Source of the DNA: a virus
Direction: 5' to 3' (one strand)
Virus genome (UHGV): UHGV-0077406
DNA length: 16,665 nucleotides
Part shown: positions 1 to 16,665 of the stretch, one piece after another
How positions within the stretch are numbered: position 1 is the stretch's first letter
How the letters are laid out: each line of letters begins with the position of its first letter
The notes under the pieces: model-generated
The model's database searches: none
Told to the model about the DNA's origin: nothing
What the model saw: the letters and a program-made list of their open reading frames with translations, nothing else
Made by a program: the position numbers and the translations under genes

Positions 1-1
1 C

Positions 2-298
2 TCAGTCATTACTGATAGCGCCATAGCGTGAGCGGTAATTACGCAGGCGCGGGTCGATATATTCAGGGAATTTGTCTATTGTCGCTTTTCGCAACGGTCT
101 CATTGCTGTTTCGTTTGTTCGGTCCTTCTCCTGTTTTAGCGCGAGTTGTATATCGCGTCGGTACATCCGTTCTGCTTTTGTTTCTGGTGTCAGAGCAAGA
201 AACGCGTCGAAATTGTTTTTGATATTTTCCAGCACCTCCGCCTTGGAGCTACCGGAGCAATTGCGCGGGTCATCCGCACCATACAGAGGCGCTGGCAT
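2..298 (-). CDS. Hypothetical phage protein, partial (start codon at 298; C-terminus runs off the window edge)
   Basis: 98-aa ORF with ATG at 298 and no stop before the window edge; co-oriented and tightly packed downstream of the recombination module. No motif I can recognise. Confidence 0.4.
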   Translation of the reverse strand: MPAPLYGADDPRNCSGSSKAEVLENIKNNFDAFLALTPETKAERMYRRDIQLALKQEKDRTNETAMRPLRKATIDKFPEYIDPRLRNYRSRYGAISND

Positions 299-321
299 AA
301 TGGGAGCCTTATTTTCAATAA

Positions 322-909
322 TCAGAAAGGAGGGTAATCGTTCTGGCTGTAACCATAATCATCTGCATGATTATGGCTTACGTTTTTAGAGCGATTGTCT
401 TTATCTTTGAGGCTGGCAACCATGTTGGCGATAGTTTCTGGTTGCTTGCCTTCCGCCTTTTCTTTAAGGGTTTGACCTGTTTGTGCAATAAACGGGATGC
501 GTATTTCCATCTGGTAGCTGTCTGCGCCAGTCTTTTTGTTTGTGGTTAATACTTTCTGGAGCACTAACCCGATTTTCTTTCCATGAAATTCAGGTGCAAC
601 AAATTTACTGGCGGAAACCATATGCTGCGTTAATTGTCCAATCCCAGCACACCCCATCATGGCGTGAACGACATTTGCGCCAAATTTGTTTTCCGTTCCG
701 TCATTTTTCTGAACACAGACGCTAAGATATTGGATTTTACGGCCGTCGTCGGATTCGCCAGAAAACTCAATAAATTTGGCTCCTTTTTCTGATTGCTTTA
801 GTTCTGCTTCAGTAATGGTAATGATATGGGCGCCAGTTTCGTTAATAAAACCACCTTGCCCTGCGGTCAGTGCTGCTTCTTCGTTATAAGTAAAAATCAC
901 GTTGCTCAT
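322..909 (-). CDS. Phage protein, probable SSB-like partner of the Sak4-type ATPase (DUF669-like)
   Basis: 195-aa ORF whose start overlaps the stop of the upstream ATPase gene (906/909), indicating translational coupling. Assignment rests on synteny with Sak4 (AAA_24) modules, not on a motif. Confidence 0.5.
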   Translation of the reverse strand: MSNVIFTYNEEAALTAGQGGFINETGAHIITITEAELKQSEKGAKFIEFSGESDDGRKIQYLSVCVQKNDGTENKFGANVVHAMMGCAGIGQLTQHMVSASKFVAPEFHGKKIGLVLQKVLTTNKKTGADSYQMEIRIPFIAQTGQTLKEKAEGKQPETIANMVASLKDKDNRSKNVSHNHADDYGYSQNDYPPF

Positions 910-1586
910 GCGGCGTTTTCCTTAATTTGATGAACATTATTGATGCCGTAGTAATCACAAACAGTGGCATCGACGAAAGAGAGATCGTTATCAATCTCAT
1001 TGGAATCAAACATTCCCATTGGGGATTTGACAGTGTCTGCACCGTTGTTTTTCGTGGTGAAAAAGAACTGGTCATCGCGGGTAAGAGTGCGAAGAACTAT
1101 AGTAAACATGCCTTCGACAGTGATTTTCTCGTCCAGCATTTTGCCGATAGTTTTCATTTTCACGCGCCCCATAGGGGTTTCTTCGGTATGTGCAAGAAAA
1201 TAGACTCTCAGGTCATCAGGTGCATCCTGTGCAGCCTTAATCACCTCCCATGCGTGGCGGCCTATCTCAGTGAATTTATCAAACGATTTTTCTTCTGAGC
1301 GGCGCATAAACTCATTGCTCATCACATACTGGAAGTCATCAACAATAACGATTCTTTTCCCGTATTCGTGAGCACGCTTAATTACGGCAACTATTACGTC
1401 CCATTTGTCAGTGGTAACTACGGTTCCTTTTTTTGCTCTGGCATCCCATGCCAGCCAGTCTTTTGATTTAAATGGAAGCGGCTTGCCTATTGGTTTTATA
1501 AGTATTGCTTCCTCTGGATTGATATTTCTCATGCTGGTTGATTTTCCGGTGCCAGATTCACCGAGTATTAATGTCGCAGTTCCCAT
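906..1586 (-). CDS. Sak4-like RecA-fold ATPase (single-strand annealing / recombination module)
   Basis: N-terminal Walker A 'GESGTGKS' and hydrophobic stretch ending in DD ('RIVIVDDF', Walker B-like); about 226 aa as in phage Sak4/AAA_24 proteins; sits where lambda carries bet/exo. Confidence 0.65.
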   Translation of the reverse strand: MGTATLILGESGTGKSTSMRNINPEEAILIKPIGKPLPFKSKDWLAWDARAKKGTVVTTDKWDVIVAVIKRAHEYGKRIVIVDDFQYVMSNEFMRRSEEKSFDKFTEIGRHAWEVIKAAQDAPDDLRVYFLAHTEETPMGRVKMKTIGKMLDEKITVEGMFTIVLRTLTRDDQFFFTTKNNGADTVKSPMGMFDSNEIDNDLSFVDATVCDYYGINNVHQIKENAA

Positions 1587-1594
1587 AATTTGCC

Positions 1595-1795
1595 TCAGAA
1601 TGGTAATTCGGATGGGGAGGAAAGAAACTCACGCTCATTCATGCGCTCTCTTTGTGCCTGCCATAAGCAAAGTTGTTTCTTTGATTTATCTCCCGCTTTA
1701 CGCCAGTAACGAGCCTCAGCAATGTGATATTCTCTTTTTAATCGACTTAACTCTGGAGTTTTCGCCAGTTCTACCGGAATCATTTTGACCTCCAT
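1595..1795 (-). CDS. Small hypothetical early protein (66 aa)
   Basis: ORF between the Kil-like gene and the ATPase gene, same strand, start overlapping the upstream gene's stop. No recognisable motif. Confidence 0.4.
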   Translation of the reverse strand: MEVKMIPVELAKTPELSRLKREYHIAEARYWRKAGDKSKKQLCLWQAQRERMNEREFLSSPSELPF

Positions 1796-1893
1796 TTTCT
1801 GTAGGCTTCGACGGCCTCACGAAACATCTTTTCATCGCCAATAAAAGCGGCGATAGTGAATTTAGTCTGGATAGCCATAAGTGTTTTATCCAT
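1780..1893 (-). CDS. kil: Kil-like small protein (37 aa; host cell-division inhibitor family)
   Basis: Internal ATG at 1893 preceded by AGGAG; product 'MDKTLMAIQTKFTIAAFIGDEKMFREAVEAYRKWRSK' resembles lambda Kil as I recall it; lies immediately downstream of cIII as in lambda. The longer 79-aa reading lacks a credible RBS. Confidence 0.5.
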   Translation of the reverse strand: MDKTLMAIQTKFTIAAFIGDEKMFREAVEAYRKWRSK

Positions 1894-2026
1894 TCTTTGG
1901 GACTCCTGGCTGATTAAGTATGTCGATAAGGCGTTTCCATCCGTCACGTAATTTACGGGTGATTCGTTCAAGTAAAGATTCGGAAGGGCAGCCAGCAACA
2001 GGCCACCCTGCAATGGCATATTGCAT
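1886..2026 (-). CDS. cIII: CIII (FtsH/HflB protease inhibitor that stabilises CII)
   Basis: ATG at 2026 preceded by AAGGAG; product 'MQYAIAGWPVAGCPSESLLERITRKLRDGWKRLIDILNQPGVPKNG' is near-identical to lambda CIII over the conserved core. The 80-aa extended reading from 2128 is rejected. Confidence 0.85.
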   Translation of the reverse strand: MQYAIAGWPVAGCPSESLLERITRKLRDGWKRLIDILNQPGVPKNG

Positions 2027-2085
2027 GGTGTGCTCCTTATTTATACATAACGAAAAACGCCTCGAGTGAAGCGTTATTGGTATGC

Positions 2086-2113
2086 ATATAAAAAGGCCCT
2101 CACACTGGAGGGC
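2086..2113 (-). terminator. Putative rho-independent terminator (minus strand)
   Basis: 6-bp GC-rich stem GCCCTC/GAGGGC with 6-nt loop; on the minus strand it is followed by TTTTTATAT. Confidence 0.45.
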
Positions 2114-2230
2114 AAAGAAGATTTCCAATAATCAGAACAAGTCGGCTCCTGTTTAGTTACGAGCGACATTGCTCCGTGTATTCACTCGTTGGAATGAATA
2201 CACAGTGCAGTGTTTATTCTGTTGTTTATG

Positions 2231-2258
2231 CCAAAAATAAAGGCCGACTATGCGGCCT
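2231..2258 (-). terminator. Rho-independent terminator after the SieB-like gene
   Basis: Stem AGGCCG/CGGCCT (6 bp, 6-nt loop) followed on the minus strand by TTATTTTTGG; lies 5 nt downstream of the stop of the 149-aa ORF. Confidence 0.6.
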
Positions 2259-2262
2259 GAAA

Positions 2263-2712
2263 TTACTTAACCAATGATGCTGCATATTCGATAAGGTAAA
2301 GCTTTGGGGCCAGCCAAATTTTTAACCAAGTCATATTGGTTACTACACCAATAATAAAAATCCCCCACAGAGTCAAAACTCCAACCAATGGCATGATAAG
2401 AAGATTAATATCACCTTTGCTATCCCAAACCATTGTCGGCCTGTATTTGGGATTTCCTTTCTCCCATGAATATCCTTCATCACCGATTTTACCTGTCTCA
2501 ACTCTTTGGCACTGCTTCTTCATAAACCAGAAAACCAGTGGGATTGTTAGAATGGCCATTAATGTTTTAATCAGACTGTCAACCATATTCCATAGCAGCA
2601 ACTGATGAACAACATCAGGAATCTGTGCCTGGCTAAATGAAACAGCCGCGTCTATTCCATTACTGGCTTTTTGCAGTAGTTCTACGAGAATCTTGTTTGC
2701 TTGTTCTTCCAT
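2263..2712 (-). CDS. Small inner-membrane protein with two predicted TM helices; possible superinfection-exclusion protein (SieB-like)
   Basis: 149-aa ORF with two hydrophobic segments ('LMAILTIPLVFWFM', 'LLIMPLVGVLTLWGIFIIGVV'); occupies the sieB position of the lambda pL operon between N and cIII; own terminator downstream. Function inferred from position. Confidence 0.45.
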   Translation of the reverse strand: MEEQANKILVELLQKASNGIDAAVSFSQAQIPDVVHQLLLWNMVDSLIKTLMAILTIPLVFWFMKKQCQRVETGKIGDEGYSWEKGNPKYRPTMVWDSKGDINLLIMPLVGVLTLWGIFIIGVVTNMTWLKIWLAPKLYLIEYAASLVK

Positions 2713-2851
2713 ATATCACCTTGATTGTAATAAGCATGAAATTATTTACGGACAAAAATAAAGGCCACCATCAGGCAGCCTTGTAGTTCTGTTTACCAAG
2801 TTCTCTGGCAATCATTGTCGTCGTTCGTATTGTCCACACCATTGATTTGTA

Positions 2852-2938
2852 TCAATAGTCGTAGTCATACGGATAGTCCTGGTATTGTTCCATCACATCC
2901 TGAGGATGCTCTTCGAACTCTTCAAATTCTTCTTCCAT
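2852..2938 (-). CDS. Small acidic, Tyr-rich peptide (28 aa)
   Basis: ATG at 2938 preceded by GAGGTGAT; product 'MEEEFEEFEEHPQDVMEQYQDYPYDYDY'. Below the ORF-track length cutoff; occupies the ral-equivalent position just downstream of N. Confidence 0.3.
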   Translation of the reverse strand: MEEEFEEFEEHPQDVMEQYQDYPYDYDY

Positions 2939-2996
2939 ATATCACCTCAAATAAGTGGTTTGCTGCCTAATTTCATTTTCTGGCGACCAACACAAG

Positions 2997-3380
2997 TCAC
3001 CTCGCCGTCAGTTGTTTTGATTTCCGGTAGCCTGCCGCGTAAATGGCTACGTTTGGAAGACATACACCAGTTTCTGGTTGCCTATGCCCAAACTCATTCG
3101 CGTACACAATGGCCGCTCTCTCCAGATTGCGTCTGTATTCTTTCTGTTGCCAGATCACGTCCTGTGCCATGAACTTAATTGGCTTAGCGTCTTCTATGCG
3201 CTCAGGCGTTTCGTGTTTACCTTTAGCCTGAATCTGTGCCAGACTGAGGGTAGGGCGGTGTAATACTTCTGAACTTATTGCTTCTTCGCGGGCCAGCACG
3301 CCGTTAGCTAATGCCTTTGCCTTTAAACGCTCACGACGACGAGAACGTGAATTGCCTTTGAACTGAGTTCTGCGTGTCAT
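2997..3380 (-). CDS. N: N-family transcription antiterminator (non-lambda specificity)
   Basis: First gene downstream of pL/nutL; AGGAGG RBS; N-terminal arginine-rich motif 'TRRTQFKGNSRSRRRERLKAKA'; 127 aa. Sequence differs from lambda N, so this gene lies outside the lambda-derived immunity segment. Confidence 0.7.
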   Translation of the reverse strand: MTRRTQFKGNSRSRRRERLKAKALANGVLAREEAISSEVLHRPTLSLAQIQAKGKHETPERIEDAKPIKFMAQDVIWQQKEYRRNLERAAIVYANEFGHRQPETGVCLPNVAIYAAGYRKSKQLTAR

Positions 3381-3545
3381 ATAGACCTCCTGATGAACTT
3401 TGGTGGTGTGGTAGGTGGGAGACCCATTTCGACCTGTTTCGGCCTACTTCAATTCGGCAATAGTCCCGCAGGCCTCGCCGCTTTACGTGCGACATATTCC
3501 CGTCCATGAACCCTTCACCACACCCCAAAGTTCACTTTGGTTATT

Positions 3546-3560
3546 GCGCTTTGTCAGCGC
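3546..3560 (-). promoter_or_regulatory. nutL boxB hairpin (P22-type GCGCUGACAAAGCGC)
   Basis: Minus-strand transcript reads GCGCTGACAAAGCGC, a 5-bp stem with GACAA loop, in the pL leader upstream of N; the same loop type recurs at nutR. Confidence 0.55.
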
Positions 3561-3628
3561 CGTAGATTCATATTCGAATCGTTGTATATTCACCGCCCTG
3601 GTGAGTAGTGCGTCCTGCTGATGTGTTT

Positions 3629-3691
3629 AGTATCACCGCCAGTGGTATTTATGTCAACACCGCTAGAGATAATTAATCACCGCAGATGGTT
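3629..3691 (-). promoter_or_regulatory. pL promoter with operators OL1 (3631-3647), OL2 (3655-3671), OL3 (3675-3691)
   Basis: Lambda operator sequences read directly: TATCACCGCCAGTGGTA, CAACACCGCTAGAGATA, AATCACCGCAGATGGTT. On the minus strand, -35 TTGACA (3652-3657) and -10 GATACT (3629-3634) are spaced as in lambda pL. Confidence 0.85.
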
Positions 3692-3833
3692 ATCTGTATG
3701 TTTTTTATATGAATTTATTTTTTGCAGGGGGCATTGTTTGGTAGGTGAGAGATCTGAATTGCTATGTTTAGTGAGTTGTATCTATTAATTTTCAAATAAA
3801 TACAATTGGTTATGTGTTTTTTTTGGGGGGGTA

Positions 3834-3862
3834 GGCAAAGAAAACCCGGCTCGGTGGCCGGG
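3834..3862 (-). terminator. Rho-independent terminator ending the cI-distal cassette
   Basis: Stem CCCGGC/GCCGGG (6 bp, 6-nt loop) followed on the minus strand by TTTTCTTTG, starting 8 nt after the stop of the 310-aa gene. Confidence 0.6.
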
Positions 3863-3869
3863 TGAGATA

Positions 3870-4802
3870 TTAAAGAACCGATTTAACAAGATGGTTTTTA
3901 CGGTACAGACCTATGCGATCATTGTGAATCTCAGTAGTCTCCACTAAAAGAGAAACAATCTGTCCGACCTTGTGTTTTTTTTGTATTAAATCTAGCATTT
4001 CAATCGGATAGGAAGCCTTTAAATGTTCACCACCAACATCAAGCTCCAGCTTCCCATATTTGGATAGAACGACCAGTTCGCCTGTAACCGTTTCAGTAAT
4101 GGGAGGGGATGAAATGGTTGATGTAAGTCTACTCACCAAGTACTTAATTTTATTGGAGTCAATAGTTGCCACCTTGGTGCCATTACTAAATGGACCGGTC
4201 CAACTTGCATCAAATGTTAAGTTGTGTTTATCGCATTCCTCTACGATTCTCTTAAGGCTTACAGTGGAATTGTATCCAATTTCAGCGACGTGATTCATGA
4301 AGTTGTTGTCGTCATCGCTTAACAACAAATCGAATATGCCTTTTACAGCCTTGCTGGGTACTGTTTCTACTAATTCTGCTATTCCTGTAGAGAAGGTGAC
4401 GCCCAATTTTGTAGACCCAGGGGATAAATCAGCCAGCCTGAGGTTTAAGGAGCTTTTCACGTCGTAGGGAACTTTTTTTGAGTCCTTGCCTGAGGCAATT
4501 TTGTGTGTTGCTCTTTGTATTAGCGCTGCAAGATTTGTTGAAATAGCCCCAAGCAGCTCTAAAGGAATAGAGCCAAAGTCAACCTCAGAGCCTTTCAGCC
4601 GCAGCTCAAAAAAATCGATAAGTGGGTGCCGACTATCTTGCTTTAATTTTTCGGCCTTCAAATCGCTCAGATGAGAATCCATGGAGCGATAAAGAAGCAT
4701 GTCAGCAAAGGACCTGGTTTTGTTTTGCTTCATTGCATCGACTTCTTTTTGAATGAAATCAATGCGTTTATCGCAATTTTTAAACATTGATTTATCATTC
4801 AT
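3870..4802 (-). CDS. Hypothetical 310-aa protein; second gene of the two-gene cassette in the rexAB-equivalent slot (candidate effector or sensor)
   Basis: Long AT-rich ORF; start at 4802 overlaps the stop of the upstream gene as ATGA; no TM segments and no catalytic motif I can recognise; unrelated to RexA or RexB as I recall them. Confidence 0.6.
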   Translation of the reverse strand: MNDKSMFKNCDKRIDFIQKEVDAMKQNKTRSFADMLLYRSMDSHLSDLKAEKLKQDSRHPLIDFFELRLKGSEVDFGSIPLELLGAISTNLAALIQRATHKIASGKDSKKVPYDVKSSLNLRLADLSPGSTKLGVTFSTGIAELVETVPSKAVKGIFDLLLSDDDNNFMNHVAEIGYNSTVSLKRIVEECDKHNLTFDASWTGPFSNGTKVATIDSNKIKYLVSRLTSTISSPPITETVTGELVVLSKYGKLELDVGGEHLKASYPIEMLDLIQKKHKVGQIVSLLVETTEIHNDRIGLYRKNHLVKSVL

Positions 4803-5278
4803 AAAAAAATCCTCACTAACCCTTTCGGGTTTTCACTGCGATCAAAACCAAACCAACCGCGCCAGTAGCTACGCCAGTACTCATAATCATAGTTAGGGTC
4901 ATCTAAATTCTTCATGAGTAGTAGGACATCAATTTTGTAGTTTTGTTTGATGTAGTTTCGGTCAAGCAAATTATCGACGCGGCCCCGAAGCATGACAGGT
5001 ATTGAGTTTATATTGCTATAGTCACATACCAACAAAATATCAATATCATCAGGCTCTGGTTTAGACGTGGTGTATGAACCATCAACCCATATTTCTGTAA
5101 AACAGCCATATTGAGCAGATAATTCTCGAATAGATTCGAGTAGCTGTATAAAATTACAGTATAGCATGCCTCGCCTGGATGATGAAGGAAAGCAATCGAC
5201 ACAATACGATTTTAATCCAGCTTCATCCATGTCATGGAACCCTGGCTCAAACAGGGGTGGGTAATTAATTTTATCCAT
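4799..5278 (-). CDS. Minimal pol-beta-superfamily nucleotidyltransferase (MNT/SMODS-like), 159 aa; first gene of the cassette
   Basis: Signature 'VDGSYTTSKPEPDDIDILLV' matches the hG[GS]-x9-Dh[DE]h NTase motif, with a possible third acidic residue in 'LLLMKNLDD'; Cys-rich N-terminus; co-oriented with cI and 149 nt downstream of its stop. Confidence 0.6.
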   Translation of the reverse strand: MDKINYPPLFEPGFHDMDEAGLKSYCVDCFPSSSRRGMLYCNFIQLLESIRELSAQYGCFTEIWVDGSYTTSKPEPDDIDILLVCDYSNINSIPVMLRGRVDNLLDRNYIKQNYKIDVLLLMKNLDDPNYDYEYWRSYWRGWFGFDRSENPKGLVRIFL

Positions 5279-5427
5279 AAAAAACCTTGCTATACATTTG
5301 TTTTTTTTATTAAAAATCTAACCACCGAAATGGTGACGGCAAGATGTTACATGGGGTTACAATCAGCCAATACACCGCATTAAATAATTTTTTCACCAGC
5401 TATGCGCCGACCAGAACACCTTGCCCA

Positions 5428-6144
<717 letters not shown>

Positions 6145-6151
6145 TTAAATC

Positions 6152-6217
6152 TATCACCGCAAGGGATAAACTTCTAACACCGTGCGTGTTGACTATTTTA
6201 CCTCTAGCGGTGATAAT
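6152..6217 (+). promoter_or_regulatory. OR3 (6152-6168), OR2 (6175-6191), OR1 (6199-6215) with pR (-35 TTGACT 6189-6194, -10 GATAAT 6212-6217) and divergent pRM
   Basis: Lambda operator sequences read directly: TATCACCGCAAGGGATA, TAACACCGTGCGTGTTG, TACCTCTAGCGGTGATA (one mismatch to lambda OR1); promoter hexamers at lambda-like spacing. Confidence 0.9.
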
Positions 6218-6241
6218 GATTGCCTGTACTAAGGAGGTTGT

Positions 6242-6442
6242 ATGGAACAACGCATAACCCTGAAAGATTATGCAATACGCTTTGGGCAAACCAAGACGGC
6301 TAAAGATCTCGGCGTATATCAAAGCGCGATTAACAAGGCCATTCATGCAGGCCGAAAGATTTTTTTAACTATAAACGCTGATGGAAGCGTTTATGCGGAA
6401 GAAATAAAGCCCTTCCCAAGTAACAAAAAAACAACTGCATAA
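6242..6442 (+). CDS. cro: Cro repressor
   Basis: 66-aa product '[66 protein letters not shown]' is near-identical to lambda Cro; AAGGAGG RBS. Confidence 0.95.
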
Positions 6443-6450
6443 GTAACACC

Positions 6451-6514
6451 GCTCTTTTCACAATGGACATTCGTCCTACGTCGCTGACAAAGCGAGCCCC
6501 AAGATATCTGACCA
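6451..6514 (+). promoter_or_regulatory. nutR: boxA-like CGCTCTTTT (6451-6459) and boxB hairpin TCGCTGACAAAGCGA (6500-6514)
   Basis: Read directly between cro and cII; boxB is a 5-bp stem with the same GACAA loop as nutL. Confidence 0.6.
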
Positions 6515-6579
6515 ACTAAGGCCATATGCGTTTCCACGCATACCTTTCAACTAACTATTCACTATTGGAAAATTAACAA

Positions 6580-6876
6580 ATGACACAAGCAAGTTACAGC
6601 AAGCCAACACAGCGAGAAATTGATCGCGCAGAAACAGATTTACTCATCAACCTGTCAACGCTTACCCAGCGCGGTCTGGCAAAGATGATTGGCTGTCATG
6701 AATCGAAGATAAGCAGAACGGACTGGAGATTTATTGCTTCGGTCTTGTGTGCTTTTGGAATGGCATCAGACATCAGTCCGATTAGCAGGGCTTTTAAGTA
6801 TGCGCTTGATGAAATCACAAAGAAAAAATCCCCGGCTGCCACCGAGGATTTTAAGCAAATTGATATGCAATTCTGA
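6580..6876 (+). CDS. cII: CII-family transcriptional activator (divergent from lambda CII)
   Basis: Position after cro/nutR; C-terminus '[18 protein letters not shown]' parallels lambda CII 'KKRPAATERSEQIQMEF'. TTGC-N6-TTGC (CII site of a leftward pRE) lies on the opposite strand at 6589-6602, overlapping the start of the gene as in lambda. Confidence 0.7.
6819..6847 (-). terminator. Putative oop-like antisense terminator overlapping the 3' end of cII
   Basis: On the minus strand: stem CCTCGG/CCGGGG (6 bp with one G-U pair), 6-nt loop, then ATTTTTTCTTT; same location and orientation as the lambda oop RNA terminator. Confidence 0.45.
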
Positions 6877-6908
6877 GGGAATTACTGGATCAATCCACAG
6901 GAGTAATT

Positions 6909-7055
6909 ATGACAAAACAACTCAGTCCTTACCAGGACAAAATTCACAAACACATACTACGTGATCGCTTCCTGTCCAGCTTCAAGCAGCCTGGTCGATT
7001 CCGGGCTGAGTTGGAAAAAGTGAAGCTGATGCAGAAGGAGAAAGGTCATGAGTAA
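6909..7055 (+). CDS. Small hypothetical protein (48 aa) between cII and O
   Basis: ATG at 6909 with AGGAGT RBS; product '[48 protein letters not shown]'; 3' end overlaps the O start codon. Below the ORF-track cutoff. Confidence 0.35.
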
Positions 7056-7908
7056 TCTTGCAACCGTAACACATTTAAGGCCTTCACAACGGCCTGTGGA
7101 GCGTCGTGTGGCAGAAGTTGAAGATGGTTATACCCGTCTTGCAAATGCCCTGTATGAAGAGCTTATCGGCGCAGATTTAACAAAAAATCAGAGTAAGGTT
7201 GCCCACGCCATATGCCGTAAAACATACGGATACGGTAAAAAGATGGATCGCATCTCTGATAGTCAGTTAGCTCAAATTACCAGGCTGCCAAGACAGAAGG
7301 TAAACAAGGCCAAGAATGAGCTTATCGCGATGAAGGTAATCCTTCGCGAAGGCCAGCAAATCGGGCCTAACAAGAACATCGAGGAATGGCAAATCGAAGG
7401 GTGTCACTACTCTGGTGATAATGTCACTGCATTGGTGACAAAAAGTGTCACCAAAACGGTGACAGCGCTGTCACCAAAACAGGGACACACAAAAGAAACT
7501 ATTACAAAAGAAAAAAGAAATAATAAAAACACTATGTCCGAAAGTGTTCGGACGGAGTGTGAAAAATCATCTGACCGTCACGAAGAAACCGACAAGGCAT
7601 TCGAGGAAATATTCTGGTGTGCAGGCATGCGGAAAGCCGGGAAGAAAAACGCAGCTTCGGCATTCAGAACACAGTTCAGGGAATGGCGTAAAACTACCAG
7701 GGGTACGGCAAGCGAGTTTGCCACGATGCTGGCAGAAGACATCGCATGCAGGAATGGTAAGCAGTTCGGATTCGACAGGTTGTTACCATCGAGCTACCTG
7801 AACGGTCAACGCTGGAACGACGAAAAGCCAGAAACCATTCAACCACAATCCAAACCATCATCCGCAATCACCGTATCGAAAACTGGCTACGTGTTTTTCG
7901 ACAGGTGA
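7048..7908 (+). CDS. O: Replication initiator O (lambda O-like N-terminal domain)
   Basis: N-terminal region ('[14 protein letters not shown]...[40 protein letters not shown]...GPNKNIEEW') parallels lambda O; GAAGGAG RBS; origin iterons lie inside the gene. Confidence 0.85.
7401..7530. repeat. Replication origin: four iteron-like TGTCAC(C)...GGTGACA repeats followed by an AT-rich tract
   Basis: Repeats around 7401-7420, 7421-7439, 7445-7465 and 7466-7489, each with internal dyad symmetry, then an A-rich stretch 7490-7530; same architecture and intragenic placement as lambda ori. Confidence 0.6.
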
Positions 7909-8015
7909 ACCATGAAATCAAAAATCAAATCGCTACTGGTCGCTGGTTATAACCACGGCTGGTTAAGTATTTCGTTTGTCGATTTCTGGTTTAAAAATCT
8001 CAATCTGAGGGAATC

Positions 8016-10922
8016 ATGACGCCAAGTGAACTTAGCGACCTGCTTTGGGCGCAGGTTGACAGGGTGGCTCCGCACCTGTTGCCAAACGGCAAGAAAGAGG
8101 GGCATGAGTGGGTTGCCGGTAACATCAACGGTGACAAGGGAAACAGCCTTAAGGTCAACCTTAGCGGCAAGAAAAAATGGGCTGATTTCGCCGAGGGAGA
8201 CGGCGGTGACATGCTTGATTTGTGGATGGCATGTCGTGGAATTAACCTGCATCAGGCTATGCAGGAAGCGAAAGCATTTCTCGGTATCAAGGATGACGAT
8301 CACCATTTCGATGCCAGACGTGAGAAAAAATTCTCCAGACCTGATCGCAAGAAAATCGCCCGCTACGTTACCAGAACAGAATCCCATCTTGAGTACCTGC
8401 AATCGCGTGGCATATCGCCAGAAATCGTAAAGCGCTACGAGGTTGTCAGCGGCAAGGTGTGGAATGGAGAGCGGGAACTGGATGCTCTGGTGATTCCGTA
8501 CAAACGCGATGGTGAGTTGTTGCAGGTCAAGCGAATCAGCACTGAGCGCCCGGACGGGAAGAAAGTCATTATGGCAGAAGGTGATTGCGAACCTTGCCTG
8601 TTCGGATGGCAGGCTCTGGACGCTGGCGTGAGGGCGGTTGTGCTTTGCGAAGGCGAAATTGATTGTATGAGCTATGCGCAATACGGCATCTCGGCGTTAT
8701 CCGTGCCGTTTGGTGGCGGGAAAGGCGCTAAGCAACAGTGGATTGAGTTTGAGTATCACAACCTCGACAGGTTTGAGGAAATATTCATCTCGATGGACGT
8801 TGATGATGTTGGTCGTGAAGCCGCAAGGGAAATCGCAAGCCGACTCGGTGAACATCGTTGCCGTCTTGTTACTCTGCCGTACAAAGACATCAACGAATGC
8901 CTGATGAACGGTGTTACCGAGGATGAAATCTGGCAGTACATCGGCACGGCATCCTACTTCGATCCTGAAGAACTCTACAGCGCGCGAGAGTTTTACCAGG
9001 ACACTATCAACGCTTTCTACGGCAAGCAGCAGTATCTGTTTAATCCACCGTGGGAATCTCTGGCAGATAAATTCCAGTTCCGTGAGGCAGAGTTGACGCT
9101 GGTCAATGGTGTGAACGGTCACGGAAAAGCCTGTCCACTTGATGAACCAATTCTGCTCGCTAATGGTGAATGGACTACTCACGGGGATGTAAAAATTGGC
9201 GATCAGGTGGCATCAGTAGACGGCAATCCGTCAACTGTCACCGGGATATTCCCGCAGGGTGTTAGAGATGTTTACCGAGTCACATTTGAAGATGGTCGTT
9301 ATGTTGATTGCGCAGGCGATCACCTATGGGAGGTCACTAGTCGTGGATTCACGAAAGGCGAGAAGCGCCGCGTGATAGACACCTTCGAGCTGAAACGGTT
9401 GAGTGAAACGAAGAGGCACAAAAATGGCGTCAGGATACCCGAAATAACTGGTGACTTTGGCGACCACTCAGAGCCATTAGCATGGGTTATCGGCTCCCTT
9501 CTCGGGGATGGTAGTCTTAGCAATGGGAGCGTGAAGTTTTCAAACGTCGAGCCATACATGATCGAGCGTATGAAGGCTGAACTGCCTGATTACAACTTTT
9601 CTGGAGATGGTAAGGACTGGCTGATATCAACGGCGCGTGGTCAGGTAAATCCACTCATGGAGACCCTGCGAGTTTATGGACTAATGGGGTGCACAGCAAA
9701 AAACAAATTCATCCCTCGTGTGTTTTTTTCCGCAAACAAATCAACGCGTATAGGAATGCTGTGTGGTCTGCTTGAAACGGATGGTTATGTCGAGAAGGAT
9801 GGAACGCTTGTTTTTTCCTCAGCAAGTGAAGAACTGCGTAATGGGGTTGTTCAACTGGTTAACTCACTCGGCGGTTCATGCCGGACGCGAGTTAAAACTG
9901 GCGTGACATACACATACAAGGGCGATAAGCGGCATGGGATGGATTCATATGAGGCAAGGATACGACTGACAAGGGAAATCAGGGAGGCCATCCGTTCACC
10001 ACGACTCAATGGCAGATTAACTGCGCATCGATTCGAGGGGTGTGGGGTATTCGTCAGGAATGTTGAAAAAATCGGCAATGCAGAATGCTTGTGTATCATG
10101 GTCGATCACCCTCGCCACCTGTATGTAACCAGAGGATATGTGGCAACGCATAACACCGAGGTTGTCGGGCATATGGCGCTTGAGGCAATGCGTCAGGGTG
10201 TGAAGACGTGCATCGCGTCACTTGAGCTGAAGCCTGGTATTCTCCTTAAGCGCCTTACCCGTCAGGCGACGTGCTGCAAGATGCCGCCAGTGCTGGAAAT
10301 TGACTCTGCATTTAAATTTTATGACGAAAGACTTTGGGTGTTTGGCCTGACCGGAACGGCGAAAGCCGACAGGCTGATCGAAATATTCGACTACGCTCGC
10401 CGCCGATACGGGATCCAGTTATTCATCATCGACAGCCTGATGAAATGTGGCATAGGCGACGATGACTATAACGGGCAGAAGGCGTTTGTTGACTCGATTT
10501 GCGACTTCAAAAACAAAACAAACTCCCACGTCATTCTCGTTACTCACTCGCGAAAAGGAGACAGCGAAGAAAAACCAACCGGGAAAATGGACGTAAAAGG
10601 CTCTGGAGCGATAACAGACCTGACAGACAACCTTTTCATCATCTGGCGTAACAAGGCTCGCGAGAGAGCGTTACAGAGAGTTCAGAGTGGTGAAAAGATG
10701 TCAGAGAAGGACGAACAGCTACTGGCATCTCCGGCATCTGTTTTGATGCTTGAAAAACAACGTAACGGCGAAGGTTGGGAAGGTGGTGTCCCGTTGTTCC
10801 TTGACGAGCAATCGCACCAGTTCCTGCAACTTGAATCAGGATCGCCATATAGCTACATCGCCAATATGCCGAAATCGGAATATGACGAGGCGTGGCGACA
10901 GGAAAACGTGACGGAGTATTAA
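8016..10922 (+). CDS. Bifunctional DNA primase / replicative helicase (Toprim primase plus RecA-fold helicase) interrupted by an in-frame intein
   Basis: Toprim motifs ('VVLCEGEIDCMS', 'SMDVDDVGREAA'); helicase Walker A 'LVNGVNGHGK' and Walker B-like 'QLFIIDSL'; 968 aa. A 341-aa intein sits in the P-loop. Occupies the position of lambda P. Confidence 0.85.
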   Translation: MTPSELSDLLWAQVDRVAPHLLPNGKKEGHEWVAGNINGDKGNSLKVNLSGKKKWADFAEGDGGDMLDLWMACRGINLHQAMQEAKAFLGIKDDDHHFDARREKKFSRPDRKKIARYVTRTESHLEYLQSRGISPEIVKRYEVVSGKVWNGERELDALVIPYKRDGELLQVKRISTERPDGKKVIMAEGDCEPCLFGWQALDAGVRAVVLCEGEIDCMSYAQYGISALSVPFGGGKGAKQQWIEFEYHNLDRFEEIFISMDVDDVGREAAREIASRLGEHRCRLVTLPYKDINECLMNGVTEDEIWQYIGTASYFDPEELYSAREFYQDTINAFYGKQQYLFNPPWESLADKFQFREAELTLVNGVNGHGKACPLDEPILLANGEWTTHGDVKIGDQVASVDGNPSTVTGIFPQGVRDVYRVTFEDGRYVDCAGDHLWEVTSRGFTKGEKRRVIDTFELKRLSETKRHKNGVRIPEITGDFGDHSEPLAWVIGSLLGDGSLSNGSVKFSNVEPYMIERMKAELPDYNFSGDGKDWLISTARGQVNPLMETLRVYGLMGCTAKNKFIPRVFFSANKSTRIGMLCGLLETDGYVEKDGTLVFSSASEELRNGVVQLVNSLGGSCRTRVKTGVTYTYKGDKRHGMDSYEARIRLTREIREAIRSPRLNGRLTAHRFEGCGVFVRNVEKIGNAECLCIMVDHPRHLYVTRGYVATHNTEVVGHMALEAMRQGVKTCIASLELKPGILLKRLTRQATCCKMPPVLEIDSAFKFYDERLWVFGLTGTAKADRLIEIFDYARRRYGIQLFIIDSLMKCGIGDDDYNGQKAFVDSICDFKNKTNSHVILVTHSRKGDSEEKPTGKMDVKGSGAITDLTDNLFIIWRNKARERALQRVQSGEKMSEKDEQLLASPASVLMLEKQRNGEGWEGGVPLFLDEQSHQFLQLESGSPYSYIANMPKSEYDEAWRQENVTEY
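9132..10154 (+). mobile_element. Intein with double-motif LAGLIDADG homing endonuclease, inserted in the helicase Walker A loop
   Basis: Begins with Cys ('CPLDEPILLANG'), ends 'VATHN' followed by Thr (+1 nucleophile); two LAGLIDADG blocks ('LAWVIGSLLGDGSL', 'IGMLCGLLETDGYV'); 1023 nt in frame. The N-terminal boundary could be one codon earlier (Ala at 9129), which would restore a canonical GHGKT. Confidence 0.75.
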
Positions 10923-11004
10923 ATGACAATCTACATCACTGAGCTAATAGCAGGGTTATCGTTACTAATGGTTCTTACTGTATATATTATTAAGTATATT
11001 CTTT

Positions 11005-11616
11005 ATGCGAATAAAAAAACCAATTGATCACGATGAGCTTCTGTCAACATTATCATATGACTCAGAAACAGGAATATTTAAATGGCTAAAAACAAATTCA
11101 GTAGTAAGAGTAAAAGGTAGTATTGCTGGAGGTGTTAGTGGTGGTTATATATGCATTAGCATAAATAATGTTTTGTATTATGCGCATAGGCTTGCTTGGT
11201 TCTATGTATACAAAAAATGGCCTCCTAAGTTTATTGATCATGTAAATGGGAACAGACTTGACAATAGGATTTCAAATCTAAGACTGGCAACAGAGGAGCA
11301 GAATGCAAGAAACATTGTAGGTAATAGGTTAAACACATCCGGTGCGATTGGAGTGTCTTGGGATAAGACAACTGGCAGGTGGAAGTCTTATGTTGGTTAT
11401 AAAAATAAGACAATATCGTTAGGGTATTTCGATAGCAAAGAAGATGCAGCATTCATAGCAGCACTAGCAAGAAAGAAACTATATGGAACTTATGCGAGTA
11501 AAGCACTTAATTGCGAGCATGAGCTTTTATCTCAATTTAATAATGATGAGGATAAACTTGCGGAATATCTTAAGGAAAAATCTAAAAGGACTCGAAAGCG
11601 TGTTAAAAAAAGATAA
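11005..11616 (+). CDS. HNH homing endonuclease with C-terminal AP2-type DNA-binding domain
   Basis: HNH core 'YYAHRLAWF...IDHVNGNRLDNRISNLRLATEEQNARN' and AP2-like 'GVSWDKTTGRWKSYVGYKNKTISLGYFDSKEDAAFI'; markedly AT-rich relative to flanks; no obvious SD sequence. Confidence 0.8.
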   Translation: MRIKKPIDHDELLSTLSYDSETGIFKWLKTNSVVRVKGSIAGGVSGGYICISINNVLYYAHRLAWFYVYKKWPPKFIDHVNGNRLDNRISNLRLATEEQNARNIVGNRLNTSGAIGVSWDKTTGRWKSYVGYKNKTISLGYFDSKEDAAFIAALARKKLYGTYASKALNCEHELLSQFNNDEDKLAEYLKEKSKRTRKRVKKR

Positions 11617-11648
11617 AGGCCTGCTGGTAATCGCAGGCCTTTTTATTT
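11617..11648 (+). terminator. Rho-independent terminator after the HNH endonuclease gene
   Basis: Stem AGGCCTGC/GCAGGCCT (8 bp, 8-nt loop) followed by TTTTATTT immediately after the stop codon. Confidence 0.7.
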
Positions 11649-11663
11649 GGGGGAGGGTAAATT

Positions 11664-11870
11664 GTGGCTGAGTTAATTTTCTCTGCATTGAGGATTCTCG
11701 GTGCTATGTGGATGGTGGCGACGTTCATTGTTGTTGCCAGCAGTTTTGTCCGGTTGGTAGGCGAAGGTAAAGACCTGGTGGGTGTGCTTTTCGGTAGCAT
11801 TTTCCTGTGGGTGATTATCGGTGTTATGCCTGTCGCTGTAGCAAAAATGGCGTGGCGTTTTGTGAGTTGA
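11664..11870 (+). CDS. Small membrane protein (68 aa, two predicted TM helices)
   Basis: GTG start with GGGAGGG RBS; hydrophobic segments 'MWMVATFIVVASSF' and 'LFGSIFLWVIIGVMPVAV'. Confidence 0.45.
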   Translation: MAELIFSALRILGAMWMVATFIVVASSFVRLVGEGKDLVGVLFGSIFLWVIIGVMPVAVAKMAWRFVS

Positions 11871-11887
11871 ACTGAGGGTAAGTATCG

Positions 11888-12166
11888 ATGGACGAATCAA
11901 GAAAGCAGTTTGAAGAATGGTGGTCAAAAGACAAAAGCCAGTTTACAGAAGACGATGAATTAAAAGAGTTTGCCTGGGTGATATGGCAGGCATCACGAGC
12001 AGCTATTGAACTGGATATCGACTGGCCCGAATCGAATGACGACTTTTGGAAAGATGGTGAAGAAGGTGCTTATGCGATGGGTTATGAGGATGGGCGTGAC
12101 AAAACGGTAATTGCAGTAATGAAAGCCATCAGGGCCGCAGGAATCAAAGAAAAGAATTTCGATTAA
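11888..12166 (+). CDS. Hypothetical acidic protein (92 aa), nin-region
   Basis: ORF with GAGGG RBS; Trp- and acidic-rich; no recognisable motif. Confidence 0.5.
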   Translation: MDESRKQFEEWWSKDKSQFTEDDELKEFAWVIWQASRAAIELDIDWPESNDDFWKDGEEGAYAMGYEDGRDKTVIAVMKAIRAAGIKEKNFD

Positions 12167-12298
12167 GCAAATATCACTTCAATAAATCGCTTTTAAGGTA
12201 TCACAATCGCTCTGTAGTGAGGTAAAAGCGTGCAAGGTACGCCAATAAGCAGCGAGAATGAAAAATGCGTCAGAATGCGTTTGAGGAGGTTTTAAGAA

Positions 12299-12526
12299 AT
12301 GAGTACGATAGCTGAGCTTGTCCGCGCCGACTTTCAGGAGAACATTGGCCGTGCAAAGCGGTACTGGTCTGCTTCCAGACTTCCTACTGACGAGAGACAG
12401 AAAAGCGCCCCTAAGCCACGGAGCTATCCGCGTGACCGTGTTCTTCGTCGGTTGGTTAAAATCGATAATGATTTTCAGTGTGACAGAATTATCCAGCAAT
12501 TAGATTTGATGACTGATGATGAATGA
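12299..12526 (+). CDS. Hypothetical protein (75 aa), nin-region
   Basis: ORF with GAGGAGG RBS; basic central region; no recognisable motif. Confidence 0.45.
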   Translation: MSTIAELVRADFQENIGRAKRYWSASRLPTDERQKSAPKPRSYPRDRVLRRLVKIDNDFQCDRIIQQLDLMTDDE

Positions 12527-12941
12527 TTTCATTCTGCACGAAACCAATAAATCACAATTCTGGTTAGTTCTGAAACAAATCCTTTCTACCGGCAAGCGCT
12601 GGCGAATCAAAATATCTGAGTACCGTGAGAAGCGTACATTGTCACAAAACAATCTGATGTGGGTGTGGAATGCAGAAATAGCCGCGCAATTATCCGCTGT
12701 TTCTGGTGAAAGTTTTACACCGGAAGAGGTTCATGAGTGGCTGAAAGATATATATTGTCCGGCAAAAAGGGTGACGATTTTTAATATTACACGATGCGTT
12801 AAATCAACACGGCAGCTTGATATTGGAGATATGCACAAGTATCTGACCGATATTGACCAGTGGGCGCATCAGAAGGGATTACGACTAACTATTCCTGATA
12901 ATTGCGAGTACCGGGATCTAAAGGAGAGGCAAGTAGAGTGA
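12516..12941 (+). CDS. ninB: NinB-like recombination protein
   Basis: Contains the 'RTLSQNNLMWVW' motif comparable to lambda NinB 'RSLDQNRKLWAC'; similar size; position in the nin region. Confidence 0.55.
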   Translation: MMNDFILHETNKSQFWLVLKQILSTGKRWRIKISEYREKRTLSQNNLMWVWNAEIAAQLSAVSGESFTPEEVHEWLKDIYCPAKRVTIFNITRCVKSTRQLDIGDMHKYLTDIDQWAHQKGLRLTIPDNCEYRDLKERQVE

Positions 12942-13465
12942 CAATTAAATCAAATACGCCAGCACACGACAAGGACTGCTGGCAAACGCCGCTTTGGCTT
13001 TTTGATGCACTGGATATTGAGTTTGGATTCTGGCTGGATTCGGCAGCGAGCGACAAAAATGCTCTGTGTGCTCACTGGCTAACTGAGGCCGACGACGCGC
13101 TCAATTCTGAGTGGATAAGCCACGGTGCAATCTGGAATAACCCACCGTACAGCAATATCAGGCCGTGGGTGGAAAAAGCCGCTGAGCAGTGCATACAACA
13201 GCGACAGACGGTAGTTATGCTTGTGCCAGAGGATATGTCAGTCGGATGGTTCAGCAAGGCTCTGGAGAGTGTCGACGAAGTTCGCATTATCACTGATGGA
13301 CGGATTAATTTTATCGAACCATCGACAGGGCTGGAGAAGAAGGGAAACAGCAAAGGCTCCATGCTGCTGATTTGGCGACCGTTCATCAGTCCTCGACGGA
13401 TGTTTACTACCGTATCCAAAGCGGCATTGATGGCAATCGGGCAGGGCGTCAGGAGGGCGGCATGA
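12938..13465 (+). CDS. Phage DNA N6-adenine methyltransferase (Dam family, NPPY motif)
   Basis: '[28 protein letters not shown]' and 'IWNNPPYS' match the phage Dam family; GTG start at 12938 overlaps the NinB stop (GTGA). The 187-aa track ORF beginning at 12902 is an upstream in-frame extension. Confidence 0.75.
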
Positions 13466-13638
13466 GGCGACAGCGACGAAGTTTCACCGACATCATCTGC
13501 GAAAACTGCAAATACCTTCCAACGAAACGCTCCAGAAATAAACGCAAGCCAATCCCAAAAGAATCTGACGTAAAAACCTTCAACTACACGGCTCACCTGT
13601 GGGATATCCGGTGGCTAAGACATCGTGCGAGGAAATGA
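13462..13638 (+). CDS. ninE: NinE-like protein
   Basis: Internal ATG at 13462 with AGGAGGG RBS, overlapping the Dam stop (ATGA); product '[58 protein letters not shown]' resembles lambda NinE as I recall it. Confidence 0.6.
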
Positions 13639-14042
13639 CAATGCTTTTAATTCAACCTGGATTTGGCCTTAGCATCAAAAAAGGGCACATGTTTGGCGAG
13701 AAAGAGTCTCAACGAAAAATGGTGTCTATCCAGTTGCCATTTATCAGTATTTATTGGCTAAACAGGGAGGCAACAAATTATTGGTATACATGCGCCAGAG
13801 CAGCATTTAACGACCCTGACTGGTTTGTGGAAAACCACCACGCAGTTCGTCAGGCAAAGAGAAAGGCCAACATGACATACATGAAGGCGTATCAAAAAGC
13901 ATGGAAAGAACACCGCGATCGATACCAGCAAGACATGGAAAAGCTTGAATCAGAAAACATGGAATTAAGACGAAAGCTTGGTGAAGCAAAACGAGACATT
14001 GATGCTTACAAGCGACTTTTTAATGGTGAAAGCCATGCTTAG
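13635..14042 (+). CDS. Hypothetical nin-region protein (start uncertain: 13635 or 13641)
   Basis: ORF with coiled-coil-like C-terminus ('[31 protein letters not shown]'); the 13599 start of the track ORF overlaps ninE heavily and is less likely. Confidence 0.45.
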
Positions 14043-14211
14043 CCCATCCCAATCCCTTCAATACCAGAAAGAAAGCGTCGAGCGAGCTTTAACGTGCGCT
14101 AACTGCGGTCAGAAGCTGCATGTGCTGGAAGTTCACGTGTGTGAGCTCTGCTGTGCAGAACTGATGAGCGATCCGAATAGCTCAATGTACGAGGAAGAAG
14201 ACGATGGCTAA
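14035..14211 (+). CDS. ninF: NinF-like protein (Cys-rich)
   Basis: Internal ATG at 14035; product '[58 protein letters not shown]' resembles lambda NinF as I recall it. Confidence 0.6.
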
Positions 14212-14815
14212 ACCAGCGCGAAGACGATGTAAAAACGATGAATGTCGGGAATGGTTTCACCCTGCATTCGCCAATCAGTGGTGGTGCTCTCCAGAGTGTG
14301 GAACCAAGATAGCACTCGAACGACGAAGCAAAGAACGCGAAAAAGCGGAAAAGGAAGTAGAGAAGAAACGACGACGAGAGGAGCAGAAACAGAAAGATAA
14401 ACTTAAGATTCGAAAACTCGCCTTAAAGCCCCGCAGTTACTGGATTAAACAAGCCCAACAAGCCGTAAACGCCTTCATCAGAGAAAGAGACCGCGACTTA
14501 CCATGTATCTCGTGCGGAACGCTCACGTCTGCTCAGTGGGATGCCGGGCATTACCGGACAACTGCTGCGGCACCTCAACTCCGATTTGATGAACGCAATA
14601 TTCACAAGCAATGCGTGGTGTGCAACCAGCATAAAAGCGGAAATCTCGTTCCGTATCGCGTCGAACTGATTAACCGGATCGGGCAGGAAGCAGTAGACGA
14701 AATCGAATCAAACCATAACCGCCATCGCTGGACTGTCGAAGAGTGCAAGGCGATCAAGGCAGAGTACCAACAGAAACTCAAAGACCTGCGAAATAGCAGA
14801 AGTGAGGCCGCATGA
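14204..14815 (+). CDS. ninG: NinG (Rap) recombination endonuclease
   Basis: Cys-rich N-terminus '[25 protein letters not shown]' and C-terminal 'CISCG...[14 protein letters not shown]' typical of NinG/Rap; overlaps neighbours by ATGA. Confidence 0.8.
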
Positions 14816-15018
14816 CGTTCTCAGTAAAAACCATTCCAGACATGCTCGTTGAAGCATACGGAAACCAGACAGAAGTAGCACGCAGACTGAAATGTAGTCG
14901 CGTTACGGTCAGAAAATACGTTGATGATAAAGACGGGAAAATGCACGCCATCGTCAACGACGTTCTCATGGTTCATCGCGGATGGAGTGAAAGAGATGCG
15001 CTATTACGAAAGAATTGA
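14812..15018 (+). CDS. ninH: NinH-like protein
   Basis: 68-aa ORF whose start overlaps the ninG stop; position and size as lambda NinH. Confidence 0.65.
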
Positions 15019-15667
15019 TGGCAGCAAATACCGAAATATTTGGGTAGTTGGCGATCTGCACGGATGCTACACGAACCTGATGAAAAAACTGGAGACGATA
15101 GGATTCGACACCAAAAAAGACCTGCTTATCTCGGTTGGCGATTTGGTCGATCGCGGTACAGAGAACGTCGAATGCCTGGAATTAATCACATTCCCCTGGT
15201 TCAGAGCTGTACGTGGAAACCATGAGCAAATGATGATTGATGGCTTATCAGAGCGCGGAAACGTCAATCACTGGATGCTTAATGGCGGTGGCTGGTTCTT
15301 TAATCTCGATTACGACAAAGAAATTCTGGCTAAAGCTCTTGCCCATAAAGCAGATGAACTTCCGTTAATCATCGAACTGGTGAGCAAAGATAAAAAATAT
15401 GTCATCTGCCACGCCGATTATCCTTGTGACGAATACGAGTTTGGAAAGCCAGTTGATCATCAGCAGGTAATCTGGAACCGAGAACGAATCAGCAACTCAC
15501 AAGACGGGATCGTGAAAGAAATTAAAGGCGCGGACACGTTCATCTTTGGTCATACGCCAGCAGTGAAACCGCTCAAATTTGCCAACCAGATGTATATCGA
15601 TACCGGCGCAGTGTTCTGCGGAAAGCTCACATTGATTCAGGTACAGGGAGAAGGCGCGTGGGCATAA
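14996..15667 (+). CDS. Ser/Thr protein phosphatase (lambda PPase / NinI)
   Basis: Internal ATG at 14996 with GGAGTGA RBS; metallophosphatase motifs 'GDLHG', 'GDLVDRG', 'GNHE'; near-identical to the lambda phosphatase over the stretch I can recall. Confidence 0.85.
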
Positions 15668-16176
15668 GAGAACTAAACCTCACCAAAGAACAGCATGAGT
15701 GGCTGAATGGCTGGCTTGAACTGTGGGGCGCATGGGTTTATTCAGGTCGTCTGGAAAAGCGCATGAGCAGCGTAATAGCGAAGTTCATGGAGAGCGTAGA
15801 GCCGGGAAGAGTTATGACAAGGCCAATGTGTAATGATGATGATGGAATGTTGATTTCTCAGGTCGTCGATTCCGTCATGTACATTGACAAGAAAGCCTTT
15901 GGCATCCTCCTCAGCTACTACGCTCATGGTTCATCTAAGCGAGCAATTGCATCCTACTATCACGCGACTGCAAAGCCACGCAAGATGTGTGGACGTGGTG
16001 GCGAGGGATGGAGAAAACCTTCAATGGCAACCTGTAGAAACGAAATTGACGACATCCTGAAAGCGTCGTTATTTGTTTTGTACCAGCCAATGCAAAATGC
16101 TTTCAAAATGCGTAAACGTGTTGAGAAAGTTAAGCATGTTGCTGTTAAAAGCCTTGACATGCAATTATCTATTTAG
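15658..16176 (+). CDS. Q: Late-gene antiterminator Q (non-lambda Q family)
   Basis: GTG start with GGAGAAGG RBS; motifs '[12 protein letters not shown]' and '[17 protein letters not shown]' match the WGAW...C.DDD pattern of Q proteins of the phage 21/82/933W type; last gene before the late region. Confidence 0.65.
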
Positions 16177-16239
16177 CCATAATTAGAAGGTAAGCTGCCG
16201 TTAGTGACTCTTAAGTTGCAACGGTGGCTTTTTTTATTT

Positions 16240-16314
16240 GGGTCAGTCGTATAAAGGTCATTACGGAAGGCTGTTAACCTTCTTATCGTGGTTCGAGTCC
16301 ACGCTGTCCCGCCA
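16240..16314 (+). tRNA. tRNA with anticodon GUU (Asn-type), divergent phage-type
   Basis: Hand-folded cloverleaf: acceptor GGGTCAG/CTGTCCC (one mismatch), anticodon stem GAAGG/CCTTC with loop CTGTTAA, T-arm CGTGG-TTCGAGT-CCACG, 3' GCCA. D-stem has one mismatch. Confidence 0.5.
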
Positions 16315-16319
16315 AACAT

Positions 16320-16395
16320 GCTGGTTTAGCTCCAATGGTAGAGCAGTCGCCTTGTAAGCGAATGGGTAGCGGTTCAAGTCCGTTAACCAGCACCA
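16320..16395 (+). tRNA. tRNA with anticodon UGU (Thr-type)
   Basis: Hand-folded cloverleaf: perfect 7-bp acceptor GCTGGTT/AACCAGC, D-arm GCTC-CAATGGTA-GAGC, anticodon loop CTTGTAA, T-arm AGCGG-TTCAAGT-CCGTT, discriminator A plus CCA. Confidence 0.6.
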
Positions 16396-16511
16396 TAACT
16401 GAGCCGTAGCCACTGGCTATCCTGAACTCATCAGTGATAGTTACGCTGCGGCCTTCTTTCCCCCTTCCCAATATAAGAACTACGCAATCCGTTACTGGCG
16501 GAGGCGTTGCT

Positions 16512-16665
16512 ATGAAATCAATGGACAAAATCTCAACTGGCATTGCCTACGGAACATCCGCTGGTAGTGCGGGATACTGGTTTTTGCAGTGGTTGGATCA
16601 GGTCAGTCCATCACAGTGGGCTGCGATTGGTGTACTGGGGAGTCTGGTTCTGGGCTTCCTGACAT
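16512..16665 (+). CDS. S: Pinholin (phage 21 S-type holin/antiholin with dual start), partial; continues past the window end
   Basis: GGCGGAGG RBS; '[50 protein letters not shown]' with starts at codons 1 and 4 (16512 and 16521), as in the S21 antiholin/holin pair. Confidence 0.7.

Follow-up and report, generated by a model that had tools for sequence, protein, structure and literature searches.

An HK620-type recombination module with Sak4 and its cognate SSB in the Gam-Beta-Exo position of a lambdoid phage genome

Introduction

What does a lambdoid phage carry after cIII and kil, where lambda encodes gam, bet and exo, and how far do the genes found there fill the same role? The question is raised by a 16,665-nt stretch of viral DNA, here called the window, for which a sequence-only reading had proposed that a Walker A ATPase of Sak4/AAA_24 type and a 195-aa SSB-like partner replace the lambda Red module as an alternative, less studied, single-strand annealing system. 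The locus is almost certainly a recombination (Rec) module of HK620 type, hkaM-sak4-ssb-abc2, in a lambdoid phage or prophage, where it fills the role of Gam, Beta and Exo, and no evidence contradicting this interpretation was found. The HK620 arrangement of a Rad51/RecA-type annealing protein, SSB-2 and Abc2, with no nuclease, is among the recognised lambdoid Rec module types (PMC12315714), and the underlying biology was published between 2010 and 2018 and catalogued again in 2025.

Gene organisation and operon context

The module extends over four genes, hkaM-sak4-ssb-abc2, between positions 2 and 1795 of the window. The two genes at its centre were confirmed in the ORF list of the window, where both lie on the minus strand: sak4, the hkaL homologue, at 906..1586 and ssb, the hkaK homologue, at 322..909. 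The strand is absent from the sequence-only reading. From ORF, PHROG, HK620 identity and AF2/Foldseek evidence, together with Pfam in the case of sak4, the first is predicted to encode a 226-aa RecA-core-only ATP-dependent single-strand annealing protein, and the second its cognate partner, a 195-aa atypical OB-fold single-strand DNA-binding protein. On the minus strand the junction between them reads GCC GCA TGA / ATG AGC AAC, such that the stop codon of sak4 and the start codon of ssb share a 4-nt ATGA overlap (906..909, minus strand), an arrangement that is compatible with translational coupling of the two genes. The overlap in HK620 is alike, with hkaL annotated at locus positions 3501-4181 and hkaK at 4178-4765.

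On either side of this pair lie the two remaining genes of the module, both also on the minus strand. The hkaM homologue (1595..1783) encodes a 62-aa orphan protein, is the first gene of the HK620 Rec module and is the single small gene separating kil from sak4; it was recognised through PHROG 1723 (E=2e-33) and through 61 of 62 residues identical to HK620 HkaM. Its ORF is open back to 1795, and the ATG at 1783 is preceded by GGAGG, a Shine-Dalgarno context. The last gene, which follows ssb, is abc2 (2..298), encoding the 98-aa anti-RecBCD protein 2 and assigned through Pfam PF11043 and PHROG 656. No NCBIfam model matches any of the four module proteins.

The placement downstream of cIII and kil, in the lambda gam-bet-exo slot, proved correct. 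The genes immediately preceding the module in transcriptional order, as in the lambdoid pL operon, are cIII (1886..2026, minus strand; Pfam Lambda_CIII, 103.8 bits) and kil (1780..1893, minus strand, with the HK620-type start; Lambda_Kil, 71.5 bits; ORF open as far as 2019), both in keeping with the HK620 annotation. Further upstream on the same strand are the N gene (2997..3380; N peptide, 57 bits in Pfam) and, from a consensus scan, a candidate pL-like promoter of the form TTGACA-17 nt-GATACT (3629..3657). Four minus-strand hairpins, at 2782..2761, 2258..2241, 2113..2096 and 2075..2056, are tL-like by analogy with the tL annotation of HK620. By comparison with the annotated pL, nutL and tL sites of HK620, the module is presumably transcribed from the pL-like promoter through N and the tL-like hairpins.

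The genes sak4 and ssb are genuine and not chance ORFs, since their products match PHROG profiles at E=3.9e-108 and 3.3e-66, respectively, and share 99.6% and 99.0% identity with annotated proteins of HK620. Could they nonetheless belong to a decaying prophage and be no longer active? In favour of this, similarity between the window and thousands of prophage regions on E. coli chromosomes is only mosaic, and no genome reaches 80% coverage of it. Such decay is very unlikely, however, and was rejected because none of the four module ORFs is truncated and their motifs and C-terminal tail are intact, because N, cI, cro, cII, O, primase/helicase and nin around the module are intact ORFs with strong profile matches, and because JEP4, an isolated phage, and inducible Stx phages carry this module at 98.7-100% identity.

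The Sak4 ATPase

What identifies the ATPase as Sak4? The profile check proposed in the sequence-only reading does succeed, with Pfam AAA_24 scoring 30.2 bits against a cutoff of 27, a marginal pass by 3 bits; the generic family AAA_22 also barely passes, at 27.7 bits against 27. Pfam alone is thus too thin to identify the protein, and the assignment depends on the near-identity to HK620 Sak4 and on the structural match. The translation matches PHROG 2872, 'Sak4-like ssDNA annealing protein', over its full length (E=3.9e-108) and agrees with HK620 HkaL at 225 of 226 residues (99.6%, also in a tblastn search), the sole difference being a conservative one at residue 43, D in the window and E in HK620. 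A motif search on the translation located the Walker A motif (P-loop) GESGTGKS at residues 9-16 (1539..1562, minus strand), with G9, S11, G12, G14 and K15 invariant in 59 homologues, and a Walker B-like IVIVDD at residues 79-84 (1335..1352, minus strand; IVIVDDF at 79-85), in which D83 and D84 are invariant in the same number of homologues.

The AF2 model (pLDDT 89.2, pTM 0.88) finds as its best Foldseek match the solved Sak4 8rc5, a 219-residue chain (E=2.8e-7, TM 0.55), followed by the RAD51 paralogs RAD51D, XRCC2 and RAD51C and then by Rad51, RadA and RecA. Chains of the Rad51/RadA/RecA type are about 300 residues long, and only their core aligns to the model. With its 226 aa, and on the AF2 and Foldseek evidence, Sak4 has the RecA/Rad51 core fold and lacks the additional DNA-binding domain that RecA carries C-terminally and Rad51 and RadA carry N-terminally. 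A phmmer search with Sak4 against the PDB found no chain at E<=1.

The marginal Pfam scores, including the passing of AAA_22, would also suit a generic P-loop NTPase unconnected with recombination, such as a helicase loader, a KaiC/DnaB-like protein or a defence AAA protein, next to which the partner would be unrelated; KaiC and FlaH do appear among the structural matches, and PADLOC gives weak matches to mad8 and PDC-S19. This reading is barely credible, given that the protein is identical at 225 of 226 positions to one with demonstrated annealing and recombineering activity (PMC5928155), that its best structural match is a solved Sak4 and that it sits beside abc2 in the position of a Rec module. 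The identity to HK620 Sak4 effectively refutes a generic AAA ATPase, which was accordingly rejected. A defence system was also rejected, the PADLOC matches on Sak4 being P-loop-level noise, confined to residues 1-23 or scoring 15.9 bits; PADLOC returned nothing for SSB.

The functional expectations for the Sak4 of the window come from HK620, whose Sak4/SSB pair was studied both biochemically and by recombineering (Hutinet et al. 2018, PMC5928155). In that work ssDNA binding and annealing by Sak4 were ATP-dependent, strand exchange was absent in vitro, and sak4 alone raised recombineering 15-fold over background (PMC5928155). From the 99.6% identity we infer that the present Sak4 likewise binds and anneals ssDNA in an ATP-dependent manner and supports RecA-independent oligo recombineering. 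The near-identity of both proteins to this pair bears out the proposal of an alternative single-strand annealing system; the description of it as less studied holds relative to Red and RecET, but results of the recombineering test on practically the same proteins had already appeared in 2018 (PMC5928155).

The SSB partner

The 195-aa partner had been called SSB-like, and this was upheld by profile, identity and fold. It matches PHROG 743, 'single strand DNA binding protein' (E=3.3e-66), and is identical at 193 of 195 positions (99.0%) to HK620 HkaK (SSB-HK620), with E153 and H179 in the window in place of V153 and Q179. Its AF2 model (pLDDT 80, pTM 0.70, with pLDDT of about 85-95 across residues 21-170) has as its best PDB match in Foldseek the OB-fold protein PrgE (8s4s, E=6.9e-5, TMt 0.61), with SsbA, PaSSB, PriB and RPA following at E 0.01-0.3, a range in which the canonical bacterial SSBs are marginal. 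The PDB matches are mostly OB-fold ssDNA binders, and an OB-fold core was therefore assigned. In BFVD the best matches of the model (E 1e-14 to 1e-9) are to DUF669 proteins and to two annotated phage single-stranded DNA-binding proteins, from Roseobacter phage RD-1410W1-01 and Vibrio phage phi50-12.

Membership of DUF669, the second profile check proposed, failed at the level of Pfam: the current DUF669 model (PF05037) gives no match to the partner at E<=0.01, nor does any Pfam family at E<=10, and the canonical bacterial SSB profile (PF00436) is likewise unmatched. Precomputed Pfam entries are blank for 120 of 120 SSB relatives among the matches listed, yet the NCBI title for these relatives is 'DUF669 domain-containing protein', in agreement with the structural neighbours. 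The partner works like and resembles DUF669 proteins, yet is not classed here as a Pfam DUF669 member, and 'SSB-like' is a statement on fold and function. Hutinet et al. also tied HkaK to N4 gp45 by HHsearch (PMC5928155). Against the PDB, phmmer with SSB gave nothing but a spurious match at 0.26, and a profile of 50 SSB homologues gave none at E<=10; for the PDB comparison of Sak4 and SSB, only the comparison of folds is informative.

The last 12 residues of the partner, DYGYSQNDYPPF, are the same as those of HK620 SSB and include the C-terminal NDYPPF tail (residues 190-195; codons at 325..342, minus strand), the terminal F195 of which is at least 90% conserved in 50 homologues. In HK620, deletion of these six residues (delta-6) lowered recombineering 10-fold, and by this deletion the tail is needed to recruit and stimulate Sak4; sak4 with ssb, or the whole module, gave about 210-fold over background, and ssb alone had no effect (PMC5928155). 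Up to 80% of sak4 genes adjoin an ssb (PMC5928155). Single-strand binding and annealing, stimulation by SSB, dependence on the tail and recombineering were all demonstrated with the HK620 proteins, which are one and two substitutions away from those of the window.

Abc2 and the mosaic junction

The Abc2 assignment is firm at the family level, with PF11043 (Anti-RecBCD_p2) aligning residues 1-98 to model positions 1-97 of 97 at 121.7 bits and PHROG 656 matching at E=5.1e-45. The allele is divergent from that of HK620 (HkaJ), with 60 of 98 aa identical (61%) and 72.4% DNA identity, such that a Sak4-SSB pair conserved at 99% is here accompanied by an Abc2 only 61% identical to the HK620 version. 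The mosaic junction with respect to HK620 is located in the first ~35 nt of abc2: at window position 266 and below, differences are dense, the start codon of abc2 occupies 296..298, and from the dense region up to ssb there is a single difference, at position 318.

Two speculative readings can be offered, either of which we consider improbable. Abc2 alleles might be swapped independently, tracking host RecC variants or evading defences that sense inhibition of RecBCD, while Sak4-SSB persists as a fixed, co-adapted cassette; or the three substitutions in Sak4 and SSB might alter activity. The case for a role of Abc2 in the module comes from studies of the P22 protein, since abc2 was without effect on oligo recombineering in the published HK620 assay (PMC5928155). 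The window contains 0 copies of Chi (GCTGGTGG) against 0.41 expected, a length too short for the count to be informative.

A model for module function

The presence of the genes, their order and overlap, the motifs, the folds and the near-identity to HK620 proteins were all obtained directly here. Taken with the published work they suggest the following scheme. Leftward transcription from pL, after N, cIII and kil, would deliver the module under N antitermination. Sak4, as a RecA-core-only ATPase, would bind ssDNA and anneal complementary strands in an ATP-dependent manner. The atypical OB-fold SSB from the adjacent gene would coat ssDNA and, once bound, recruit Sak4 via its NDYPPF tail, leading to strong stimulation of annealing. 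No phage exonuclease is encoded in the module; Abc2 would modify host RecBCD, such that the host enzyme becomes non-destructive and may supply end processing. Together Sak4, SSB and Abc2 would serve recombination and probably also recombination-dependent late replication and concatemer formation.

This last step raises the question of whether the main job of Sak4-SSB is phage DNA replication, through a rolling-circle or recombination-dependent switch and the formation of concatemers, with recombineering as a by-product. There are precedents for such a role: in Staphylococcus phage phi11, Sak4 is essential for growth and genome multimers are barely made without it, and ssb mutants have a similar, milder phenotype (Neamah et al. 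2017, cited in PMC5928155), while lambdoid Rec modules more generally have been tied to the theta-to-sigma replication switch (PMC12315714). We regard replication as the main job as possible but tentative. The literature cited reports no replication phenotype for HK620-type Sak4, and the sequence does not separate the two roles; replication is in any case compatible with an HK620-type Rec module, as the biochemical activity is the same.

Distribution and significance

The module is carried by 195 of 5426 complete E. coli genomes (~3.6%), among them many Stx1a- and Stx2a-converting phages of O157:H7 and O121:H19 strains. RefSeq and GenBank label its genes 'ATP-binding protein', 'AAA family ATPase', 'hypothetical protein' or 'DUF669 domain-containing protein', and a characterised RecA-independent annealing system is therefore hidden under uninformative names in these genomes. 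The reading of the locus is correct, but the module was already known and nothing new is added. It matters little past correct annotation, although it bears on how Stx phages evolve as mosaics and on which recombineering tools to choose.

Comparison with known systems

The closest relative is HK620 (NC_002730), which shares the order cIII-kil-hkaM-hkaL-hkaK-hkaJ and the ATGA overlap, with DNA identity of 96-98.5% over sak4, ssb, hkaM and kil/cIII. Homology is continuous over window positions 1..2219, beyond which only a 64-nt patch in N (2999..3062) is shared; HK620 differs in that the remaining early region of the window, covering immunity and replication, is of another lambdoid type. In phage JEP4 and in the Stx1a/Stx2a-converting phages (such as LC616031 and TL-2011a), positions 1..2200 are 98.0-98.7% identical over the full length, and JEP4 Sak4 is 100% identical to that of the window. 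Their records read 'DNA binding ATPase' or 'hypothetical protein' or lack annotation, and a functional difference is not evident.

How, then, does the module compare with lambda Red, which it had been proposed to replace? The two share their place in the pL operon, following cIII-kil, and their overall role, and the stretch from kil to the window's left end contains no homologue of bet, exo or gam, every ORF there being hkaM, sak4, ssb or abc2; the window ends at abc2, and HK620 has none of the three further downstream in its annotation. The replacement is not, however, the two-gene unit first envisaged but one of four genes, in which Abc2 and not SSB is the Gam counterpart and nothing replaces Exo. 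Both Beta and Sak4 with SSB drive RecA-independent oligo recombineering (PMC5928155), but Beta belongs to the Rad52-like annealases and works without ATP, whereas Sak4 is RecA-like in fold and ATP-dependent, and Gam blocks RecBCD whereas Abc2 modifies it. Sak4 requires a dedicated SSB for full activity, while no SSB involvement had been reported for other phage annealases (PMC5928155).

The P22 module (arf, erf, abc1, abc2) has the same four-gene layout and a homologous abc2, and both modules dispense with a phage exonuclease and rely on RecBCD modified by Abc2 (PMC5928155, PMC12315714). In contrast, P22 Erf is Rad52-like and not RecA-like, and there is no homology between HkaM and HkaK on the one hand and Arf and Abc1 on the other (PMC5928155). 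At greater distance, the RecA-core-only fold of Sak4 is common to staphylococcal Sak4 (8rc5, in complex with SaPI2 Stl), to RAD51 paralogs and to archaeal RadB, with sequence identity of only about 14% and with different hosts and partner proteins. The OB-fold core of SSB is similarly common to the N4 gp45-type and DUF669 phage SSBs and to PrgE of plasmid pCF10, at identities of 13-24%.

Gene organisation of the recombination module

Two overlapping ORFs on the minus strand occupy the position at which the sequence-only reading had placed a Sak4-type ATPase and an SSB-like partner in lieu of lambda Red, a 226-aa ATPase gene, sak4 (906..1586), and a 195-aa partner gene, ssb (322..909), and direct reading of the sequence confirms that the sak4 stop codon and ssb start codon overlap in an ATGA at 906..909. 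The ATPase begins MGTATLILGESGTGKST, and motif searches locate a Walker A sequence, GESGTGKS (residues 9-16), and a Walker B-like sequence, IVIVDD (residues 79-84). The reading of a replacement for Red is supported, with corrections. The pair follows cIII and kil (Pfam Lambda_CIII, 103.8 bits; Lambda_Kil, 71.5 bits), which lie upstream in the direction of transcription, and the unit comprises four genes rather than two. The genes absent from that reading are a homologue of hkaM of phage HK620 (1595..1783/1795, minus strand, a 62-66-aa ORF), between kil and sak4, and the anti-RecBCD gene abc2 (2..298, minus strand, 98 aa; PF11043, 121.7 bits), which follows ssb. Abc2 is the counterpart of Gam, while Exo is without one.

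Farther upstream than cIII and kil are a gene for an N-type antiterminator (2997..3380; N_peptide, 57 bits) and a pL-like promoter, TTGACA-17 nt-GATACT (3657..3629), which is a consensus match only. The module would be transcribed from pL through tL-like hairpins under N antitermination, and the ATGA overlap may couple the translation of ssb to that of sak4. Also present between N and cIII is a 149-aa ORF (2263..2712, minus strand; PHROG 3054, E=4.2e-64) with hydrophobic stretches and terminator-like hairpins on either side (2782..2761 and 2258..2241), which has no match in Pfam or PADLOC. In HK620 roughly this place is taken by hkaQ and by hkaP, a putative superinfection-exclusion gene, but the ORF shares no DNA-level homology with either of them. 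No Chi site is found in the window against 0.41 expected, a count that carries no information at this length.

Identity and predicted folds of the ATPase and its partner

The ATPase passes the proposed AAA_24 check (30.2 bits, cutoff 27), although Pfam support is thin because the generic AAA_22 also passes (27.7 bits, cutoff 27). Its PHROG assignment is 2872, 'Sak4-like ssDNA annealing protein' (E=3.9e-108). The AlphaFold2 model, built on 59 homologues (pLDDT 89.2, pTM 0.88), has as its top PDB match 8rc5 (E=2.8e-7), entitled 'Complex between the RecA-like Sak4 SSAP and the SaPI2 Stl master regulator', followed by RAD51 paralog complexes (BCDX2, CX3), Rad51, RadA, RecA, Dmc1 and KaiC. For a predicted structure, this list is as expected of a protein consisting only of a RecA core. 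Together with near identity to HK620 Sak4, these matches uphold the Sak4-type assignment.

The 195-aa partner belongs to PHROG 743, 'single strand DNA binding protein' (E=3.3e-66). The DUF669 match that had been anticipated was not obtained, with no hit at E<=10 in the Pfam-A copy used, and precomputed Pfam annotations are blank for each of the 120 relatives listed. The NCBI label for the ssb family is nevertheless 'DUF669 domain-containing protein', and the 2018 study of Hutinet et al. equates Pfam DUF669 with the HkaK-type SSB family (PMC5928155). Pfam and PDB sequence/profile searches detect no relation of the partner to canonical SSB. PDB sequence searches with Sak4 and SSB, the latter including a homologue profile, gave no match, nor did NCBIfam for the module proteins, and PADLOC matches to Sak4 and SSB were negligible.

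The SSB model, built on 50 homologues (pLDDT 80, pTM 0.70), has a confident beta-rich core at residues 21-170 and a disordered C-terminus. In the PDB the model best matches PrgE, an OB-fold protein from plasmid pCF10 (E=6.9e-5, TM 0.61 on target), after which come many bacterial SSB, PriB and RPA OB folds at marginal E values of 0.01-0.3. Among viral predicted structures, DUF669 proteins lead together with two annotated phage single-stranded DNA-binding proteins, from Roseobacter phage RD-1410W1-01 and Vibrio phage phi50-12 (best matches, E from 7.6e-14 to 6e-9), in agreement with the HHsearch link between HkaK, the HK620 SSB, and N4 gp45 (Hutinet et al., PMC5928155). As modelled, the partner adopts an OB fold that most closely resembles those of atypical SSBs, which sustains its description as SSB-like. 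These results put into context an apparent disagreement in the literature over the relation of HkaK to SSB, for which the term of Hutinet et al. 2018 is 'distant homolog of SSB' (PMC5928155).

Neighbouring features

Between pL/N and cI, the position of rexAB in lambda, lies a minus-strand cassette of two genes overlapping by 4 nt (310 aa, 3870..4802; 159 aa, 4799..5278), followed by a terminator-like hairpin (3863..3844). In PADLOC its matches are to PDC-M63, a candidate defence system (M63B, E=7.5e-45; M63A, E=1.8e-41). Pfam assigns the 159-aa product to DUF6932 (87.3 bits) and gives no family for the 310-aa product. The cassette probably represents a defence moron of the prophage, sharing its transcript with cI.

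A 968-aa Toprim primase/helicase (8016..10922, plus strand) appears, from its sequence, to be interrupted by an intein that would span residues ~373-713 (about 9132..10154). Cys373, right after a P-loop-like GVNGHGKA, is the first residue of the insert, which ends in HN (712-713) before Thr714. Within it are matches to Hom_end_hint (379-424) and LAGLIDADG_3 (579-632) and two LAGLIDADG-like motifs, LLGDGS (495-500) and LLETDGY (585-591). PHROG 'terminase' matches are limited to residues 368-731. The presence of an intein in a replication gene of a lambdoid prophage may merit separate attention. Directly after this gene is a free-standing HNH endonuclease gene (11005..11616, plus strand; HNH_3, 57.8 bits) with an AP2 DNA-binding domain just under cutoff (32.6 bits), whose product is likely a homing endonuclease.

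The nin region, further along the plus strand, encodes the recombination mediator NinB/Orf (12516..12941; PHROG 72, E=6.2e-34, with a Pfam NinB score under cutoff), an N6-adenine methyltransferase of Dam type (12902..13465; 217.7 bits), NinG/Rap (14204..14815; 304.8 bits) and a Ser/Thr phosphatase (14921..15667; Metallophos). Since the nin region has Orf and Rap, the phage recombination toolkit consists of Sak4, SSB and Abc2 plus these two proteins.

Functional background

The functional data concern the HK620 proteins, which are one (Sak4) and two (SSB) residues away from those of the window. HK620 Sak4 requires ATP for ssDNA binding and for annealing of complementary strands, and HkaK is a bona fide SSB whose final six residues, NDYPPF, are required for Sak4 to bind ssDNA coated with the SSB and for annealing to be stimulated (PMC5928155). 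The proposed recombineering assay with ssDNA oligos is already published for these proteins: relative to background in a recA mutS strain, sak4 alone gave a 15-fold increase, the whole module or sak4 with ssb about 210-fold, and ssb alone no increase; sak4 with abc2 was no better than sak4 alone, and removal of NDYPPF from ssb lowered the value 10-fold below that of sak4 with ssb (PMC5928155). In P22 studies Abc2 binds RecC and alters the behaviour of RecBCD, unlike the block imposed by Gam, and a nuclease is absent from both the HK620 and P22 modules (PMC5928155, PMC12315714). PMC5928155 cites Neamah et al. 2017 for the involvement of staphylococcal Sak4 in late replication and in the formation of concatemers, and the present module might act similarly.

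Comparison with HK620 and distribution

The gene order of HK620, cIII-kil-hkaM-hkaL(Sak4)-hkaK(SSB)-hkaJ(abc2), is that of the window, and hkaL and hkaK share the same 4-nt overlap. In tblastn searches of phage genomes Sak4 is 99.6% identical to HK620 hkaL and 100% to its equivalent in Escherichia phage JEP4. Relative to HK620, with the window residue first, Sak4 is identical at 225/226 positions (D43E), SSB at 193/195 (E153V, H179Q; final 12 residues, DYGYSQNDYPPF, unchanged), HkaM at 61/62 (S60V, numbered on the 66-aa ORF) and Abc2, a divergent allele, at 60/98. DNA homology is unbroken across 1..2219, with identities of 98.5% (sak4), 98.3% (ssb), 96.3% (hkaM), 96.8% (kil/cIII) and 72.4% (abc2). 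The drop in identity lies no more than ~35 nt into abc2 (start codon 296..298): differences are dense from 266 downwards, and the interval from there to ssb holds just one, at 318. Such a junction is typical of lambdoid mosaicism. JEP4 and Stx2a phages carry the same divergent abc2 allele, their identity to the window over 1..2200 being 98-98.7%.

The module is common. Sak4 is at least 99% identical in 64 phage records, mostly Stx1a- and Stx2a-converting phages (tblastn, phage genomes), and of 5426 complete E. coli genomes 195 carry sak4-ssb DNA, 179 of them with at least 80% coverage and in these always on the chromosome. The HK620 module, whose components are given as SSB-2, Abc2 and an annealing protein of the Rad51/RecA type, was listed in 2025 among the recognised lambdoid Rec types (PMC12315714). 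In every respect tested, the module of the window is a member of this HK620 type.

Follow-up and report, generated by a model that had tools for sequence, protein, structure and literature searches.

A repeated translation start that probably marks a cassette-exchange boundary beside orf28 in a lambda-type P_L operon

Gene content of the slot downstream of N

The minus strand of positions 2000–3700 of the window (by which we mean the whole stretch of DNA analysed, 16,665 nt of virus genome UHGV-0077406) carries a lambda-type leftward early operon, O_L/P_L-like operators included, and lambda-like cI and cro are situated to the right of this operon. The interval described here is the beginning of the first accessory-gene slot of the lambda-type P_L operon, whose order is N, slot, cIII, kil, and it contains the following features together with the promoter and the gene that precede them.

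~3629–3690, minus strand: P_L/O_L, with a promoter-like TTGACA-17-GATACT at 3657–3629
2997–3380, minus strand: antitermination gene N, 127 aa, the upstream neighbour of orf28 (Pfam N_peptide, E 3e-15; phrog_271)
2934–2966, minus strand: conserved ~33-nt cassette boundary GCAGCAAACCACTTATTTGAGGTGATATATGGA (SD, spacer, ATG and GA), the shared start of several cassettes
2930–2947, minus strand: repeat copy 1, the translation initiation region of orf28 (18 nt exact; 17-mer at 2931–2947)
2852–2938, minus strand: orf28, 28 codons, acidic and Tyr-rich (identity to lambda; phrog_16060)
2771–2868, minus strand: ral remnant (alignment with lambda and CUS-3)
2753–2782, minus strand: intrinsic terminator-like hairpin of ral with its T-run, containing the 14-mer GGCCTTTATTTTTG (2753–2766)
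2722–2752, minus strand: 31-nt linker TCCGTAAATAATTTCATGCTTATTACAATCA from the ral terminator to repeat copy 2
2704–2721, minus strand: repeat copy 2, the translation initiation region of the 149-aa gene
2263–2712, minus strand: gene for a predicted two-TM membrane protein of 149 aa (phrog_3054, E 4e-64)
2232–2258, minus strand: terminator-like hairpin 3′ of the 149-aa gene, ending in a second copy of GGCCTTTATTTTTG (2232–2245)

Lambda, phage 21, CUS-3, Sf6 and hundreds of E. coli prophages have a ral region that matches the 275 bp separating N from the 149-aa gene. Within this region the 5′ arm of the ral terminator hairpin is made up of the final ral codons, K-A-A. An Rfam search of the interval returned no RNA family, its sole match being the cIII thermoregulator at 2000–2039.

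The ORF at 2852–2938 is identical to lambda orf28 (lambdap47, J02459 34271–34357) in 87 of 87 nt and 28 of 28 aa, and it matches phrog_16060 over profile positions 1–28 of 28 (E 7e-19); judged by this identity, the small acidic ORF is lambda's own, already annotated gene orf28. The lambda GenBank record places the 87-nt CDS (34271–34357) directly upstream of ral (34087–34287) with an overlap of 17 nt, and the window reproduces the lambda arrangement in its sequence, in its RBS, in its position in the P_L operon downstream of N and in the 17-nt overlap with the start of the ral that follows directly. An earlier reading made from the letters of the window alone (hereafter the sequence-only reading) had placed the peptide in the position equivalent to ral, an assignment that has to be given up: the ORF is ral's usual upstream neighbour, and in the window it is directly followed by what is left of ral. 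The window and lambda differ in what surrounds orf28, as lambda has sieB between N and orf28, an intact ral and then ea10, whereas in the window orf28 comes directly after N, ral has a 103-bp deletion and the 149-aa gene follows.

Alignment with lambda and CUS-3 places this 103-bp internal deletion of ral at a junction near 2829–2833, with the microhomology GGACAAT/GGGCAAT. The residue begins with the ATG at 2868 and retains 13 Ral codons before a frameshift leads to a stop, giving an 18-codon ORF (2812–2868), while the final 19 Ral codons lie in another frame, up to the stop at 2771–2773; an intact Ral frame of ~66 aa (PF11058) is absent from the window. On this alignment, the window's ral is a pseudogene inactivated through a 103-bp microhomology deletion. 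Many E. coli prophages, those of O55:H7 and O157:H7 strains among them, share this deletion allele, which is followed by the 149-aa gene in some loci and not in others; there the 23-codon ral fragment carries the PGAP label 'antirestriction Ral family protein', for example in E. coli 90-3040.

The 149-aa protein has hydrophobic windows at residues ~43–64 and ~109–130, and its family shares the conserved C-terminus WLKIWLAPKLYLIEYAASLVK. Its homologs come from Vibrio, Pseudomonas and Klebsiella phages, from Salmonella Schitoviridae and from rV5-like phages, are often annotated 'TMhelix containing protein', and form an old, widespread family of two-TM phage proteins. Searches of the 149-aa protein against Pfam (E ≤ 0.1), NCBIfam and PADLOC gave no match. 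The gene had been taken for SieB-like, an identity that we reject: the protein does not match PF14163 and aligns to Oslo SieB by BLASTP at E = 0.53, whereas the SieB proteins of lambda, Oslo and SPN9CC, run as positive controls, match PF14163 at E 1e-27 to 1e-30. Moreover, Oslo and SPN9CC carry sieB as a gene of its own, on the opposite strand and adjoining a 149-aa homolog, and the window ORF is co-oriented with P_L instead of lying, as sieB does, on the opposite strand between N and the next P_L gene. The annotation of the locus is corrected by these assignments: orf28 is present, the ral pseudogene is of the kind still named 'Ral family' by PGAP, and the 149-aa gene is not sieB.

Selection on the orf28 frame and candidate roles of its peptide

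The orf28 peptide, MEEEFEEFEEHPQDVMEQYQDYPYDYDY, contains 12 D/E, 0 K/R and 7 aromatic residues, corresponding to a net charge of about −12 and a pI of 4.05, and this count agrees with its earlier description as strongly acidic and aromatic. In the published CRISPRi survey of lambda, lambdap47 is listed in Table 1 as 'orf28, hypothetical protein' and scored as non-essential, the knock-down host being one without a functional Type I system (PMC10695390), and lambda strains deleted for orf28-ral are viable (PMC2327257). A search of the literature found no paper that treats orf28 beyond listing the gene.

To describe selection on orf28 we tallied the distinct changes among IMG/VR contig haplotypes in all six frames. 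The orf28 frame shows 12 synonymous to 4 replacement changes where 14% are expected to be synonymous (binomial p = 5e-8), outside the stretch shared with ral 8 of the 9 variable sites are third codon positions, and every frequent variant is silent, the replacements being singletons. Neither of the two remaining sense frames across orf28 has a significant synonymous bias. The single other enriched frame is antisense (p = 9e-5) and was set aside because it is closed, with no open ORF of at least 20 aa across orf28, and because it shares the wobble positions of orf28. The gene is intact in 63 of 63 distinct haplotypes, accompanied by ral in 54 and by a broken ral in 9. Its Shine-Dalgarno sequence is the strongest among the genes of the region that were checked and lies beyond the 1st percentile of the window's 20-mers, with an SD/anti-SD duplex of −12.9 kcal/mol compared with −9.9 kcal/mol for the 149-aa gene and −4.0 kcal/mol for ral. 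Given the synonymous bias, the 63 intact haplotypes and the strong SD, orf28 very probably encodes a peptide that is under purifying selection, and by the same token it is presumably translated.

Loci with a broken ral carry orf28 amino-acid variants more often than the others (6/10 vs 7/87), a difference with p = 3e-4 when counted per locus and p = 0.17 when counted per haplotype. Because of the haplotype-level value, and because 13 of 17 additional loci with the ral-deletion junction retain the consensus peptide, we take a relaxation of selection on orf28 after the loss of ral as a hint only, and not as a robust one.

A tblastn search of the phage collection with the peptide gave no match, as the query is short and filtered for low complexity. 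A scan of one-genome-per-species contigs with a back-translated orf28 pattern yielded 23 matches, which were discarded as lambda contamination and not a real distribution: they come from unrelated taxa, 19 of the 23 share at least the first 120 nt of the lambda orf28-ral region, and 14 of the 23 share its full 285 nt.

It is plausible that translation of ral is coupled to that of orf28. A stronger version of this idea, to which we give a small chance, is that orf28 is a leader ORF only, a strong SD that feeds ribosomes to the weak overlapping ral start, and that its peptide has no function. The 17 nt by which the end of orf28 overlaps the start of ral, the weakness of the ral SD next to that of orf28 and the fact that the two genes are nearly always found together would all fit such a leader, as would a plasmid screen in which Ral expressed alone was active against Type I R-M (PMC12373910), a result by which Ral activity does not strictly depend on orf28. 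However, a leader should tolerate amino-acid changes, and the changes seen are biased 12:4 towards synonymous ones with the frequent variants silent; in addition, orf28 stays intact in 9 of the 9 haplotypes in which ral is broken.

It is also conceivable, if doubtful, that orf28 is a functional acidic microprotein of 28 residues, acting either as a partner or modulator of the basic Ral or as a charge-mimicry peptide for counter-defence or host takeover. Ral (PF11058) and orf28 belong to the same cassette, with the orf28 stop overlapping the ral start and the two co-occurring in 54 of 63 haplotypes, and they differ in that orf28 has no sequence similarity to Ral and is of opposite charge (pI 4.05 vs 8.8 for Ral). 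If this were true, the role of orf28 would have been overlooked as that of a gene below the length limits of gene callers and dispensable in laboratory hosts. The best-studied phage contains, next to ral, a 28-codon ORF without an assigned role that is very probably under purifying selection.

We consider it improbable that the orf28 peptide takes the place of Ral as a DNA-mimic or anti-restriction factor in its own right. Its extreme acidity (net charge of about −12, the property it has in common with the acidic DNA mimics Ocr and ArdA) and its aromatic residues would suit such a role, as would its sharing a cassette with the anti-restriction gene ral, the selection on its frame and its being intact where ral is broken. 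Ocr and ArdA, each longer than 100 aa, are folded and function as dimers, whereas orf28 has 28 aa and no sequence match to them. Even the smallest known DNA-mimic protein is about twice as long, and at a length this far below that of known mimics a DNA-mimic role is unlikely. Further evidence also runs against a replacement for Ral, as orf28 normally accompanies ral (54 of 63 haplotypes), as searches of Pfam, NCBIfam and PADLOC gave no match to orf28 and no defence or anti-defence model, and as Ral by itself gives the anti-Type-I phenotype in the plasmid screen (PMC12373910).

The repeated start sequence in the window and in other phages

The 17-mer TCTTCCATATATCACCT occurs exactly twice in the window, at 2705–2721 and 2931–2947. 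No further match to it was found in the window with up to 3 mismatches allowed, the expectation being 0.05, and at least two such matches were obtained in 0 of 200 shuffles. The exact repeat is 18 nt long, AGGTGATATATGGAAGAA, at 2704–2721 and 2930–2947, and identity extends to 20 of 21 nt over 2701–2721 and 2927–2947. Read on the minus strand, both copies consist of an SD followed by ATG GAA GAA and open the 28-codon ORF (2852–2938) and the 149-codon ORF (2263–2712), respectively; the sequence-only reading, which had reported an identical 17-mer at the head of two ORFs, is borne out here with exact coordinates and by the shuffles. The conserved boundary of ~33 nt, of which the repeat forms the 3′ core, is composed of an 8-bp Shine-Dalgarno sequence, ~6 nt of aligned spacing, the ATG and a Glu codon.

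Scanning viral contigs for the exact 17-mer yielded 120 IMG/VR stretches, and in these, the window and six annotated loci together we found 132 occurrences, of which 91 head orf28, 31 head the 149-aa family and 10 lie in unrelated contexts; the IMG/VR loci are mutually related, and these counts are not counts of independent events. The 31 starts of the 149-aa gene are of two kinds. In 21 of them, the window, CUS-3 and Gally included, the layout is tandem, with the ral terminator and the 31-nt linker upstream, and wherever the linker occurs it is followed by the start of the 149-aa gene (29 of 29 occurrences). The other 10 are fusion-type, with the 17-mer as the exact point where the sequence normally found upstream of orf28 passes into the 149-aa gene, and neither orf28 nor ral was found anywhere in these 10 loci. 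The fusion-type joints occur behind lambda-type and phage-21-type versions of the upstream sequence, at least three upstream backgrounds in all, and are identical to the nucleotide. Alleles of 149, 140 and 121 aa are present in both layouts. Among complete E. coli genomes the tandem junction is found in 139 of 5426, and the fusion junction likewise occurs in complete E. coli genomes as single-piece matches, for example in RM11911 and in O103:H2 strain 129.

Searching with a degenerate form of the boundary, and setting aside orf28 and the 149-aa gene, brought up three more cassettes, which start from ...GCAGCAAACCACTTATTTGAGGTGA(T/G)ATATGGA(A/G):

boundary-headed cassette with an 83-aa gene: phrog_2471
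boundary-headed cassette with a 62-aa gene: phrog_8831/DUF7167
boundary-headed cassette with a 72-aa gene: phrog_16851

At its 3′ end the 83-aa gene has the last four codons of ral (N-K-A-A-stop) together with the ral terminator; for the 62-aa gene, the terminator there is that of the 149-aa gene. The ~33-nt boundary thus heads at least five unrelated gene families, behind at least six different upstream sequences. It had been proposed that the 17-mer be looked for at other gene starts in related phages and that the duplicated start marks module shuffling; both suggestions found support, with the same start at the head of at least five unrelated genes and 10 of 31 starts of the 149-aa gene being fusion joints at the 17-mer.

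Distant homologs of the 149-aa protein start with MNEQ or MNDQ behind unrelated RBSs, and MEEQ together with an orf28-type RBS is found only in the lambdoid versions. Since the distant homologs have other starts and other RBSs, the 149-aa gene would seem to have acquired the orf28-type start, not the reverse. No promoter-like site was found upstream of the 149-aa gene.

Probable cassette exchange at the boundary

Together these observations make it probable, in our view, that the locus consists of orf28, a broken ral and a second cassette, and that the repeat is a portable translation start and cassette-exchange boundary of lambdoid phages. The boundary would then do two jobs: it would be a very strong translation start that can move from gene to gene, and its identity before unrelated genes could make it a patch of homology where cassettes are exchanged, stacked or lost by lambdoid phages. 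The anchor on the right-hand side would often be the ral-type intrinsic terminator. The two boundary copies of the window follow from its having two cassettes in tandem. From such a tandem, a crossover at the 18-mers, or replication slippage from one to the other, would remove orf28-ral and leave the fusion type, whereas exchange between the terminator 14-mers GGCCTTTATTTTTG would remove the 149-aa cassette and leave the lambda type; both of these predicted deletion products, fusion type and lambda type, occur in nature. With a strong translation start at its head and a terminator at its right, a gene that enters the slot could be expressed at once from the N-antiterminated P_L transcript. We infer that exchange proceeds by homologous recombination or slippage (phage Red/Erf/Sak4-type annealing or RecA), and as 18 bp is short for RecA/Red-type recombination, we assume slippage or annealing for the 18-mers.

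The idea of such a patch is not new. Passages of PMC3029335 (refs 21–22) and PMC2327257 (ref 9) cite lambdoid 'boundary sequences', short conserved sequences proposed to mediate homologous exchange, and the repeat is a new instance of this known idea, just as orf28 is an already annotated lambda gene. It resembles those sequences in being a short edge of unrelated modules in many lambdoid phages, conserved amid unrelated flanks, at which natural recombinant genomes are joined. It differs from them in coinciding with a translation initiation region and the first two codons, and because these two codons lie inside the boundary all cassette proteins start with Met-Glu. In the part of the CUS-3 record that was examined, the only annotated bsq feature is bsq5, between cI and N, and the repeat has no such annotation.

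An alternative is that the boundary is kept purely as an expression signal or regulatory site, so that the joints arose by illegitimate recombination followed by selection and the repeat is no substrate for recombination. The near-ideal SD at its correct spacing would be expected of such a signal, most mosaic joints of phages are without conserved sequences (PMC3029335, PMC2327257), and the linker that precedes copy 2 shows no relation to the boundary's upstream part. However, an expression signal does not readily account for five unrelated genes that share the spacer, the ATG and the second codon in addition to the SD, nor for an 83-aa gene that is joined precisely at both ends (to the boundary on one side and to the last four codons and terminator of ral on the other), nor for fusion joints that are nucleotide-identical behind three upstream backgrounds, and we regard this alternative as unlikely. 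That the two 17-mers are independent strong RBSs made alike by chance or convergence, both being functional start regions with a constrained SD and ATG, is extremely improbable and was rejected on the result of 0 in 200 shuffles with two matches (3 mismatches allowed), on the different RBSs and the MNEQ instead of MEEQ starts of distant 149-aa homologs, and on the presence of the same sequence at the head of three further unrelated genes at this locus.

Read as a portable start and exchange boundary, the repeat would offer a sequence-level example of the swapping of early accessory genes among lambdoid phages, in which expression signals double as recombination anchors. The slot holds ral and four families without an assigned function, which makes it a sensible place to seek counter-defence genes.

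The 149-aa cassette also invites comparison with morons, genes with their own promoter and terminator inserted between phage genes. Like a moron, it is found in some loci and lacking in others between the ral terminator and lambda-like downstream sequence, has a terminator of its own and is bracketed by copies of GGCCTTTATTTTTG; it differs from a moron in that what it brings, or has captured, is a translation start and not a transcription start.

Mosaicism in the 149-aa gene and a candidate annealing enzyme

Comparing the gene for the predicted two-TM membrane protein (window 2263-2712) with its homologs at comparison loci L001, L003, L006 and L130, we found that the N-terminal ~34 aa and the C-terminal ~21 aa are almost identical across the 149-, 140- and 121-aa alleles, whereas the middle, including the inter-TM loop, is only ~50% identical or is deleted. 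Judged from these alignments, the 149-aa gene is itself mosaic, and the combination of near-identical ends with a diverged or deleted middle points to the two ends of the gene itself as likely anchors for exchange. A protein encoded elsewhere in the window could supply an activity that anneals short repeats, for example the 18-mer, the exact repeat at the translation starts of the 149-aa gene and of the 28-codon orf28:

906-1586, minus strand, predicted Sak4-like ssDNA-annealing ATPase (phrog_2872, E 4e-108)

In lambda, this position is instead held by the Red functions.

An ORF pair between cI and P_L

The interval between the lambda-like cI and P_L is occupied by two co-oriented ORFs (span 3870-5278), at the position held in lambda by rexA and rexB:

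3870-4802, minus strand, 310-aa ORF
4799-5278, minus strand, 159-aa ORF
5428-6141, lambda-like cI

The 310-aa protein is a full-length match to the PADLOC candidate defence family PDC-M63B (E 7.5e-45) and also matches phrog_6603. The 159-aa and 310-aa ORFs are probably a prophage-encoded defence pair in place of rex.

The ral remnant, cIII and kil

2771-2868, ral pseudogene (103-bp microhomology deletion)
1886-2039, stretch covering the cIII start
2000-2039, Rfam element Lambda_thermo, at the cIII start
1780-2019, mechanical 79-aa 'Kil' ORF

The 103-bp ral deletion allele is widespread among E. coli prophages, including those of O55:H7 and O157:H7; PGAP labels the 23-codon C-terminal fragment of the deleted gene 'antirestriction Ral family protein'. 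Lambda_thermo scores 50.4 bits, its gathering score being 50. The cIII frame stops after codon 46 (...PKNG*NTYGYPD), compared with 54 codons in lambda. The Kil-homologous part begins at an internal ATG at 1893, the 79-aa ORF being an upstream extension of it.

Lambda labels and lambda DNA in public records

In the old GenBank lambda record J02459.1, product labels around the orf28-ral region appear shifted: CDS 34271-34357 is orf28 yet is named 'ral', and the name 'kil' is given to the CDS of cIII as well as to that of kil. A sieB CDS is absent from the record's listing of the region, although the ORF at 34482-35036 matches Pfam SieB.

Among GTDB species-representative genomes, the back-translated orf28 pattern matched 23 contigs, assigned to species such as Shewanella, Pseudomonas, Nocardioides, Oceanobacillus and Bradyrhizobium. 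Several are ~48.4-48.5 kb long, or tiny with low coverage; 19 of the 23 have in common the first 120 nt or more of the lambda orf28-ral region, and 14 contain its full 285 nt. These matches are lambda DNA contamination of public assemblies.

Follow-up and report, generated by a model that had tools for sequence, protein, structure and literature searches.

Phage lambda carries rexB and rexA between its left operators and the repressor gene cI. In the virus genome UHGV-0077406 this position is taken by two other genes, here called A and B, which raises the question of what these genes encode and what they might do for the phage or for the lysogen. The stretch of DNA analysed (16,665 nucleotides, hereafter the window) was compared with lambda by blastn, which revealed an exact swap of lambda rexB-rexA for A-B between conserved junctions. 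Conserved DNA on the left of the slot comprises lambda-type operators OL1-OL3 with pL (3631–3691, minus strand; pL-like promoter TTGACA/GATACT at 3657–3629) and an intrinsic terminator (3844–3863, minus strand), and on the other side lie the lambda-type repressor gene cI (5428–6141, minus strand; 237 aa, identified as an open reading frame and by DNA identity) and the OR3-OR2-OR1 operators with pRM and pR (6152–6215; pR-like promoter at 6189–6217). Identity to lambda is 96.9% over the cI/cro block (5397–6456) and 90% over 3590–3863. An earlier note on this DNA, made from the sequence alone, had described the operators, cI and cro as identical at a glance to those of lambda; this is true of OL1, OR2 and OR3, but OL2, OL3 and OR1 deviate by one base each, and cI and cro are near-identical. 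The placement of the pair in the rexAB slot, in the same orientation as cI, was borne out. When the window was compared with lambda and with phage mEpX1, the replacement, a mobile cassette including a 5' spacer, was delimited to 3864–5396 (1533 bp versus 1370 bp in lambda). Lambda 35826–37195 does not align to this segment, and PADLOC gave no RexAB match. The cassette had also been called AT-rich, and its GC content (0.396) is indeed below that of the window (0.453), but the difference is modest and the value is close to that of the lambda rexAB segment (0.404).

Gene A (4799–5278, minus strand) encodes 159 and gene B (3870–4802, minus strand) 310 amino acids. They are arranged in the order A then B with a 4-nt ATGA stop/start overlap (4799–4802, minus strand; TCAT on the plus strand), exactly as first described, and a Shine-Dalgarno sequence for B, GAGGA, sits within the 3' end of A, an arrangement indicative of translational coupling. 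A spacer of 149 bp (5279–5427, minus strand) separates the cI stop from the start of A; it is identical in the mEpX1 copy and, judged from this comparison, travels with the cassette. Its sole feature is a weak hairpin at 5321–5340, and a terminator scan of the interval found nothing convincing beyond it. No sigma-70 promoter reached the scan threshold in the spacer, the best candidate by eye matching at only 8 of 12 positions, its predicted fold did not exceed that of shuffled sequences (z = −0.33), and Rfam returned no match for a structured RNA or riboswitch. The terminator at 3844–3863 had been listed before as the cassette's own (3834–3862), a view that was rejected: lambda homology extends up to 3863, and its 7-bp stem with six GC pairs and a T-run is the CCCGGC/GCCGGG stem of lambda tIMM, only the loops being different. 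A terminator of the tIMM type is also kept in many Stx phages. Most likely, cI as the presumed first gene would be co-transcribed with A and B in lysogens from pRM/pRE, and the transcript would end at the tIMM-type terminator.

As an object the cassette was already known. Its DNA is 99.6% identical to that of phage mEpX1 over 3834–5454, where the genes are annotated as hypothetical (XSB41150/XSB41149), the two proteins are identical to RefSeq WP_016063144/WP_016063143, PHROGs 9194 and 6603 represent the A-B family in phages, A has entered Pfam as DUF6932, and PADLOC lists the pair as the candidate PDC-M63, whose definition, a match to the M63A model with an adjacent M63B in A-B order, describes what the PADLOC scan found here. 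There is no sequence difference that would set the pair apart from these entries; what distinguishes this copy from other PDC-M63 copies is its lambda-type cI partner, a junction present in 2 of 5426 complete E. coli genomes.

What, then, is protein A? It matches Pfam DUF6932 (PF22014) over residues 8–157 with 87.3 bits (gathering cut-off 27 bits) and the PADLOC model PDLC04744 for PDC-M63A with an E value of 1.8e-41 (residues 1–158, profile positions 1–148 of 152). The pol-beta nucleotidyltransferase signature GS-x9-DxD reported earlier was confirmed as G67, S68, D78 and D80, the latter two flanking an isoleucine. No variation was seen at G67, S68 or D78 among 148 aligned sequences; 147 of them have D80 and 129 a third acidic residue, Asp or Glu, so that the elements defining the superfamily are found together on a nucleotidyltransferase fold. 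In structure comparisons the closest folds were MNT and ANT enzymes, with 2rff, 8xeh, 7ae2 and 1no5 as the MNT proteins, while the CD-NTases CdnC and CdnB appeared only among the weak matches. Searches of the PDB with the single sequence and with a profile yielded nothing significant for A, the top profile match being a pol beta palm with an E value of 0.2. A is a divergent MNT-like minimal nucleotidyltransferase with essentially invariant catalytic residues, and the intact active site predicts that it is most likely catalytically competent. The earlier comparison with MNT, AbiEii/MenT and SMODS proteins survives for MNT as the nearest fold; neither A nor B matched AbiEii/MenT, AbiEi/MenA-type, SMODS or CD-NTase families in Pfam or PADLOC, and neither had a match in NCBIfam.

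Protein B is matched by the PDC-M63B model PDLC04749 (E value 7.5e-45) and by five more M63B models, and belongs to phrog_6603. Its family, the 310-aa class, is without a Pfam model and comprises 266 clusters at 50% identity. B comprises an N-terminal helical hairpin (residues ~10–57), a central alpha/beta domain and a C-terminal OB fold (~229–309). Sequence and profile searches of the PDB gave no match for B, and a Pfam scan of 66 diverse homologues showed no recurrent domain. Residues 62–146 weakly resemble PDC-M32A (PADLOC, E value 3e-5), PDC-M32 being likewise a candidate. The only residues invariant across the family are G129 and S130 in a Gly-Ser hairpin of the central domain; a recognisable catalytic motif and conserved enzyme-like residues are absent, and a transmembrane helix is also lacking, in agreement with what had been noted before. 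The maximum Kyte-Doolittle value of a 19-residue window does not exceed 1.38 in the pair (1.25 for A and 1.38 for B), and B is most likely soluble. The OB fold probably binds a nucleic acid or protein ligand, and it does not have the basic charge of SSB-like domains (pI 6.8). RexB is a polytopic membrane protein. The cassette shares with RexAB the slot, the orientation, the tIMM terminator, the number of genes and a similar GC content, but it differs in having no homology to rexAB, no RexB-like membrane protein and a different predicted chemistry.

These properties bear on two other explanations. The pair could work as toxin and antitoxin, or as an addiction module, and serve to stabilise the prophage or its host region without being dedicated to phage resistance. 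A would then be a MenT/AbiEii-type toxin that B neutralises or, as in HEPN-MNT, the restraint on a toxic B. Two small overlapping genes that are obligately paired and patchily distributed across phyla would suit such a module, as would the resolvases, transposases and other toxin-antitoxin genes among their neighbours and the nucleotidyltransferase-first, translationally coupled order, which is that of the type VII HEPN-MNT system (MntA-HepT), to whose MNT component the fold of A is closest. B, however, is not a HEPN RNase: it has no HEPN match in Pfam and no Rx4-6H motif, nor does it contain a DNA-binding antitoxin domain. A is about half the size of AbiEii/MenT proteins (159 versus ~280 aa, DUF1814), the WYL/HTH antitoxin of AbiE is absent from the cassette, and neither protein matches a toxin-antitoxin family in Pfam, NCBIfam or PADLOC. 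Furthermore, the pair could be deleted from E. coli NILS69, and its placement in cI operons across many immunity types suits lysogenic conversion better. We consider an addiction module unlikely. The second explanation is signalling of the CBASS or Hailong kind, in which A would synthesise a nucleotide or oligonucleotide signal, either constitutively or upon infection, and B, as the effector, would bind it through its OB fold. OB folds often bind oligonucleotides, the active site of A is invariant, the weak CdnC/CdnB matches point in this direction, and a pol-beta nucleotidyltransferase with GS...DxD is likewise part of the defence-linked two-gene modules of CBASS, Hailong (HalB) and AbiE/MenAT. 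Yet with its 159 residues A does not have the C-terminal domain of CD-NTases, and the SMODS cyclase and the effector with a sensing domain that characterise CBASS are not found. Hailong consists of the membrane ion-channel effector HalA and the nucleotidyltransferase HalB, whereas B lacks a transmembrane segment, and no Hailong structure was among the top structural matches. B carries no nuclease, phospholipase, TIR or other effector signature, its invariant residues are Gly and Ser only, and where A occurs with a type I restriction-modification (RM) system its partner HsdR has no OB domain. Signalling of this kind is very unlikely in our assessment.

In order to see how the pair is deployed elsewhere, related loci were retrieved with A as the key, the diverse B alignment containing no conserved 7–10-mer. 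B follows A directly at all but one of 80 viral loci (79) and at 55 of 68 loci in genomes, and an ATGA-type overlap, which is usual, or near-abutment is kept in most of them; in a distant metagenomic pair B was still recognised with an hhalign probability of 99.7%. In viral contigs the pair usually comes right after the gene for a prophage repressor, and these repressors are of many types. In 78 IMG/VR loci the open reading frame just upstream of the pair carries HTH_3 in 46 cases and Peptidase_S24 in 40, and grouping at 60% identity sorts these 78 proteins into 45 clusters, the repressor-length proteins of enterobacterial loci accounting for about 20. In mEpX1 and E. coli AMSCJX03 the repressor next to the 99.6%-identical cassette is a different one, a Providencia pair (B 46% identical) lies between an S24 repressor and N, and the repressor-downstream arrangement recurs in 4 of 10 distant phage loci. 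A-B pairs also reside in chromosomes without phage genes nearby. Neighbours within two genes on either side in 35 non-enterobacterial genomes are heterogeneous, with housekeeping genes, transposases and about 8% defence-type genes (PADLOC list, own reading), so that the association with defence islands is modest in these genomes. One pair is located beside a type I RM system and YoeB/YefM.

The position behind repressors would also be compatible with another benefit to the phage, such as control of prophage induction or of the lysis-lysogeny decision, or the countering of host defence or restriction through modification of a defence protein of the host, HsdR for instance. One distant pair is indeed found among genes for Lar-like, RadC and methylase proteins, an anti-restriction-like context, and the coupling of A to an HsdR with a B-type N-terminus would be in line with a role in regulating restriction. 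Arguments to the contrary are the chromosomal pairs without phage genes in their vicinity, the fact that A at the Bacteroidota RM loci is part of a host operon and not of an invader, and the precedent of rexAB and bstA as defence genes in this very slot. A role of this type therefore appears improbable to us.

The link to restriction enzymes emerged from the N-terminal hairpin of B, which is found again on HsdR in those Bacteroidota type I RM systems where A occurs without B. Its presence on both partners of A suggests a docking module, and the hairpin of B probably docks A. A profile of the hairpin run against a set of 5.8 billion proteins retrieved short fragments only and no new partner architectures. 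This shared N-terminal module, the A-B adjacency counts and the position downstream of repressors are among the new observations of this work. They allow the bolder, rather doubtful proposal that DUF6932 constitutes a new class of immune accessory nucleotidyltransferases, which would dock on a portable hairpin of interchangeable partners (prophage B, Bacteroidota HsdR) and control them by nucleotidylylation.

How do these results bear on the idea, put forward in the earlier note, of a defence, abortive-infection or toxin-antitoxin-like system expressed in lysogens? PDC-M63 was proposed by “guilt by embedding”, from its occurrence inside BREX, DISARM or type I RM systems (Payne et al., bioRxiv 10.1101/2024.01.29.577857); that the independent PADLOC predictor arrived at defence as well supports the hypothesis. 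The region between cI and N is known as a diversity hotspot, with rexAB and bstA among its occupants (PMC8585504). BstA of prophage BTP1 is likewise encoded downstream of the prophage repressor and presumably expressed from its promoter (PMC8585504); it differs in being a single unrelated protein, PADLOC gave no BstA match for the cassette, and an aba-like self-immunity element is not shown here. Weighed against a lysogen defence function are the weak hairpin between cI and A, the modest island association, the Lar/RadC/methylase neighbourhood and the one published test, in which E. coli NILS69 was infected no differently by 10 virulent dsDNA phages once PDC-M63AB had been deleted from the prophage that naturally carries it (PMC12409345). 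Literature searches for functional studies of DUF6932, the RefSeq accessions, mEp phages and systems combining a nucleotidyltransferase with an OB fold found none. A defence, abortive-infection or toxin-antitoxin-like role in lysogens nevertheless stays the best hypothesis, and we tentatively favour, at close to an even chance, a model in which the cassette is an accessory (“moron”) operon of the PDC-M63 family in the slot between cI and OL/N that protects the lysogen. A and B, translationally coupled, would probably form a complex in which A is docked on the N-terminal hairpin of B, whose other parts are the central domain with the Gly-Ser hairpin and an OB fold that would hold a nucleic acid or protein ligand. 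By analogy with MNT in HEPN-MNT, where nucleotidylylation controls the partner, A is predicted to transfer a nucleotide to B or to the ligand held by B and thereby to switch B on or off; abortive infection or exclusion would in this way shield the lysogen from superinfecting phages.

Should a phenotype be absent, the case would call for caution with candidates proposed from genomic context alone. If the model is validated, a PADLOC candidate would become a defined system, and DUF6932 and the 310-aa family would receive their first function. The slot between cI and N is transcribed from a promoter that ranks among the most active in a lysogen. An occupant that is the third, unrelated one in this slot and that recurs next to many different repressors gives strong reason to look for an immunity function encoded by the prophage. 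The hairpin module, in turn, suggests that a minimal nucleotidyltransferase is connected with type I restriction enzymes, an idea open to testing, and if the proposal built on it is true, the family would represent both a mechanistically new defence system expressed in lysogens and a previously unrecognised layer of restriction-enzyme regulation.

Between cI and N, where lambda carries rexB and rexA, two genes lie on the minus strand, A (4799..5278, 159 aa), encoding a minimal nucleotidyltransferase (NTase), and its downstream partner B (3870..4802, 310 aa). The stop of A and the start of B overlap in an ATGA (plus-strand TCAT at 4799-4802), and the Shine-Dalgarno sequence of B, GAGGA, is located inside the end of A. 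Both genes follow cI (5428..6141, minus strand, 237 aa) in the same orientation, while cro (6242..6442, 66 aa) diverges from cI. A blastn comparison revealed lambda homology at 3590-3863 (90%) and 5397-6456 (96.9%) and none between, so that 3864-5396 stands in for lambda 35826-37195, that is, exactly rexB, rexA and their spacers. This confirmed two overlapping, co-oriented genes in the rexAB slot, as proposed in an earlier note on this sequence. The note had also described operators, cI and cro as identical at a glance to those of lambda, which holds for OL1, OR2 and OR3 compared with the annotated lambda operators, but not for OL2, OL3 and OR1, each of which is one base off, nor for 5397-6456 as a whole. 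An intrinsic terminator at 3844-3863 (hairpin plus T-run), previously assigned to the cassette, has the CCCGGC/GCCGGG stem of the lambda terminator tIMM with a different loop and lies inside the lambda-homologous flank; it therefore belongs to the slot and not to the cassette. The GC content of the cassette is 0.396, compared with 0.453 for the window and 0.404 for the lambda rexAB segment.

The N antiterminator (2997-3380, minus strand; Pfam N_peptide, 3e-15) differs from lambda N, and its C-terminus looks P22/phage 21-like by eye. Since lambda homology ends at about 3590, the immunity region is mosaic. Downstream of N, a 149-aa protein (2263-2712, minus strand) without family match has hydrophobic stretches by eye and is possibly a further lysogenic-conversion or exclusion gene. 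On the plus strand, a 968-aa Toprim_2 + AAA_25 primase/helicase-type replication protein (8016-10922) seems to contain an intein-like insert that interrupts it (Hom_end_hint at 379-424, LAGLIDADG_3 at 579-632). It is followed by a 203-aa HNH_3 + AP2 homing-endonuclease-like gene (11005-11616) in a low-GC island (about 10800-11600, GC 0.36-0.37, strong GC skew); this probably represents a free-standing homing endonuclease that inserted downstream of the replication gene. The nin region contains an orphan DNA methyltransferase (12902-13465, plus strand; PADLOC oMTase, 6e-20) and, as ordinary genes, NinG (14204-14815, plus strand) and a lambda PPase-like Metallophos Ser/Thr phosphatase (14921-15667, plus strand).

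As an object, the cassette is already present in databases; as a system, it is without a characterised relative. A matches Pfam DUF6932 (1.7e-24, 87 bits, cut-off 27), B has no Pfam match, neither matches NCBIfam, and both match PHROGs families of unknown function. A PADLOC search, suggested in the earlier note, identified A as PDC-M63A (1.8e-41) and matched B to six PDC-M63B models (best 7.5e-45); the proteins thus belong to PDC-M63, DUF6932 and two PHROGs families. PDC systems are 145 "phage defence candidates" collected from genes located inside BREX, DISARM or type I restriction-modification (RM) systems and entered into PADLOC explicitly as untested; PDC-M63 is cassette CAS_00189 of that study (Payne et al., 10.1101/2024.01.29.577857). 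When prophage-borne PDC-M63AB was deleted in E. coli NILS69, infection by 10 virulent phages was unchanged (PMC12409345), and a literature search on DUF6932, the RefSeq accessions and mEp phages yielded no functional study beyond this deletion. The idea of a new defence, abortive-infection or toxin-antitoxin-like system was reasonable but not novel, with one published test negative. Residues 62-146 of B are weakly similar (E 3e-5) to the N-terminus of PDC-M32A, another untested PADLOC candidate, and may represent a domain common to such candidates.

The region between cI and N is a known hotspot of mosaic diversity, in which lambda has rexAB and BTP1 has bstA, and it is served by one of the most active lysogenic promoters (Owen et al., PMC8585504). 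In phage mEpX1, DNA 99.6% identical over 3834-5454 carries the two genes, annotated as hypothetical, between N/Nun and a different 212-aa cI; the match ends 27 bp inside the cI 3' end. Judged by these boundaries, the cassette moves between conserved junctions, namely the tIMM terminator at its B end and, on the cI side, the 3' end of cI together with the 31 bp that follow it. At ≥99% identity the cassette occurs in 18 of 5426 complete E. coli genomes, in only two of them joined to a lambda-type cI; in E. coli AMSCJX03 it follows a 215-aa LexA-family repressor, and a Providencia pair (B 46% identical) has an S24 repressor on one side and an N gene on the other. In Providencia prophage L005, a DUF3024 gene and a 44-aa ORF (6969-7466) are interposed between repressor and A-B, so the slot can stack several morons. 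A scan of IMG/VR with the alignment of A showed association with many repressor types. Of 109 loci obtained, 80 were retained, and a B homologue directly follows A in 79 of these, the exception ending at a contig edge. The 78 immediate upstream ORFs (HTH_3 in 46, Peptidase_S24 in 40, Phage_CI_repr in 10) group into 45 clusters when 60% identity is applied, with about 20 clusters among repressor-length ORFs of enterobacterial loci, and a CI-type HTH protein is directly upstream in four of ten distant phage loci (A 29-39% identical).

No promoter reached the scan threshold in the 149-bp spacer between cI and A (5279-5427), and Rfam gave no match for it. The spacer does contain a weak hairpin with a T/A-rich run behind it (5321-5340, minus strand), which moves along with the cassette and is unchanged in mEpX1; the predicted fold of the spacer is no better than that of shuffled sequence (z = -0.33). 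With no promoter and only a weak hairpin without a better-than-chance fold, transcription of A-B by read-through from pRM/pRE is plausible. The hairpin might attenuate read-through or act as a cis element like the aba of BstA.

The pol-beta NTase signature of A was substantiated in an alignment of 149 family members, all but one of which include the active-site region: G67, S68 and D78 never vary, D80 is found in 147 of 148 sequences, an acidic residue occupies position 117 in many (D in 122, E in 7), and 145 have K152-G153. A family-specific C-terminal motif, RSYWRGWFGF-x-R-x-E-x-PKG, is conserved too. Judged by these residues, A is almost certainly enzymatically active. Structural matches include HI0073, CdnB/CdnC and pol beta with low scores, which makes A a divergent branch without a close solved relative. 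The cassette falls outside HEPN-MNT, AbiE/MenAT, CBASS, Hailong and RexAB, because at least one defining feature tested for each was lacking. A signal synthase of the CBASS or Hailong type whose receptor is B, for which the CdnB/CdnC matches might be cited, is very unlikely.

For B, the predicted structure is of fair quality (the best model has pLDDT 82, and four others score lower) and shows two long N-terminal helices (residues 10-25 and 32-57), a central alpha/beta region and a C-terminal barrel of five strands, the third and fourth of which are separated by a helix; with a pI of 6.8, the OB domain is not basic. As anticipated, B has neither a transmembrane segment, also absent from A, nor a recognisable catalytic motif. 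In an alignment of 66 diverse homologues, the sole invariant residues are G129 and S130, set in an R-L-A-x4-G-S-[TS]-[KR]-L hairpin, and some Gly, Trp, Phe and acidic residues are nearly invariant, a conservation pattern that is not that of an enzyme.

Outside phages, one genome per GTDB species (100,044 genomes) yielded 72 loci in Gamma-, Beta-, Alpha- and Deltaproteobacteria, Bacteroidota, Nitrospirae, Ignavibacteriae, Firmicutes, Verrucomicrobia, Planctomycetota, Chloroflexi, Acidobacteria and Parcubacteria; the A family is rare, patchy and evidently mobile. A canonical B of about 310 aa is downstream in 55 of 68 genome loci with a called A gene, and in one distant metagenomic pair, whose A is 35% identical, the partner is B-like (hhalign probability 99.7%). 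At 50% identity, the B family forms 266 clusters in a set of 1.84 billion representatives, nearly all members having 300-330 aa. One pair adjoins a type I RM system and YoeB/YefM, another a large DUF4011/AAA_11/AAA_12/DUF3320 helicase, a third is on a mobile element among Lar-like, RadC and methylase genes, and some have ordinary chromosomal surroundings. The two genes on either side of 35 non-enterobacterial pairs (140 neighbours) include housekeeping enzymes, resolvases and transposases; about 8% of them match defence-type PADLOC families by manual reading of the matches (SoFic, PDC-S31, DrmD, PD-Lambda-5_B, NERD, ZacB and methyltransferases among them), a modest enrichment without a proper control. 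A toxin-antitoxin or addiction module without a dedicated defence role, with which the coupled gene pair and its mobility would be compatible, is unlikely in our view; the cassette lies outside HEPN-MNT and AbiE/MenAT.

In five Bacteroidota genomes (L142, L145, L149, L150 and L159), A occurs without B in type I RM operons (around locus positions 3500-10000), flanked by a fused HsdM-HsdS (N6_Mtase + Methylase_S) and by an HsdR-like protein of 855 aa (ResIII + Helicase_C + EcoEI_R_C), the start of whose gene it overlaps or abuts as it does that of B elsewhere. These HsdR-like proteins begin with 60-90 residues homologous to the N-terminal helical hairpin of B. The B profile matches them in hmmsearch at 1e-9 to 1e-5, in every case from residue 1 onward, and hhalign aligns B 6-94 with HsdR 3-88 (probability 90%, E 1.7e-6); the usual PD-(D/E)xK motif (PDIVLQD...AViENKL) follows downstream. 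The solo A copies retain GS, DxD and PKG and lack most of the RSYWRGWFGF motif. On the simplest reading, the hairpin would be a portable module by which A binds or acts on the protein encoded downstream; searches for further partner types with the hairpin profile returned fragments only. This type I RM variant appears to be undescribed.

The nearest known kinds are two-gene modules of an NTase plus partner and defence morons downstream of cI, and the cassette is a distinct variant of both. It resembles HEPN-MNT in its NTase-first order, its coupling and the nearest fold of A; in HEPN-MNT, MntA poly-AMPylates the toxin. Tentatively, we propose as a quite possible overall model that cI-A-B would form a single lysogenic transcript, that an A-B complex would assemble via the N-terminal hairpin of B, and that the MNT-like A would transfer a nucleotide to B or to a ligand in its OB/central domain, keeping B off or turning it on once a superinfecting phage perturbs the complex, with exclusion or abortive infection as the outcome. 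Invariant Ser130 is, speculatively, a candidate acceptor, and nucleotidylylation of the partner as the control step is itself doubtful. The NILS69 deletion weighs against strong broad-spectrum defence; RexAB itself acts on a narrow set of phages only. We consider a function benefiting the phage improbable, for example in induction control or in modulation of restriction, the latter of which would fit the link to RM operons. For the A-B pair we lean slightly towards a defence system. The placement of solo A puts this protein physically within a bona fide defence system, and the cassette offers a clearly delimited candidate that lends itself to experiment, occupies a classic locus and comes with a new clue from structure and genomics.

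Follow-up and report, generated by a model that had tools for sequence, protein, structure and literature searches.

A lambdoid replication module of the ES18 type with a probable mobile class 3 intein in its helicase gene

Results

Gene content and layout of the module

The window, by which we mean the whole stretch of 16,665 nucleotides of virus genome UHGV-0077406 that was analysed, carries a replication module together with a promoter and a phage SSB gene:

6189-6217, plus strand: pR-like sigma-70 promoter (TTGACT-17-GATAAT), upstream of cro-cII-O
7048-7908, plus strand: O gene, 286 aa
7912-8019, plus strand: 35-aa ORF, a gp60-like protein gene (MKSKIKSLLVAGYNHGWLSISFVDFWFKNLNLRES; phrog_21848, 4e-26)
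8016-10922, plus strand: Toprim and helicase ORF, 968 codons
322-909, minus strand: phage SSB gene

The initial annotation of this DNA had described O, the 35-aa ORF and an ATGA overlap onto the helicase start, and all of these lie where it had placed them. The pR-like promoter, which fits 10 of 12 positions in a consensus scan (a consensus match alone), sits between CI (5428-6141, minus strand) and Cro (6242-6442), and is probably the driver of the replication operon. Judging by the sequence, translation is coupled from O through the 35-aa gene to the 968-codon gene, with the AGGTGA Shine-Dalgarno of the 35-aa gene overlapping the O stop codon and the stop of the 35-aa gene overlapping the primase-helicase ATG as ATGA (8016-8019). 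Profile searches of the window ORFs scanned retrieved no homologue of P, DnaC or DnaB, in agreement with the earlier claim that P is replaced here by a primase-helicase, and no polymerase gene is encoded in the window.

An origin inside a chimeric O gene

The O gene contains the following elements:

7402-7420, 7422-7440, 7446-7464 and 7469-7487: four 19-nt dyad-symmetric iterons (TGTCAC-N6-GGTGACA)
7489-7530: AT-rich unwinding region of the ori, GC 20-30%, which also codes for the O interdomain linker
7529-7560: 14-nt inverted repeat, 86% complementary, with a 4-nt loop, right of the AT-rich tract
roughly aa 1-157, plus strand: origin-binding N-domain of O (Phage_rep_O and lambda O alignment)
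7519-7905, plus strand: C-terminal domain of O, aa 158-286, unrelated to the P-binding domain of lambda O

The intragenic iterons and AT-rich ori proposed earlier were thus recovered. The iteron pattern had 9 strand matches in the window as compared to 0.32 expected by chance (eight of the nine are the four sites counted on both strands), a number reached by none of 200 shuffles. The origin resembles that of lambda: the O gene harbours the four dyad-symmetric iterons, which have CAAAAC at their centre and are similar to those of lambda in number and spacing; next comes an AT-rich tract that over its initial ~30 nt (7489-7520) hardly differs from the AT-rich segment of lambda ori, and then a flanking inverted repeat in the position of the lambda ori palindrome. 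However, the iteron arms are TGTCAC/GTGACA here and TCCCTC/GAGGGA in lambda, and the binding specificity of O should therefore differ from that of lambda O. With phages whose O carries another N-domain, homology begins at the AT-rich tract (query positions 428 and 477).

The lambda-type assignment of O holds for its N-domain: the protein matches Pfam Phage_rep_O (1e-37) and also TIGR01610, and aa 1-157, to which the similarity is limited, share 49% identity with lambda O (E 2e-42). The C-terminal domain of lambda O binds P. The C-domain found here has zero similarity to the lambda O C-terminus by BLASTP or HHalign (HHalign probability of 0.1% for the C-domain profile), and its AlphaFold model was poor (pLDDT 52) and yielded no fold match. 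Since the window ORFs scanned include nothing like P, DnaC or DnaB and the C-domain is unlike that of lambda O, it is reasonable to infer that the helicase is brought in without P.

With one exception, this C-domain accompanies the 35-aa gene and the primase-helicase, and several unrelated origin-binding N-domains stand ahead of it; the trio was found behind Phage_rep_O (two subtypes), HTH_36 and Fraca-type N-domains. The pairing of C-domain and primase-helicase does have exceptions. In a Morganella prophage, the initiator ahead of the 35-aa gene and primase-helicase ends in an unrelated C-terminus, and in Vibrio phages an initiator whose C-domain is distantly similar (about 80 aa at 40-44% identity) is followed by a weak P-like protein, the primase-helicase being absent.

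A conserved 35-codon gene

The 35-aa protein is the counterpart of ES18 gp60. Its gene is exactly 35 codons long, and overlaps the primase-helicase start by 1 or 4 nt, in all 13 loci examined. Distant pairs differ far more at synonymous than at nonsynonymous sites (pS 0.8-0.9 vs pN 0.28-0.30), dN/dS is 0.2-0.5 where computable, and the motif LL[VIM]xGYN[HR]G...F..[LFI][ND][LM]R is kept with synonymous sites saturated. The ORF had been suggested to be a coupling or leader peptide; coupling does belong to the picture, because it is conserved, but the substitution pattern marks the ORF as more than a leader, namely a real protein-coding gene under purifying selection.

An intein within the Walker A motif of the primase-helicase

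The 968-codon ORF has the following parts:

8016-10922, plus strand: primase-helicase precursor, 968 aa, about 109 kDa
8016-9128, plus strand: N-extein, aa 1-371, ending with the first Walker A half GVNGHGK
8091-8291, plus strand: DnaG-type zinc-ribbon-like region, aa 26-92, no Cys4
8640-8903, plus strand: Toprim domain, aa 209-296 (Toprim_2, 7.8e-12)
9129-10154, plus strand: predicted class 3 intein, aa 372-713, 342 aa, about 38 kDa
9129-9131, 9321-9323 and 9327-9329, plus strand: key residues Ala1, His65 and Trp67 of the intein
about 9414-10028, plus strand: LAGLIDADG homing endonuclease domain of the intein (LAGLIDADG_3)
9498-9512 and 9768-9785, plus strand: LAGLIDADG motifs LLGDG and LLETDG
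10092-10094 and 10146-10154, plus strand: key residues Cys322 and Thr340-His341-Asn342 of the intein
10155-10922, plus strand: C-extein, aa 714-968, from alignments to T7 gp4, Twinkle and intein-less homologues

Compared with mEp043 gp55 and ES18 gp61, and with homologues of 99% and 94% identity, the protein contains a precise in-frame insertion of 342 aa in the Walker A P-loop, between Lys and Thr (GHGK/T). DNA homology to SEN22 and others ends at query position 2081, corresponding to nt 9128. The inserted segment matches Pfam LAGLIDADG_3 (2e-7, above cutoff) and Hom_end_hint (6e-5, below cutoff), and by sequence it scores best in the PDB against class 3 DnaB inteins (6RIX, 6RIY and 6BS8), whose H, W, C and THN align with its own. 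By these alignments it bears every class 3 signature (Ala1, His65, Trp67, Cys322, Thr340, Asn342 and Thr+1), in agreement with the published definition of the class (PMC2807308). The whole intein, endonuclease domain included, shows the mark of purifying selection in comparison with the F451 allele (Sd 31, Nd 8, dN/dS 0.07).

The spliced primase-helicase is predicted to have 626 aa and about 71 kDa. Its C-extein opens with Thr+1, completing Walker A (GK/T), carries the rest of the SF4 helicase motifs and ends in an acidic, aromatic tail (...SEYDEAWRQENVTEY); the AAA_25 match of the large ORF is weak (1.7e-4, under the Pfam cutoff). An intein-less homologue aligns with T7 gp4 across the primase and helicase domains (E 3e-23), and the Twinkle alignment spans the Toprim and helicase domains (E 6e-14). 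Residues E212, D261, D263 and D291 align with T7 gp4 E157, D207, D209 and D237, and these Toprim acidic residues are invariant across the family down to 61% identity. TIGR01391 dnaG matches the N-extein at aa 26-143 (9e-10), while its Zn_ribbon_DnaG match is weak (0.079); the first 110 residues are strongly conserved across the family and contain one Cys. The Cys4 zinc domain of T7 gp4 is required for template-directed priming. As the four zinc ligands of T7 gp4 are absent from the N-terminal region here, priming may differ from that of T7 or be lost.

Distribution of the intein

The intein is sporadic, being present in 9 of the 44 phage records with a match to the query region. A match was found in 298 complete E. 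coli genomes, 79 of which cover at least 80% of the query, a coverage that intein-less alleles fall short of. Phages mEp043 and Sf101 are 98-99% identical to the module at the DNA level with the intein absent, and Stx phages are 97-98% identical from query position 477 onward with the intein present, the phi24B record holding an intact 968-aa allele. Neither the phage collection nor the complete E. coli genomes contained the mEp043-type O joined to the intein-bearing allele in a single piece. The present combination looks like an ordinary mosaic recombinant.

Discussion

These results make it highly probable that the locus belongs to the ES18-type replication modules of lambdoid phages and bears a mobile class 3 intein in its helicase gene. 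The initial annotation had taken the combination of O with a primase-helicase to suggest a hybrid initiation mechanism, but the arrangement had already been reported. In the ES18 GenBank record (2005), gp59, O-like and containing the ori, is followed by gp60 and by gp61, the latter annotated as "putative primase/helicase; similar to phage T7 gene 4"; the three genes, their order and overlaps, and the ori within the initiator gene are the same as here. The O-relative with primase-helicase was described as the third type of lambdoid replication module in 2023 (PMC10307801), and the same region of epsilon34 has been remarked on (PMC2629481). When module architecture is compared across lambdoid phages, as had been proposed, the trio appears in ES18, epsilon34 (gp50-52), g341c, Sf101, mEp043 and SEN22, as well as in Stx phages such as phi24B, Min27 and Stx2a_F451, where the initiator has an HTH_36-type N-domain; this Stx-phage form seems to correspond to "Eru5" as described in PMC8951638. 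Identity to these modules is 95-99% in the O C-domain, 71-100% in the 35-aa protein and 94-99% in the exteins. Unlike the present locus, ES18, mEp043 and Sf101 are without the intein, whereas the Stx phages share the intein but differ in the initiator N-domain and presumably in the ori.

As for the Toprim primase fused to a helicase, both domains are T7 gp4-like, but the helicase is not contiguous: because aa 372-713 are an intein, the primase-helicase would be a 626-aa protein with an interrupted P-loop. That the gene is one uninterrupted ORF would fit a contiguous 968-aa enzyme in a novel hybrid lambda initiation system, to which we give practically no credence. Residues 372-713 have matches among Hint and LAGLIDADG models as well as to structures of class 3 inteins, the ES18 module was annotated in 2005, and the reading is refuted by the homologues 99% and 94% identical that lack exactly this segment, which splits Walker A at GK/T. 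A dead allele, with splicing absent and replication by other means or none, is very improbable. Degenerate copies, truncated inside the intein, do occur in one E. coli and one Shigella flexneri chromosome, and agree with a remark on partial Primase inteins of Shigella prophages (PMC2807308); against this, the present ORF is intact over 968 codons with all catalytic residues, the intein shows a dN/dS of 0.07, and the phi24B and Stx2a_F451 records hold the same intact architecture.

Two further alternatives concern the primase half and the 35-codon ORF. The protein could be a helicase alone, its primase half a vestige like that of metazoan Twinkle and lagging-strand priming still left to host DnaG, as the single Cys, the weak zinc-ribbon match and the need of T7 gp4 for its Cys4 domain would allow. 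We consider this quite improbable, since all four Toprim acids equivalent to those of T7 gp4 are kept and the N-terminal 110 residues are strongly conserved, whereas metazoan Twinkle has lost the Toprim acidic residues. It is likewise unlikely that the 35-codon ORF acts only in cis, delivering ribosomes to the primase-helicase start with a functionless peptide. The stop/start overlaps kept at all 13 loci and the Shine-Dalgarno over the initiator stop codon (GACAGGTGA), identical even in Morganella, are in its favour, but amino acids would stay unconstrained in a pure coupling device, and both the fixed length and the conserved motif speak for a selected protein.

As in T7 gp4 and mitochondrial Twinkle, a Toprim RNA-polymerase domain and an SF4 (DnaB/RecA-type) helicase are on one polypeptide, with catalytic Toprim acids and helicase motifs kept; unlike them, the module lacks the Cys4 zinc-binding domain, has an intein-interrupted P-loop, and works with a lambda-type iteron origin and a separate initiator, with no cognate phage polymerase in the window. 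From lambda it differs in the unrelated C-terminal domain of O and the absence of a P gene. P22 gp18, an O-like initiator, and gp12 similarly form a lambdoid module that combines a phage-supplied helicase with the absence of a P-type loader (PMC10307801), but gp12 is homologous to DnaB, lacks a primase domain and is described as non-homologous to the primase-helicase (PMC10307801), and a 35-aa gene between the initiator and helicase genes is missing from P22. The intein resembles those of mycobacteriophage Bethlehem DnaB and of M. smegmatis and M. chimaera (DnaBi1) in its non-nucleophilic residue 1, WCT triplet, His at B:10, C-terminal Asn, Thr+1 and insertion in a helicase P-loop. It differs from class 3 DnaB inteins in that its host protein is gp4-like, and from the mycobacterial mini-inteins in retaining a full LAGLIDADG endonuclease domain; where the Msm intein has Cys48 as redox partner of the catalytic Cys, the present intein has Val, with a C320-L-C322 motif instead. 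Class 3 "Primase" inteins of Shigella prophages have been mentioned before (PMC2807308), and the truncated Shigella flexneri copy fits the ShP-Sfv Primase "partial intein stopping before Block F" of that study.

We propose that, once repressor is lost, transcription from pR would yield O, the 35-aa protein and the precursor. O dimers on the iterons would destabilise the AT-rich tract in the manner of lambda. Class 3 self-splicing would start with an attack of Cys322 (block F) on the Lys371-Ala372 bond, after which the N-extein would be handed to Thr+1, Asn342 would cyclise and the GKT P-loop would be restored, giving the 71-kDa primase-helicase and a free 38-kDa endonuclease. The mature hexamer may then be recruited to the O-bound origin through the non-lambda C-terminal domain of O, possibly with the 35-aa protein as adaptor, in a step that would need neither P nor host DnaB-DnaC. 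It would unwind and prime, and elongation would fall to a host polymerase, most likely Pol III, since a polymerase gene is absent from the window.

The module itself is ordinary and already known, and the intein is the part that had previously been overlooked. As the class 3 intein splits Walker A, helicase activity should depend on protein splicing, and the freed endonuclease could cut intein-less alleles of co-resident phages, so that the intein may spread by homing.

Gene content of the window

The window corresponds to a lambdoid early region, from either a phage or a prophage. Its minus-strand genes encode Abc2 (anti-RecBCD), SSB, a Sak4-like annealase, Kil, an N-like antiterminator and the CI repressor, and its plus-strand genes begin with Cro, CII, a DUF2740 protein, the initiator O, a 35-codon ORF and a 968-codon Toprim/helicase ORF, continuing with an HNH endonuclease, NinB, a Dam-type methylase, NinG, a NinI-type phosphatase, Q and two tRNA genes. 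The main features are as follows.

322-909, minus strand: phage SSB gene
1780-2019, minus strand: Kil-like ORF
1981-2039, minus strand: Rfam Lambda_thermo element
5428-6141, minus strand: CI repressor gene
6189-6217: pR-like promoter
6825-6852, minus strand: terminator-like hairpin with a T-run
7048-7908, plus strand: initiator gene O (286 aa)
7402-7487, both strands: iterons
7489-7530: AT-rich tract
7529-7560: inverted repeat to the right of the AT-rich tract
7912-8019, plus strand: 35-codon gene
8016-10922, plus strand: primase-helicase ORF, with an intein at 9129-10154
10923-11027, plus strand: 34-codon ORF
11005-11616, plus strand: HNH and AP2-domain endonuclease gene
11615-11642: bidirectional terminator-like hairpin
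15658-16176, plus strand: Q antiterminator gene
16240-16314, plus strand: tRNA-Asn (GTT)
16320-16395, plus strand: tRNA-Thr (TGT)

The Lambda_thermo match (88.5 bits), a cIII thermoregulator RNA element, overlaps the 5' end of the Kil-like ORF. The hairpin at 6825-6852 lies within the 3' end of cII, where lambda has the terminator of its oop antisense RNA. The tRNA pair lies directly 3' of Q; Stx phages carry tRNA genes in this place, ahead of the toxin genes, and the window stops shortly after the pair, with the sequence beyond (the toxin-gene position) lying outside it.

A recognised replication module of the ES18 type

Every element listed in the initial annotation was found, namely O with its iterons and AT-rich origin, the 35-codon ORF, its ATGA overlap and the large Toprim/helicase ORF. 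The proposal that the phage lacks P and supplies its own primase-helicase also held, as none of the window ORFs scanned resembled lambda P (including the Phage_lambda_P model), DnaC or DnaB; no DNA polymerase was detected among these ORFs. The novelty suggested for this hybrid arrangement did not survive the comparison of module architecture across lambdoid phages that had been proposed as a check, since this led to the recognised ES18-type module, gp59-gp60-gp61. In Salmonella phage ES18 the three genes, their order and their overlaps are alike, with identities of 96% for the O C-terminal domain (aa 158-286), 97% for gp60 and 94% for gp61. In the ES18 GenBank record of 2005, gp59 is entered as an O-like protein whose gene contains an origin, gp60 is given no function, and gp61 appears as 'putative primase/helicase; similar to phage T7 gene 4'. 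The same region is noted in the epsilon34 genome paper, and a third type of lambdoid replication module has been described, in which an O relative is paired with 'a nonhomologous primase-helicase' of the ES18 kind (PMC10307801). Stx phages with an HTH_36 protein and a primase have been classified as Eru5 (PMC8951638).

A class 3 intein splits the Walker A motif of the primase-helicase

Hint and LAGLIDADG Pfam domains matched the middle of the 968-codon ORF, and PHROG 'terminase' families matched over the same stretch. Alignment with the 626-aa homologues mEp043 gp55 (99% identical) and ES18 gp61 (94%) revealed one clean insertion of 342 residues (residues 372-713, nt 9129-10154, between K371 and T714), located in Walker A between its Lys and Thr (GVNGHGK/T), and DNA homology to intein-less phages ends exactly at 9128. 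The insert begins with ACPLDEP and ends with VATHN, and the next residue is Thr (THN/T); at the splice site the intein-less allele reads GHGK/TEVV, the corresponding DNA being AATGGTGTGAACGGTCACGGAAAA/ACGGAGGTTGTCGGGCATATGGCA. Since the boundary is fixed by the intein-less alleles, Ala1 is the first residue of the intein. A boundary at Cys2, implying class 1 chemistry, was considered and rejected, as the product would then read GKAT, with an extra Ala in Walker A.

Class 3 inteins are recognised by a non-nucleophilic residue 1, Trp B:12, Cys F:4, Thr G:5, His B:10, a C-terminal Asn and Ser or Thr at +1, and are usually found in a helicase P-loop (PMC2807308, PMC3196547), where insertion between the GK and T of Walker A is typical (PMC2807308). 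All of these features are present here (Ala1, His65, Trp67, Cys322, Thr340, Asn342 and Thr+1). The best sequence matches among solved structures were the class 3 DnaB inteins of M. chimaera (6RIX, 6RIY) and M. smegmatis (6BS8), in which equivalent residues align with His65, Trp67, Cys322 and Thr340. Splicing is accordingly class 3 in its predicted chemistry, and would proceed via a Block F (Cys322) branched intermediate. The intein also contains a LAGLIDADG homing endonuclease domain, with two LAGLIDADG motifs, LLGDG (intein aa 124) and LLETDG (aa 214), a match to LAGLIDADG_3 (2e-7, 31.6 bits; cutoff 22.5) and similarity to PI-SceI and PI-PkoII; cleavage of the intein-less allele and homing are putative functions of this domain, for which the sporadic distribution of the intein, the dN/dS of its endonuclease part and the +1 codon (see below) provide indirect evidence.

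The intein-less protein aligns with T7 gp4 (5IKN, 6N7I; E ~3e-23) and Twinkle across the Toprim and SF4 helicase domains, and the T7 gp4 alignment of the intein-less homologue reaches residue 507. On the primase side we found a Toprim_2 match (7.8e-12), with E212, D261, D263 and D291 corresponding to T7 gp4 E157, D207, D209 and D237. Walker A, Walker B, H3 and H4 of an SF4 helicase are all present, Walker A appearing only after removal of aa 372-713; in the spliced product (626 aa) it aligns with the T7 GMGKS. The primase-helicase fusion claimed initially was thus correct with regard to its T7 gp4-like Toprim/SF4 homology, but that reading was incomplete because the 342-aa intein interrupting it had been overlooked. 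With its Walker A motif split by the intein, the protein should need to splice before it can hydrolyse NTP or act as a helicase; a similar argument has been made for P-loop inteins (PMC6195587).

The first 110 residues share homology with the zinc-ribbon region of DnaG (TIGR01391, 9e-10, aa 26-143). No Cys4 zinc-binding domain was found in them, however, there being one Cys in this stretch and a Zn_ribbon_DnaG match below the cutoff (E 0.079); with the zinc ligands missing from the DnaG-homologous region, we conclude that a T7-type zinc-binding domain is absent. Primase and helicase activity are putative, priming being possibly altered or lost with the zinc ligands, and the phage may be independent of host DnaB and DnaG. 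The C-terminal tail of the protein (10878-10919) is acidic, its last residue being aromatic (SEYDEAWRQENVTEY), and resembles those of T7 gp4 and SSB. Such tails dock polymerases or partner proteins in T7 gp4 and SSB, and the tail seen here might contact host replisome proteins.

Distribution and evolution of the intein

The intein occurs in 9 of the 44 phage records matching the query region (the window segment starting at O). Among complete E. coli genomes, 298 have a match to this region, 79 of them covering at least 80% of it, which intein-less alleles do not reach. In the phi24B record the gene is intact at 968 aa and annotated 'P'. The Min27 record (EU311208) has the initiator and primase-helicase annotated as split or shortened genes at 2109-5903 (O of 222 aa; 'P' of 860 aa plus ORF31); the near-identical records of Stx2a_F451 (F451), an intein-bearing phage, and phi24B have intact ORFs of 258 aa and 968 aa, and the deviations of Min27 probably reflect frameshift errors or mutations in its record. 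InBase presumably lists an 'EP-Min27 Primase' intein.

Degenerate prophage copies in E. coli ECMA0423 and Shigella flexneri SFBU1023 (3001-4860 of these loci) carry a truncated primase-helicase ORF that breaks off within the endonuclease domain of the intein, past intein residue ~240; in neither did we find an initiator ORF 5' of the 35-codon gene. These copies fit the 'partial' ShP-Sfv Primase inteins of Tori et al. (PMC2807308), and class 3 inteins, including the Shigella prophage 'Primase' inteins, were described in 2010 in that study. We found no literature reports of this intein in Stx phages, and the word 'intein' is absent from both Eru classification papers (one of them PMC8951638).

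Compared with its F451 allele, the intein shows 31 synonymous and 8 non-synonymous differences. The resulting dN/dS of 0.07, and of 0.06 in the endonuclease part, indicates that both intein functions are being maintained. Synonymous divergence from F451 is far higher in the intein (pS 0.127 at 9129-10154) than in the exteins (0.046 at 8016-9128 and 0.012 at 10155-10919), pointing to partly separate histories of the intein and its host gene.

Both intein-plus alleles that were compared, those of the window and F451, have ACC as the Thr+1 codon (10155-10157), and ~80 close intein-less alleles have ACG, a few more divergent ones having ACC or ACA; the ACC codon may be a marker of co-conversion or of the donor beside the homing site. 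On the 3' side of the intein the window shares the F451 allele at 12 of 13 informative sites and the mEp043 allele at none, and the 5' side is mixed. A co-conversion tract around the intein was sought in this pattern, but ordinary mosaic recombination explains it equally well. The window is itself a mosaic, mEp043-like from O to ~8160 and F451-like 3' of the intein, and mosaicism is normal in lambdoid phages.

Just past the primase-helicase stop codon lies the free-standing HNH and AP2-domain endonuclease gene. Homology to HK022, PA28 and many Stx phages starts exactly at 10923, and in these phages the same cassette instead follows P, DnaB-like or Ren genes; the bidirectional hairpin ends the cassette (10923-11642 including flanks). 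With the HNH cassette next to it and the intein inside it, the replication gene is flanked or invaded by two different selfish nuclease elements. The 34-codon ORF starts right at the primase-helicase stop (TAAATG) and by hand translation encodes a hydrophobic peptide, MTIYITELIAGLSLLMVLTVYIIKYILYANKKTN, with a weak PHROG match (phrog_5907, E 4e-4).

The initiator combines a lambda-type origin with an unrelated C-terminal domain

The N-terminal domain of O matches PF04492 (Phage_rep_O; 1e-37, 128.8 bits, cutoff 28.7) and TIGR01610 (phage_O_Nterm; 1.6e-30), and aa 1-157 are 49% identical to lambda O (aa 1-155). Searching for the iteron pattern TGTCAC-N6-GGTGACA with at most 2 mismatches retrieved four 19-nt dyad-symmetric sites on both strands; the window holds 9 strand matches as compared to 0.32 expected, a count reached in 0 of 200 shuffles. 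The AT-rich tract directly after the iterons, inside O, has 20-30% GC, and its first ~30 nt are almost base-for-base those of the AT-rich part of ori-lambda. Binding of O to the iterons and origin opening as in lambda O are predicted features of this module.

Past aa 157, residues 158-286 show no BLASTP similarity to the C-terminal (P-interacting) domain of lambda O, and profile comparison of the two (HHalign) gave a probability of 0.1%, indicating no relationship. A PDB sequence search with O returned no meaningful match. The AlphaFold2 model of the C-domain, built from a shallow 13-row alignment, had a pLDDT of 52, with only a three-helix segment at ~70, and Foldseek of this model against the PDB gave nothing with E < 3.7, so that no fold could be assigned. 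The initiator tail (...GYVFFDR*, or ...GTIIIDR* in Morganella) was considered as a docking motif, but we make no such claim; the DNA encoding it (GACAGGTGA) serves as Shine-Dalgarno sequence for the 35-aa gene, and conservation of the tail is thus at least partly a translation signal.

The same C-domain (51-99% identity) follows N-terminal domains that are unrelated: two Phage_rep_O subtypes (that of the window and mEp043, and that of ES18), HTH_36 (F451, phi24B) and the Fraca type (phrog_1701). For each of these types the 35-aa gene and the primase-helicase come next. Homology between phages starts in the AT-rich/linker segment (query positions 428 and 477), which, being also conserved with lambda, is a natural recombination joint. 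Related loci in viral contigs were 99-100% identical intein-less copies that added no diversity, and the diversity for comparison came from seven loci of a genome scan. Exceptions were a Morganella initiator with an unrelated C-terminus, and Vibrio phages in which a distantly similar C-domain is followed by a weak P-like gene and no primase-helicase. The recurrence of the C-domain with the primase-helicase supports, but does not prove, the prediction that the O C-domain recruits the primase-helicase.

A conserved 35-codon gene precedes the primase-helicase

The 35-codon ORF, which ends in ATGA on the start of the 968-codon ORF, is the counterpart of ES18 gp60 (phrog_21848) and is unannotated in many records. 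We compared 13 loci in which the primase-helicase has 61-100% identity to the window's spliced product; they belong to E. coli phages, Salmonella phage ES18, Stx phage F451, phages Fraca and LMessi, and to prophages of five genera (Shimwellia, Pseudocitrobacter, Pseudescherichia, Morganella and Enterobacter). Their initiators have five different N-domains, of which two are Phage_rep_O subtypes, and C-termini of two unrelated kinds. All 13 have an ORF ahead of the primase-helicase that is exactly 35 codons long and shares 1 or 4 nt with the start of the helicase gene. Synonymous sites are saturated between the most distant pairs (pS 0.8-0.9 vs pN ~0.3), dN/dS is 0.2-0.5 where computable, and the motif MKxx[IL]KxLL[VIM]xGYN[HR]G...F..[LFI][ND][LM]R is kept in all of the proteins. 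The initial annotation had proposed a coupling or leader peptide; the constant overlap agrees with coupling, but the fixed length, the excess of pS over pN and the kept motif indicate that this is a real, selected protein as well as a coupling device, and more than a leader.

Discussion

The arrangement described here is already known, being a recognised alternative lambdoid replication module that carries a known kind of selfish element. Our results have direct consequences for annotation. In phi24B-type Stx phages and relatives, the entry 'toprim domain-containing protein' or 'P' of 968 aa should be described as a T7-gp4-like primase-helicase of 626 aa together with a class 3 intein of 342 aa, and the 35-codon gene 5' of the primase-helicase should be called.

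Since the 35-aa protein accompanies the helicase in 13 of 13 loci behind differing initiators, it could possibly act as an adaptor that lets a self-contained gp4-like primase-helicase assemble at whichever initiator lies 5'. It is also possible, by analogy, that class 3 splicing gates phage replication post-translationally: the catalytic Cys322 lies within a C-L-C motif, and in the related DnaBi1 intein of M. smegmatis H2O2 blocks splicing reversibly by drawing the catalytic Cys into a disulfide (PMC6195587). We regard these readings, with the 35-residue protein as a dedicated micro-adaptor or loader and class 3 splicing as a post-translational replication gate, as rather improbable. If such gating does take place, oxidative conditions might delay replication and, because close relatives of the window's allele sit in Stx2 phages, toxin-gene amplification as well.

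Follow-up and report, generated by a model that had tools for sequence, protein, structure and literature searches.

The 16,665-nucleotide stretch of virus genome UHGV-0077406 analyzed here, referred to below as the window, very probably carries a class 3 intein in which a LAGLIDADG homing endonuclease with two motifs is embedded. The intein interrupts a T7 gp4-like primase-helicase gene of a lambdoid prophage, where it lies between the lysine and the threonine of the Walker A motif (GxxGxGK/T, a slash marking the insertion point here and below). The element is already known, as it is the same as the intein in gene P of phage phi24B, published in 2012 (PMC3430580).

The host gene is an uninterrupted open reading frame (8016..10922, + strand) of 968 aa with a Toprim domain, a P-loop helicase domain and an in-frame insert inside Walker A. 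In window coordinates, it is made up of the following parts:

8016..9128, + strand: N-extein, 371 aa; contains the Toprim primase portion and, at its end, the first half of Walker A (...GVNGHGK)
9129..10154, + strand: intein, 342 aa / 1026 nt, Ala1 to Asn342; a LAGLIDADG endonuclease domain interrupts the class 3 splicing domain
9414..10043, + strand: LAGLIDADG homing endonuclease domain, approximately intein residues 96-305
10155..10922, + strand: C-extein, 255 aa plus stop; remainder of Walker A (T-EVVG...) and helicase/ATPase domain

An N-terminal Toprim domain combined with a RecA-type helicase and a GxxxxGK[ST] Walker A motif identifies the host protein as a T7 gp4-like bifunctional primase-helicase. 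The N-extein matches Pfam Toprim_2 (E 7.8e-12) and runs colinear with the Sf101 and ES18 alleles, which are intein-free and 626 aa long. AAA_25 matched the C-extein part of the precursor below its cut-off, PF13481 and PF03796 are on record for intein-free homologues, and an intein-free allele matched phrog_239, 'DNA primase/helicase', with an E-value of 1.9e-171.

The boundaries of the insert were set by alleles that lack it. Since the intein-free alleles of Sf101, ES18 and epsilon34 (626 aa), which are without exactly these 342 codons, read GVNGHGK/TEVVG, the insert spans 342 aa at 9129..10154 and begins with alanine (GCC, 9129-9131), the cysteine being intein residue 2. The intein-free homologues P0010, P0044 and P0120 likewise show GK/T(S)E at this site, and removal of the 342 aa restores GVNGHGKT. 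The empty site in the intein-free Sf101 / mEp043 allele reads GGTGTGAACGGTCACGGAAAAACGGAGGTTGTCGGGCATATGGC, and the codon of the +1 threonine is ACG in intein-free alleles versus ACC in intein-bearing ones.

A sequence-only reading of the window had correctly placed an in-frame insertion across Walker A in the 968-aa frame, and the features it listed, a block B-like GDHLW, two LAGLIDADG-type motifs (LLGDG, LLETDG), a terminal His-Asn and a +1 threonine, are all present. Its start, however, lay one codon late, giving 341 aa at 9132..10154 and a spliced product of about 627 aa, where 626 aa is now predicted. The one-codon ambiguity that it had allowed for at the N-terminal junction is settled in favor of Ala1 by alignment to intein-free homologues. 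Its 'Cys1' becomes residue 2, and the Ala1 start together with a Trp-Cys-Thr (WCT) triplet indicates class 3, not a standard class 1 intein.

Two other accounts of the insert region were discarded. A native family domain was ruled out, nearly all homologues being 624-629 aa long. The second was a sharp joint left by recombination at the insertion point, looked for in Salmonella phages since megablast matches end exactly at query base 1113; this stop is mostly an artefact because the intein begins there. The C-extein of the Salmonella phage alleles has simply diverged further (80%, against 90-92% in the N-extein), and differences are dense to either side of the junction.

Within the endonuclease domain, motif 1 (WVIGSLLGDGS) contributes Asp127 (codon 9507-9509) and motif 2 (MLCGLLETDGY) contributes Asp218 (codon 9780-9782), so that both motifs of this double-motif LAGLIDADG domain end in an acidic residue followed by glycine (LLGD127G, LLETD218G). 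Pfam LAGLIDADG_3 scored 31.6 bits against a curated cut-off of 22.5, and a Hom_end_hint match fell below its own cut-off. Furthermore, an AF2 model of the intein (pLDDT 85.4, pTM 0.87) predicts a HINT fold combined with a LAGLIDADG fold. Foldseek searches with this model retrieved PI-SceI (TMq 0.74, E 3e-15) as well as VMA inteins and I-DmoI, while the class 3 mini-inteins 6rix, 6riy and 6bs8 cover its HINT part (TMt 0.76-0.80). In the alignment to PI-SceI, K191 falls on K301 and D218 on D326.

The intein, including its endonuclease domain, is under purifying selection. The comparison with phi24B (31 synonymous versus 8 non-synonymous changes) gives a dN/dS of 0.074 over the whole intein and of 0.059 in the endonuclease domain. 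The other comparison in which synonymous divergence is appreciable gives 0.035 for this domain, and a third pair, with only 5 differences, is uninformative. The dN/dS of the N-extein is low as well, and the differences in the C-extein are too few to judge. Selection on the endonuclease domain could also reflect a need for folding or splicing, not for DNA cleavage.

The distribution of the insert is patchy. Of the 296 E. coli genomes with the gene, 79 have the insert, which makes 79 of 5426 complete E. coli genomes. Among the best 120 homologue clusters, the intein sequence occurs in five: full or nearly full in P0006, P0007, P0009 and the window's own allele, and in part in the Shigella protein P0008. 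The identical protein was found on 15 contigs. When distant alleles of other genera are compared, identity is 82-84% for the intein and only 56-68% for the exteins, a pattern to be expected if the intein itself has moved horizontally. Close alleles show the intein to be more divergent than the exteins (3.8% versus 0.3-1.4% of nucleotides), hardly what a very recent sweep would leave, and ordinary module exchange among lambdoid phages could account for part of the allele spread.

These data bear on whether the endonuclease still acts. A splicing intein with an inactive endonuclease could persist because precise deletion is rare, and could spread passively with the replication module through lambdoid recombination; we regard this as rather unlikely, while giving it appreciable weight. 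The G+C content of the intein equals that of the host gene (about 0.50), and this, together with its divergence above that of the flanks in close alleles and its internal mosaicism, suggests long residence and recombination. All intein-bearing E. coli alleles are 96.2-96.5% identical to the intein of the window, and the matches listed come mostly from O157:H7 strains. Against inactivity stand the low dN/dS of the domain in both informative comparisons, the retention of both catalytic aspartates and of the lysine aligned to PI-SceI K301, and the higher conservation of the intein than of the exteins in distant alleles. An endonuclease that is still functional remains the preferred reading; site-specific cleavage and homing would draw indirect support from the low dN/dS, the patchy distribution and the conservation of the intein in distant alleles.

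The splicing domain carries the sequence blocks of an intein, with a C-terminal asparagine and a +1 threonine:

9129..9167, + strand: block A, ACPLDEPILLANG; Ala1 is non-nucleophilic
9294..9335, + strand: block B, GRYVDCAGDHLWEV; His65 (B:10) and Trp67 (B:12, codon 9327-9329), the W of the WCT triplet
10077..10127, + strand: block F, NAECLCIMVDHPRHLYV; Cys322 (F:4, codon 10092-10094), the predicted first nucleophile
10137..10157, + strand: block G, GYVATHN/T; Thr340 (G:5), His341 and Asn342, with the +1 Thr at 10155-10157 (ACC)

The combination of a non-nucleophilic residue 1, a B:12 tryptophan, an F:4 cysteine, a G:5 threonine and a +1 threonine is that of class 3 inteins (PMC2807308, PMC7664689), in which the B:12 tryptophan has a described role and the internal block F cysteine is the first nucleophile (PMC2807308). 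For the DnaB intein of mycobacteriophage Bethlehem (MP-Be DnaB), dependence on the block F cysteine and the branched intermediate have been tested by experiment (PMC2807308). Among solved structures, the best sequence matches are class 3 inteins, namely 6rix and 6riy (MchDnaB1) and 6bs8 (Msm DnaBi1), with which Ala1, His65, Trp67, Cys322 and the terminal THN are in register. More specifically, Ala1 aligns to Ala1 of Msm DnaBi1 and Cys2 to its Leu2; His65 and Trp67 align to the HQW of 6rix and 6bs8, Trp67 being Trp67 in the Mch and Msm inteins too; and Cys322 aligns to Cys124 of MchDnaB1, the catalytic role of which has been described (PMC7664689).

Conservation across the family was counted in 149 distant relatives. 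These come from an exhaustive search of 50%-identity representatives; a word-indexed search for homologues, queried with just the intein, gave 5 matches. His65 and Trp67 are each invariant (149/149), and Cys322 is kept in 148 relatives, Asn342 in 147, His341 in 146 and Thr340 in 145. The +1 residue is threonine or serine in 146/149, and the insertion is flanked by GK/T or GK/S in 126/149. Position 1 is alanine in 111 of the 149 and a nucleophile (cysteine or serine) in 3, and position 2 is glutamine or leucine in 135 and cysteine in a single relative. Alanine at block B position 7 (Ala62) is rare, being shared by 4/149, which counts somewhat against the class 3 reading, although splicing of MP-Be does not require the B:7 residue (PMC2807308).

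The N-terminal residues nevertheless admit a second assignment, which we consider very improbable. A class 1 intein would start at the cysteine (9132), which would itself undergo the N-S acyl shift, and the alanine would be kept in the mature protein (GHGK-A-TEVVG). The string 'CPLDEPILLANG' does resemble a canonical block A with a cysteine start, and the Ala-Cys pair is shared by all four intein-bearing alleles. Because intein-free alleles have no alanine between K and T, however, the class 1 product would carry an insertion inside the Walker A GK[ST]. The cysteine also aligns to position 2 of the solved class 3 inteins and of the 149 relatives, where glutamine or leucine is found, and the closest paralogue has methionine there. 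Moreover, residue 1 is alanine and not cysteine, serine or threonine, B:7 is Ala62 and not threonine, and F:4 is Cys322 and not aspartate; threonine at B:7 and aspartate at F:4 are typical of class 1 inteins, though not strictly required. On the published side, three WCT inteins with an N-terminal cysteine or serine were known in InBase, a precedent that speaks for a cysteine start (PMC2807308). Taken by alignment, Cys2 is to be read as a clade-specific residue and not as a splice nucleophile, in keeping with the class 3 assignment.

Still less credible is a decayed, non-splicing insertion in a pseudogene of a defective prophage: partial copies exist (truncated Shigella flexneri primase inteins, mentioned in PMC2807308 and present here as P0001 and P0008) and the Min27 record has a frameshift, but the window's frame is open over 968 codons with all splicing residues intact, dN/dS is low in both intein and N-extein, the protein recurs unchanged on the 15 contigs, and near-identical alleles sit in infective phages. 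The infective phage phi24B has no P gene other than the intein allele, and the same holds for phiKp_30, a Klebsiella phage isolated from sewage; their viability would require the helicase to be restored by splicing.

A mechanism can be proposed from experimentally studied class 3 inteins. The gene would be translated as a 968-aa precursor with a broken ATP-binding loop. Cys322 of block F, in a step activated by His65 and Trp67 of block B, would attack the Lys371-Ala372 peptide bond and form a thioester-branched intermediate. The N-extein would then be transferred to the side chain of the +1 threonine, cyclisation of Asn342 would free the 342-aa intein, and an O-to-N shift would yield the 626-aa enzyme with its native GVNGHGKTEVVG loop. 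The junction peptide of this class 3 product would be ...NGVNGHGKTEVVGHMALEAMR. Once excised, the intein probably acts as a site-specific endonuclease on intein-free alleles, with GGAAAA/ACGGAG as its cutting site. In an encounter between two related phages, such a cut would allow the intein to be copied into the empty allele through recombination.

Splicing may also be sensitive to oxidation, because the predicted first nucleophile, Cys322, is an internal cysteine. This residue lies in a Cys320-Leu-Cys322 motif, and the clade-specific Cys2 sits beside the scissile bond. Splicing of the class 3 DnaBi1 intein of M. smegmatis is reversibly blocked by oxidation, and Stx-type prophages are induced by oxidative and SOS stress. 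If oxidation blocked splicing reversibly here too, helicase maturation, phage replication and toxin gene dosage in Stx-type prophages would track the redox state of the cell, a scenario that we hold to be doubtful. The Cys48-Cys118 redox pair of Msm DnaBi1 was considered as a counterpart and rejected, as it is not conserved and the window's intein has Val48.

As a discovery, the element is of little consequence: both the intein and its mechanistic class are known, and the P-loop is the classic site. That the P-loop of a prophage primase-helicase holds a full-length LAGLIDADG intein, as described without database searches, is supported by the absence of the insert from most orthologues, the inteins that are its closest sequence matches among solved structures, the predicted HINT and LAGLIDADG fold and the purifying selection. 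The rarity and novelty it implied did not stand: 627 phage records contain related inteins, among them a paralogous intein in the DnaB-like helicase of about 50 Stx2a phages, and the 98% identical intein of phi24B gene P was published in 2012 (PMC3430580). The practical value lies in the corrected junction (Ala1, 342 aa, 626-aa product) and in the assignment of the Stx-phage P intein to class 3; therefore Cys322, and not the N-terminal cysteine, is the residue to mutate. Furthermore, complete genomes of E. coli, a species often said to lack inteins, do carry them by way of prophages. Because the helicase of some Stx2 phages would be inoperative until the intein is removed, the intein could serve as an experimental handle on phage replication, an idea that is already in the literature.

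The closest known system is the P intein of the Stx2 phage phi24B (vB_EcoP_24B), which shares the host gene, the insertion point (residue 372) and the length. The two inteins share 98.2% of their protein and 96.2% of their DNA sequence, with six amino-acid differences (D5N, N12D, E14T, V173A, V182G and G265D). Those of Min27, Stx2a_F403/F451 and phiXuzhou21 are identical to that of phi24B. InBase also listed the 'EP-Min27 Primase' intein and the 'ShP-Sfv Primase' intein of a Shigella prophage. Partial Sfv primase entries are named in PMC2807308, and Smith et al. 2012 (PMC3430580) gave the phi24B intein span as 372-702, assigned no mechanistic class and already voiced the idea of a 'regulatory switch'. 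The prophage background of the window is unlike that of the phi24B group, the best phage record aligning to only 53% of the window.

Among class 3 inteins, MP-Be DnaB, Msm DnaBi1 (6bs8) and MchDnaB1 (6rix/6riy) share the non-nucleophilic residue 1, the B:12 tryptophan, the F:4 cysteine, the G:5 threonine, the His-Asn terminus, a threonine or serine at +1 and the helicase P-loop site, with about 30-40% identity in the splicing blocks. The MP-Be DnaB intein is also of about 341 aa, with Cys320 as its block F cysteine and Trp67 as its B:12 tryptophan. In contrast to these DnaB inteins, the window's intein has a gp4-type primase-helicase as its host, an alanine at B:7, a cysteine at residue 2 and Val48 where the Msm toggle has Cys48; it also contains an endonuclease, whereas the solved class 3 examples are mini-inteins without one. 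The paralogous class 3 intein in the DnaB-like helicase of other Stx2a phages (TL-2011a, Stx2a F578, Stx2_EH1965 and others) is 49.6% identical over its full length and has the same architecture, the same GK/T P-loop site and the WCT triplet, but its DnaB-like host protein is of 797 aa and it starts with Ala-Met and lacks Cys2. PI-SceI (the yeast VMA1 intein) and the archaeal VMA, PI-PfuI and PI-PkoII inteins share the two-domain fold (TMq up to 0.74) and alignable active-site aspartate and lysine residues, yet they belong to class 1 (Cys1, Cys+1), are only about 15% identical and carry extra DNA-recognition regions.

The window covers the early region of a lambdoid prophage, in which the following features were located:

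3870..5278, minus strand: two-gene pair by the cI repressor (ORFs 3870..4802 and 4799..5278), with PDC-M63 matches
5428..6141, minus strand: S24/HTH repressor
cro and cII, plus strand
7048..7908, plus strand: lambda-O-type initiator
8016..10922, plus strand: 968-codon ORF (primase-helicase plus intein), followed by nin-region genes
11005..11616, plus strand: 203-aa HNH_3 and AP2-domain protein of the free-standing homing-endonuclease type

In the 968-aa protein, a Toprim_2 domain at the N terminus and a P-loop ATPase at the C terminus enclose a LAGLIDADG_3 match above the Pfam cut-off, together with Hom_end_hint and Hom_end matches, both below it. The G+C content of the intein (about 0.50) is the same as that of its host gene.

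Phage records matched by megablast fall into two allele types. The full ORF is covered at about 98% identity in nine of them, including the Stx2 phages phi24B, Min27, Stx2a_F403/F451, Stx2_16002 and phiXuzhou21, as well as Klebsiella phage phiKp_30. Sf101, mEp043, APC_JM3.2 and ES18 cover 65% of the ORF in two pieces, with a span of 1881 nt. Protein and DNA alignments show that these short alleles read GVNGHGK/TEVVGHMALE (slash, insertion point; DNA GGAAAA/ACGGAG), while the window reads GGAAAA[GCC TGT ... CAT AAC]ACCGAG. The insert is therefore 1026 nt or 342 aa long (9129..10154), starting with Ala, ending with His-Asn and followed by Thr. Taking out 342 residues regains a perfect Walker A motif (GxxGxGKT), whereas taking out 341 would leave an Ala within GK[ST]. 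The sequence-only reading had placed a LAGLIDADG intein in the helicase P-loop, which the boundaries, the PDB intein matches and the predicted fold bear out. Its proposed alignment of intein-free homologues fixes the junctions at GVNGHGK/TEVVG and shows that its start at 9132, with a Cys1 and 341 aa, lies one codon late.

Thr+1 (10155..10157) is encoded by ACC in each of the three intein-bearing alleles examined and by ACG in each of the three intein-free ones (L001, L003 and L004), making ACC a synonymous marker tightly linked to the intein. The C-extein is nearly identical among intein-bearing alleles (2-3 differences in 768 nt), and their N-exteins differ at 16-25 sites. The Min27 record (EU311208; L002, 3001..5909) measures 2909 nt against 2907 in the other intein-bearing alleles and has two CDS annotations for the gene, 'P' and 'putative DNA primase'; the additional 2 nt reflect a frameshift or else a mistake in sequencing that record.

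Numbered from Ala1, block B (GDHLW) provides His65 (B:10) and Trp67 (B:12), block F reads ECLCIMVDHPRHLYV, and block G consists of T340-H341-N342, followed by Thr+1. Among all PDB chains, the best sequence matches were the class 3 inteins MchDnaB1 (6rix, 6riy) and Msm DnaBi1 (6bs8), which align in register from Ala1 on Ala1 to THN on THN. HLW at 65-67 aligns with their HQW and Cys322 with the catalytic Cys124 of MchDnaB1, whereas Cys2 stands opposite Leu2. Searched exhaustively with HMMER, a set of 1.8 billion representative proteins yielded 16,779 relatives; in the best 149 of these, Trp67 and His65 are invariant (149/149 each), and Cys322 (148/149) and Thr340 (145/149) nearly so. In the same set, 111/149 have Ala at position 1 and only 3/149 a nucleophile there (Cys or Ser), 135/149 have Gln or Leu at position 2 and 1/149 has Cys, and 126/149 have GK and T/S as flanks. 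Every class 3 feature that can be assessed at the sequence level is present, and the position-1 nucleophile that defines class 1 is absent from the window intein, which has Ala1. Its residues thus assign it to class 3, with Cys322 as the predicted first nucleophile, in place of the standard Cys1 chemistry implied by the sequence-only reading. The P-loop of a helicase-type ATPase is where most class 3 inteins reside (PMC2807308; PMC7664689; PMC5050341). Cys2 is kept in the four intein-bearing primase-helicase alleles, and the nearest paralogue has Met instead (Ala-Met start); it is a peculiarity of this small clade.

The intein, flanked by seven residues of each extein, was modelled with AlphaFold2 from only 8 aligned sequences, giving a mean pLDDT of 85.4 and a pTM of 0.87. 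In Foldseek searches against the PDB, endonuclease-containing inteins ranked first (TliVMA, E 2e-15; PI-SceI, TMq up to 0.74; also PI-PfuI), and class 3 mini-inteins covered the splicing domain (TMt 0.76-0.80). The predicted model and these matches together confirm a two-domain HINT plus LAGLIDADG architecture. The endonuclease motifs read WVIGSLLGD127GS and MLCGLLETD218GY, and HMMER alignment with PI-SceI equates its catalytic D326 with D218 and its K301 with K191. The window and phi24B inteins differ at 39/1026 nt and 6/342 residues. Nei-Gojobori dN/dS values for the whole intein and the endonuclease domain (residues 96-305) were 0.074 and 0.059 against phi24B, and 0.038 and 0.035 against phiKp_30. 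The endonuclease domain is therefore under purifying selection, a result compatible with endonuclease activity but no proof of it.

We consider the case for splicing strong, because infective phi24B and the sewage isolate phiKp_30 have no replicative primase-helicase other than the intein allele, an intein between the P-loop Lys and Thr would disable ATP binding, its catalytic residues are all intact, and the ORF is uninterrupted, with the identical protein on 15 independent contigs.

In complete E. coli genomes, the gene occurs in 296/5426 and the insert in 79/296, the insert-bearing examples listed being mostly O157:H7 with some O111 strains. E. coli has been cited as intein-free (PMC5050341), a statement that holds for core genes and not for prophages (79/5426 complete genomes). 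The best 120 homologue clusters in a 5.8-billion-protein collection are nearly all 624-629 aa long, with intein sequence only in the window's own allele and the clusters P0006 (Cronobacter malonaticus), P0007, P0008 (Shigella flexneri, partial) and P0009. P0007 and P0009 are 82-84% identical to the window in the intein and only 56-68% in the exteins, as would be expected of an intein that has passed from one diverged host gene to another. Close alleles show the reverse trend: their nucleotide difference is 3.8% within the intein, compared with 1.4% and 0.3% in the two flanking exteins. The intein also has a mosaic make-up. Over residues 1-95, its N-terminal splicing part, 2 nt separate the window from phiKp_30, and 18 nt separate each of these from phi24B; over the endonuclease part, phi24B and phiKp_30 are 5 nt apart, and the window is 18-19 nt from either. 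To judge from these patterns, the divergence of close alleles and the mosaicism indicate long residence and recombination among intein alleles.

The HNH_3 and AP2 gene sits immediately 3' of the primase-helicase stop codon, within a low-G+C island (about 10930..11700; 0.32-0.38 against about 0.50 around it), and Sf101 and ES18 lack it at this position. HK022 and many Stx phages carry a gene with 98% identity to it, which in them comes after P, DnaB-like or Ren genes. Thus, two different selfish endonuclease elements occupy the replication module. In the pair by the cI repressor, a 309-aa protein matches PDC-M63B (E 7.6e-45) and a 158-aa DUF6932 protein matches PDC-M63A (E 9.6e-41). PDC-M63 is a candidate anti-phage defence system, and the pair resembles a defence cassette that the prophage carries in its immunity region.

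The window intein is already known, and related inteins occur in 627 phage records. InBase also listed the full-length entries 'EP-Min27 Primase' and 'ShP-Sfv-5 Primase'. The window intein was described by Smith et al. [quoted passage not shown] 2010 (PMC2807308). Its Walker A site between the invariant Lys and Thr is the 'classic' P-loop intein site (PMC5050341). Some novelty is left only in the idea, borrowed from Msm DnaBi1, that the internal catalytic Cys could place splicing under redox control; the Cys pair on which the comparison depends is not conserved in the window intein, and we regard such control as improbable. About 50 records of Stx2a-converting phages have a paralogous class 3 LAGLIDADG intein, 49.6% identical, in their DnaB-like helicase; in Stx2a phage Stx2_EH1965 (L006) it spans about 3001..4017 of a host gene at 2398..4791, with the junctions ARPGMGK/AMALSEG...VTHN/TELA. 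With this intein at GK/T as well, one and the same P-loop position is occupied by related inteins in two different types of Stx-phage replicative helicase.

Follow-up and report, generated by a model that had tools for sequence, protein, structure and literature searches.

The stretch of DNA analysed here, which we refer to as the window, comprises 16,665 nucleotides of the UHGV virus genome UHGV-0077406 and constitutes the early region of a lambdoid prophage. The minus strand carries, in order, the genes for a single-strand DNA-binding protein, kil, the cIII thermoregulator element, N, a two-gene module and cI. The plus strand has cro, cII, an O-like replication gene and the gene of a toprim primase/helicase, followed by a gene for an HNH endonuclease, and beyond it by ninB, dam, ninF/G/H, a phosphatase gene, Q and two tRNAs. 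The HNH gene has been found to be a separate ORF outside any intron or intein, inserted in a linker that consists of a 26-aa mini-ORF and a terminator, and a scan with Rfam has returned no intron or other family at this locus. The segment stands out by its base composition, with a GC content of 0.33-0.38 over positions 10900-11650 compared to ~0.50 upstream. The features of the region are collected in Table 1.

Table 1. Features of the window considered in the text (positions refer to the whole stretch).
Feature	Position	Strand	Description
O-like replication gene	7048-7908	+	
Toprim primase/helicase gene	8016-10922	+	
Left half of the ninA-tR2 linker (target-site remnant)	10923-10954	+	ninA ATG and first 10-11 codons; its last two bases are the G residues that open the tR2 stem
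Chimeric ninA' ORF	10923-11027	+	34 aa, MTIYITELIAGLSLLMVLTVYIIKYILYANKKTN; ninA codons 1-11 and 23 insert codons
A-to-G substitution	10950	+	ATAACAGG to ATAGCAGG; ninA codon 10, Thr to Ala; linked to the insertion
Inserted HNH cassette	10955-11619	+	665 bp; GC 33-37%; linker of 67 nt when empty and 732 nt when filled
HNH(HNN)-AP2 endonuclease gene	11005-11616	+	203 aa; no Shine-Dalgarno sequence
A7 run	11013-11019	+	frameshift-prone; in the ninA'/HNH overlap; an 8-A variant breaks the HNH frame
Lambda-type tR2 intrinsic terminator	11615-11650	+	hairpin 11615-11642 and U tract; predates the insert at the target site
Right half of the linker	11620-11662	+	tR2, then GGGGGAGGG, serving as Shine-Dalgarno sequence of the next gene (here a GTG gene at 11664)

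By its sequence profile, the product of the HNH gene belongs to the HNH or His-Me finger nucleases and, among these, to the HNH_3 (HNN, I-HmuI-like) subgroup. Residues 58-102 match the complete Pfam profile HNH_3 (PF13392, positions 1-46 of 46) with 57.8 bits at a cut-off of 24.8 (8e-16), and the protein as a whole matches phrog_99, 'HNH endonuclease', with 3.8e-72. The C-terminal part is an AP2/ERF DNA-binding domain as judged by profile and predicted fold: its Pfam score of 32.6 bits (1e-7) lies just below the cut-off of 33.3, and in the AlphaFold (AF2) model, which has a mean pLDDT of 89.4, Foldseek has superimposed it on the AP2 domain of TEM1 (7et5, rmsd 1.1 Å over 48 columns) and on the GCC-box domain of AtERF1 (1gcc, 1.4 Å over 51 columns). 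The best nuclease match of the model is I-HmuI (1u3e_M), found with a probability of 1.00 and an rmsd of 3.9 Å over 106 columns, at an E-value of only 0.022; the weakness of the Foldseek E-values arises because two small domains are scored separately. A sequence search of the PDB has given the AP2 domain of WRI1 as best match (E = 0.0015) and also, weakly, I-HmuI (E = 0.39), whose motif DH...N...DN..NLR...N aligns to D78-H79...N103 of the HNH protein. In an alignment of 43-44 homologues with 40-48% identity, HRLAW, D78, H79, N87, N91, R93 and N103 are invariant across 44 sequences and N100 is conserved in at least 90%, such that the boxes HRLAW, WP, D78-H79, DNR, NLR and Q/E-N are all invariant or nearly so. 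The start codon at 11005 is the sole candidate for this ORF, and the N-terminus it defines aligns with the N-termini of the family (43 homologues). Among 18 alleles, 9 synonymous and 9 non-synonymous variable sites have been counted, none of the latter or former at an invariant residue, and the resulting pN/pS of 0.27 shows, at the level of allele comparison, a protein under purifying selection; 17 of 18 distinct cassettes are intact. With PADLOC only a marginal 'HEase' match has been obtained (E = 0.00097), hence the protein is not a known defence component, and NCBIfam holds no model matching either it or the 34-aa ORF discussed below. RefSeq and GenBank already list the gene as 'HNH endonuclease' or 'homing endonuclease'. 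The initial annotation of the window, which had described a free-standing, AT-rich HNH-AP2 endonuclease gene, agrees with the Pfam and PHROG assignments as well as with the base composition.

The nature of the insertion site has become evident from DNA searches, in which many relatives have been found to carry both flanks and to lack the ~665 bp between them. The left remnant in the window (10923-10954) matches the empty sites of lambda (L160, 1068-1099), phage Sf101 and E. coli JX21CE33 save for 1-3 substitutions, namely C-to-A at 10928, A-to-G at 10950 and a lambda T at 10938. With a caret at the insertion point, the empty sites of these three read ATGACCATCTACAT(C/T)ACTGAGCTAATAACAGG ^ CCTGCTGGTAATCGCAGGCCTTTTTATTTGGGGGAG..., and the junctions of the window ...CTAATAGCAGG ^ GTTATCG...(insert)...AAAAGATAAAGG ^ CCTGCTGG..., where a 3-nt AGG present at either end leaves the placement of the 665-bp insert ambiguous. 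At the insertion point, which lies 32 nt after the ninA ATG, the second base of the tR2 stem is separated from the third. In lambda, the empty site lies at 40,567-40,640 between ren and ninB, and in Sf101 it is annotated as 'NinA' with 26 aa. The identity with ninA-tR2 of lambda at the boundary of the replication and nin regions has been confirmed for the ATG, the codons, the hairpin GGCCTGCTGGTAATCGCAGGCC and the U tract, and the depositors of Nil3, Lahn3 and Phi75 have labelled the identical sequence as ninA and 'tR2, early terminator'. The geometry is also that given for lambda in PMC4824070, with the NinA AUG 30 bp before tR2 and the stop codon 16 bp after it. The comparison with empty sites has thereby shown that the insert lies in the ~67-nt ninA-tR2 linker, which connects the replication and nin modules of lambdoid phages.

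This linker is the only sequence common to phages whose flanking genes are otherwise unrelated. In filled loci, at least six unrelated upstream genes all join precisely at the ninA ATG, and the sequence corresponding to 11620-11662 is followed by at least eight different genes in filled and by 15 in empty loci, the Shine-Dalgarno duplex of the GGGGGAGGG region for the downstream gene amounting to -11.8 kcal/mol. The base at 10950 is G in all filled loci examined (34 left-junction sequences) and in one of 109 empty tR2 sites.

The frequency of the insertion has been estimated in several collections. An unbiased scan of IMG/VR, with the first 17 nt after ninA ATGACC as query, has yielded 120 loci, of which 109 have an intact tR2, seven an alternative terminator, three the cassette and one a truncated site; the seven alternative terminators begin at the same point, directly after AACAGG. 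Of 5426 complete E. coli genomes, 126 carry the cassette (138 places, up to three per genome, 97.7-100% identity), the linker itself occupying ~2996 places in 2052 genomes. The cassette also occurs in 19 of 406 phage records with the linker, these being HK022, Stx-converting or other Escherichia phages. Salmonella phages possess the linker equally (86 records), yet among the 22 hits there is no Salmonella phage record with the cassette, a point against the homing reading given below. Depending on the collection, ~3-5% of the sites are occupied, and the site is empty in lambda, Sf101 and ~95% of lambdoid phages. Comparison with relatives had been named beforehand as the way to tell an insertion from a conserved core gene, and these precise empty sites decide for an insertion.

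All 31 filled loci share the length and position of the insert; their flanks fall into six upstream and eight downstream classes in 13 combinations, and the upstream classes include toprim genes with and without intein, DnaB-type P and lambda P-ren. In the 109 empty loci for which both flanks are available, eight upstream and 15 downstream classes meet at the 67-nt linker in 34 combinations, and by this diversity of flanks it is a classic lambdoid mosaic junction. The HNH protein itself forms a single cluster at 90% identity with 521 members; the next match, at 62%, is a recombinant that has the DNA of the cassette in its 5' 175 nt, and all others reach at most 54%. Diverged copies at the same site, which would inform on the conservation of the small ORF, have been sought and none has been found, all copies being at least 97.7% identical, and a scan of genome contigs for such copies has returned one E. 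coli contig and two unrelated AP2 matches only. In phage 1717, ISEc8 lies beside the cassette junction and had been considered as an alternative boundary; it has turned out to be a plain IS insertion with an 8-bp target duplication, GGTTATCG, in an already filled allele.

The proximity of the HNH gene to an intein, emphasized in the initial annotation as two homing-type elements side by side, is correct as an observation and has lost its meaning as a link. The gene at 8016-10922 does carry a LAGLIDADG intein of 342 aa (residues 372-713) in its Walker A motif. Filled sites mostly follow intein-less genes, however (DnaB-type P, lambda P-ren, intein-less toprim), and one intein-bearing helicase locus in IMG/VR has an empty tR2 site. 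On these comparisons, the HNH cassette and the intein are independent and their proximity is coincidental.

The gene is of an ordinary mobile type, and its architecture is that of a described class of phage homing endonuclease gene. Two further observations point in the same direction: presence and absence alternate at one precise site (31 filled loci; 109 of 120 IMG/VR loci empty, as well as lambda, Sf101 and JX21CE33), and copies of at least 97.7% identity and of foreign base composition occur over unrelated backgrounds (126 genomes, 13 flank combinations). Taken together, these sequence comparisons make it likely that 10955-11619 is a free-standing HNN-AP2 homing-endonuclease gene cassette, which targets the ninA-tR2 linker, is transcribed from pR and is coupled in its translation to ninA. 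During lytic growth or induction, the predicted enzyme would act on lambdoid genomes that are co-resident or co-infecting and nick or cut their empty ninA-tR2 sites, the AP2 domain perhaps reading the GC-rich tR2 stem. The cassette would then be copied in when the break is repaired by recombination with the filled allele, the crossovers falling inside the 32-nt and ~43-nt arms of the linker. The insertion splits the candidate target, and the A-to-G change at 10950 is linked to it. In the literature, we have found no description of the cassette's site, of its relation to ninA/tR2 or of any activity, cleavage or homing included.

The main rival to homing is passive module shuffling. Lambdoid modules reassort at the linker in the absence of the gene, as seen in the 34 flank combinations of the 109 empty loci, and passive recombination could therefore spread the cassette even if the nuclease were inactive. 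The HNH-AP2 gene would then be an accessory 'moron' or a domesticated gene, for example for phage exclusion or as a DNA-binding regulator, that is moved with its surroundings. Arms of 32 and ~43 nt are long enough for Red-type recombination, which supports this reading, and the pN/pS of 0.27 indicates selection on the protein. Moreover, HK97-type HNH proteins offer a precedent for non-homing roles, as discussed in PMC10448857. Yet the strict single site, the foreign composition, the patchy occupancy of ~5% and the near-clonal sequence in 13 contexts are the classical signature of a homing endonuclease gene, and free-standing phage homing endonuclease genes have been described with this same HNN-AP2 architecture (PMC2248197, PMC10448857). 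On balance, we consider spread by module shuffling without homing to be unlikely and retain the homing cassette as the preferred reading.

The left arm of the linker also explains the 34-aa ORF at the 5' end of the insertion, whose GGAG ribosome-binding site and overlap with the HNH start in another frame have been present as previously described; the overlap with the HNH ATG amounts to 23 nt. The first 32 nt of this ORF are the start of lambda ninA, a 26-aa ORF that contains tR2 and is known to be actively translated, and in PMC4824070 its initiation site is called active and 'not weak'. For the GGAG of the small ORF, which has a 6-nt spacer, the duplex with the anti-Shine-Dalgarno sequence has been calculated as -6.1 kcal/mol, versus -0.9 kcal/mol at the HNH start, the latter in line with the earlier remark that the HNH gene has no obvious Shine-Dalgarno sequence.

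The small ORF had originally been likened to small membrane toxins, and a functional peptide of this kind (toxin, holin-like or regulatory) carried by the cassette would fit its real Shine-Dalgarno sequence and ATG, its single hydrophobic stretch (best 19-residue Kyte-Doolittle window 2.19), its intactness in all 15 distinct cassette sequences that retain the left junction, and its annotation as a CDS in HK022 (HK022_56) and SH2026Stx1 (gp28). Several observations speak against such a peptide. The start and the first 10-11 codons are those of lambda ninA, and native NinA (26-27 aa) reaches an equal hydrophobicity (2.04), since its reading frame crosses the tR2 hairpin and U tract. When the 50-nt leader of the insert is shuffled with its dinucleotides preserved, the frame remains open in 33% of cases, of which 33% match or exceed the hydrophobicity of the ORF, such that the remainder of the peptide is within chance for a T-rich insert. 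Pfam and NCBIfam hold no family for the ORF and its PHROG match is confined to the ninA-derived residues 1-12; the substitutions T2A, G11W and T33N occur among only ~18 alleles, and in IS-disrupted copies the ORF is lost and the HNH ORF persists. As a ninA head with incidental read-through of the insert, the ORF is not a new toxin-like gene; a functional membrane peptide is very improbable, and the 34-aa product would be a by-product of no apparent importance.

The ninA' ORF probably serves to bring ribosomes to the start of HNH, whose translation is likely to be coupled to that of ninA. Ribosomes would start at the strong ninA site (10923), stop at 11025-11027, 20 nt past the HNH ATG (11005), and reinitiate. 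The arrangement could also be accidental, as an overlap of ninA' and HNH of this kind arises by chance in about one third of the shuffles. Initiation is also possible at AT-rich, unstructured starts that have no Shine-Dalgarno sequence, and coupling to ninA is thus not required. A search for local RNA structure around the HNH start has found the region unstructured (z = +0.6), with no fold that would gate initiation. A fusion of ninA' and HNH by +1 slippage on the A7 run has been considered as well; it is possible on paper and unsupported, and a membrane-anchored nuclease would make little sense.

At the 3' end, the insertion site accounts for the terminator in the same manner. The hairpin has 10 pairs, six of them G-C, followed by the T tract; hairpin and U tract match lambda (L160, 1098-1128), and the element is annotated as 'tR2: terminator' in phages Nil3 and Lahn3. 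The cassette end supplies the outer AAAGG of the left arm of tR2, by which the stem is rebuilt and extended by two A-U pairs, and the HNH stop codon TAA (11614-11616) overlaps the stem. As the stem is rebuilt in this way, HNH is the last gene before tR2 in the early pR (O/P) transcript. The initial annotation had credited the gene with its own terminator, and since tR2 is present at the empty sites, this attribution has to be withdrawn. A reading in which promoter and terminator both belong to the element and make it a self-contained transcription unit, as the strong hairpin and T tract directly after the HNH stop codon might suggest, is scarcely tenable: the terminator half is refuted by the empty-site sequences, with hairpin and U tract being those of lambda tR2 at the ~95% of sites without the gene, and no sigma-70-like promoter has been found on the plus strand in the cassette or across 10500-12200.

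A more far-reaching version of the homing reading would hold that the cassette is adapted to its site, in that it uses the ninA ribosome-binding site by termination-reinitiation, renders tR2 sensitive to translation and drives modular exchange between the replication and nin regions. Li et al. 2015 (PMC4824070) have shown that a stop codon a few bp upstream represses tR2 almost completely. As the HNH stop codon overlaps the tR2 stem, translation of HNH may, in view of this result, weaken tR2, which could raise the N-independent read-through into the nin and Q genes. In addition, breakage of the one sequence common to all lambdoid replication/nin pairs would drive exchange at that very boundary. 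We put this forward as a speculative extension that is rather doubtful at present.

The locus represents a clean natural case in which a homing-type nuclease gene targets a 67-nt regulatory linker and not a conserved essential gene. It is of modest interest for its terminator/mini-ORF target at a mosaic junction and for its borrowed translation start. If the enzyme is active, it would introduce a sequence-specific break at one of the classic mosaic junctions of lambdoid phages, Stx-converting phages among them. The connection of nuclease and modular exchange could then be tested in the lambda system, and an enzyme would be at hand that nicks or cuts specifically at a site which lambda itself contains. 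For annotation, it follows that the 34-aa 'hypothetical protein' of HK022 and the Stx phages is a truncated-and-extended ninA.

Among known systems, lambda ninA/tR2 is the closest counterpart of the site, with the same ATG, codons, hairpin and U tract in 10923-10954 and 11620-11650; in the window, in contrast, the element is split by 665 bp, and tR2 follows a 203-codon ORF, not the ninA AUG at a distance of 30 nt. With type I toxin-like peptides (Hok, Ldr, Ibs, TisB), the 34-aa ORF shares a similar length, one predicted hydrophobic helix and a basic C-terminus. Unlike these, it has no family match, antisense RNA or mRNA fold signal, its conservation does not exceed chance and its N-terminus is inherited from ninA.

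Regarding the enzyme, I-HmuI of Bacillus phage SPO1 (PDB 1U3E) shares the HNN-type His-Me finger, and by this analogy the HNH enzyme may be a site-specific nickase. I-HmuI is encoded in a group I intron and uses NUMOD/HTH modules, whereas the gene described here is free-standing, lies in an intergenic mini-ORF context and ends in an AP2 domain with a basic tail. Regarding the mode of spread, the Seg and Mob endonucleases of phage T4 perform intronless homing, in which the allele without the gene is cut near the insertion point, repair copies the gene and the flanks are co-converted. The mechanism proposed here would be the same, although the families of both nuclease and DNA-binding domain are others in T4 (GIY-YIG, or HNH with a zinc finger) and co-conversion past the 67-nt linker is impossible because the flanks are non-homologous.

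The nearest relatives in architecture are the free-standing HNN-AP2 genes of the Xanthomonas phages Xp10, OP1 and Xop411 (PMC2248197), the IPA-HNH genes of ICP1 and others (PMC10448857) and the AP2-HNH family of Magnani et al. 2004, as cited in the latter source. With them, the cassette shares the two domains, the boxes HRLAW, WP, DH, DNR, NLR and (E/Q)N and a patchy distribution, and it is located at a boundary of inter-phage genetic exchange, which is the subject of PMC10448857. Compared to these phage genes, the cassette of the window resides in temperate lambdoid hosts, has a terminator and mini-ORF as its target rather than a conserved essential gene, and, having no Shine-Dalgarno sequence, borrows the translation start of the target itself.

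Another terminator hairpin has been found in place of tR2 in 7 of the 120 IMG/VR linker loci compared. The substitute is either GGGGCTATTTACACAGTAGCCC or GGGGCCACTTACACAGTGGCC, in both cases with a T tract behind it, and it begins exactly after AACAGG, the very point where the HNH insert starts, which makes this dinucleotide boundary a site of recurrent recombination or insertion. Disruptions have also been observed at this end of the cassette. In the Stx2 phage 1717 (L004/L162; NC_011357, 14876-17317), ISEc8 lies within the ninA' ORF, the chimeric reading frame that overlaps the HNH start, directly to the right of the left junction and flanked by an 8-bp target duplication (GGTTATCG), and the element separates the HNH gene of this phage from both pR and the start of ninA. 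The left junction is broken too in the loci L143/L151, by a second disruption unlike that of ISEc8. One IMG/VR copy (L132) carries eight A in place of the A7 run, with the HNH gene truncated after 7 codons and ninA' prolonged into a third frame; this variant could be a sequencing error or reflect a natural inactivation hotspot at the run.

The HNH gene of a Logan contig (L161, SRR10380363, 3919-4516) has been found to be a hybrid of two sources. From its ninA' leader through roughly the first 175 nt it is the same DNA as in the window; the 3' half is part of another, GC-richer HNH-AP2 gene abutting rusA. No relative of this 3' half above 60% amino acid identity has been detected in the phage collection searched. 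This locus lacks tR2 as well as ninB-ninG, and the arrangement looks like a nin-region deletion through recombination between two HNH paralogues.

In the toprim primase/helicase, the LAGLIDADG intein splits the Walker A motif (GHGK|T). Its ends have been set by comparison with a 626-aa homologue lacking the intein, which gives Ala as residue 1 (ACPLDEP...), HN as the last residues and Thr at +1. It is therefore no standard Cys1/Ser1 intein and, judged from these residues, may be class 2/3-like.

Features of the window
Feature	Position	Strand	Remark
Lambda_thermo (cIII thermoregulator) element	1981-2039	-	88.5 bits
PDC-M63 subunit B	3870-4802	-	PADLOC, E = 7.6e-45
PDC-M63 subunit A, DUF6932 protein	4799-5278	-	PADLOC, E = 9.6e-41
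LAGLIDADG intein	9129-10154		residues 372-713 of ORF 8016-10922
A7 run	11013-11019		ninA'/HNH overlap
tRNA-Asn(GTT) and tRNA-Thr(TGT)	16240-16395		

No Shine-Dalgarno sequence precedes the ninB ATG as listed (12516), where the duplex scores +0.4 kcal/mol, and the ninB frame begins within the ORF before it (12299-12526); this start is either translationally coupled or mis-assigned in the mechanical ORF list. Between cI and N, at the place of lambda rexAB, a minus-strand gene pair (3870-5278) has been observed. Both genes have matches in PDC-M63, a candidate defence system of PADLOC, and the pair is probably a prophage-encoded defence module co-expressed with cI. The two tRNA genes come directly after the gene for the Q antiterminator, which is where Stx phages carry tRNAs.

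Follow-up and report, generated by a model that had tools for sequence, protein, structure and literature searches.

The phage 21/Sf6 tRNA-Asn-tRNA-Thr module in a lambdoid late operon and its relation to tRNA-cutting defenses

[quoted passage not shown] 1991), and also cites an ileX tRNA gene near stx2. In phage L and ST64T, the second slot holds a degenerate gene designated tRNA-Leu(UAA), which scores 42.1 bits and is not called by ARAGORN. Plunkett et al. are said to have shown in 1999 that the ileZ-argN-argO tRNA genes of Stx phages lie between Q/pR'/tR' and the lysis genes and are cotranscribed with the late genes; in these phages (933W type), the genes serve rare Ile and Arg codons and are followed by stx cargo. 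P22 has no tRNA genes according to the phage L paper, whose authors also regard the choice between excision from the late mRNA and transcription from a promoter of their own as not settled for such tRNAs. The absence of tRNA genes from P22 and the degenerate second gene of phage L and ST64T indicate that the module is dispensable.

A function for phage-borne tRNA-Thr has been described in work on Old, the P2 prophage protein that is the agent of classic P2-lambda interference (Govande et al. 2025, PMC12445682). Old kills by cutting the host tRNA-ThrU(UGU), and the resulting loss of thrU blocks ACA decoding, from which phage tRNA-Thr(UGU) genes rescue the cells. All phage tRNAs enriched in the screen against Old had a UGU anticodon, and according to the authors, most library tRNAs with the matching anticodon were suppressors. 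The tRNA-Thr of phage 21 (tRNA-Thr21) protects against P2 Old and resists purified Old in vitro; the protection by tRNA-Thr was partial and came from plasmid expression. Resistance needs shortening of the stem and alteration of the CNG motif together, with altered pairs at both cut sites. The authors argue that evasion of defenses is a main reason why phages carry tRNAs (PMC12445682). [quoted passage not shown]

Here, we describe an Asn-Thr pair in a 16,665-nucleotide (nt) stretch of the viral genome UHGV-0077406 (the whole stretch is termed the window herein). The two tRNA genes stand in tandem, 5 nt apart, directly after the late leader terminator tR' and before the holin gene, and the feature belongs to the known tRNA module of phage 21 and Sf6 late operons. 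The sequences of both tRNAs match the phage 21 and Sf6 copies with 100% identity. Phage 21 also has the same tR', spacing, post-tRNA hairpin, ribosome-binding site (RBS), and S21 pinholin start, but it differs in its Q allele (the window has the Sf6/BTP1 type), in the Q-binding repeats within the late promoter pR', and in its early region, which in the window is Stx-phage/Sf101-like; similarity to phage 21 begins only at ∼16191. Sf6, BTP1, and other P22-like phages (Lederbergvirus) share Q, pR', tR', both tRNAs, and the hairpin with the window, whereas their lambda S-type holin lies ∼240 nt downstream and the pinholin cassette of the window 116 nt downstream. Phage L and ST64T have an identical tRNA-Asn and the same Q type and tR', but the window has an intact tRNA-Thr where they have the degenerate second gene. 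The Stx-phage genes occupy the same slot as the pair, although no cargo follows here. With T5, the pair has two of three anticodons in common, and position 39 is not U in either system, so that the AriB motif U36-A-A-U39-C40 is broken in both. T5, however, also has tRNA-Lys, its genes are only ∼61 to 64% identical to those of the window, and they form an early tRNA cluster, whereas the window belongs to a temperate phage with a Q-dependent late operon and a putative resistance to AriB. In function, the pair would act like the T5 tRNAs against PARIS and like the phage tRNA-Thr genes that rescue cells from Old.

Position of the tRNA pair in the late operon

The start of the late operon in the window is made up as follows.

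15658-16176, plus strand: Q-family late antiterminator gene (172 amino acids [aa]; Pfam Phage_antitermQ, 1.1e-25)
16154-16183, plus strand: late promoter pR' (-35 TTGACA at 16154-16159, -10 CATAAT at 16178-16183, 18-nt spacing)
16192-16237, plus strand: late leader terminator tR' (hairpin at 16192-16230, followed by seven U at 16231-16237)
16240-16314, plus strand: tRNA-Asn(GUU), 75 nt including the encoded CCA (ARAGORN [gtt] and Rfam RF00005)
16320-16395, plus strand: tRNA-Thr(UGU), 76 nt including the encoded CCA (ARAGORN [tgt] and Rfam RF00005)
16403-16452, plus strand: imperfect hairpin 3' of tRNA-Thr, the last part of the shared module
16500-16665, plus strand: RBS GGAGG (16500-16504) and start of an S21-type pinholin/antipinholin gene, which runs off the window

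The Q protein is identical to Sf6 gp59 at 171 of 173 positions and to phage 21 Q at 138 of 173, and the Q stop codon falls within pR'. This promoter, which matched 11 of 12 consensus positions in a promoter scan, aligns with the annotated pR'/Q-binding element (QBE) of phage 21 and with the late promoter of Sf6. A QBE-like tandem repeat (AATTATCT/ATTTAGCC, 16163 to 16178) lies between its -35 and -10 boxes; the likely QBE given in the phage L paper is AATTATCC/AtTTAgCC. Alignment to phage 21 places the transcription start at ∼16190. The tR' element folds with -20.2 kcal/mol (z = -3.55; none of 200 shuffled sequences was equally stable) and is, base for base, the segment annotated as a terminator in phage 21 and Sf6; in view of this fold and these annotations, the "no terminator" output of a consensus terminator scan was set aside. 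tRNA-Asn begins 2 to 3 nt past the U run of tR'. The position between Q and the lysis cassette that a preliminary description, made from the sequence, had given for the pair is correct and can be refined: pR' and tR' lie between Q and the tRNAs, which makes the tRNAs the first genes of the late operon. Since the pair is located just downstream of pR'/tR', its transcription is expected only after Q antitermination, and on this arrangement it should be transcribed only by Q-modified polymerase.

In the 16.6 kb of the window, ARAGORN called two tRNA genes and no more, both on the plus strand. Rfam model RF00005 (gathering score, 29) matched both, with 55.3 bits (E value, 5.6e-11) for tRNA-Asn and 61.5 bits (E value, 1.2e-12) for tRNA-Thr, and positions 1 to 71 of its 71 positions were covered in each case, which corresponds to a complete cloverleaf. 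Besides the tRNA model, no family was matched in an Rfam scan of positions 15600 to 16665 with E values of up to 1. Both programs thus agree with the preliminary description on the presence of Asn-GUU and Thr-UGU genes from 16240 onward. The imperfect stems described earlier were also seen: tRNA-Asn is mismatched at U4.U69 (bases 4-68) of the acceptor stem and at U13.U22 of the D stem, and tRNA-Thr has G27.A43 at the top of its anticodon stem (GUCGC/GCGAA), which leaves four pairs. The core nucleotides U8, A14, G18 G19, U33, purine 37, T-loop UUCRA, and G53-C61 are all found in tRNA-Asn. The same set is found in tRNA-Thr except at position 14, which is C (U in a minor allele) and not A; the tRNA-Thr of T5 likewise lacks A14. 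Host asnT (72.6 bits) and thrU (73.8 bits) score 12 to 17 bits above the window pair, whose scores are nevertheless within those seen for genuine tRNAs of E. coli (e.g., tyrU, 53.4 bits).

The signals for charging are in place as well. tRNA-Asn, with the anticodon stem GAAGG/CCUUC, has the AsnRS identity set, G34 U35 U36 plus the discriminator G73. tRNA-Thr has G1-C72, C2-G71, G35, and U36, which we take to be the exact ThrRS identity positions. In general terms, the rule for AsnRS is a GUU anticodon plus G73, and ThrRS identity resides in acceptor-stem pairs and the anticodon (PMC9976931).

The spacer from tRNA-Thr to the pinholin gene (16396 to 16511) measures 116 nt, where ∼115 bp of noncoding DNA had been described, and contains no plus-strand open reading frame (ORF) of ≥20 aa. 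Minus-strand ORFs that run across the tRNAs (48, 50, and 86 aa) were dismissed as mechanical because they overlap conserved tRNA genes. The region from 16396 to 16530 folds with a z value of -3.9. The hairpin at 16403 to 16452 was found in most of 145 related loci, which were compiled from two exact-seed scans of viral contigs and from annotated records, and in a divergent variant of it, a double change from G-C to A-U preserves the outer stem. Seven consecutive T follow the hairpin in phage 21, a run that is broken in the window. The hairpin had no match in Rfam and may be a processing signal, a 3' stabilizer, or the remnant of a terminator. The pinholin gene has dual starts (ATG at 16512 and ATG at 16521), and the 51 residues encoded within the window match the start of phage 21 S21-71 without a difference, consistent with the earlier assignment. 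A holin gene follows 116 to 245 nt downstream in nearly all of the 145 loci, with no gene between; the lack of a cargo gene, remarked on in the preliminary description, is therefore the rule for this module.

On the other side of the module, an HNH endonuclease gene (19484-19996) is inserted between Q and the tRNAs in a closely related prophage of E. coli 20AR0300 (locus L127), and the same junction was found in six viral loci, so that cargo is possible on the Q side.

Codon use and anticodon-stem nucleases

High use of ACA (and of AAC/AAU), beyond what the host pool can serve in late protein synthesis, could by itself account for the pair, with codon supply as its only role and the resistance of its products to nucleases as a by-product of drift. 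For tRNA-Thr, the codon counts agree with this. ACA occurs at 14.7 to 17.2 per 1,000 in phage genes and at 5.4 per 1,000 in 42 K-12 genes, a roughly 3-fold difference; it makes up 26 to 33% of the Thr codons in phage genes compared with 10% in the host, and every late gene examined contained 2 to 14 ACA codons. For Asn codons, by contrast, the excess over the host is only ∼20%. Several asn tRNA genes are available in the host, and with so slight an enrichment, there is no obvious need for more tRNA-Asn. The Asn codons of capsid genes are mostly AAC, with 18 AAC and 3 AAU in the E. coli 20AR0300 prophage and AAC in 24 of 25 cases in the phage L paper. ACA is read by a single E. coli tRNA, thrU. 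The SfI paper reports the same ACA bias, and its authors, who found no codon bias that would explain the Asn gene, called the significance of tRNA-Asn unclear (PMC3636060). The compensation of codon usage suggested in the preliminary description thus applies to Thr but is not evident for Asn.

The tRNA-Thr of the window is tRNA-Thr21 base for base. We compared the anticodon stems of phage and host tRNAs directly from their sequences and not from published alignments. The tRNA-Thr stem has no CNG on either strand and four pairs, compared with CUG/CAG and five pairs in host thrU. All sequence characters of the Old-resistant class (a UGU anticodon, an altered CNG at 28-30/40-42, and a short stem) are present in it, and with its short stem and no CNG, tRNA-Thr would be expected to survive Old. 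The mismatch G27.A43, listed earlier as an imperfection, is part of the published resistance mechanism, as it shortens the anticodon stem. The suggestion that the tRNAs may counter tRNA-targeting defenses is thereby supported, since the identical tRNA-Thr21 is published as rescuing cells from P2 Old. By its identity to the phage 21 gene, the prophage tRNA-Thr would be expressed, processed, charged, and resistant in the same way.

Variation among the related loci also bears on codon supply as the only role. Both resistance changes are fixed in the main Thr allele, and resistance needs both together. At 10 of the 145 loci, we found hybrid tRNA-Thr alleles in which bases 1 to 26 are of the phage type and the 3' half is similar to that of host thrU; such alleles suggest that recombination with the host gene has occurred. 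In nine of the 10, CAU stands in place of CAG, and the top of the anticodon stem has two broken pairs; in the remaining one, the 3' half is fully host-like. Host-like alleles that nevertheless show the broken top pairs and the altered CAG argue against drift, as do the exclusively UGU anticodons of the phage tRNAs in the Old screen, whose authors favor defense evasion (PMC12445682). Together with the low Asn enrichment, these observations make codon supply alone an unlikely explanation.

One end of the window carries a gene for a protein that acts on RecBCD.

2-298, minus strand: Abc2, P22-type anti-RecBCD protein (Pfam, 1.5e-35)

Phage 21 encodes Gam. Old is activated by inhibition of RecBCD (PMC12445682), and a RecBCD-modifying phage of the Abc2 type is the kind of phage to which RecBCD-guarding defenses like P2 Old respond.

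For tRNA-Asn, the comparison extends to two nucleases. P2 Old also cuts host tRNA-Asn(GUU), at a lower rate than thrU (Govande et al. 2025, PMC12445682), and the same host tRNA is a secondary target of AriB of PARIS (Belukhina 2025); the data on Asn and Thr as PARIS targets are those of Belukhina 2025, and neither is listed in Burman 2024. A paired CNG motif (28-30/40-42) and an AriB motif, UAAUC[A/C], are present in both host tRNAs, thrU and asnT, and neither motif occurs in the two window tRNAs. At the site of the AriB motif, tRNA-Thr reads UAAGCG and tRNA-Asn reads UAACCU, compared with UAAUCA and UAAUCC in the host, and the AriB determinants (U39, position 41, and U16) are substituted in both, position 16 in the D loop being A where the host has U. 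A divergent Asn allele found at some of the related loci (see below) and T5 tRNA-Asn also lack both motifs. Phage and host tRNAs are, however, only ∼62 to 70% identical (∼62% for Asn), so that the loss of any one short motif is weak evidence on its own. Most likely, tRNA-Asn would serve as a replacement for a secondary target of Old and PARIS AriB.

A wider interpretation is that tRNA-Asn is a second nuclease-proof replacement and not a codon supply, and that Asn and Thr together form a counterdefense cassette against the OLD/PARIS Toprim anticodon-stem nucleases, which is timed by Q and passes as one piece between lambdoid and P22-like prophages. It is based on the facts that both anticodons are targeted by Old and by AriB and that both genes lack the host cleavage motifs. 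We put it forward tentatively, as something possible rather than probable.

Two narrower assignments were rejected. The prime AriB target in B185 PARIS is tRNA-Lys(UUU), and neither the window nor a P22-like relative of 40 kb (two tRNAs each) nor the 41.4 kb scanned of phage 21 (42.9 kb) contained a tRNA-Lys(UUU). Bases 1 to 38000 of phage 21 held no tRNA besides the pair. The pair is accordingly not an anti-PARIS set of the T5 type; without a resistant tRNA-Lys, it cannot neutralize B185 PARIS. HepS (Gifsy-1) was considered as a target defense and found no support, since it mainly targets Thr(GGU) and cleaves within the anticodon loop, where the window tRNAs show no change.

Spread and conservation of the module

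A 461-bp region comprising the pair matched 98 phage records, most of which annotate tRNA-Asn and tRNA-Thr; phage 21, SfI, Sf6, BTP1, SPN9CC, and many P22-like Salmonella and Escherichia phages are among them. The region is also present, with PGAP annotation, in 1,023 of 5,426 complete E. coli genomes, i.e., in about a fifth. Similarity to Sf6 and BTP1 spans 16100 to 16457 at 97.8 to 99.2% identity and ends at ∼16457, and similarity to phage 21 and SfI spans 16191 to 16560. At the 145 related loci, at least three types of Q/pR'/tR' region and at least four types of holin are combined with the module, which is exchanged as a single block within the mosaic typical of lambdoid phages. The only local peculiarity of the window is that Q and the promoter are of the Sf6/BTP1 type and the pinholin cassette is that of phage 21.

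The tRNA content of the module varies. At one locus, a tRNA-Gly(UCC) gene occupies the first slot instead of Asn, and at four loci, a similar tRNA-Gly(UCC) gene is present as a third gene after Thr. A scan of genome_contigs yielded five species representatives only, two of them short contigs of metagenome-assembled genomes (MAGs). Exact tRNA-Asn matches at L130 and L133 (3.9 and 6.9 kb; MAGs labeled Segatella copri and Collinsella sp.) are most likely due to a binning error.

The part of the window upstream of the late operon holds further genes, among them the following two.

2997-3380: N
5428-6141: cI repressor

Between them, at the position of lambda rexAB, two adjacent minus-strand genes (3870-5278) match the candidate defense system PDC-M63 in PADLOC (B, 7.5e-45, 310 aa; A, 1.8e-41, 159 aa); the A protein also matches Pfam DUF6932. 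Farther downstream, a plus-strand gene (8016-10922) encodes a 968-aa replication protein of the Toprim primase/helicase type with LAGLIDADG and Hint-like matches in its middle. By these matches, the middle segment looks like an intein; it is ∼97% identical in the Stx phages Min27, phi24B, and others, where it lies inside the gene annotated P, and is thus not unique to the window. An ORF resembling homing endonucleases, with HNH and AP2 domains, follows directly after the replication gene (11005-11616, plus strand).

The same set of 145 loci allowed us to follow the structure of the two tRNAs. Substitutions were classified against the cloverleaf by script and by hand; MAFFT put the D and T arms of the divergent Asn allele out of register. 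For both genes, the allele in the window is also the most frequent one, found at 108 of the 145 loci for Asn and at 83 for Thr. Pairing is intact throughout each allele found two or more times, and only alleles found once contain changes that break a pair. Compensated pairs were found in tRNA-Thr at 5-68 (G-C to U-A, five loci) and 49-65 (A-U to G-C) and in tRNA-Asn at 28-42 (A-U to C-G). In the divergent Asn(GUU) allele, which four loci carry in the same slot, seven pairs distributed over the D, anticodon, and T stems have undergone double compensatory changes. The acceptor stem of this allele does not differ from that of the main allele and retains even U4.U69, a mismatch that may itself be selected. 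The preserved pairing and the compensatory changes indicate that the genes are under selection for tRNA function and are not pseudogenes. The imperfect stems are conserved features and not signs of decay: the mismatches that had raised the question of function are real, and the stems are kept by selection across the 145 loci.

These data also bear on the possibility that the cloverleafs serve the late transcript chiefly as signals for RNA processing or stability, with RNase P and RNase E splitting the leader from the lysis mRNA and decoding as a secondary role. The location of the tRNAs at the 5' end of the late transcript, close behind tR' and ahead of a covarying hairpin, and the movement of the unit as a block between Q and holin types would suit such signals. 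Anticodons and synthetase identity elements, which a pure signal would not need, are nevertheless kept in divergent alleles, and many lambdoid phages, lambda and P22 included, do without the module; we consider this role as the main one very improbable. That the genes are pseudogene relics of an ancient capture of host tRNAs, with no part in decoding, can practically be dismissed: against the deficit of 12 to 17 bits relative to the host, the mismatches in three stems, C14 in Thr, the degenerate second slot of phage L and ST64T (42 bits), and the lack of tRNA genes in P22 stand their full length, the encoded CCA, intact anticodon loops, T loops, and identity elements, the compensatory changes with pair breaking confined to singletons, and, for Thr, the plasmid rescue in which the identical sequence restores growth under Old attack and which in effect refutes the relic interpretation for this gene.

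Proposed role of the tRNA pair

We think it probable that the pair encodes functional tRNAs and constitutes the first unit of the late operon, with tRNA-Thr replacing the thrU cut by Old and tRNA-Asn likely having the same role. Following the phage 21 annotation and general lambdoid biology, pR' would fire constitutively, and the polymerase would halt at tR', ∼45 nt on; only Q-modified polymerase would pass tR' into tRNA-Asn, tRNA-Thr, the hairpin, and the lysis and virion genes. Host enzymes would presumably cut the tRNAs, which have an encoded CCA, from this late transcript. tRNA-Thr(UGU) would then decode ACA, which is otherwise served by thrU alone, and its 4-bp anticodon stem without a paired CNG would let it survive Toprim nucleases such as P2 Old, which cut thrU. 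tRNA-Asn could be a like replacement for a secondary target of Old and PARIS AriB.

The value of the pair for annotation is small, as it is routinely annotated and occurs in about one-fifth of complete E. coli genomes. The purpose of the Asn gene has been called unclear since 2013. With regard to tRNA-Thr, P2-lambda interference is now explained by the loss of thrU, and a common prophage module has an Old-resistant copy of that very tRNA at a site where it would be made only in lytic growth. The module is thus a clean temperate-phage case of the idea that phage tRNAs outlast tRNA-cutting defenses.
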